The notes under the pieces: model-generated
What the model was told of the DNA's origin: nothing
The model's input: the letters and a program-made list of their open reading frames with translations, nothing else
Database searches by the model: none
Position numbers and translations under genes: made by a program
Shown here: positions 1-64,000 of the stretch, one piece after another
Numbering within the stretch: position 1 is the stretch's first letter
How the letters are laid out: each line of letters begins with the position of its first letter
Assembly: GCF_009914755.1 (NCBI RefSeq)
Contig: NC_060947.1
DNA: 64,000 bases
Strand: one strand, 5' to 3'
Source of the DNA: the human T2T-CHM13v2.0 reference genome, Homo sapiens

Positions 1-594
1 AAAATGCTGGGATTACAGGTGTGAGCCACCATGCCTGGCCTTACTCTTGGTAATAATTAATTAATACACTTTTATGTTTGTGTCTCTGTATGCTCACCAT
101 TTTTTCCAATTAAAAAAGTAATAGACCTTAAGACACGAAAAGAGAAATCACCAGTAATCCTAATATTCAGATGCATCTTGTTTTGTCTTCCCAGCCTATT
201 TTATGATAGGCAAAAATAAGATGATACTACTATAGATACTAACGAGTTTGTTATCTGCATTTTAGATCCAACCCACCATGGACATTTTCTCACGTTACTA
301 AATCTTTTTCTACTTTACTATCTGCAAAGTATTATAATAAATGATTGGCTTCATTTTAACATATACTAGGTAGTAAAGTGTATTTATGTACTCAAACTAA
401 TGAATCTTCCATTGCTTGACAACATTTTATTGGAGACATGGTCTTGCTATGCTGCCCAGGCTGGTCTCAAACTCCTCGGCTCAAGCAAGTTTCCCGAGAC
501 AACTGTTTTGTGAAATATTTTTTATTGTTTTCTTGTTTTAAATAATCATGCTTATTGCAGAAATATTTGAAAATACTGAACAGCCAGGCACCTT

Positions 595-1515
595 TAAAAA
601 ATTACAATCTGAGTGTCATAAATGGACACAACATTGCGTGAAAGAAACCAGTCACACAAAAGCATTGACCGTATGATCCCCATTTTGAAAAACAGGCAAA
701 ATAGAAGTAAGATGTGTGGGGATGCATGCTGAGATGACAAAACTATGAAAGCAAGCAAGGAAGTGGGAATATTGTGTATCTGAAATGAAATGCTGGCTCC
801 ATGGGTGTTCACCCCACCATCATTCATTGAGCTGCACACTTGTGTGCTTTTCTATATGTGTGTGACCCTTCACAATCCAAATAGCTTAGAAAAAACTCAG
901 AATCTCTCAAACCCAGTTAAAAATGTCTCCTAATAGCTTAGGATGTAGATTTTCAGTTCGATTTGTATCTATGATTATATCGTACATATTATTTTGAAAC
1001 ATGTAATTTGTATTTGAAATATTACGGACACCTCCCTTTTGGTCACACAGAATGTCAACTAGAATGGCTGTCATGAAAAACATTAAAAATACCAAATGTT
1101 GGAGAAAATATGAAGAAACTGGAACCTCCATCATTGCTGGTGGGAATATAAAATGGTGCAGCCACGTGGGAAAACAGTTGAGCAATTTACAAAAAGTTAA
1201 ATGCGCACTTAACATATGAACCACCATTTCACTCCTAGGCATCTACACCAGATAAACAAGGACATATGCCCATACAAACTTTTATATTCAAGTGTTCATG
1301 ACAGCATAGTTTATAATGGCCAAAACATGGCACCAACCCAAATGTCCAAAAGCTGATGAATGAACAAACTGTGGTCTACCCACACAATGGAACACCATTC
1401 AGCAATGAAAAGGGACAACCTTCTCATACCTGCTGCAACATGGATGACCCTTGGAAACGTGCCATGTGAAAAGAGCCACACAAAACTCTTATACCTTGTA
1501 TGATTCCATTTGTAT
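595..1515 (+). mobile_element. Old L1M 3'-region fragments
   Basis: Contains GGAACCTCCATCATTGCTGGTGGGAATATAAAATGGTGCAGCCAC...AACCCAAATGTCCA...ACAATGGAACACCATTCAGCAATGAAAAGG. Confidence 0.7.
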
Positions 1516-1549
1516 TGTCAATGTTGGCGTATAGCTCCATCGCGTGGAC

Positions 1550-1820
1550 ATAGCATAAATTCCTTCACCAAGCCCTGTTGTTGGACTTGACGTTGTTCCC
1601 CGGTTTCCAATATTACAAGCAATGCTGTGAGGACCATCTTTGTGGCTACATATTTGTGGCCGACCTTATTCATGTCTTTGCACCAATGCCCAGAAGTGGA
1701 ACTGCCAGTCTGAAGGTGTGTGCATTTTAAAGCTTTCGGGAAATATCGCGGAGCGGCCCTGCACAAAGTTTGCTCAGACTGCACTCCCACCAGCAGATCT
1801 AGAGGGTCTAGTGTCTCCTT
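1550..1820 (-). mobile_element. Antisense L1M fragment directly upstream of CLDN34
   Basis: Contains TATTACAAGCAATGCTG...CCCAGAAGTGGAACTGCCAGTC...GCACTCCCACCAGCAG. Confidence 0.55.
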
Positions 1821-1891
1821 TCTCCAATACAACACCTCCCTCTTGGCGCTACTCACCCATGGGAGGCTGTCCCAGGTCCCAGGGTCCCCCC

Positions 1892-1944
1892 GCTCACCAT
1901 GCTCTGTATTTGTTTGTAGTTTCCTGGGTGCGCTGCCACCATGG
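1892..1944 (+). promoter_or_regulatory. Candidate 3' splice site (branch point, pyrimidine tract, AG) and Kozak sequence upstream of CLDN34
   Basis: GCTCAC (1892-1897), then CTCTGTATTTGTTTGTAG ending at 1919, then 21 nt to the ATG in GCCACCATGG. Confidence 0.5.
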
Positions 1945-2585
1945 TCTGGTTCTGCAACAGTGCCGACTGCCAATTTTCAGTCTTCGCCCTTACCACCATA
2001 GGATGGATCCTCTCCTCTACGTCCACGGGCCTCGTGGAGTGGCGAATATGGTACATGAAAGACACCTCTCTCTACCCCCCTGGAATCGCCTGCGTGGGAA
2101 TATTTAGAGTCTGCATTTACCGGCGTCGCACCAACAGCACCACAACCAAATTTTGTTACCGATACAGCTACCAGGACACCTTTCTCCCTTTTGAAATTTC
2201 CATGGCTCAACGCTTCCTACTGACTGCCAGCATTTTCGGATTCTTCGGGAGAGCCTTTAACATGTTTGCACTTAGAAACATGTCCATGAGAATGTTTGAG
2301 GAGGACACCTACAATTCATTCGTTGTTTCAGGAATTCTCAACATTGCTGCTGGTGTCTTTAACTTAATTGCTGTGCTCCAGAACTATGATGCCGTCATAA
2401 ACTCACAGGGGATCACCTTCCTGCCATCTCTCCAAATGCCCTTCAAGCCAGATGTGCAGGAAGTTGGCACTGCCATTCAAGTGGCAGGGATAGGTGTCTT
2501 GCCGATGCTGTTAACTGGGATGTTTTCTCTGTTTTACAAATGTCCCCCGTACGGCCAAGTGCATCCTGGTATTTCAGAAATGTGA
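1941..2585 (+). CDS. CLDN34: Claudin-34, single coding exon, 214 aa, four-TM tight-junction protein
   Basis: Intact ORF with a perfect Kozak context (GCTGCCACCATGG) and four hydrophobic segments. The claudin ECL1 pattern W...G(L/I)(W/F)..C...C is present as EWRIW...CVGIFRVC...KFC. Position about 48 kb upstream of WWC3 fits the known CLDN34 locus. Confidence 0.93.
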
Positions 2586-2851
2586 ATTTCCTGGTTGCAT
2601 TGGCTTTGCAAATCTAAGATTTCTGGGAGTTTATGGAAAATGTTATTAGCATGCTCTACCAAATATTTCCAACGACTCAAGACCGTGGCATGGGTAGTTT
2701 GGGACAGAAGGTGGCCAACTGCCTCCTTCTGTTATCTTGTGTATCTGAATGTGGCTCACTGATTTGTTGGTTGAATTGAGAACTTTTATTTAAAAGTCTT
2801 CCCACCTGCCAGTTGGTCTTATTGCATCTGAATTTTAATTATTGTTGGCTA

Positions 2852-3283
<432 letters not shown>

Positions 3284-3352
3284 CTATGTCATGGTAATAA
3301 CATCTCCCTACCATATAAAGTTTTCTAAAATGTGCAAAAGTAGAGAGGATAG

Positions 3353-6737
<3,385 letters not shown>

Positions 6738-6940
6738 AGTCATTTATTAATATATTCAAATAGTCAGTGTTCACATTTCCCTAGTTATCTCATAAATGTT
6801 TGTAACAGTAACCTGTGGGTTTTTATATGTTCCATATGTTTCACTCAATTGCATTCATCCTTCCTTTTTATGATCAAATTGTCCCATCTTTGGCAGTAGA
6901 GCCATGGTGACATGTGTGTCCTTTGACATGTCCCCATCAG

Positions 6941-8377
<1,437 letters not shown>

Positions 8378-9259
8378 GTCCCCATTAGCCTTTGAGGCTT
8401 TTTCACCCCTCCACAAGATTTCCAGGTGTATCTTGTATATGTCAGGCACAAGACCTTGAATCAGCTATGCAGTTCCTTTAGTGAGCCCTGCAGATGAAGA
8501 CGGGGATTTAGAAACCACAATTTGGGCACTGGTGGTGCTTATTCACTCAGTTGTCATTACATTTAGGTCTTTGTAATGAACAGAACCAGCATATATAACT
8601 TTTTTTTTTTTTTGAGACAGAGTCTCACTCTGTCGCCAAGCTGGCATGCAGTGGCGCGATCTCGGCTCACTGCAACCGTGCAACCACTGCCTCTCAGGTT
8701 CAAGCAATTCTCATGCCCCAGCCTCCCAAGTAGCAGGGACCACAGGCATGTGCCACCATGCCTAGCTAATTTTTGTATTTTTAGTAGAGACGAGGTTTCA
8801 CCATGTTGACCAGGCTGGTCTCAACTCTTGGCCTCAAGAGATCCACCAGCCTTGGCTTCCTAAAGTGCTGAGATTACAGGCGTGAGCCACCATGCCTGGC
8901 CTGTAATGATTTTCTTTTTATGGTTATGTCACTAATTTGATAAATAGTTAAATTTATTCATTTTGGTTTGTTTTCTAGTTTTGATATCATTACTTTTGTC
9001 TTTTTGACATAATTTTCTATGGGATTAACTTTGTCTTTTTGACATAGTTTCCATTTTGAATATGTGGAATATTTACATAATTTTCAAAGTCAAAAATATA
9101 ACCATATTTATTCAGAAAAATCTGAATAAACTTATGTTTCTGTGTCTATTATATTCTCTCTCACCATAGGTAACTTTTACATTTCTGGTTCATTTTCCAG
9201 TTTTTTGGGTTTTTTCTTTTTTTTTGCAGATAGAAGGGTGTGTGTTTATTCCATTTCTT

Positions 9260-9730
9260 ACAAAATACTATCATAATATATATATTTTTTGATACCTTGC
9301 TTTTTCACCTGACAATAAATTCCTGGAGATTGCTCTATATCAATGTGTAGAGATTTTCTGATTGTTTTTATGGCTGCGTAGTATTCCATTGTGTGGATAT
9401 ACCCTAGTTTGTTCAACCAGTTATGTATGTGCATGCGTGTGTGTCTGTGTATATAACTTTGTGCATACATCTTTTTGCATTTTGCTGGTGTATCTTTGGG
9501 ACAGATTCCTAGGGCTACTGGATTAAAGGGTAAGCAAATCTGTAATTTTAAAAACGTATTGCAAATTTTTTCACCATAAAAGTGACCCATTTTGCACTCC
9601 TATGAGCAATCTATGAGAATGTCGGCTTCCTCACAGCCTTGTCAAAAGAATATATTGTAAAACTTTTGAATTTTTTTCAACATAGTAGGTGAGAAATGGT
9701 ATCTCAGCATCATTTTTAGTGTGTATTTCT
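9260..9730 (-). mobile_element. L1M fragment
   Basis: Contains TATGGCTGCGTAGTATTCCATTGTGTGGATATACC...GTGAGAAATGGTATCTCA. Confidence 0.7.
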
Positions 9731-9949
9731 GGGCGGGGTGGAGGGGGGAGTTGTTTTGTTTTTCAGAAATGAGGTCTCACTATTGCCCAGGCTGGTCTCA
9801 AACTCCTGGGCTCAAGCAATCCTTTTGCCTCGGCCTCCCAGAGGGCTGGGATTACAGGTGTGAGGCACCACACTCAGCCATGTATTTCTTTTATTAGTGA
9901 GGTTGAACATTTTTTGAAATGTTTCAGGTCTTTTTTTTTTTAATGTTCT

Positions 9950-10770
9950 CTGTCAGTTATCTATCGCTGTGTAACAAATTAACCTAGCACTTAATGGCTT
10001 AAAGCAACACCCAATTATTATCTCACAGCTTCTATGGATCAGGAGTTTAGGCACAGCTTCTGCTTCACATTGTCTCACATAGCTGCAGTCAAAATGCCAA
10101 GCTGCTCTGTGGTCTCATCTGAAGGCTCAGAGGGGGAGAATCCACTCCATTGCTTGCACACATTGTTGCTGGCAGGATTTATTCACTTAGTTCCTCGCAA
10201 GCGATGGAACAGATTCTTGTTTCTTGCCATACAGGGATCTCCACAGAACTTCTCCCAGCATGGCAGCTGGCTTCACCAGAGCAGTAAGAGAGATGGCCAG
10301 AGAGAGTGCTGGCAAGGAGGAGAGTACTAACAAGAAGGAAGGGACAGGGTCTCACTGTGTCATGGGTCACTGCAGCCTCAATCTCCCAGGGCTCAAGCAA
10401 TCCTCCCAGCTCAGCCTCCCAAAGAGCTGAGACTACAGGCCCATAGAACCATGCCCAGCTAATTAAAAAAATTTTGTGTGTGTGTGGAGACAGGGTCTCA
10501 CTTTGTTGTCCATACTGGTCTTGAGCTCCTGGGCTCAAGCAATTCTGCCTCAGCTTCCCAAAGTGCTGGGATTATAGGCATAAGCCACTACACCTGGCCC
10601 GCAGTCATTTTGTAACCTAACCACAGAAGTCATCTCCCATCATTCTTGCTGCTTTCTATTCATTAGAAGTGAGTGGCTAAACCAGCCTGCGCTCGATGAG
10701 AAGGAATGAAGGATGTGAATGTGAGGAAGGTGAAGACCTCTGAGGGCCATGTCACAAGCTGCCTGCTACA
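9950..10770. mobile_element. MLT1-family MaLR LTR interrupted by an Alu (about 10340-10600)
   Basis: Contains GTCAGTTATCTATCGCTGTGTAACAAATTAACC...TGGCTTAAAGCAACAC...ATCTCACAGCTTCTATGGATCAGGAG. Confidence 0.65.
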
Positions 10771-11030
10771 ATACCTACTCATGTTTCTAACCCATTCCTC
10801 TATTGAGTTGTTGGTATGCTTGATTTTTAAGAGCTCTTAATATATTATAGAGCCCTTTGTGCTCTCAGTTACAAATACTTTTCTTAATTTATCTTTTGTT
10901 TTGCACTTTGTTTATGGATCTTTTGTTATGCAGATTTAAGCGGGGTGGGGGGGCGGGTAAAGGTTACCTACTGTAAAATTTACCAATCTTTATTTTATTG
11001 CTTCTGGTATTTGAATCATAGTTTAAGTGT

Positions 11031-11668
11031 ACAGTTGGCCCTCCATATCTGTGGGTTCCCCATCCATGCATGCAACCAACCATGGATCAAAAATATTTGA
11101 GGATGGATGTGGTGGTTCACGCCTGTAATCCCAGCACTTTGGAAGGCCAAGGCGGGCAGGTCACTTGAGGCCAGGAATTCGAGACCGGCCTGGCCAACAT
11201 GGTGAAACCTCATCTCTACTAAAAATACAAAAATTAGCTGGGCATGGTGGCACACACCTATAATCCCAGCTGCTCAGGAGAATGAGGCAGGAGAATCCCT
11301 TGAACCTGGGAGGCAGAGGTTGTGGTGAACTGAGATCACACCACTGTACTCTAGCCTGGGTAACAGAGTGAAACTCTTGTCTCCAAAAAACAAAAATTGA
11401 AAAATAATTGCATCTATACTGAACATGTATAGACTTATTTTTCTTGTCATTATTTCCTGAAAAATACATTATAACAACTATTTACATAGCATTTACATTA
11501 TATTAGGTATTATAAGTAATCTAGAGATGGTTTCATCTATACAGGAGGATGTGCCTAAGTTATATGTAAATATTACACCATTTTACATCAGGGATTTGAC
11601 ATCTGCAGATTTTGGTATCCAGGGGAGGTCCTGGAACAAATCCCCTACGGATACTGAGGGGTGACTGT
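11031..11668. mobile_element. MER2 (Tigger-family MITE) interrupted by an Alu (11101-11395)
   Basis: Starts CAGTTGGCCCTCCATATCTGTGGGTTCC and ends GGATACTGAGGGGTGACTG. Confidence 0.75.
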
Positions 11669-11690
11669 TTTTTCCACTCTCATGTGATAA

Positions 11691-12073
<383 letters not shown>

Positions 12074-12203
12074 TGAGATGCTATCTTCTTCATACACTAA
12101 ATTTCCATAGATATTGGGCTAATTTCTGGACATTCTGTTTGACTCCTTTAGCGCTCTTTGTATATTCATGTACCCATAGTACAGTGTTTTAAGTTTTAGA
12201 GAC

Positions 12204-12765
12204 TGTGTTAGGGTTCTCCAGAGAGACAGAACCAATAAAAGATATACATACCAACAGATATGTGGGAAGAGATTTATTAGGGGAATTGGCTCACATGGTT
12301 ATACAGGCCGTCTGCAAGCTGGAGACCTTGGGATGTCAGTAGCGTGACTGCCCAAGATCAGAAGCTTCAGAACTAGGTTAAGCTGTAACTCTCAGTCCAA
12401 GACCAAAGGCTGACATAAGTGGGGTGGGGTGCTGATGTAAATCTCGGAGTCCAAAGGCCAGAAAACCTGCAGTTCTGATGTTTAAGGGCAGGGGAAGAAG
12501 GGTGTCCCACACAGGAGAGACAGAAGGAGAGAGACAGAGACAGAGAGACACAGAAACAATTTGTTTTTCCTCTGTCTTTTTTGTTCTGTTTGGGGCCCCA
12601 GCTGATTGGATGGTACCTGCCCACATAGATCTTTCCTACCCAGTCTGCTGACTCACACGCCAGTCTCTCTGGAAACATCTTCAAAGACACTCAGAAATAA
12701 TGCTTTACCAACTCTCTATGTATTCCTCAGTGCAGTTGAGTTGACACCTAAAATTAGCTATCACA
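12204..12765. mobile_element. ERVL LTR (MLT2-like)
   Basis: Runs TGTGTTAGGGTTCTCCAGAGAGACAGAACCAATA...GTTGACACCTAAAATTAGCTATCACA. Confidence 0.75.
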
Positions 12766-13817
12766 GAGACTTATTTTAAAATAATATGTATGTTATTTGG
12801 TATCTTATTCCCGCTCCACCCCTAGGATTTTCTTAATTATTTCTGCTTATTTTTCCATATAAATTTTGTAATCAACTTGTCTTGCTCCAGTCTGGGGGGA
12901 AAATCTCTTAATGTTTTTATTAGGATCGTGTCAAGTTTATATGTTAACTTAGGGATAATTTACTCATTTATAATATTGAGTCTCCTTATTGGAGAGCACG
13001 GTACATCTGGTACATGGTACATAGTATATCTTTTCCTTTGTTCAAGTTCAGTTTTGCACTTTGAGGAATGTTTAGAGCAGTTTTAGTTGCATGGGGTTGT
13101 TTCCAGTATGGTGCAATTATGAATAAAGCTACTATGTACGTTTGCATTTAGGTTTATGCATGAATGCAGGTTTCCATTTCTCTTGGTTAGGTGTCTTACA
13201 GTAGGATTGCTGGGGGGTATGTTAAATCTAATTCATTCTTAGACTTTTAACCCATGCAGAGTGATACTTTTTCCACTCAGCATTTATAGTTGTCAGGGAA
13301 GCATTAAATATTTCTTCTCTTTTGTTGTACTAATACAACAAGTAGTTTTGTTTTGTAACTTGTATTAGGAGCGTAGGTCTTGTTTATGCAAATGTAGGCA
13401 ACTGCTCCCGGGGTCCCACGCAGCAGGTATGGCTTTCATGAGCTGTGGCTCAAGTTTCTCCCAGACTTGAAGGGTGGATTAACTAGCTCCCAGAGTAACT
13501 TCTAAGGCCCTTAGTTGATTACAACCCAAAATCATACTTAAGGCCAACTCCGGGGACAGATAACTCTAGCTCATTCACTCGCTGATGAATTCCTTCACCA
13601 AACATTAATGTCTTTCACATGAGAGATGCCACCAAGATCTGTGGCATAACATATTAAGAGACACACACCATCTACTGCGCATCCTGATTGCCCACAGCTC
13701 TTGTTTGAACACAGGTGTTTAAAAGGCCTCAATCAGGCTGGGCACCGGTGGCTCACGCCTGTAATCCTAGCCCTTTTGGAGACTGAGGCAGGTGGATTGC
13801 CTGGGCTCAGGAGTTCA

Positions 13818-14153
<336 letters not shown>

Positions 14154-14683
14154 CTAAGGACAATCTAGCTAATTAGATTTCTGCTTTTCCTTAGTTTACC
14201 TGCTACTCAGCTTGATTGGCATTGTAGGTAGAAAGAGCTGCAAGGCATTCTGGGATGTGAGTGGCCGCCCCACTGGGAAGAAACAAGAAGGCCCGGCCCC
14301 GGTAGAACAAGGACTGGGAGGTGTGGCTGAGGTCACAAAGGTTGGCTTCTGTTGAGCTAGCATAGTTCTGTGGGGTCACTCTCTTTACCCCACAAACCAG
14401 GCCTGCAACTGGGCCAGAAAAGGAGCCTCAGGAAAGAAGCCAGGGCAAGAAGCTCAGTCACTGCTATAGGGAGGCAAGATGAAGGCCATGAAATGGGCCT
14501 CCATGGCTGCCGGGCTGATTCCAGACCTTACTGGCAATGCATAGAGCTGCCACTCAGAGTCCCCCCGTACTGGAACTCATTTCCCATTTCACAGCAGCAG
14601 CCCTTGCTCTTCCTTAAGAAGCGTGACCCTTCATACCCTTGGCGGGAATTGGTATGAACATCACCCTCAGATCCGAAGCCATA

Positions 14684-15120
14684 TGCATTAGGCTGTTCTT
14701 GCATTGCTACAAAGAAAATACCTGAGACTGGGTAGTTTATAAAGAAAAGAGGTTTAATTGGCTCATGGTTCTGCAGGCTGTACAGGAAAAATGGTGTCGG
14801 CATTTGCTTGGCTTCTGGGGAGGCCTCAGGGAGGTTTTATTCATAGCAGAAAGTGAAGGAGGAGCAGGCAGCTCACATGGTGAAAGCAGGAGCAAGCGAG
14901 AAAAAGAGTGTGGCGTGGGGGGCGGTGCACACACTTTTAAACCACCGGATCATATGTGAACTCAGAGCGACAGCTCACTCATCACCAAGGGGACGGCCCA
15001 AGCCATTCATAAGGGATCTGCCCCCATGATCTGAACTCCTCCCACCAGGCCCCACCTCCAATATTGGGGATTACATTTCCATAGGAGATTTGGGCAGGAA
15101 CAAATATTGAAACTATATCA
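14684..15120. mobile_element. MaLR LTR (MSTA/MSTB-like)
   Basis: Contains GCATTGCTACAAAGAAAATACCTGAGACTGGGTAGTTTATAAAGAAAAGAGGTTTAATTGGCTCATGGTTCTGCAGG and ends AACTATATCA, typical of MST. Confidence 0.8.
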
Positions 15121-15544
15121 CCAACTAAATATAGCTGGAGTTTTCAGTAAGTCTGAGTTGGGAATTTGCATTTCTGGCAAGTCCCCGGTGAATGCTGACA
15201 CTCTTGGTGCAGGGACCAGCTGCTGGGAAACATTCCTAACGAGCGTCTTCCTGCTTCTACCTAAAGCGCACTCATTTTGAACACGTGGATGAATTATTAG
15301 TAATTTAAAAATTAACTCATCAGTGATTACTTTGCTATAAATATTTTATTTCAAGACTGCTACAAAGAAGGCATTACATTCTTGCTCCTTCCCATGTCTT
15401 AGTGTTCTGACAGCACTGGTTGTTTTCAATATCACCTCTTTACCTCCCACATTAATGACAGCATGTCAACATTTTCAGGCACGGGACAAACTGACTTCTC
15501 ATAGGGTGTGATATTTGATTTTCAAGTGGGAAAATTGAGCATAA

Positions 15545-15842
<298 letters not shown>

Positions 15843-16088
15843 TAATAGCAAGCAACAACAGATTACAATTAGGCCAGTCTGTGGCAGGAAAAACAAAGAA
15901 AGGGGAGAGGAGAGAAAGAAACTCAATTTCTGGAAGACAAGCAAAACAATTGCTTGTCTCCATTCTGCATTGGAAACATTCTCCATTGGAAACAGGGAGA
16001 GCAAACCAACAGTACTTGCTAATAGATTTGATGACGGGGGAGGGTAGAGGAAAGTATATCAGATCTTGTTTTCTTTTTTAAGAGACAA

Positions 16089-16461
16089 TGAAGCAGAAGA
16101 TATAAAAAGAAAAACAATTTTTTTGTTCCTTGTTCTGTTCTCGTAATTATTTTTGCAAGTTTTGTAAGTTCCTGTTTTTCCCTTCTGTGTGGCACGGCAA
16201 GGTCACAAGATATGTTTTAAGTTGCAAGGCCTGTCACTGTTTAACAAACTGCCTTTGTTCTGCTTCTGTAAGCTTGCTTGCCTGCCCTACAGGTTTTGTG
16301 CTATCAAACTGGCCAACCCCCTTCTGGATGCATGTATAAAAGTGAAGCCCTGTCTTTGTTCGGGGCTCAGCCTTTGGATGTTAATCTGCTGGGCCGGTGC
16401 GCACCTAATAAATCCTCCTGTCCCACCCATTGGTCTCTACTGTCCCTTAATTCCTGCAATA
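16089..16461 (+). mobile_element. Solo ERV1 LTR (LTR10-like) inserted inside an Alu
   Basis: TG start, TATAAAA at 16335, AATAAA at 16407 and an LTR10-like 3' end. The 4-bp TSD ACAA (16085-16088 and 16462-16465) splits the Alu sequence GAGACAA|GGTCTCAC. Confidence 0.75.
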
Positions 16462-16765
16462 ACAAGGTCTCACTTTGTTGCCCAAGCTGGAGTGCAGTGG
16501 CACAGTAATAGCTCACTGCACCCTCTACCTTGAGGGCCCAAGCATCCTCCCACCTCAGCCTCTGGAGTAGCTCGGGCTACAGCGTACACCACCACAGCTG
16601 GCTGATTTTTTGGTTTTTTGTAGAGACAGGGTTTCCCTTTGTTGCGCAGGCTGGTCCTGAACTGCTGGGCTAAAGTGATCCTCCTGCCTCAGCCTCCCAA
16701 AGTGCTGGGATTACAGGCGTGAGCCACTGCACCTGGCTGGAAACACTCTTAAAAAAGCTTGAGGT

Positions 16766-17067
16766 GGCCGGGCGCGGTGGCTCACACCTGTAATCCCAGC
16801 ACTTTGGGAGGCCAAGGCGGGCAGATCATGAGGTCAGGAGATCGAGACCATCCTGGCTAACATGGTGAAACCCCGTCTCTACTAGAAATACAAAAAATAA
16901 GCTGGGCGTGGTGGCGGGCACCTGTAGTCCCAGCTACTCAGGAGGCTGAGGCAGGAGAATGGCAAGAACCCAGGAGGCAGAGCTTGCAGTGAGCCGAGAT
17001 TGCACCACCGCACTCCAGCCTGGGCAACAGAGCGAGACCCCATCTCAAAAAAAAAAAAAAAAAAAAG
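16766..17067 (+). mobile_element. AluY-like
   Basis: GAGATCGAGACCATCCTGGCTAAC diagnostic sequence, long A tail and TSD AAAAAAG(C/T)TTGAGGT. Confidence 0.85.
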
Positions 17068-17823
17068 TTTGAGGTTAGTGGTCCATTTTTATTTCTATTT
17101 TATTTTTTAATTGACAAATAATAATTGTACATATTCTTGGGGTGCATAGTGATATGTCAATACATAGAATGTACAGCAATCAGATCAGGGTGAGTAGTGT
17201 ATCCGTAATCTCAAACATTTATCATTTCTTTGTGTTGAAAACATTCAATATCCTCCTTTTAGCTATATATTTCTAATTTTAATTTCATTTTCTAATTATT
17301 TTATTTATTTATTTATTTTAGAGACAGTGTCTCACTGTCGCCCAGGCTGAGTGCTGTGGCACAATCACAATTCATAGCAGCCTCAAATTCCTGGGCGCAT
17401 GTAATCCTCCTGCCTCAGTCTCTTGAATTCAGCTATTCAAAACTATTTATTATTTTTAACTCTAGTCATCTAACAGTTGGTATAGAACACTAGAATTTAT
17501 TTCTCCAATCTAGCTGTCATTTTGTATCCTTTAACGAAATTTAAATGGAAAGTTAGAGAAAACCAACTCAAACTAGCTTAAAAAATAAATCAGGCTGTCC
17601 AAGTAGTAGTTTCAGAAACAGGTGGTTCCACAGATCTGATATACTTTCCTGTACCCTCCCCCCATCGTCAAATCTATTAGCAAATACTGTTGGTTTTCTC
17701 TCCGTCAGGTAGCTTGGACCCATCCACTTCACCTAGCAAACCAAGCTTCCATCATTTCTCAGCAGAAAACCAAAATGAGATGGTTTCTCCACTTTCACTG
17801 TTGCCTTTCTGATTGGTCCATTT

Positions 17824-18508
17824 TTAAACAAATTCTACTTTACCAAAAGTCACTTTTCTTGAAAAGTCCGGGTATGAAGGAAAAGGTGTTGGTTTTGCAG
17901 CCAGTGTGTTGGCATAAAGCTGTGTGGTGATCAAAAGAAGGCCTCCAGTGGAAAGGAGAAATCCACCCATCCAGCCGCTGGACATGGCATTGCCGCATCC
18001 CCCCGGGGCTTGTTGGGTGGGAACTCTGAGCTTTAGAACCTCCACACGGTAATATGGGCAACGTAGGACACGGACGCTCAAGTAGTGAGTCCGGCCAGAA
18101 AAACCAGAGCTCCCCCAGCAATGTTGACACTTCTCTCCCAAGAACTTCCTCCTCGGCCCCAGCATCTCAGCCACATCAGTCCCAGGATGACCGCCACAAG
18201 CCCGAGAGAACCCACAGCCCCGGCCACGCACGTGAGGACACGAGCCACCTGGAGTTTGGCAGCCAGGTTCTTTGGGCTGGCACACACTGGCACCTGTGTC
18301 TCGAGTCACACATGCTTCCCAAAGGCCCAGCATGTACTTCTCACTCTCGAGTAAACCCGAGGAGAAAGTCGGCCACTGAGGCATGCACACACAGGCCACT
18401 GAGGCATGCACTTGGCAGGCCACTGAGGCATGCCAGGGAACAGACGCGGCCAGCCACAGAGGCCAAGAGCCCCACATTTTGAATCAGCCAGATCGCCCTG
18501 CTTTTCAT
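17824..18508 (-). pseudogene. Intronless claudin pseudogene, CLDN22/24/25-like
   Basis: Joining frames gives MKSRAIWLIQNVGLLASVAGRVCSLA/CMPQWPTFSSGLLESEKYMLGLWEACVTRDTGASVCQ/NLAAKLQVARVLTCVAGAVGSLGLVAVILGLMWLRCWGRGGSSWERSVNIAGGALVFLAGLTT*ASVSYVAHITVWRF*SSEFPPNKPR/GNAMSSGWMGGFLLSTGGLLL...KVEFV*. This has the W-GLW-C-C signature, four TMs and a terminal Val. Stops are at 18078-18080 and 18033-18035. Confidence 0.88.
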
Positions 18509-19178
18509 CCTGCTCTCCAGGCCCAAGTTATTCTGGGGAAACTGTCTCTCGGTCACAACAGGACTGGCTCGTTAGATTGACATCTTGACGGATTCGCCGC
18601 AGTTCGTGCCAGCTGGTCTGCAACCATTAGTTCAGTCCTTTGTCAACCAACCAGAATGCAGCTGCTTATTAAATCGGGTTACTTGGTAACTGGGCTGCTA
18701 TTGTTCACCCTTAACTAACGCAGATGAATACCTACCATCAAAATAGGCCCAATAGAAAACCTGCTGCCAATACAGAGCCAGGTGGGAGAACCAGCAGATT
18801 GAGACAGGTATGCAGGCTTGGGAGAATTCTTGCTGGTTATAAAAGGCATGCATTTTAGCAATTTTATTTCCAAAAGGTAAACAGTTTGGGATACGGAGTT
18901 ATTAGACATTAGAGTCATCTATCACGGTTTGTTTTTTTTTTTCCTTTTCTTTTTTTCTTTGAGACAGAGTCTCGCTCTGTCACCCAGGCTGGATTGCAGT
19001 GGTGCCATCTCGGCTCACTGCAATCTCTGCCTCCTGGGTTCAAGCAACTCTCCCTGCCTCAGCCTCCCGAATAGCTTGGATTACAGGCACACACCACCAC
19101 ACCCGGCTATTTTTTGTATTTTTAATAGAGATTGGGTTCAGCCATGTTGGCCAGGCTGGTCTTGAACTTCTGACCTCA

Positions 19179-19271
<93 letters not shown>

Positions 19272-19434
19272 TCACTTTTAATTATTTTAAATTCTCTTTA
19301 GTATTGTCTCTTCCAGGGTTTGGTATCTGTATCTGGTTCCATCATTCCTAAACCTACCTTCAGAGAAAACATCTAATTAATTACCCACACCTTCCATTAA
19401 AACCAGAGATTGGGATCATTTTGAATTAGAAGAG

Positions 19435-19985
19435 ACAGACCCTTATGATCCCACAATTGTGTTCCTTGGTTTTTATCCAAATGAGCTGAGAATTCACGTC
19501 CACAGAAAAACCTGCGCACAGATGATTATAGCAGCTTTACTCATAATTGCCAAAACTTGGAAGTAACAAAGATGTCCTTTGGTAGATGAGTGGATAAACA
19601 ATGTGATACATTAAGACAATTGGATATTTTTCAGCACAAAAAGAAATGAGCTATCAAGCCATGACAAGACATGGAGGAACCCTAAATGCATATTTCCCAG
19701 TGAAAGAAGCCCATCTGAAAGGCTACGGACGGTAAGAGTTCAACAGTGTGACCCTCTGGAAACGGCAAAACTATGGAGACAGTAAAACAATCGGTGGTTT
19801 CCAGGGGCTAGAGAAGAAGGAAAGATGAAGAGGGGATTGCAGAGGATTTTTAGGGCAGTGAAACTATCTGTATGCTACCATAATGATGAACACATATCAT
19901 TGTACGTTTGTCCAAATCCATAGAATGTACAACACCAAGGATGAACCCTAATGTCAACTATGGATTCTGGTGACGATGACATGTT
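19435..19985 (+). mobile_element. L1MC-like 3' fragment
   Basis: Contains AAAAGAAATGAGCTATCAAGCCATGACAAGACATGGAGGAACC...GTCCAAATCCATAGAATGTACAACACCAAG. Confidence 0.75.
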
Positions 19986-20809
19986 GATGAAAGTGCCCTG
20001 AGGGATTGTTCACAGACCTACACCAGGAAAAGAAGTTTCTGCTCATGAATGCCACTCTGGCTCTCAACCTGTGCATGAGTGAGATCCCCACAGACGGGAG
20101 CTCACAGTTCTCTTTCTGCCCCCATTAACCTGGAAGGAATCTGGCCTCAAGAGGTGGGCAAGATTGGATCAGGCACCAGAGGCCTTGGCGGTCATTCTTG
20201 TCAGGCAGCCTTGCCAAGCTGGAGGCAGAGGCTGGTGACAGGTGGGACAGCAATTCCAAGGAGAGGTGGTGATGGCCCAAATCAGGGGCATGGCAGAGCC
20301 GTGGGGAGAGAGGAAGAGAGATGGAGGGGCAGCAGTGCCGGGATGTGGGGGTTACTGGGAAACAGAGGACAAGCAAATGCGGTGACCGGAGGGGACACCT
20401 GCACTTCTCCGTTGGGCAACTTCCCGTGCTCACGGAGGCCTCTCATGTTGTTCGTAAGCTACTGAGGCAGTGTGTGACGAGATGCTGAAACCTTGGCTGG
20501 TAAATGCACTTCAGGCCTTCAACTTCCTGGCTACTACAGCCGAGGTGGGGTTTGGGTAGCTGTGAGTAAGCCAGATGCGACGGACCGTGTAGTGATAGAG
20601 TCCTCACTGAAAGGTCCAGAAGAAATCCCATAAGGTCATCAAACCCAGGCTCTGAATGGAGTTCCACTAGGACACAGTGGGCCCGTGGATGGTAACTGTC
20701 ACATCCACAAGGCTATTCCTTGTGGCACAATCTTCGTCATAGGATCATTGAAACAGCTGAACTTGGTGGGAAGAAATCGGGAAACAGCTTTTGTTTTCCT
20801 ACCACTACC

Positions 20810-21145
20810 TTGCAAACACGATGTGGATGAACCTTGAAAACATGATGTCGAGTGAAAAAAGTCAGACACAAAAGGCCACAAATTGTACAATTCCATTTAT
20901 ATGAAATGTCCAGAGTAGAGAAATTCATAGAAACAGAAAGTAGATGAATGGTGGGCAGGGGCTGGGAAGAGGGGAATGGGGAGTGACTGCTCATGGGCAC
21001 AGGGGTCGTTTTAGGAGGGACAAAAATGTTCTGAAATTGATGGTGACAATGGTCGCACAACCTTGTGAATGTACTAAAAACCACTGCATTGTATGCTTTA
21101 CACAGGCGAGTTGTACAGTATGTGGATTATACCTCAGTAAAACTG
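20810..21145 (+). mobile_element. L1MB-like 3' end
   Basis: Contains GGATGAACCTTGAAAACAT...TTCCATTTATATGAAATGTCCAGA...GGGGAATGGGGAGTGACTGCT. Confidence 0.75.
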
Positions 21146-21501
21146 GTATATATATATATATATATAAAGAGAGAAAGAGCGAGAGAGTTCCACATTAATT
21201 TCCGATAAGCACCCTTTGTAAACTAAAAAAACAAAAGACACTTCATTCAATGCTGTCTATCTTAAACGAACACTTAAATATATCTTTAACGATGAAGGAT
21301 TAGTACAGTTTTTTCTAACCTTGGAGTGGTGGGGGCCATTTCAGGATCGCCTGTGGGGCCTTGTTCAAATCCACCCTCCCCCCAGCAAAGCACCCCCTTC
21401 ACTGACCCTGGTCTTCCCACACTTGTGAATCACTACATTAGAAGAATTCCCTGAAAATAGGGAACCAGACTTGAAAACTTGTCATTACCAAAGTTACGTA
21501 A

Positions 21502-21695
<194 letters not shown>

Positions 21696-22544
21696 AGATT
21701 GTTCTGGAAGTTCTAGCCAGGGTGCTGTAAGTCAGGAGACAGAGAAAAGAGGTATAATTATCCTAGAAGGGTGTGTGAATCTTTGTTCAGCTAAGTTGAC
21801 CCTATACCTAAAAAAAGTCCAAGAAAAGTTATTACACTACAACAGAAAGTTCAATTATATAGCTGGATACTAAATACACAAACATCAACAATCTTTTCGT
21901 GTTCCTACACAATGAGCCAGTTTGAAATTAGAATTGAAACAGAGTACTTTCACACAAAAAAGCAATAAACTCCCAAATATCTAGCAATAAGCTTAATATG
22001 AAATGTGCAAGACCCTGTATGTTGCAAACTGCTCAACCTTAGTAAGAGCCAAAAGAAGCCATGGAGACATGTCCCCAGTCCCAGATGGGGAAATTAAATT
22101 TTGCAAAGTTGTTCCACCTTCTGAGATTAATTTGTTGGCTTAATGTGATGCTAAGCAAAATGTTTATGAAAATCGGCAAATGCAAAAAATGAGCAAAACC
22201 TGCATGTATTAAGATTGTTACAGTTTATTAAGTGTAAAGTTTATATCCAAAGAAAACCAGTGTAAACACATATCAATCTCTAGTTAGTGGCATACTTGCT
22301 GAAAACTTAGGGGGATGTGTACTGATGTCTGCAATTTACTATGAAATGTATGAAAGAATAAGATGGATTGATGGATGGATAGAGGGATGAACAAATGAAT
22401 AGGTACATGAAAAAGACTATAGTAATCTGCCTCTTATCAGAGCAGAAAAATGAATAAAAAGAAAAAGGAAAATACAGTAGAATGTTAATGAGAGAATCTG
22501 GGTGGTATTTGAGTTGTTCGCTAAAATTTTTTCAACCTTGTTTA

Positions 22545-22688
<144 letters not shown>

Positions 22689-23354
22689 TTACAAAAATTA
22701 GTTGGATGTGGTGTTGCATGCCTGTGGTCCCAAATACTCAAGAAGCTGAGGGAGGAGGGTCTATTGAGCCCCGGAGTTAACGGCTGCAAGGAGCTATGAT
22801 CACGCCACTTCACTCCAGCCTGAGTGAAAAAGTGAGACCCTGTCTCAAAAAAAAAAAAGGTTCATAATAAAATGGGAAAAATACAGAGCAAAGAACAACA
22901 AAAACCAAAATGCATATAAAAGAAGATTCCAGCTTGAAAAATATGAGCTGGATAAAGATGGGGTGGAAATGGGCTAAAATGTTAACTATGATGAAATTAT
23001 AGGTGATTTTTATTTACTTGTTCATACTCCATGCATTGATTGAGCTTTTTCTTTCTTTTTAAAAACAATATCCAAGTACTACTTTTATTTTAATTTTTTT
23101 AAACAGGGTCTCACTCTGTCACCCAGGCTGGAGTGCAGTGGTGTGATCTCGGCTCACTATAGCCTCAGCCTCCCGAGTAGCTGAGACTACAGTCATGTGC
23201 CACCATGCCCGGCTAATAGTTTATTTTTTTTTTTGCAGAGATGGGGGTCTCACTTTGTTGTCCATGCTGGTCTCGAACTCCTGCTTAAGAGACCTTCCTG
23301 CCTTGGCCTCCCAAAGTGTTGGAATTACAGGTGTGAGCCATTGTCCCTGGATCA

Positions 23355-24460
<1,106 letters not shown>

Positions 24461-24464
24461 TGGG

Positions 24465-24503
24465 TGTGTGTGTGTGTGTGTGTGTATGTGTGTGTGTGTG
24501 TGT
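24465..24503. repeat. (TG)n microsatellite
   Basis: Read directly; lies immediately after the Tigger1 end. Confidence 0.9.
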
Positions 24504-25124
24504 GAGATGTTCATGGCAACATTTATTTTTAATAGAAAAGAAAAGAACTGGCCAGGCGTGGTGGCTCTCGCCTGTAATCCCAGCACTTTGGGAGGCCGAG
24601 GCAAGTGGATCACCTGAGGCCGGGAGTTCGAGACCAGCCTGAGCAACATGGAGAAACCCCATTTCTACTAAAATTACAAAATTAGCCGGATGTGGTGATG
24701 GGTGCCTGTAATCCCAGCTACTTGGGAGGCTGAGGCAGAAGAATTGCTTGAACCCAGGAGGTGGAGGTTGCGGTGAGCCTGAGATGGAGCCATTGCACTC
24801 TAGCCTGGGCAACGAGAGCAAAACTCTGTCTCAAAAAAAAAAAAAAAAAAAAAAGAAAAGAAATTAAAGCAACCAAGATATCTGAATATCTGAACAGGGT
24901 CAAAGGGTCAAACTACTAGATATTTGTATAAATGAAGAAACTTGATTTTAGGTAAACAAAGCAAGAATCAAGTATAAGAACCATGTCCAAGATTAGCACC
25001 TAAATAGCAGAAAAGCTGACTTTATACTGAGAGAACTATTATACCCTGATTTGTGTATCTCTCCTACCTAGGAACTCAGAATCTTGAGTCAATGGTAAAG
25101 TGAAATTATGGGTAATTTTTTCTT

Positions 25125-25945
<821 letters not shown>

Positions 25946-25949
25946 TAGG

Positions 25950-26690
25950 AAACTACTGAAGAAGTTTGAAGCTAGCAGAGGCTAGTTCATGAAGCTTAAG
26001 GAAAGAAGCCGTCTCCATAACATAAAAGTGCAGGGTGCAGCAGCAAGTGCTCCAGAAGACCTAGCTGAGACCACGGATGAAGGTGGCCACACTCAACAAC
26101 ACATTTTCAATGTAGACGAATGGGCTTATATTGGAAGAAGATGCTACTAGGACTTTCATACCTGGAGAGGCTTCACAGCTTCAAAGGACAGGCTGCCTCT
26201 TGTCAGGGGCTAATGCAGCTGGTGACTTTAAATTGAAGCCGACACTCATTTGCCGTTCCAAAAATCCTAAGGCCCTTAAGAATGATGCTAAATCTACTCT
26301 GCCTGTGCTCTAGAAATGGAACAAAGCCCGGATGACAGCACGTCTGTCTAGAGCATGGTTTACTGGTTTACCGAGTGTTTTAAGCCCACTGTTGAGAAGT
26401 ACTGCTCAGAAAAAAGATTCCTTTTCAAATGCTACTACCCATTGACAAGGCACCTGGTCACCCAAGAGCTCTGAGGGAGAGCTCCAGGGAGATTCACATT
26501 GTTTTCAGGCCTGCGAGCACAACATGCATTCTGCAGCCCATGGCTCCACGGATCATCTCCCCTTTCAAGTCTTATTGTTGAAGAAGTCCATTTCATAAAG
26601 CTATAGCCGCCATAGAGAGCGATTCCTCTGATGCATCTGGGCCAATCCAACGGAAAGGACTCACTGTTCCAGATGCCACTCGGAACAGTC
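25950..26690 (+). mobile_element. Tigger1 internal transposase fragment
   Basis: Contains GAAGTTTGAAGCTAGCAGAGG...GGAAAGAAGCCGTCTCCATAACATAAAAGTG. The translated remnant [38 protein letters not shown] is pogo/Tigger DDE-like. Confidence 0.85.
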
Positions 26691-27089
26691 GTGGGTTTTC
26701 GTGGAGACAGCTGAGCCCGCGGAAGGAGGCAGCTGGGACAGGGCCCCGCGGCACCGCAGCGCTGTGAGAGCAGAGCGGCTCTGACTGCGCCCGCGGCTGC
26801 AGAGCTACCGGCCTGGGGCCCTTCCTCCCGGAGGCGGGGGTGGCGGCCCAGGGGCAGTGGGCGCTGAGCGAGCTTTGGAGCAGCCTGGAAGTCTATGGTA
26901 GGGGCGTCCTCGTGGGTGCGTGGTACCAGCTTCACTGTGCCCTGGGGAATCCGATTCTCTGCCCTCCCCTTCAGCTCGGCCTGCTTCTGCACGTTCTGGG
27001 GACGATGGTCTTGCCATAGACCCCGGGAGCCAGATCCCCTCTCACAGGACATGGAGCCCCGGGGCGTGAATGCCAAAGGATACCCAGCC

Positions 27090-27290
27090 CGGCTTCCATC
27101 CGTGATTTCAGCTAGGTCTTCTGGAGAACTTGCTGCGATCTCTCCGTCAGCACTTTTATGTTATGGAGACGGCTTCTTTCCTTAAACTTCATGAACTAGC
27201 CTCTGCTAGTTTCAGACTTCTTCTGTACTTTCCTACTATATACACCTACTATGTACCCACGAACTTTATTTATTTATTCATTTATTTGAC
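27090..27290 (-). repeat. Inverted copy of 25890-26085 (Alu tail / L1MA tip / Tigger1 junction)
   Basis: Reverse complement shares GTACATAGTAGGTGTATATAGTAGGAAA...GCTAGCAGAGGCTAGTTCATGAAG.TTAAGGAAAGAAGCCGTCTCCATAACATAAAAGTG. Confidence 0.85.
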
Positions 27291-28190
27291 AGGGATGAAT
27301 GGAAGTGGAGGAAATGAAGTTACCACTTGTAGACAGCCCCTAGGCCCAGGGGCTGGGAGTGGGCGGCCCTGGCGGGGTCCAGTTCTGTGTCCTCCAGCAG
27401 AGCTGGGCCCGAGACTCGGCCGGGGCAGTCCGGGGAGGCCAGGGAGCCAGGCTGTCCTGGCTGAGCCCTGCTGCCGCCTCAGCGGTGGCCGGGAGAACAG
27501 GCTGCTCACTACCATCAGCCTGCACCAGCCACCCATCGCCTCTTTTCCGCACACAACCGGCCCCCGGGACAACCAGACACCACCGGACCGACTGGCTGCA
27601 GCTGGCGGTTCTGGGCCCGCTGAGTTGATTCAGGGCTCAAGGTTCCTCCTGTGTTGAGCCGGGGGGTTTCCTGCCGGGACAGGGGTGCTTGTGTCCGCCA
27701 CCTCCCGGGCTCACACAGCAGAGAGCATCACGGGGACGTCCTCTTGGGCGCAGGGTACCAGCTTCACTGTGCCCTGGGGAATCCGATTCTCTGCACCCAC
27801 CTCAGCTCGCCCCGCTTCTGCATGTTCTTTGTACTTTTATGGAGTCTCTGAAATTTCTATACTGCGCATGTATTAATTTTTAATAATAAAAATTACAAAT
27901 AACACATTTGGATTTTATAAATTACGTTGCAGTCATAAAGCATGCTTTCCGCCAGGTGACGGTATAAGCCCATCAAATAGTTTGAGAGTACAATATTTGG
28001 CCTGAAATTGAACACTACTGCTGTTAATTGCTCAGTTGTTTATTTTGACATGTTACTTGCACAGGTGTTATTCATTATATTGGGTTTTTTTTTGAAAGAA
28101 TGACTATAGATTTATTTGTAAAATTGGTATACAGAATAGGAGAAAAAAAAGTCACCAGTCGTGGCACTACTCAGGTATAGCCAAGGTTAA

Positions 28191-28552
<362 letters not shown>

Positions 28553-28609
28553 CAACAACACTGTTTTTTAAAAAATGTGTCCCCCTCCATACAATTGGTT
28601 TTTAAATAT

Positions 28610-29365
<756 letters not shown>

Positions 29366-29668
29366 AATTGTTTTCTAATCTATCCTTTCACATTGAATGT
29401 ATCTTGAGCGTTTTCCCAGTATCCCTAAATTCTTTGATATGGTGATTTCTAAAAGGTGCACTGTATTCCATCCTGTTGATGCACTGTGACTTGTTGCACT
29501 GATTTAAATTAGTCATTTAGGCTGTTTTAACTGTCCTTAAATTATAAAAGATTTCCCATATATAAAATATACAGAGAAGAGGCTAGGTGCCTATATACCC
29601 ACAAAAATAAAAAAAATTTAAAAACCAATTGTATGGAGGGGGACAAATTTTTTTAAAAAAGTGTTGTC

Positions 29669-30008
<340 letters not shown>

Positions 30009-30477
30009 TTACAGCCACCCAGTGAATCACTATTCCATTTTAATATGTGTTAATTTGTTGCCATCTTTGCTTCAGACATTTTTAAGAAACAATAGTTTAC
30101 AGGTAGAGTTGAATGGTTCCTCTATCCAGTTGATTCCTATCCTTCCATCCCACATGTAACCTCTAATCTGAAGGTTGTGTTTATCCTCCCTATCCCTGAT
30201 CACAGACTTTAACTACAAAAGAATGTTTCCTAAACAATACAGTATTGTTCTGAGTTTTAAAGTTTCACACATACTCACAAGAGCATATCCTTTATTCACT
30301 TAACATTATGATTTAGAGATTTACCTATGTTGACTTAGACCTAGCTGATTTTTGCTGTCCTACTATATAATTTATAAATATAATATACTTTACTAACACA
30401 TTCTCCTATTGACAAACACTTGGTTGTTTCCAATCATTGGGAATCAATGCGCTTGGGATGGGGCAGGTGCGGACTAG

Positions 30478-30493
30478 TGCCACCAGGGGGCGC
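30478..30493 (+). promoter_or_regulatory. Consensus CTCF binding motif
   Basis: TGCCACCAGGGGGCGC matches the CTCF core consensus. It sits in a locally GC/CpG-rich part of an old antisense L1M fragment. Confidence 0.75.
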
Positions 30494-30907
30494 GCGGAGA
30501 GCAGGATTGAATGGAGACGTGCGGCGTTTGGCACTCCTAGCGGAGGAATGGCTGAGCCTCTGCAGTTTCCAGGATACTGCCAAATCGCATTCCATAATGC
30601 CTCGGATTTCAGTTCTGCCAGTAGCGAATGAGATCCCATTTCCTCACATTCTCGCCACTACTGTGGGGTATGAGACTCGGCTTTGGCCTCTCTGAGGTCA
30701 AGCATCTTTTTATGCTTATTGGCTAGCAAGGTTTTGTCTTTGTGAATTTCCTACCCAGAGCCTTTGCTTCTCATCCCGTTAGGTTTGTCTTTTTCCCATT
30801 GATTTGTAGTTTTTAAAAATATATTCTTAATCCGGAGAGGATCTCTACAGCAAGCACGTGGCACGTGCAAACTGAGTAATTTAAGGTGAGTTTAACAAAG
30901 GGGCTGT

Positions 30908-31452
30908 GTGGGGCCCTCCCTATCCACCGATTCCATATCCCCAGATTCAATCAACCAGGGATTGAAAAAATTCAAACAAAAGTTCCAAAAAATGTTTCAT
31001 TGGTTTGTTGTTGTTGTGGTGGTGGCGGTGGTGGTGGTGCTGTTGATGAGGTCTCACCATGTTGCCCAAGCTGGTCTTGAACTCCTGGCCTCAAGCAATC
31101 CCCCTGCCTCCTGCCTCACCCTCCTGCGGTCCACAATGTTCCACTGTGGCTGATGTGTACTGTGTAGTTAGACCTCAGACGGTTGCATCTGTGCTGAACA
31201 TACACGGACCTTTTCTTGTCATTATTCCCCAAACGATACAGTACAACAACTATTTACATAGCATCTACATTGTATTAAATAGTATACATAATCTAGAGAT
31301 GATTTAAAGTGTACAGGGGATGTGCCTAGCTTATATGCAAATATTACACCATTTCATATCATGGACTTGAGCATCCTTGGATTTGGGGATCTGTGGGGCA
31401 TCCAGGAACCCATCTCCCACCACCCTGTGGATACAGAGAGATGGACGACTAT
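30908..31452. mobile_element. MER2-like element with an inserted Alu monomer fragment
   Basis: Contains GGCCCTCCCTATCC...GATTCAATCAACC...ACAACTATTTACATAGCATCTACATTGTATTA...GGATACAGAGAGATGGACGACT. Confidence 0.7.
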
Positions 31453-32636
31453 ATTTCTAAAAGCAGGAGCAGGTTGGGGGCAACCAACGAGGGCTGTTTC
31501 AGTACGAATGGCTGGCAACAGTGGGCGACATCTCAGCACCCCAGGCCTGAAATGGCAAACAAAAGTGTTGGGTGACCATTCTCCCTAGATGTCTCAGCAT
31601 TCCCACAGAGTCTGGTTGCTGGGAGCAAAGGGCCCTGAGAAGCTCTGGTCAGTGCTGATTGGAGAGCCACCAGTCTTGGGAGCTACAGATAGCATCTAGT
31701 AAAGATAGAGATCGTCTCCCTCTGCAGAGGCATTCCCACATCCTAAAGCCTTCTCTGTCCCCTCCCAGGAGATAAGGGCTTACCTTCCAGCGTTACAGCC
31801 CAAGAGAGCTTTTCCCTCAGCCCCTGGGCAGCGAGTGACATTCCAGGTCATGTCTATGGAGGGGAGGACGGCAGGTCATGAAGTCACCTCAAGGAAAGCT
31901 CCAGCTCCCAATTCAGGGCTCCCCTCCTGCGGCGCAACCTGCACAGCTGCAGGCGAGCACCTGGCCCTCTGCGTGGCCCATGGGAATCGGGATGGTGGGG
32001 ACCAACCCAGGAGCTTGCAGAGCTACTGCTTTCTGCTGTGAAGAACACACAGTCTGTGTCTCTGAACCGAGCCCTGCGATCTTTGGTCAGATGTGTGCAT
32101 GGAACCAGCACAGGCTACCTCGTTCCCTGGCAAGAGGGGACAATCTCAGCCCTTTCGCAGTGTCTGACTTCATAGGAATGCGCAGAAGGTGAAGTGAACT
32201 GTGCTAACAGGAGCCACACTGCAGTGGAGGCAGGCAGCCAGCTCTGGGCTGTGTTATGAGGCCAGCGTTTCCATGATGCCAAAGAGAACGGGGGTTTCCA
32301 GGGACTGGGGGAGGGCAAAATGGAGAGACGTGCGTCAAGGGGTGCAAACTTTCAGTTTCACCAGATGAATACATTCCAGAGATGTCATGTATTGCACAGT
32401 GACTATAGGTGACAATATTGCACTGTGTACTTGAAATTTGCTAACAGGGTAGATCCTAAGTGTTCTCACCACAAAGAAAAAAACATAACTATGGGACGGG
32501 GTAGATATTTAATTAGCTTGATTGTGGGAATTATTTCACAATGTACACATATATCAAATCATCAAGTTGTACAAGTAAGATATAAACATAAAATTTGTTT
32601 CTAATTTAAAAATTGTATAGTAATTTCCCCACATAA

Positions 32637-35835
<3,199 letters not shown>

Positions 35836-36504
35836 CTACTCCTCCCTTTCATGAAGGAGGTGGTCAGTCCATGTCCCAGCTTTATGCAGGAGTCTCAGTT
35901 CCGCCTAGCTTCCTGTCTTATGGGGTCAACATCATGTCTTTTACTTTCGTGCTGGAATGAAAACCTCAGCCCTTAACAGTGAGTGTCTAAGTAGGGATAC
36001 AACCCCCTTCTGACTGAGGAAAGGGATTTTTCTTCCTAGCTTGTCTGCGTATTTGATATTGGTATTCTATTTTATACAGCATGCCTATGTGTTTGGAGAA
36101 ATATGGAGGGTAGGGGATGTATTACCCAATCTGCCCAGTTGCCAGAACTGCAAGTTGGAGTCTGTTTCCAATTTTTCAATACTATAAATAATGCTATGAT
36201 GAATATCCTTGCCCATTAATGTTTATGCACATCTCTGGTTATTTTCCTTGGATAAATGCCTAGGAATGGTCAAAGAGTACGAACATTTGTAAGGTGTTTG
36301 ATATATATGTGAGGCCCCATTGCCAGCCCTCAAAAACGCACCACTTCACATTCCCTGGAATTCCTGCTTTCCGGTGCCCTTGCCAACATTTGGAACCTTT
36401 AAAAAAAAAATCACCATTTAGTTAGATTTAAAAAATACTGTGAAAAAAAGCATAGTGTGAAAACAATATTTTTATGTTTATAACTAGTTAGAAAAAAATC
36501 AAGA

Positions 36505-37650
<1,146 letters not shown>

Positions 37651-37779
37651 ATGCTACTGTGCACTCTGTTGAGCATAAAACTCAAGCAACACATCACTGA
37701 AACAGTGATTACTGTTACCTGAACTTTTGTCTAGATTGATGCTTCTTTTTATTAGCCCCACCCATTTCTCCCCTTCTTC

Positions 37780-38262
37780 ATCAATGCTTCTTCAACTTAA
37801 TGTGCATGGGAATCACCTGAGGAGCTTGTTAAAGAGCAGGTTCTGATTCTGAGGAGCTTGTTAAAGAGCAGATTCTGATTTTGTAGGTCCAGGGTGTGGC
37901 CTGAGAATACTCCCCGCATTTTTTTTTTTTGAGACTGAGTCTCGCTTTGCCGCCAGGCTGGAGTGCAGTGACACGATCTTGGCTCACTGCAACCTCTGCA
38001 TCCCAGGTTCAAGCGATTCTCCTGCCTCAGCCTCCTAAGTAGCTGGGACTACAGGTGCGTGCCACCATGCCCAGCTAATTTTTGTATTTTTAGTAGAGAC
38101 AGGGTTTCACCATGTTGGCCAGGATGGTCTCGATCTCTTGACCTCGTGATCCGCCTGCCTCGGCCTCCCAAAGTGCTGGGATTACAGATGTGAGCCACTG
38201 CGCCCGGCCGAGAATCCCCATTTTTAATGAGGATGCTGATGGTGCTGCTCTGTGGACCACAG
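37780..38262. mobile_element. MER5A-like element interrupted by an Alu (37919-38208)
   Basis: Contains GGAATCACCTGAGGAGCTTGTTAAAGAGCAG.TTCTGATTC (locally duplicated) and GATGCTGATGGTGCTGCTCTGTGGACCACA. Confidence 0.6.
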
Positions 38263-40225
38263 AGAATGGTTGACTCATTTTGTTGTTGGCCACAATCAGA
38301 CCACAGTGGAATTCACCCGGTCAGAGCTCGGTAACTTCCAAAGCACATATGGCTGCAAACAGCATTATTAGGACCTTCTATCAACACTTCTAGCTAAAGT
38401 GACAGAGTTAAACTGATCCTTTATAAGGAGCATAAATCAGTTGGTTAGTGATGAAATAGCTTATTGAGATGACAACCAAATCACACACAAATACACAGAC
38501 ACACACACACAAATCTATAAATGGGAGAGAATGTAAAACAAGGGCAGAAAGTTAGATTGAGATTGTGCAAAAACGAAAACACAAGCCCCTTAGCAGGAAG
38601 GCAACTTGCATCATATCAGATCTTATCAGCTTCAAGCAGACTCTGGAGAGGTGAGTAAGCTTTCTGAGTTAGGGTGGAATTTATCTGGTAAATAATATGG
38701 TATTTCAATATGGTTTGCCATTATTGACATAGGATTGCAAAGATAAGTTTGTAATTTTTTTACACGAGCACATTCATCTGGACATTGTATGACCTTTCGG
38801 AAGTGTTGATCATAGCCTTCAAGAGTGTTGTGTGTGCACAAAAAGGGATTTATTCAGGTTTACAAATTTCACAGTCAATTTATTTGAGTTACGAGTTCTA
38901 ATGCCTAGTTTTCCTTTAACCTTCTAAGTTCAGTCTAGAAATCTTATTATTCTCTTTTCTTTTTAAATTCTATTTTAAGTCCAGCAAATAATAGCAACCA
39001 CTTTTAAGAGGCCTTTGGAAAATACTTGACCCTATTTACAAATTTAAACACCTTCATGCATTTTAAAATATATTTAAAACTTGTAACAGACTACACTCAA
39101 TTCCCTTCTTAATTGCTTCAGTTGTCTCAATAAACAAATACATTCCCAAGTTTACAAATAACTCTTTTAAATTTAATGAATTAAATTGACATGGTGAAAC
39201 TTAAGTTCTCTTAGAATGTTCCAACACTGTATATAATTTAGTTTTCATGAGCCTCCAGTCAGTGACAAGAAAAAAAATAGTTTTCAACTAAGATCACAAG
39301 ATTACTCAATTATACATTTTACAGTGATTTCCAAAGCTTAGAAATTCTTTTAAACTTTATGAATACATGGAACATCAAATACGCACAGATTCTTTCTGCA
39401 TTCCGAATATGAATCCTACAGTTTTGATTCTCTTAAGAGTTGCTGTACTTTCCCTAAATCCTCCTGGAGCTGAAAGATTCACCCTCTTACAGCTGACCGT
39501 TACCATCCTAGTGACTGAGCCGGTATACACACCCAAGATTTGGGCTGCACCCTGACTAAATTCTTGTCAATGACCCTAATGGGGTACTTGAACCCTACTC
39601 ATAATTGCTATGTCCCTGATGACATAATTTACGGGAGTTGCTCTCGAGGCTCCTAACCCTTAGTTTTAAGTCACACACGTTATTGATTCTTCTACATACA
39701 CCTGGACATTTGTAGGCTGACAGCATAGATCACTTGAGATTTTGTATTTATCTGGTTCTTAAGATGTGTATTTTTCCCTCCAGCTCTAAAGACCTTTGCG
39801 CTTAAAGGAATCCTAAGATAGATAGATAAATGTCCTTTCTATTTGCTAATGAAGGCCTTTGGAATCTGTGGAATCTTTCTAGAGGCTTTAATCAGATTTG
39901 GGTTTTGGGGAAGGATTTTCTTGTAGGTGGTGGTGTTTTCTTCCCTAAAGGCACAGCATGTCTGGTGTCTCTCTTTTTGTGATGACAGCAGGAAGATATC
40001 TTTTTATGAATACTCCAAATAATATTCAATTTTGGATACCTCAAAAAATGGCCTTGTCTGAGCCGTGGTCACCGATTTTGAGGTCATTTATTGACAAGAA
40101 GGTGTGATGTTAGCGATTAACAAGATAATCCTTTATTCATTTAAGAAATATATCTGGATTACCTGCTCTTTGCAGATAGACAGTGGAGAATGAAACATGG
40201 CTCTTTTCCTCCTGTTGCTTCTTGC

Positions 40226-40442
40226 CCAGGATTTCTCAGCCTTGGTGCTATTGACGTTTTAGGCTGGTAAGTCTTTGTTGTCCAGTGCCTTGAATGAGGT
40301 TTAGCAGCCTATAATCAGTGTCCTCTACCCACTAGATGCCAGCAGCACCGCCTCTTCCCTCTCCATAGTCTTGACAATCAAAAATATCTCAGATATTGCC
40401 AAATGTCTCTGGGGGGCAAAATCACCTCGTTGAGAACCACTG
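40226..40442 (-). mobile_element. MER20 (hAT-Charlie)
   Basis: Contains CCCACTAGATGCCAGCAGCACC...ATTGCCAAATGTCTCTGGGGGGCAAAATCACC...GTTGAGAACCACTG. Confidence 0.8.
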
Positions 40443-40507
40443 TTCTAGTCGAGTAGGGGAGAAGAGATATTAACAAGTAAGCACAAATACAAATTCAGTA
40501 GGGGTTA

Positions 40508-40807
<300 letters not shown>

Positions 40808-41329
40808 CTACTGTGAGAAATCCTGGTGTCTTAGTCTGTTCTGTCTATAATAAAGTACCATAGAGTGGGTCTAGCCATCTTTCTTTTTTGTGATGTTAGC
40901 AGCCAGTAATGCTCAAAGCTGAGATCTAGTCAACCCTTGTAAGTTCTATTTGTTCATTCTAACTCTAATTTCATCACTCCTTTAGGATTATCTGGAATGC
41001 TTCTATAAAGAGCCACTTTGCTCATCTGCAAGTTGGATAGCCAGGGATCCAAGGTAAATCTGAACTTTGGGCAACTCATGGCCAATGTGGGCATTTGTGG
41101 TTTGCCTCTGGTCTACACTGGATATGGCTGCTACAGTTTACGGCATGTACTTGAGAGGTCCAGCATGTCATGCCTGGGGCTCCTGGGTTTGGTGGGATCT
41201 CTGGGGGCTTTCATGGCAGGCTTCTGTTTCCTGTGATTTCCCAGCACTGATTGGGACCCTGTGAACAGAGTTCTATAGACTCTGTTCCCTACTGAAGCAG
41301 CAGCAGGAGCCTGGGGGCAAGGTTCCAGG

Positions 41330-41795
41330 CATGTTAGTTTCCTAGCGCCACTGTAACAAAGGACCACAAACTGATGGCTTAAACCTACACAAATGGATTC
41401 TCTCACAGTTCTGGAGGCCAGAAGCCTGGAATGCAGGTGTGAGGCAGGGCCACTCTCTCTCCGAAGGCTCCAGGGTAGAATCTGTTCCATGCCTCTCTCC
41501 CAGCTTCTGGTGCTTGCCAGAAATCCTTGGCATTCGTTGCCTTGTGGCCTCATTACTCCAATCTCTGCCTCCATTTTTACATGACCCTGGTGTCTGCGTT
41601 CCTTCTGCCCTCCCTTATGATATGACACCAGTCATATTAGATTAAAGGCCCACCCTACTCCAGTATGACCTCATCTTAAGTAACTGCATCTACAAATACC
41701 CCATTTCCAAATAAAGCCACATCCACATGTACCCAGGGCTAGGCCCTCAGCGTATCCTTTTTTTGGGTGGGGGAGCACAATTCAACCCCCAGCAC
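41330..41795. mobile_element. MLT1-family MaLR LTR
   Basis: Contains GTAACAAAGGACCACAAACTGATGGCTTAAA...TCTCACAGTTCTGGAGGCCAGAAG...CCAGTATGACCTCATCTTAA. Confidence 0.75.
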
Positions 41796-42018
41796 CAGGG
41801 ACCCAAGAGAGTCAAGAGCAGTGGAGGTTCTTCCTGCCAACGGGGTCATGCTGACCTCGGGGAAGTACCTGGGCTGGCAGAGAAGGCTTGGGCAGCAAGT
41901 AGTTTGATTTGCAGGGACAGAGTCCCATTCTCAAAAACAATCTCCTCTGCTGTCACTGAAAATTGTTGTTTCTTTGGAATTTTCAAAGGTCACCTGACTA
42001 GAAGTGAAAGGTATGGAC

Positions 42019-42208
42019 AGAGCCGGCTTCAAAGGCTGCTGCCTGTGCAATTGTACAGGGTACTGTGCTCCAAAGGGCTTGTGCTTATTGTAGTGGTCCA
42101 CTGTTACCATCTGGAAATTCTTGAGATTTTTTTTTTTTTGGAACAAGGGGTCCTGCGTTTTCATTTTGCACTGCAAAACGTAGAGCACAAACTATGTAGC
42201 TGACCCTG
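42019..42208. mobile_element. MER45A-like hAT element
   Basis: Contains CAGAGCCGGCTT...GAAATTCTT...GAACAAGGGGTCCTGCGTTTTCATTTTGCACTG...TATGTAGCTGACCCTG. Confidence 0.6.
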
Positions 42209-42623
42209 GGTTGGGACATCAGGCAGGGGAGACGCATAGTAAGCTAAGGCAAAAATCAAGCTCTGTTACAGTGTGGTTGGCCTGCAGCTGGCTTCTTCTC
42301 CATTTCTACTTCTGGGCCAGGGAAGTTGAACTGTATATTACTGTGCAAGCCTAAAGCTGAGTCACAAACAGATCCAGGCTCTTCAATGTGCTTATCATGC
42401 AGAGCAAGTGTGAAAGTGGCTTGTGATTACACTTTGCTCAGGGATTGCCATAGGGCTTGGCACCTCTTAAATGATAAATAAACCCCTCTTGATTATGAGG
42501 TGAAGTAAGGCAAATACTACCCAGATGGCTCTGTGAATCGATATTGTAAAGTAAGTTTTTGTAGATGCCTACACCCCCACACCATCCTCTTCCATGGGGT
42601 GTAATATGATGCTTCTTAAACTA

Positions 42624-42842
<219 letters not shown>

Positions 42843-42845
42843 TTA

Positions 42846-42992
<147 letters not shown>

Positions 42993-43069
42993 CTACCTGA
43001 AAAAAAAAAGAGAGAGAAAGAAAGAAAGAGTCATAGAAACAAAGAACAACTAGTTATAAAGTCAGGAGG

Positions 43070-43547
43070 TGTGATGGTTAATTTCATGTGTCAACTTGAC
43101 TGGGCCACTGGGCCACGGGGTGCCCAGATATTTGGTCAAACATTACTCTGGTTGTGTGTGTGTAAGGGTGTTTCTGGATGACATCCACATTTGAATTGTA
43201 GACTGCCTTCTCAGTGTCGGTGGGCCTTGCCCAATCAGTTGAAGGCCTGGCTGGACCACAAAGGCTGGGTAGGAGGGTGCTCTTGCTGTGTGACTGCTTG
43301 AGCTGGAATGTTGGGCTTTTCCTGCCTCTGGACTCAAACTGAAACATTGGCTCCTCTTGGATCTCAAGCCTGCTCACTTTCAGACTGGAACTGACACCAT
43401 CAGCTCTCCTGGTTTTCAGGTTGTCAGACTTGGACTGGAACTGTGCCATCATCAGCTCTCCAGCTTGCCAACTGCAGATCCTGGGATTTGTCAGCCTCCA
43501 TAATTCCATGAGCCAATTCTTTATGATAAATATCTCTCTCTGTCTGC

Positions 43548-43634
<87 letters not shown>

Positions 43635-43670
43635 GATATATATATATTGGAGCTATTTGTCTATACATCC
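43070..43670. mobile_element. ERVL LTR (MLT2-like) with internal compound microsatellite
   Basis: Starts TGTGATGGTTAATTTCATGTGTCAACTTGACTGGG and contains CAGCCTCCATAATTCCATGAGCCAATTC. Confidence 0.75.
43533..43630. repeat. Compound microsatellite (TC)n(TG)n(AG)n
   Basis: Read directly. Confidence 0.9.
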
Positions 43671-44082
43671 CTGATGAATACAGGAGGTCAGATGGGATAG
43701 CTGGGCTTTAGTCTTAGGGCTGATGCATTTTAGCACTGGCCAGGTCATACCAGGCTAGTTACTTACATTCTCTGAGCCTTGTTTTCCCACTATAAAGTTT
43801 GGGCAGTATAAATGTTCTCATAAATTACACATTTGAGCCCAGGAGTTTGAGACAAGCCTGGGCAACATAGTGAGACTCCTTTTCTACAAATATATATATA
43901 AACCGGGTGTGGTGGTGCATGCCCGTAGTCCCAGCTACTCAGGAGACTGAGGTGGGAGAATCACTTGAGCCTGGGAGTTGGAGGCTGCAGAGAGCCGTGA
44001 TCGCAGCACTGCACTCCAGCCTGGATAACAGAGTGAGGCCCTGTCTCAAAAAAATAATAACAATACATTATACATATCTCAT

Positions 44083-44300
44083 AGGGTTTTTTTGACCTCA
44101 GCACTGGTGTCATTTGGGGCAGATCATTCTCTGGTGCTGGGCTGTTGTGGGCACTGCAGGATGTGTGCCAGCATCTCTGGCCTTACCCACTAAATGCCAG
44201 GAACCCCAGTCTCCCAGTTGTGCCAAGCAAACATGTCTCCAGGCATTGCCAAATGTCCCCTGGGGGACACCATCACCCGCCCCCCCAGTTGAGTCACTGA
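44083..44300 (-). mobile_element. MER20
   Basis: Contains CCCACTAAATGCCAG...ATGTCTCCAGGCATTGCCAAATGTCCCCTGGGGG. Confidence 0.7.
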
Positions 44301-46125
44301 TTATATAACAATCATCTTGGTTACCTGTGTCCAGAAATGGTTCCATTCATGTTACAAGAGAGGCTAATTTTAATGCTAGTGTCACCAAATGAAAAACAAA
44401 GATTGCTCATTTCTGAGTGAGATAAATTTTCCTTCTTGTCTCTGCAAGCCTGAGACTTCTGAGCTGCTCTGCCTGGCTCATAAAGCAGAGGTCTGTAGTT
44501 TTAAGGATCTGTTTTTCCAAATACACAGGGGACCAGAGCTCTAATCCTAAATAAGAGAGAAGCCAGCCAGGAGGAAGTATCTTGTAGTGTGCTGGCTCAC
44601 GGCTGCTGCCTCTTCCTAAAATTATGGTGTGCTTAGAATACATTTTGAATTGGCCCCTTCACATTTTGTGGAACAGAACCCATGGGAAGGGGAGGAAAAT
44701 AAGTAAAAGTGTAAGGCTGGAAGAGGAGACCTGGAGACGAAGGAAGTGAGTGGCTCTGAGTTTTCTAAGTTTGGGAGAGAAATTGGTCTACATTTTTAAA
44801 AAATCTGAATTTTAATCACCCAGGCACAAATGCAACGTGCTTAAAGCATGACAGCCATTCACTGATTCCAAGGATGATGTTGTTTTGTGATGCGCATCCA
44901 GACACGGGAATTAAGCGCTAAAATGAACCAAACGCAGACTGGCAGGTTTATCCACACAGTGGACGCTTTGGGAATACCCTGCCTGTCTTTGGAGTGGAAG
45001 ATTAGGACATGAGAAAAACCTGAATTTTCAAAATGGACGCATCTACACAAATCAAGGAAGTCCCAGTTGAGAAAAGTGCCCCCCGTCCACACACGAAATC
45101 TAAACAGTGACTTTTTTTAATACAAGTCAAATAAGTGTCTAAAGTTTACGTCTTTACATAAAGCCATGAAATAAAACACCAAGAAATAACCTCACCCTGT
45201 CCCCATTCCAACTCCTGAGCCTGGGGAGGGTCCCCTTAGGGATCTTTGCAATTTACCCTTCCTTTGATGCCCCTAAACCAGCAAGACAGGAATGAACAAG
45301 AACAACATCTAATCTCCTCCAGTGCTTGTGGATTTGCATTATTTAAATATATGAGAAACACCCATAATTGAGTAATTATTCTAGCATTTAAAGAATGCCA
45401 AACAATGAACCATTTCTTCTTCAGACCTAATCCGGCCCATTTCCGTTTTCCTCTTAGCACAATGTGTAGAATTACCCAATGTGTCGCTTCCTAGAACACT
45501 TGATTGTTTATACAAGGTAGGCAAGACTTCTCTGGCGGTGTTTATTTTTCTCATTTTACACTTGATGATTGTAGCCTTTACAGATTTTCCTTTTCTAGAC
45601 GCTTATCAAGTACTGAATGTGTATGGATCCAATTTTGCACTTTCCTTTTTACAAATAAAGCTTATCCTTTAGGCGAGGGCTGGGGAGAGAAGGCAGAATC
45701 TGATAGTAAAAATCTTCAGACTCTGTCCTTGTTGGAGTTACTCCTTAACCATCATTTTAAGGAAAGTATTCTGCAAGTTAGAGATCAGTGCATTGTAACA
45801 GCTTCAGAAAGGGGATTTCCCAGAGGGTCTGGGAGGAGAACAAAAGCATTTGCATCTCCTTTCCCCAGAGACTAAGTGGATTTTTCCTGAGCTGCTTTTC
45901 CATGTGAAGTCTTGGTGGGAGGATGGAGCACTACACAATGTTCGTGCTTTTGCTGTTGGCCCGGCTGTGGTTTTAATGCGGAGGAAATAAAGAATGTAGA
46001 ATTGTGCATTCAGTTAGGACTCAAGACTCCTTCGCCCTGCAGTGTTTTGTGTGTGTGTGTGGTTTTTAGTCCGATGTGGAAAGCCCCACTTGACTGTAAG
46101 AAAGACAGGCCTTATTCTAACAATT

Positions 46126-46169
46126 CACACACACACACACGCACACACACGCACACACACACACACAAA

Positions 46170-46209
<40 letters not shown>
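46126..46209. repeat. Compound microsatellite (CA)n(GA)n
   Basis: Read directly. Confidence 0.9.
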
Positions 46210-48142
46210 TCGATCCCAATTTATGGCAAAGCTGGGAAGTCAAGAGTCCCTTCACACCCCTACCAATTTCTCTTCCTTTCCATCTCCATTCACAAGTCTT
46301 TAGGGACCATCAGCAAACGCCTGGGGCTAACATTGCACACAAGTGGAAAAGGACTAATGGTGTAATAAAGAGGTCTTGGTCACCCCAAGCGCTGGCCTCT
46401 TCCTCTCTGGTTCAGCTCCTTTTAGGAAGACAAATGCAATAGCCCCACTTCTGTTCTCTCAGGCAGAGAGTGTCCAGAGGCAGTGGCTGGGCATGTGGAT
46501 GAAGTTTTCTCAGTGAGGGTCTCCAATCTCTCTTCTCTGGCATGCTGTGTCACACTTCTTTTGCCTCTATTAATGTGCAAATGAAAGTAGGAATGCCTCT
46601 AGATGTTTTGGTGATTAAATGAGCTCGTATTTGCTAAGTGCTTAGATGACAGTAAGTGTGCAGGAGCCTATCTTAGGTCAGGCTCTTTAGAAAGGGTGCC
46701 TGAGACGGGGGTTCTCGAGTGAGCGGCTGATTGGAGGCATGCTTACACGAGTAAGGGAGGCGGGACCGGGCAGGGGAGGAGCTGGCAAAGCTATGATTTC
46801 CAGAGAAGTACAGCCTCAGCCTGATCCCATGGGGAGCTCTGGGGTGTCAAGGGCATTCGAGTTTGTGTCACCAAGGCAAGGAAACTGGACGGTCAGCTCC
46901 TGGGGCTGGGTGTAATCTCTCAGACATCTGTGTTAATGAAGGGTCATCTTCACAATACTCCAAAAGAAGGGAGCCCGCCCCAGCATCTGCTATACAAGTA
47001 AACAATTTCATGACAGCAGCTCCATGTGCCAAGGGGCAAGAGCTCAGAACTTGGGAATCTGAACATCTGAGCCTCAGTTTCCTCATCTGAGGCACCTTCC
47101 CTTTGGTCTCACAAAGCCTCCCACGAGTCCCCAAATTGAGGTTGGCACCCTGGCTTCATTTGTTGACAAGTGACAATTGTATTACAAGGGCCTATTTCTA
47201 TGTTTAGTCCCCAAGGGAGTGCAAGCTGAAGCACAGACTATCCTCTTCCCTGCAGCATGCCTACACGCAGCACAGTGTCTGCGCGTGGGAGGTCCACTAT
47301 TTGCTGCCCGCCTGAACGGGTAGAAATCTTTCACCTTCAGTGAAGACTCCTCGGCGCTGGCCTCTTTGAGCTCCTAATTGGATGCAGTTTCCCCCACTCC
47401 TTGCTCTACCTGATGCTTTTTTCATCTTGCCTTTCCTTCTGAGTCCTTTGATGTGTGGTGTATGTGTTCTCCTCTTTCCACTCTCTCTCTGCAGAAGTCG
47501 GTTTCACTCCAATACGCCCCAGCCCCATTCAAAGTACTTTCGAGTGATAGATTTGTGTCCAGATTTGTGAGATTCTAAAAGGACCAGGTGACAGGGAGGG
47601 TGGAAATGCAGCTTCAGAACGGCCATGTTGGGTGGTAAGGTAAGAAGGCAGTGGCAGCCCCACTGGCGATAAATCATGCCAATCGGAAGGGAAGATGTCA
47701 GAGCAGGGACACTCAGCACTTGGGGCATTCCCTGGCACATGCGACATCACAAAATATGTGCTTTTTTGACCCTCCCACTCTTTCCCTTGGACATGTAATA
47801 ATCACACATGTTTAAAAGGACTCATGCGGTGGAATTTCTCACATAGAACATTCAGGTAGGGGTAGATAGATACTTGGGGAGCAAGAAAGTTTCTGTGTTG
47901 TAGTAGGAGGAGGGAGAGGAAAGACCTTCCTTGGATAGTTTTTTGGACGTCGCTATACCTTCACAACTTCACATTCTTCTTCTTCTTCTTCTTCTTTTTT
48001 TTTTTTTTTTTTTTTTTTGAGACAGGGTCTCTGTTCCATCGCCCAGCCTGGAGTGCAATCGTGCAAACACGGCTCACTGCAGCCTCGACCTCCCTGGCTC
48101 AAGTGATCCTCCCACCTCAGCCTCCCAAAGTGTTGGGATTAA

Positions 48143-48403
<261 letters not shown>

Positions 48404-49807
48404 TGACCTCGTGATCCGCCCGCCTGGGCCTCCCAAAGTGCTAGGATTACAAGCGTGAGCCACCGCGCCCGGCCCATTCTTCTTTTTTAAAACAACCTTT
48501 CCCCTCATAAAAGTAATATTACCATTTTACAAAAAATTGGAAGGCAAATCATTTTTAAAAATCCCGCCAAAGGAATGCAAACTCTTGTGAGCATTTCAGG
48601 ACATTTTCCTCCAGTCTCTTCCCCTGTGTATCTGGATTTCAATCAGGCTCTACCAGATATTTTTGTATCACTGTAACTGTTTAAAAATCTCCCTGATACT
48701 GTCCTGCATTTCCTGGCATAACGTGTTGCGGCTGTGGGTCTGGGGCACGAAGTAGGTGGGAGATTTAGAGCAAGACACAGCCCCAACTCTGGAGCTTCAG
48801 CTTCCCCAGCTGGGAGCCAGTGAAACAGAAGTTCCCGTCTAGGCTGAAAGTTTTAGGAGTTGACCCGGCTTCCTCCCCAGCAATGGTCTACTTGGGTCTC
48901 CGCTCAAACGATCAGACCCCACAAACCGGATGAAGCGCTCAGGGAAGGTCAAGGAACTCCCGCCTAGTGTGGGCCCCCAGGTTAGCCCTTCTAGGGCTGT
49001 CCTGGCGGGGACGCAAAGTGGCCACCTGCCCAGCTGCCCGCTTCCAGAGGCGTCCTCCCTGCGCCGCCCGAGAGGACCGGCCGCGGGCTCCCCCAGCTCC
49101 TCAGCTCCCTCGGCCCCGCCTTCAGGGGCTTTTCCCACCTTCGCGGGACCAGACGGGTTGTGTGGGAGACCGAGGGCGCAGCCTCCCGCCAAGTGCGCAG
49201 AGGGTCTCCAGACAGCCAGAGCCCGGGAGCGGGTGAAGGGAGGGCACTGCCCGCTCTCTCGGGAATTGTTTGCGCCCGAGGAGTCACCCCAGGCAGGCCG
49301 CGCCCGCAGTCCGGGTAGGGCGTCGTCCTCCCCGCCCGCCTTCCTCTACGCGGGGGCCCGGGGGCGGACTGACGCGGCGGCGCCCATCCTGGCCTCCATG
49401 CGGTTTCCCGAGGCCGGAGGAAGGTGGCGGAGCGGGAGGGAGAGAGCGAGGAGCGCGCGGAGAGGGAGGACGGCGGAGGGGGAGGAGCAAGCGGAGGGGT
49501 GGGGGTGGGGTCGAGGAGCCGAGCGCCGAGGAGGACCCCGAGGGAGACTGGGGGCGGAGCAGCCGGCGACGGAGAGGCGCGGAGGACGCGGGGCCGGGGG
49601 AGGCGGAGCAGCGGGAGTGGGTGGAAAAGCAGAGGCGGCGGGAGGAGCGGGAGCCTCCGTGGGAGATTCGGGAGGAGCAGCCGGCGTGGGTGGAGCCGCC
49701 GGCGTGGGAGGAGCCGCGGGGCCTGGGTGAGAACGGGGCGGGACGGCCGGAGGCGGGGCCTGCGAACGCCCTGCCCCTGCTCGCCCGGGCCGCGCCGAGG
49801 AACGAAG

Positions 49808-49882
49808 ATGGCCGGGCGCGCCGCGGGAACGGAGGGGCGGCCGGCAGCGGCGGCGGCGGCGGCGGCGGCTCCCGGGCTGTGA
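49808..49882 (+). other. Candidate uORF1, 24 aa, MAGRAAGTEGRPAAAAAAAAAPGL, spanning (GGC)7
   Basis: Strong Kozak context AAGATGG and TGA at 49880-49882. Its inclusion in the mRNA depends on the TSS, which is unknown from this sequence. Confidence 0.4.
49849..49869 (+). repeat. (GGC)7 trinucleotide repeat in the WWC3 leader/promoter
   Basis: Read directly: ggcagc followed by (ggc)7. Confidence 0.9.
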
Positions 49883-49988
49883 CTTCGCGCGCGGCGGCCA
49901 CCCGGGCTACCTGAACGGAGTGGGCGGCGCGGGCAGCGGCTTGCTAGGGCGGGCGGGCGGACGCCGGTGCACGGGCGCCGGGCGGAGG

Positions 49989-50051
49989 ATGCGCCAGGAG
50001 CGGCGGGCGGCTCCCCGCGGCCGCCCCCGCGCCCCGGGCGCCGGGCCTTAG
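49989..50051 (+). other. Candidate uORF2, 20 aa, [20 protein letters not shown]
   Basis: AGGATGC start, out of frame with WWC3. TAG at 50049-50051 is 59 nt before the main ATG. Confidence 0.5.
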
Positions 50052-50110
50052 TGCTGGCGGAGGAGGCGGCGCGCGCGGGGCGGCCGGGCGGCGGCGGGGC
50101 CCGCGCCGTC

Positions 50111-50391
50111 ATGCCTTGGCTGAGCGGCGGCCGGCGGCGACGGCGGGGACAGCCGCGCGAGGCCCCGCGGGAGCCGCCGCCGTCCGCGCAGCCCCAGCGG
50201 GAACCGCCGCCGCCGGCGCCCCCCGCCGCGGTCCCCACGCCCCCAGCTCCTTCCGCGCCGCCGCCGCGGGCCCGGGAGAGCGCCGAGCTGCCGCTGCCCG
50301 CCGGCTGGGAGGAGGCGCGAGACTACGACGGTCGCGTCTTTTACATTGACCACAACACGCGCCAGACGTCGTGGATCGACCCCCGCGACCG
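50111..50391 (+). CDS. WWC3: WWC3 (KIBRA/WWC family) first coding exon: Pro-rich N-terminus and WW domain 1; partial CDS
   Basis: Translates [17 protein letters not shown]...[36 protein letters not shown], a WWC-type WW domain. It is followed by the canonical donor CG|GTAAGC (phase 2) and lies inside a CpG island. Confidence 0.93.
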
Positions 50392-53173
50392 GTAAGCGGG
50401 CCGGCTGGGGGCGCCAGACCCGGCGCGGGCGCTACGACCCGGGCCGCCGGCCGGCGCCACCGCGGATGCGCTGGGGACACGCCCCGCCCAGCGCGGGGCC
50501 GCCGCCGAGAGCCCCCGGGCCCGGGCAGAGCTCGGAGCGCCTCCATCCCCGGAACCAGGGGACTCCCTGGAGTGCTCCGGTCCAGGCTACGATCGAGGCG
50601 CCCCCATCCCTTGGGCCCAGGGAGAGGATCGGAGACACCAGGAGGCCCTCGGGGCTGGGTGAAGATCTTTGGTTCCGGGGGTCCGGGAGAGGATCCACCC
50701 TCCCAATACCCCGACTCCCAGGGCTCTGACCAAGAATGGAGGTGCCCCTTCTCCAGGCCTCGAGCCCTCTGAGCGCCGAGGCCGGCCGCCTACAGGTCCC
50801 CCGCCGCTGGGCGGACCCTCTCATTCGGTTCCCTCACGTCACCCGCTGTCCGGCGCCTGGGAACTGGGCTCCTGGAATTTCCTCTCCTGGGGCTGACAGA
50901 TGGCCCTCTTTTCCTTTCTCTGCGGCAGCCTCGCCCATCCCGGTCCCGGGCGTCTGCGGCCCACTGCCCCGGCCCTGGTTCTGCAGGTGTCCCCAGCCCC
51001 GCGGTGGCGAGATGAGCTGTCACCTTGGATCACAAACGTGCGCCCCAGCTTTGGGGTGCGGGTTCCCTGTCTGGCGGGTTCAGGCTGGTTTCCATCCAAA
51101 ACCTGATGTCAGACGGGCCCTTGAGGGATTCCCAACCCTTTTGGAGTTGGAGAAGTCTGTTCCCAAACTCTAGTTGCTCTTTAGCGCCTTAAAACTCGTG
51201 AGTTAAAACTGTTTGAAATAGCCTTCTGTACTGCAGCCAGAATGCAATATGATTAGTCCCATATGCTTTTGGAATAAACGAAAAACAAGAATTGTATTTT
51301 AAGTTTCCTTTTTGTGAAAGATATGCATGGGGTACAAAGCTGTCTTATTCACGTATAAAAACCCAATCAAGTAAAAACTGATTCTTGTAAAAGCACTATC
51401 AGATTTCATTTAATTAATTCCATGTAACGAAGCTCTTCCTTAACTTTTTGCTCGATTGTCTACGGGTTTCGATTGTTCAACTGCTTTTACAGAGATGTAT
51501 TTTGTGTGGAATTGGGATTTCTGTGGACATCAAGTGTTTCCACAGGTTATCTGATGTCTTGTCCTCTCTAGAGCAACTCTCCTTCCAGGGCCTGAGTGCC
51601 AAAAAGGAAACACCACAGGCTTCCCAGTGATTTGAAGACTTGCAAAGGCCCAGTGTGGTGACATTGTGCCTGCTTCCTCCTACCTGCACAGGGAAGGCGG
51701 CCTGCATGGCACTGGCGTCTGAAAATAAACTTTTGAGGAGAGAAGCTGCTGAATTGTTTGAAGATTTCTCTGAGTTCAAGCAGGGGAAAACAAAAGAAAG
51801 CAAAACAAAAAGATCGTGATTCCCTAACATTCTCGCTGAACATTGCAAACCTCTGGGCTCAGAAACCTATATCAATCCTAGTACAATTTTATGGGTTAAA
51901 AAGATGCCTAGTTATTTTGAAAATCAGGTGAGATCATGTTATAATTTTAACCAAAGGCTAGAGCCCCAGCTGTTTGATCAACCCTTGGATGGTTCTGGAA
52001 TTGGTAGAACTGCTTGGAATGCAGTGCCCTTTTATACCATATGTATGTTAAAAACCCAAACAACTGGAAAATGAACCAATTAAAATAGTGTTTTGCTTAG
52101 AAAAGGCTAAGGCTCACTTTCCAAGGGTAATATAAAACAGTTGTGGTTATATTGGAGTGGAGATTCATGCTGAAAGATATCAATGTGAGGATTTTCTTTT
52201 TAATGGTGTAACCTGTGACAAACGTGAATGGACCATACAGAAATCAGCTTGGAGAATCTTGTTTTCCATGTATTTCAGACACATTTCCTATATTCCTTTT
52301 TTCCAGAAATCGATTTGTTACTTTTCAGACAATCACTTAAAGGTTTTTAAAAAGTCTCCGTTCTGATGCTAAAATTGTCAATTGAGTCAACAAAAGTGGA
52401 TATTTTACCTTTTTTTTGTAAAGTAAAAACGTGTGTACTTTTATGAGACGTTGTTTTTATAGTGAGTGAAAATTCAGCAGGGGACAGCTTGAACTTCAGC
52501 TCCCATAATACCTTGCCCGAAATATGTATGGAATGTTCAGCAAGCCACAAACATTTAAGTGGAGTCGGCTGAAGGCTGTAATAGTCATTCTTCTTCCTCT
52601 TTCAAAACAGAACCTGGCCGAGTTTTATAGGTGGCGGGTTACCCTTTAAAGTTGTAATTAACTTTTATTATATGGGAAGAACTGCATGTCAGAGGGCAGT
52701 GTTTTCTCCATGCGCATCTGACAGTTAAAACCCTTTTTGAGTTGCTTTTGAGTCACACAGGAAAATGGTATTCAAGAAATACGAGGACTTTCACCAAACA
52801 GCTTCCACATAGAGACCTGACAGGAGAAAGGCAAATACATAATAGCTTTTTTTTTCTCTTTAAGAAAATGAAATTGTGGTGGAATAAATGAATGTAGTAG
52901 GTTAAGTGAAAATTGTTGTTGACTTTAAACATAATTTCATATAAACTTTAGTAAAAACTGTATAGCATAAAATATGGTCCAAGGATTGTAAACAAAATCT
53001 CTTCTTGAGTTTTATAGTAATTCCATTCAGTGTTGTGTTTAACATTTGATAGTGCCGGCTCAGAGCCTGTTGGTGAAATTATTGTAACTGCTTTTTAAAG
53101 TTACAACAAAGAAGATACAAGGAGACGTCTTTACGGATGTGGCTACAGATGTATACACAATCTCAATATTTTA

Positions 53174-56118
<2,945 letters not shown>

Positions 56119-57076
56119 TTTCTTTCTTCTTTGGAAAAAAAAGCAAGATCTGGGCAAGATAAGGGGAACAGGAGAAAAGTGCTGGCCTTGAGGAAGTGCT
56201 GGGTGTGTTCGGAATAAATGAGGGAATGAGTCAACTCGAGTGACCCAGAGCTGTCATGTAAGGGAGGTAAGACTCAGGCCAGAGCATGTAGCTCAGGGTC
56301 CCACAGCTTTGGGGCTGGAAGAGCTAGGATCATCTTGTTCAAATTCCTTTTTCTACTTGACAGCCACAGCCAATGGGTATGTTCTGCCGGCTGCTAGAAG
56401 GGCAAGGGACTTGAGCTGGGTCTTCTGACCCCCGTTTGGGTGCTCTTTCCAGAATGCCACCCAGCTGCCCAATCCACACAATTTTTAAGCATCCTGCCTC
56501 TGTTCATTCATTTATTCATTCATTCAACAACTGTTTGTTGCACAATTTCTGAGTCTAAGGCACTCTTCCAGGGTTTGGGACTCCAGTGTTGAGCAACACC
56601 AGACAGGCTGCCGTGGGGCTTACCTTGTGCTCGTGTCCTTTTCCACGAGGCCTCACCATGCTGTTCCTGCCTGCTGGTTTCTCCCTGCGGGGATCCCTTG
56701 GCTCTGTGATTGTGACAGATACATGCGGAATGCACTAGGCTTTTGCATGGATGTTTTCTTTCTTTTTTCCTGTATCAGCTTTTTCAGGTTGAATTGCATG
56801 AATGTTTTCATCGAAAGCCCATGATGGCTGCATGAGGTGTAGGCGATCATGTGATAAAACTGAGGCCAGGGGAGATTGACTTAGTAGCCTCACTTCCTAT
56901 AGGCAGTGAGGTCAACATCTGTTCGACTTCGGAGTTGAGCCAGGTCCCCTGCCTGTTCTTGACTGTGCCTTGGCTAGGTAACTGTGGCTAGGTAACTGTG
57001 CGTGCCCCTTGCACTTTGCTATACTCATTAGTTATTTTGATCTTGCATTCATTATTGTTTGATATTTAATCCTTCC

Positions 57077-57575
57077 TGTGGTATAGTGGCCCCTCAAAGA
57101 TGTCCACGTTGTAGTCCCTGAAGCCTGTTAATAAGTAACCTTCCATGGCAAAAGAGACTTTGCAGATGTGATTAAGTTAAGGATCTTGAGATAAGGAGAT
57201 GATCCTGGATTATGTGGGTGGGCCCGATGTCATCATAGGCATCCTTACTAGAGGGAGGGAGGAGGGTGAGGTCAGAGTCAGAGATGGAGATGTAACAACG
57301 GAAGCAGAGGTTGGAGTCAAGTGGCCATGAGCCAAGGAATGCAGGCGGTCTCTAGAAGCTGGAAAAGACAAGGAAATGGACTGTTCCCTAGAGCCTGCAG
57401 ATGGAACGCAGACCTGCTGACACCTTGATTTTTGCCAAGAGAAACTGATTCTGGACTTCTGACCTCCAGAACTGTAAGATAATAAATTTGTGTTGTTTTA
57501 AGCCACTCGGTTTGTGGCAATTTGTTACAGCATCGGTTTGTGGCAATTTGTTACAGCATCGGTAGGAAACTAACA
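57077..57575. mobile_element. MLT1D-like MaLR LTR with an internal 26-bp tandem duplication
   Basis: Contains GGCAAAAGAGACTTTGCAGATGTGATTAAGTTAAGGATCTTGAGAT. TCGGTTTGTGGCAATTTGTTACAGCA occurs twice at about 57507-57558. Confidence 0.75.
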
Positions 57576-58388
57576 CCCCCACATGCATTGTTATCTCAGT
57601 GAGAATGGAAGCATCTGGTCAGCTTGGTGTCTGCATAACAAACACAGCAGCGGCTGACATTTATTACATGCTTAGGCAGGTACTGTGCGAAGCATTTTAC
57701 ATCTTTTTTCTCTCCCTGGCTTCTCACAATACCCCCAGAGGGTCCTCGTTTCTTGTGCAAGCATGGAGAGTCACTCACATTGGGACTCGCATCAGATGTG
57801 CTGTACCAAAAACATATTTGATGAGCTAGCTAAATGTGGGGGTGGGGAGAGGTAGGCTTTCTGAGAGAAGAGGCCAGTTGGAAACTAGTGGAGGTTTTCT
57901 CAGGTGATCACAGGCCTGAGCTAGAGCGATCAGGGGCACTCGGGCTAGAAAAGGCAGGGATTGTGTCAGAGACATTGTGAAGGAAACATGGTGTAGAGGA
58001 CTTAGCTAATGCTTGAATGAAGGCAGGTGAAATCAGGAGGGCTGCTGAGGAATCTTACTGGCACCTAAGGAGGAGCCGGGACTCACTGGGGCCAACCGAA
58101 AATCCTTCTATTAACCCCACTCAGAAGCTTTCATTGGTGGTGGTGGTTTTGTGTGTTCAGTAACTCCGTTACATAGAGAAACATGTTAAGCTGTTCAAGT
58201 TACTGTATTGCTGATGGGCAGTGTCCTAAAAGGTGTCCAAACCAAGAAAGTGTTATTTTTGTTTTATTTTATTTTTGGAGACAGGGTCTTGCTCCGTTGC
58301 CCAGGCTGTGTAGTGCAGTGGCATGATTATAGCTCACTACAGCCTCCAGCTCCTGGGCTCAAGCAATCCTGAACGTGTTACTTTAGAC

Positions 58389-58608
58389 CAGGGTTTCTCA
58401 ACTCTGGTCTAAAGTAACCCTGGCGGTGGGGTAATTCCTTGTTGTTAGGGCTGTCATATGTAGCATATGACGTTTAGTAGCGTCCCTGGTCTGTTACCAC
58501 TAGATTGAGATATTAGTAGCAAACTCCCCACCCTCAGATGTCTCGAAAATGTCTCCAGACATTACCAAATGGCCCCCGGGGCGGGCAGTATCCCTTGGCT
58601 GAGAACTG
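58389..58608 (-). mobile_element. MER20 with a hairpin-rearranged end
   Basis: Contains CAGGGTTTCTCAAC...AAATGTCTCCAGACATTACCAAATGGCCCC...GAGAACTG. Confidence 0.7.
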
Positions 58609-59584
58609 TCTGAGCTACCTCCATCCACCTGGTTACAATGCTTCATCTTTAGCTGCTGAATTTGTTTCAAGCCTGTTGTCAGTTCCTGAGATACTATGCA
58701 ACAGAGACCTGATTTCTGTGTTTCCATGAACAAATTTCAAACATATTTATGTGAAAAACCCTGAACCAGTATATGAAACTGGGAACATATATTACTATGA
58801 GTGTATTCTTCAATTCTTAGAATACTCTCAATTGATAGGCATTTACTGACTGTCAAGAGTATACATATATGCAGTGAAACAGAAGAAAATGCATCTGTTC
58901 ACACTGGTGTTCTGCAGCAACCTGGAGAGCTGGCCTGGCCTTTTGAATGTGTGTGTGTGTATGTGTGTGCGCGTTTGTGTGTGGAGGGAGAGATCAGGCT
59001 GCCTAAGATGCTCCGAGCCATTCAGTGCCCCGAGCCATTCGGTTCTCCCTTTGGTTCGGAGGAAGGAGGGGTGAGAGGAGTGGAGTGCTTCTGCCTTTGC
59101 TCAGAAATTCTACAAATACAGAGCAAGGACATCTCGAAAGGCCGCTTATGGAGCTGTGGGATCTCCAGCATTTTTCATCTGGAGGGTTCTCTTTTCATTT
59201 CTTTAAAACTGAAGGGACTGAGAGAGAGCATGGGGAGGAGGGAGGGATGTTGATGTTGAGAATGAACGGGGGAGATGGCTGCACCAAGCCTGGGATCACC
59301 AGCCCCACAGTGGCAGTGGGTGGATCTTTGAGGCAGGCGGAGGTGCCCCAAGTAGCTCCTCTGCCCGAGGCTCCGTGCTCCAGGAAAGAGGGCATCTACC
59401 AGCTTGGGTATGGTGTTTCCAGGCGGCCCGGAGCTCGGCCAGGAGACCACATAGTCACTGCAGGAGACTTGTTCTTTCTGCCACTTAGAGCTCTGTCCTG
59501 TGGACGGGTGCCTGTCCCCAGCATGGGGGAGGCCTTGGAGTATGGGGTCAACTAGATTTACCTTAAACATTATTTCCATTTTTA

Positions 59585-59974
<390 letters not shown>

Positions 59975-60544
59975 TCACCCCTATGTAGTTCTGAATACTC
60001 CATAAAGAAACGCTGTGTTCATTAGCAGTCAGCCCCCATACCCCCAGCCCCTGGCAACCGCTAATCTGCTTTTCATCCCTATAGATTTGCCTATTCGGGA
60101 CATTTCACAGGGACCTCCCTGTATATTTCTTTGCAACTTCCTATGAATCTGTAATTATTCCAAAATAAAAAGTGAAAAAGAGATTGAGAATGAAGGAACC
60201 AAGCAGAGATCTAGTTATTTATAATTGAAAAATAAATTTAAATAATCTCATTTAGATTTTATTGTGTTTTGTCTATATAGTACTTAGCATATAGTAGGCC
60301 CTCAATAAATGTTTGCTGAATGAAATTATGCATGTAGAGACAGGTTTTATTGATTTATAATGATCATTCTGTATTGCTGTATTTCACTGACTTTTCCTCA
60401 TGTACACTATTCTGATGTTCTCAAGAGCAGTCCCTCCTTGTAAGCTGTCAGAGCACCCATTTTATTGGGGTGGCCACACCTTCTCTCGGCTCTGGAGTTA
60501 CGACCTTGTCTGTACTTCCTGGTGATGTCCTGATTGCCCTAAGC

Positions 60545-60765
60545 CAGTGGGTCTCAACTGAGGATTCCCTCTTCCTTCTCCCTACACCCAGAGCATTCGG
60601 AAACATTTGGAGAGATTTTTGATTGTTAACACCTGGGGGTAGGTTCTGCTGGCATCCAGTGGGTAGAGGTCAAGGATGGTGCTGAACATCCTACAATGCA
60701 CAGGATCGACCCCACCACAGCAATGAATGATCCAGCCCCTAATATCAATAGTGCCTGAGATTGCT
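60545..60765 (+). mobile_element. MER20
   Basis: Contains CAGTGGGTCTCAAC...CTGGCATCCAGTGGGTAGAGGTCAAGGATGGTGCTGAACATCCTACAATGCACAGGA. Confidence 0.75.
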
Positions 60766-62229
60766 CTAAGCCAATCATACAGCATCCGGGCCTGCAATTG
60801 GCTGAGGCAGGAGCACATGACTCAGACCTGGTCAATGAGCTGTGAGGGGAGGTATGAGACAGGCATGGTTGGGGAGAAGGCTCCTTGTCCCCATAGACCT
60901 ACGTGGAAGGAACTTCTGCTAATTGATGCTCTGTCTCCATGGAAACCTGGAGGTGGGCAGCCACACTGATGCCCCCAAAACTAGGAGGGAGCTGGCTGAG
61001 AAGCTGAGGGTGGTGGAGTGGAAAGTCTGTCTTTGATGAGGTGGGTGGATGGATGAATTAAGCTTTGGTAGCTGTCTGCCTTCAGTACCTTTTCTTACGC
61101 TAAACGTGGTAACAGCATCATCTTATCCTTTAGAGCCAGTCGAATTAGAATTTCTGTTATTTGCAGCCAGCTAAGGCATTCTCACTCGTGTGTTTTCTGT
61201 TCCTTGCCGCCCCATAGTTTTCATGATTGGCATAAGATGAGAGGTTTAGACTGCCACTGAGCTGCTGTCCCCTCACTTATTAAATATTCCTGTCTTTTTC
61301 ACTCTGATATTTATGATTATATAAGTACTAAAATTATAATGGTCCCTATGTGCAGTTATTTTCTCTGTAGTTTTGTTTTTCATGTTTGTCTTAGGAGATA
61401 GTTCTAGGCATGGAATGAATAAAACCCAATTTTTTTGTTAATTTGTTTGTTTTAATATATTTTTATTTTGGAATATTTTAGAGTTACAGAAAAGTTGCAA
61501 AGATTAGATGGTTTCCCTGTTGTTAACATCTAATATCACCGTAGTATATTCTGTGGTGATGTTTCTTTGTCAAACCTAAGAAGCCAGCCTTGATAACATT
61601 ACTATTAACCAAACTCTAGACATTTGAATTTTACCATTTTTTCCAGTAATGTTCTTTTTCAGTTCCAGTGGTTTTTTAGAACTATTAAACTCTTGATATT
61701 TGTATGGTTCAACCTAATATTTCTAAGTTTGTCCTTCATCTTTGTTTGGTGAGTATTCTTTTGTGCAGTTGACAGCCTTGTTAGATTTGCTCCAAGGCTT
61801 CATGGTAGAGTGCAGGGATTCTAAAGGATTTTGGAATCATGGACCCTGGGAAATCTGACACAAGGTAGGGATTCTGCGTTCAGAAAAAGGTACCAGCACA
61901 CAGAAGCTTGCATATGCTTTCAGGAGGATTAGAGCTCTCTGGAAACCCAGCTGTGGTTCCCAGAATAATGGAGGCTTGGTTTGAAATGAGCAGACACCCC
62001 CAGAGATGTCTGCCATGCACTCACTCTGTATTGTTGAATGAATGCACGCTCACATATTCACCATCACTAGCGTAGGTGTATCATAAAGGATTAATTCAAC
62101 AGTGATTCAGGGAGAACCTTCCGTGCTTTCTCCACTTCTTCCCCTCCCTCATATCCAACCCAGCTTTAGACTGTGGTGTGCAGCCACTGGATACACAAGT
62201 ACTAGATAGGTTTCACATGAAAAGGGGAG

Positions 62230-62876
<647 letters not shown>

Positions 62877-63770
62877 TAAAGCAAATCTGTTTTTAAATTC
62901 AGGTGGTTACCTTGATTTGGTAGTTGGAGAAACCAGACTATGTAGATTAGACTTGGCAGCCTCTAACCACGCAAAAAGCTTTTTCGGGCTTCTCGAAATG
63001 TCCATACAATTTCCAGGGAAACTTGCCAAGAAGCCACATGTTAACATTGCCCAGGAGTCTTGCCAACTGTAAGGGGAGGATACCACCATGTAATAACCCG
63101 CTAATCATTACTAAATTAAAAATATAGTGGGTTTTTCACTAAGGCAACTAACTTTTTCATTGAGGCATTTATCTAATAGGGTGACTCATTAGTACCACTA
63201 TTTGTTTTATAAAGTTGAGTGATATCTGGTTACCTGGCAGTATTTGGAGTCAAGTGAATTTTGTGAATAAATGACCAATTGATACTTGGCCTTTAAATAT
63301 TAACATTTTTTCTTTCACATGTTTATTTCAATGTTTAATATTAGAAGTGTTTAGGAGTCTTTATTTAGAAGTTTGGTGATGTTTTTGTGACCAGAAATAG
63401 GCTGTAGGAATTTAACTCTAGTTAATACCAATTAGCCTGTGGTCAAATTGGTTTCCTTATGTGTTGTTTCACTTAAAGTTATAGTTTCCATGGAACTATT
63501 GAAAACGTTAGTGAGGACTTACTACTTACTGTACCACTAACTGCAGGGACTACCTAGGTGTGGGTAGCCCTGATTTCAGACATGGACAGCTTTGAGTCTG
63601 ACTCGGGACTGCTATTTGCTGTGTCTCCTAAGGCAGGTTATTTGGGCTCTCTGAGCTTCAGTTTCTTCTTCCATAAAATGGGGGCAAAGCATTTGCCCTC
63701 TGGGTTGTTTTGAAGGCTCTAAGATTAGGTAAGGATCTTAGGTGAGTGTCTGCTGCAGAACAGGCACTCA

Positions 63771-63998
<228 letters not shown>

Positions 63999-64000
63999 TA

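What the first reader, a model, noticed from the sequence alone, without database searches (positions are those of the whole stretch)
17824..18508. Hidden full-length dead claudin gene (CLDN22/24/25-like), a candidate lost tight-junction gene
Seen in the sequence: fragments from different minus-strand frames join into a complete claudin. TM1 is LIQNVGLLASVAGRVCSLA and ECL1 is MPQW..SGLLESEKYMLGLWEACVTRDTGASVC. These are followed by LQVARVL-TM2, TM3 IAGGALVFLAGLTT*, ECL2 ASVSYVAHITVWRF*..PR, TM4 GNAMSSGWMGGFLLSTGGLLL and a C-terminal -EFV. Lesions are TGA at 18078, TAA at 18033, a frameshift in the G-run near 18000, a frameshifting deletion near 18270 and a repeat-induced frameshift at about 18370-18435. 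From family knowledge, the motifs VS(W/Y)VAH.TV..FW and PRWEFG.A...GW..G..LL.GG.LL are typical of CLDN22/24/25, not of neighbouring CLDN34. Inference: this is an ancient in-situ gene (unitary pseudogene) rather than a CLDN34 duplicate, and it may be intact in other vertebrates.
Basis: partly seen in the sequence, partly recalled or inferred. Interest (0 to 1): 0.85.

Follow-up and report, generated by a model that had tools for sequence, protein, structure and literature searches.

The report
Dead claudin gene beside human WWC3
Between CLDN34 and WWC3 on the human X chromosome lies the complete but broken remains of a tight-junction (claudin) gene that is still intact in hyena, camel and desman, so humans have lost a claudin type that has no working copy left in our genome.

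Summary
Window 18508-17824 (minus strand) holds a colinear, intronless claudin coding sequence running from a start ATG to a stop at the conserved position. It carries five disabling lesions:
- a 37-nt tandem-repeat insertion
- a net 11-nt deletion
- a TGA stop
- a TAA stop
- a 1-nt deletion

Undoing the length changes gives 660 nt, which is 219 codons plus the stop and matches the hyena protein exactly.

Read through with X at the breaks, the sequence is 65.5% identical to 'putative claudin-24 [Hyaena hyaena]' and 59-63% identical to the camel, desman and an unnamed relative. It is only 30-34% identical to the human chr4 (CLDN22/24) and chr11 (CLDN25) genes, and 15% to the neighbouring CLDN34.

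In a tree it sits inside a eutherian clade (100/100). That clade belongs to a separate subfamily, sister to CLDN22/24/25.

The human genome has no closer copy and no parent at the DNA level. The relic has no poly(A) tail.

Synteny in other species, the date of the loss and prior annotation in GENCODE could not be checked.

Interest is moderate. It is a new member of a known kind.

The parts
18425..18508 (-). Start ATG (18508-18506), N-terminus and first transmembrane segment, read in frame C. Aligns with residues 1-28 of the hyena protein.
   Evidence: tblastn with the hyena protein gives 64% identity over 28 aa. The TM label comes from alignment with human paralogs and is an inference.
18388..18424 (-). 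Lesion 1: 37 extra bases made of tandem copies of the unit that encodes C-M-P-Q-W. It shifts the frame by +1.
   Evidence: Tandem Repeats Finder array at 18371-18433, period 23, 2.7 copies. With three of the four guides (hyena, camel, lgn257) the aligner writes one extra base at 18424 plus 12 extra codons. With the fourth guide (P0006) it writes the same frame change as a 1-nt codon at 18424.
18268..18387 (-). First extracellular loop, read in frame B. It carries W, 15 residues, GLW, then two cysteines.
   Evidence: The loop is 3 residues shorter than in the other classic claudins, a feature shared with the chr4 and chr11 genes.
18267..18276 (-). Lesion 2: net 11-nt deletion against the hyena, camel and lgn257 guides (about 4 codons lost, frame shifted) between the second ECL1 cysteine and TM2.
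   Evidence: The exact base differs by guide (18267, 18273-18270, 18276 and 18270 for the four guides). The net length change is -11 nt with the hyena, camel and lgn257 guides.
18003..18266 (-). TM2, intracellular loop, TM3 and second extracellular loop, read in frame A. Contains lesions 3 and 4.
   Evidence: PDB claudin-19 E=1.2e-6. 37.5% identity to the chr4 ORFs over 88 aa.
18078..18080 (-). Lesion 3: TGA stop where the intact relatives shown have L.
18033..18035 (-). Lesion 4: TAA stop where the intact relatives shown have W (the FW motif of ECL2).
17995..17996 (-). Lesion 5: 1-nt deletion inside the P-R-W-E-Y/F-G motif, next to the G run. The W of that motif is also replaced by G.
   Evidence: a 2-nt codon at this place with all four guides.
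17827..17994 (-). TM4 and cytoplasmic tail ending E-F-V, read in frame B.
   Evidence: The tail aligns residue for residue with the hyena, camel, desman and lgn257 tails.
17824..17826 (-). TAA stop codon at the same aligned position as the end of the intact relatives.

Best explanation
This is a unitary (unprocessed, single-copy) pseudogene of an intronless classic-type claudin.

The ancestral gene encoded a 219-residue four-pass tight-junction protein. It had the W-GLW-C-C first loop and a C-terminal hydrophobic x-F/Y-V end like the PDZ-binding ends of classic claudins. It belongs to a claudin subfamily that is sister to CLDN22/24/25 and has no working member in the human genome.

In the human lineage the gene was inactivated. 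It now carries three frameshifts (+37 nt repeat insertion, net -11 nt, -1 nt) and two stop codons, so no claudin can be made from it.

Shown here: the anatomy, the lesions, the family placement, the existence of intact relatives, and the absence of any closer human copy.

Inferred: that it lies at the ancestral place, that the intact relatives are positional orthologs, that the protein formed tight-junction strands, and when it died.
For: (1) The sequence is colinear and full length. A frameshift-aware alignment to the hyena protein covers residues 1-219 within 685 contiguous bases, with 139 of 214 aligned codons identical. 685 - 37 + 11 + 1 = 660 nt, which is 219 codons plus the stop and equals the hyena length.

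(2) Identity of the read-through (X at breaks):
- hyena 135/206
- lgn257 129/205
- camel 128/206
- desman 121/206
- metaclust217 111/205
- chr11 gene 69/205
- chr4 genes 62/203 and 60/203
- CLDN34 28/185

(3) In the tree of 33 rows the relic lies inside a 7-row eutherian clade (100/100). That clade lies inside a 13-row subfamily (98/96), sister to the 7-row CLDN22/24/25 clade (98/93). The joint node has 99/100.

(4) All 8 relatives scanned pass the PF00822 cut-off of 26.7 bits: the five intact eutherian forms at 43-54 bits, and P0017, P0014 and P0011 at 54.4, 57.9 and 81.6 bits. The hyena protein hits PDB claudin-4 at E=4.5e-22.

(5) There is no functional human counterpart. The hyena protein finds only the chr4 genes (45%), the chr11 gene (43%) and the split relic (48-49%) as its top hits. 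A DNA search with the relic finds only itself.

(6) There are no retrocopy marks. No minus-strand poly(A) lies within 2.2 kb downstream.

(7) Neighbourhood. The best paralog of WWC3 exon 1 lies at chr4:186.443 Mb (+), about 220 kb from the chr4 claudin pair at 186.663 and 186.665 Mb. So a WWC gene and a claudin of this group are neighbours on both chromosomes.

(8) At 81 columns invariant in the five intact eutherian relatives, the human reading differs at 14. This is more than the left-out hyena, camel, desman or lgn257 differ in 4 of 5 leave-one-out comparisons.
Against: - Pfam finds nothing in the separate human fragments, and the genome-wide PF00822 scan misses the locus.
- The intact relatives are automatic gene predictions with 'putative' names. 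None has experimental support that I saw. The squirrel form is truncated.
- Their genomic positions are unknown, so orthology rests on sequence alone.
- The relic lies 5' of WWC3 in divergent orientation, whereas the chr4 claudins lie about 220 kb downstream of the WWC2 exon-1 match on the opposite strand. The arrangement is similar but not identical.
- In 1 of 5 leave-one-out comparisons an intact relative (metaclust217) departs from invariant columns more than the human relic does: 24 against 18 of 105.
- The AU test group was named after the tree was seen.
Confidence: 0.88

Rival explanations
1. It is a decayed duplicate or retrocopy of an existing human claudin gene (CLDN22, CLDN24, CLDN25 or the neighbouring CLDN34), not the remains of a separate gene.
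For: All these genes are intronless, so a retrocopy and a DNA duplicate look alike. The chr4 and chr11 genes are the nearest human paralogs.
Against: - Identity to those genes is 30-34%, and 15% to CLDN34, against 54-65% to the five full-length intact relatives from other species.
- The relic sits inside their clade with 100/100 support, and placement in the CLDN22/24/25 clade is rejected at p=5e-9.
- No DNA-level match exists elsewhere in the genome.
- There is no poly(A) tail.
- The C-terminal tail aligns with the hyena-type tails but not with those of the chr4 or chr11 genes.
Confidence: 0.02
2. The intact proteins in hyena, camel and desman are paralogs that lie elsewhere in those genomes, and the human relic is a dead extra copy of that subfamily. 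On this reading it is not the positional ortholog, and the loss would not be 'unitary' in the strict sense.
For: No genomic context could be seen for any relative. In bats CLDN34 has amplified on the Y chromosome (PMC13715679, passages read), so claudins in this region can move and multiply.
Against: - The human genome has only this one copy of the subfamily.
- The N-terminal extensions of the camel and desman predictions (tblastn HSPs to 18526) and the upstream extension of the unnamed 257-aa record (HSP to 18623, 38% identity overall) still align with the translated human 5' flank. This fits one shared locus.
Confidence: 0.05
3. The locus is not dead. It is used as a non-coding RNA, or the 217-codon ATG ORF that happens to stay open in frame B (18477-17827) is translated into a new protein.
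For: Frame B is open from 18483 to 17827 (219 codons; 217 from its first ATG) and contains the true ECL1 and TM4-tail parts.
Against: - The middle ~90 residues of that ORF are out-of-frame text with no hydrophobic segments.
- Pfam finds nothing in it.
- The hub's gene table lists no transcript and no RefSeq functional element here.
- I had no expression data.
Confidence: 0.04
4. It is a chance resemblance in G+C-rich DNA.
For: No Pfam hit on the fragments.
Against: - tblastn E=8.6e-39 with the hyena protein.
- 93.3 bits against 11.0 for the best of 2000 shuffles.
- Four colinear pieces in the right order, with start and stop at the right places.
Confidence: 0.01

Closest known systems
Predicted proteins 'putative claudin-24 [Hyaena hyaena]' (P0029, 219 aa), 'Claudin-25' of Camelus bactrianus (P0030, 225 aa) and 'putative claudin-25 [Galemys pyrenaicus]' (P0031, 251 aa)
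   Same: - Same length once the human indels are undone.
- 59-65% identity over the whole protein, including the cytoplasmic tail and the x-F-V end.
- Same eutherian clade at 100/100.
   Different: They are open reading frames that pass the Pfam claudin cut-off. The human copy has five disabling lesions. Their names were given automatically by similarity. In my tree they are not CLDN24 or CLDN25 orthologs.
Human CLDN22 and CLDN24 (4q35.1) and CLDN25 (11q23.2). The cytobands come from the table in PMC11414526. Assigning those names to my chr4 and chr11 loci rests on position and recall.
   Same: - Nearest human paralogs.
- Intronless.
- Shared 3-residue-shorter first loop (W, 15 residues, GLW).
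- Shared VS-W/Y-VAH and PRWE-F/Y-G motifs.
- The chr4 pair also lies beside a WWC gene.
   Different: - Only 30-34% identical.
- A different, sister clade.
- Their tails do not align with the relic's tail and do not end in x-F/Y-V.
CLDN34, the neighbouring gene at window 1941-2585
   Same: It carries the claudin/PMP22 fold family at weak Pfam level (20.6 bits, below the cut-off). It lies about 15 kb away on the same chromosome arm.
   Different: 15% identity and no significant BLASTP match. It is on the opposite strand and lacks the classic loop motifs.
Human unitary pseudogenes as a class, for example GULOP (recalled, not examined here)
   Same: A single-copy relic of a gene that is intact in other mammals, with no functional human counterpart.
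   Different: Here the lost gene belongs to a large family with many remaining paralogs, so a visible phenotypic consequence is less likely.

Membership tests
Claudin / PMP22 superfamily (Pfam PF00822) | Significant match to the curated family HMM | tested here: not met
   No hit for any human fragment, and the locus is absent from the 48 genome-wide PF00822 matches. The joined reading could not be sent to Pfam. All 8 relatives scanned do pass at 43-82 bits.
Claudin / PMP22 superfamily (Pfam PF00822) | Significant similarity to bona fide claudins over the whole length | tested here: met
   - PDB claudin-19 E=1.2e-6 with frame A alone.
- My own HMM of 14 human claudins gives 93.3 bits, and my HMM of 11 without the chr4 and chr11 genes gives 68.2 bits. 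The best of 2000 shuffles scored 11.0 and 9.3 bits.
Claudin / PMP22 superfamily (Pfam PF00822) | First extracellular loop signature: W, then G-L-W, then two cysteines | tested here: met
   Read directly in frame B at 18387-18277. That this pattern is the claudin signature is recalled.
Claudin / PMP22 superfamily (Pfam PF00822) | Four transmembrane segments in the order TM1-ECL1-TM2-loop-TM3-ECL2-TM4-tail | tested here: met
   Four colinear pieces align with residues 1-219 of the hyena protein and with the human paralogs. No topology predictor was run.
Unitary pseudogene | Disabling lesions in the coding sequence | tested here: met
   Three frameshifts and two stops.
Unitary pseudogene | No functional copy of the same gene in the same genome | tested here: met
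   Whole-genome protein and DNA searches. The next best loci are 43-45% identical to the hyena protein.
Unitary pseudogene | Intact ortholog in other species | tested here: met
   Full-length open forms P0029, P0030, P0031, P0032 and P0006. Orthology is by sequence and tree only.
Unitary pseudogene | Conserved position (synteny) with the intact orthologs | not testable with these tools
   No vertebrate genome other than the window's own is held. The only indirect support is the pairing of a WWC gene with a claudin on chr4 and on X.
Processed pseudogene (retrocopy) | Parent gene with high nucleotide identity, poly(A) tail, target-site duplications | tested here: not met
   No second DNA match in the genome. 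There is no T run on the plus strand (which would be a minus-strand poly(A)) between 15579 and 17823. Target-site duplications were not searched.
CLDN22/24/25 clade | Groups inside that clade in a phylogeny | tested here: not met
   The relic falls in the sister clade. Forcing it inside costs 80.7 log-likelihood units, AU p=5e-9. The group was named after the tree was seen.
CLDN34 family | Sequence similarity to CLDN34 | tested here: not met
   BLASTP E=0.35. 28/185 identical.

The most novel reading that the evidence does not exclude
The relic marks an unnamed claudin gene lineage. It would be a third sister to CLDN22/24 (beside WWC2) and CLDN25, dating from early vertebrate genome duplication and once sitting beside WWC3.

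The lineage has escaped the claudin nomenclature for two reasons. It is dead in human, and the WWC3 neighbourhood is missing in mouse. Where it survives, it is labelled 'putative claudin-24/25' by automatic annotation.

It also appears to have decayed independently in several mammalian lineages. The unnamed records P0023 and P0033, and P0007, are broken at places different from the human lesions.

If this is right, carnivores, camelids and moles have a tight-junction component that the two main model species lack.
Probability: 0.45. Interest if true: 0.6.

Novelty: new member of a known kind. Interest (0 to 1): 0.5.

Why it matters
The human claudin list (24 genes in the review PMC11414526, abstract start seen in the listing, table passage read) is used as the reference set for tight-junction biology. 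This relic shows that the ancestral eutherian set held at least one more classic-type claudin. That claudin is alive in some mammals, dead in humans, and misnamed by automatic annotation.

The finding gives three things:
- a clean case for dating a gene loss in the primate line
- a candidate for species differences in barrier properties
- a correction for orthology tables that now assign the hyena, camel and desman genes to CLDN24 or CLDN25

It does not by itself answer a long-standing question. A loss from a large redundant family may have had little effect.

Tried and rejected
- **Pfam on single frames**: nothing, apart from weak unrelated rows (DUF7684 E=0.19, SUR7 E=0.34).
- **The search for homologous proteins with the human frame-A reading**, longer lengths and near lengths: no hit in either. 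This tool needs shared 5-residue words. The same database did hold relatives when queried with an intact form.
- **Other claudin relics in the window**: tblastn of 16 query records (15 distinct proteins) over all 64 kb found only CLDN34 and this relic.
- **Literature**: searches (3 papers; 5; 1; 42 papers, 12 listed; 5; 4) showed no title or abstract start about a claudin pseudogene near WWC3. I read passages of PMC13715679 (CLDN34 amplified on a bat Y chromosome, not relevant to this relic) and of PMC11414526 (gene table). The WWC searches gave only the statement, in an abstract start, that WWC3 is absent from mice (bioRxiv 10.64898/2026.08.21.746351). The claudin phylogeny papers of Baltzegar 2013 and Mineta 2011 were not seen and are recalled only.
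- **ESM Atlas**: gave only generic 'Claudin' and 'putative claudin-25' clusters from Chordata, with no finer taxonomy.
- **Dating the loss and dN/dS**: not possible, because no ortholog DNA is held.
- **Structure prediction**: not run, because the sequence evidence was sufficient.

Full report
**Observation**

The minus strand of window 18508-17824 (T2T chrX:9,565,824-9,566,508) reads as a complete claudin split over three frames.

- Frame C starts with ATG at 18508 and gives the N-terminus and first hydrophobic segment.
- Frame B from 18387 gives C-M-P-Q-W, then fifteen residues, G-L-W and two cysteines.
- Frame A from 18266 to 18003 gives L-Q-V-A-R-V-L, two hydrophobic segments and V-S-Y-V-A-H. 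It is interrupted by TGA at 18080-18078 and TAA at 18035-18033.
- Frame B from 17994 gives the fourth hydrophobic segment and a tail ending E-F-V, followed by TAA at 17826-17824.

Tandem Repeats Finder reports a 23-bp unit in 2.7 copies at 18371-18433.

**Is it more than chance?**

- Pfam does not see the separate fragments, and a genome-wide scan with PF00822 (48 matches) does not list the locus.
- Other tests are decisive.
  - Frame A alone, with X at the two stops, hits PDB claudin-19 at E=1.2e-6, followed by claudin-4, -18, -9 and -3. Ten of the 16 rows are claudins.
  - Human claudin ORFs give colinear tblastn matches in three frames.
  - The read-through with X at each break scores 93.3 bits against an HMM I built from 14 human intronless claudins. 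It scores 68.2 bits against one built from the 11 that exclude the chr4 and chr11 genes. The best of 2000 shuffles scored 11.0 and 9.3 bits.
- The Pfam miss has a simple cause. Each fragment is short, and the model is weak for this branch: the intact chr11 gene itself scores only 55.8 bits.

**Which claudin?**

The window's own assembly can be searched. Frame A finds itself first. After that it finds two intact ORFs at chr4:186.663 and 186.665 Mb (36% identity), one at chr11:113.79 Mb (31%), and then other classic claudin loci. By position these are CLDN22, CLDN24 and CLDN25. The cytobands come from the table in PMC11414526, and assigning the names to these loci is partly recall.

The neighbouring CLDN34 shows no significant similarity (E=0.35).

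The relic shares a first loop three residues shorter than in the other classic claudins with the chr4 and chr11 genes. In a first 16-row tree it was sister to them, with weak support of 80/68.

**Intact relatives**

An exhaustive HMMER search with 94 residues of frame A found 24 proteins at E<=0.001. Four of these were far closer than any human gene, at 49-57% identity and E down to 1e-21. Using the intact 217-residue hit as a query returned named records:

- 'putative claudin-24 [Hyaena hyaena]', 219 aa
- a Camelus bactrianus 'Claudin-25', 225 aa
- 'putative claudin-25 [Galemys pyrenaicus]', 251 aa
- 'putative claudin-24' of Ictidomys tridecemlineatus, 182 aa and truncated
- two unnamed records

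All eight relatives that I scanned pass the Pfam claudin cut-off. The hyena protein hits PDB claudin-4 at E=4.5e-22.

The human read-through has these identities:

| Compared with | Identical / aligned |
|---|---|
| hyena | 135/206 (65.5%) |
| unnamed 257-aa record | 129/205 |
| camel | 128/206 |
| desman | 121/206 |
| chr11 gene | 69/205 |
| chr4 genes | 62/203 and 60/203 |
| CLDN34 | 28/185 |

The intact eutherian forms are 56-77% identical to each other, so the human relic is hardly more diverged than they are from one another. The cytoplasmic tail, which does not align with CLDN22/24/25, aligns residue for residue with the hyena-type tails.

**Tree**

With 33 rows:
- The relic lies inside a 7-row eutherian clade (100/100).
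- That clade lies in a 13-row subfamily (98/96). Of its deeper members, the four I fetched (P0010, P0011, P0013, P0014, P0017) mostly end in E-Y-V: P0011, P0013, P0014 and P0017 do, P0010 does not, and P0025 was not fetched.
- That subfamily is sister to a 7-row clade holding the chr4 and chr11 genes (98/93).
- The two together have 99/100 support.

Forcing the relic into the CLDN22/24/25 clade costs 80.7 log-likelihood units, AU p=5e-9. I named that group after seeing the tree.

The relic's end branch is 0.33. For comparison: hyena 0.09, camel 0.16, desman 0.28, metaclust217 0.44. I do not know which taxa the deeper unnamed members come from. The Atlas says only Chordata.

**Lesions**

A frameshift-aware alignment against four intact guides gives the same picture each time:

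1. 37 extra bases at 18424-18388, made of repeat copies. The aligner writes them as an insertion with three of the four guides.
2. A net 11-base loss within 18276-18267, as measured against three of the four guides.
3. TGA where the relatives have L.
4. TAA where they have the W of the F-W motif.
5. One base lost at 17996-17995 inside P-R-W-E-Y-G, whose W is also replaced by G.

The start and stop codons are at the conserved positions. 685 - 37 + 11 + 1 = 660 nt, which is 219 codons plus the stop and equals the hyena length.

At 81 columns invariant in five intact eutherian forms, the human reading differs at 14. In leave-one-out comparisons it departs more than hyena, camel, desman and the 257-aa record do, but less than the 217-aa record. 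So decay is visible but moderate. I cannot date it.

**Not a copy of something else**

- A DNA search of the whole genome with 921 bases around the relic finds only itself.
- The hyena protein finds nothing in the human genome closer than the chr4 genes (45%), the chr11 gene (43%) and the split relic.
- There is no minus-strand poly(A) within 2.2 kb downstream.
- The whole window holds no further claudin-like stretch besides CLDN34.
- The N-terminal extensions of the camel and desman predictions, and the upstream extension of the unnamed 257-aa record, still align with the translated human 5' flank up to 18526 and 18623 respectively. This fits one shared locus.

**Neighbourhood**

The best paralog of WWC3 exon 1 lies at chr4:186,442,908 (+), with 54% identity. 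That is about 220 kb upstream of the chr4 claudin pair. The next best is on chr5. So a WWC gene and a claudin of this group are neighbours on chr4 and on X, though the order and orientation differ.

From recall, not tested here: 4q34-35, Xp22, 5q34 and 11q share other paralog sets such as the TENM genes. That would fit an origin of the three claudin lineages in the early vertebrate genome duplications.

**Mechanism**

- Shown: an intronless 219-codon classic-type claudin gene was inactivated. It cannot now yield a claudin.
- Inferred: the protein formed tight-junction strands and bound PDZ scaffolds through its x-F/Y-V end, as classic claudins do. The gene sits at its ancestral place. The loss happened somewhere on the primate line.
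- No function is known for the intact relatives. The review table lists CLDN22 and CLDN24 as 'NR' and CLDN25 as a cation channel.

**Prior knowledge**

- The hub's RefSeq table has no gene between CLDN34 and WWC3.
- Six full-text searches showed nothing on a claudin pseudogene here. I saw only listings and the passages named above.
- GENCODE, pseudogene catalogues and the claudin phylogeny papers could not be checked, so prior annotation remains possible.

**Verdict**

It is a new member of a known kind (a unitary pseudogene) and of moderate interest.

Noticed in passing
Unnamed protein P0008 (104 aa), aligned to window 18269-17985 (-): It aligns with the human frame A straight through the site of the 1-nt deletion (P-R-G...A-M-P in both). 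It has no stop at the two human stop positions and no 11-nt deletion. Its source may share the human -1 frameshift and the W-to-G change, which would make that lesion the oldest. Identity is 50/95.
   Followed up: partly
Unnamed proteins P0023 and P0033, and P0007, aligned to window 18515-17827 (-): These open frames are partly out-of-frame readings of the same gene. P0023 and P0033 scramble ECL1 to TM2 between two compensating shifts. P0007 has other shifts. All are at places different from the human lesions, so the gene seems to have decayed independently in other lineages.
   Followed up: partly
Window 18477-17827 (-), frame B: A 217-codon ATG ORF (219 codons from stop to stop, starting at 18483) stays open across the whole relic. 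Only its ECL1 and TM4-tail parts are the true frame. The middle is out-of-frame text. It is probably a chance effect of G+C-rich DNA.
   Followed up: partly
Window 18509-18623 (-): The 5' flank of the relic, when translated, still aligns with the N-terminal extensions of the camel and desman predictions and with the upstream extension of the unnamed 257-aa ORF. The 5' leader of the old gene is therefore recognisable.
   Followed up: no
G000:C1:154729292-154729708 (-), locus L024: A claudin-like stretch on chr1 with one TGA inside (PF00822 E=1.4e-19; 30% identity to the hyena protein). It may be another claudin pseudogene and is outside this window.
   Followed up: no
G000:C23:40161285-40162475 (-), locus L041: Two PMP22/claudin-family matches on chrX at 40.16 Mb, one with a TGA inside. 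The identity was not examined.
   Followed up: no
Window 17047-17066 (+) and 16876-17041: An A20 run on the plus strand, preceded by text that translates like an Alu element. It lies about 760 bases downstream of the relic's stop and is unrelated to the relic.
   Followed up: no
Window 1941-2585 (+), CLDN34: The annotated neighbour scores below Pfam's own cut-off for both claudin models (20.6 and 18.6 bits) and is absent from the genome-wide PF00822 matches. The curated HMMs are therefore weak for divergent claudins.
   Followed up: partly
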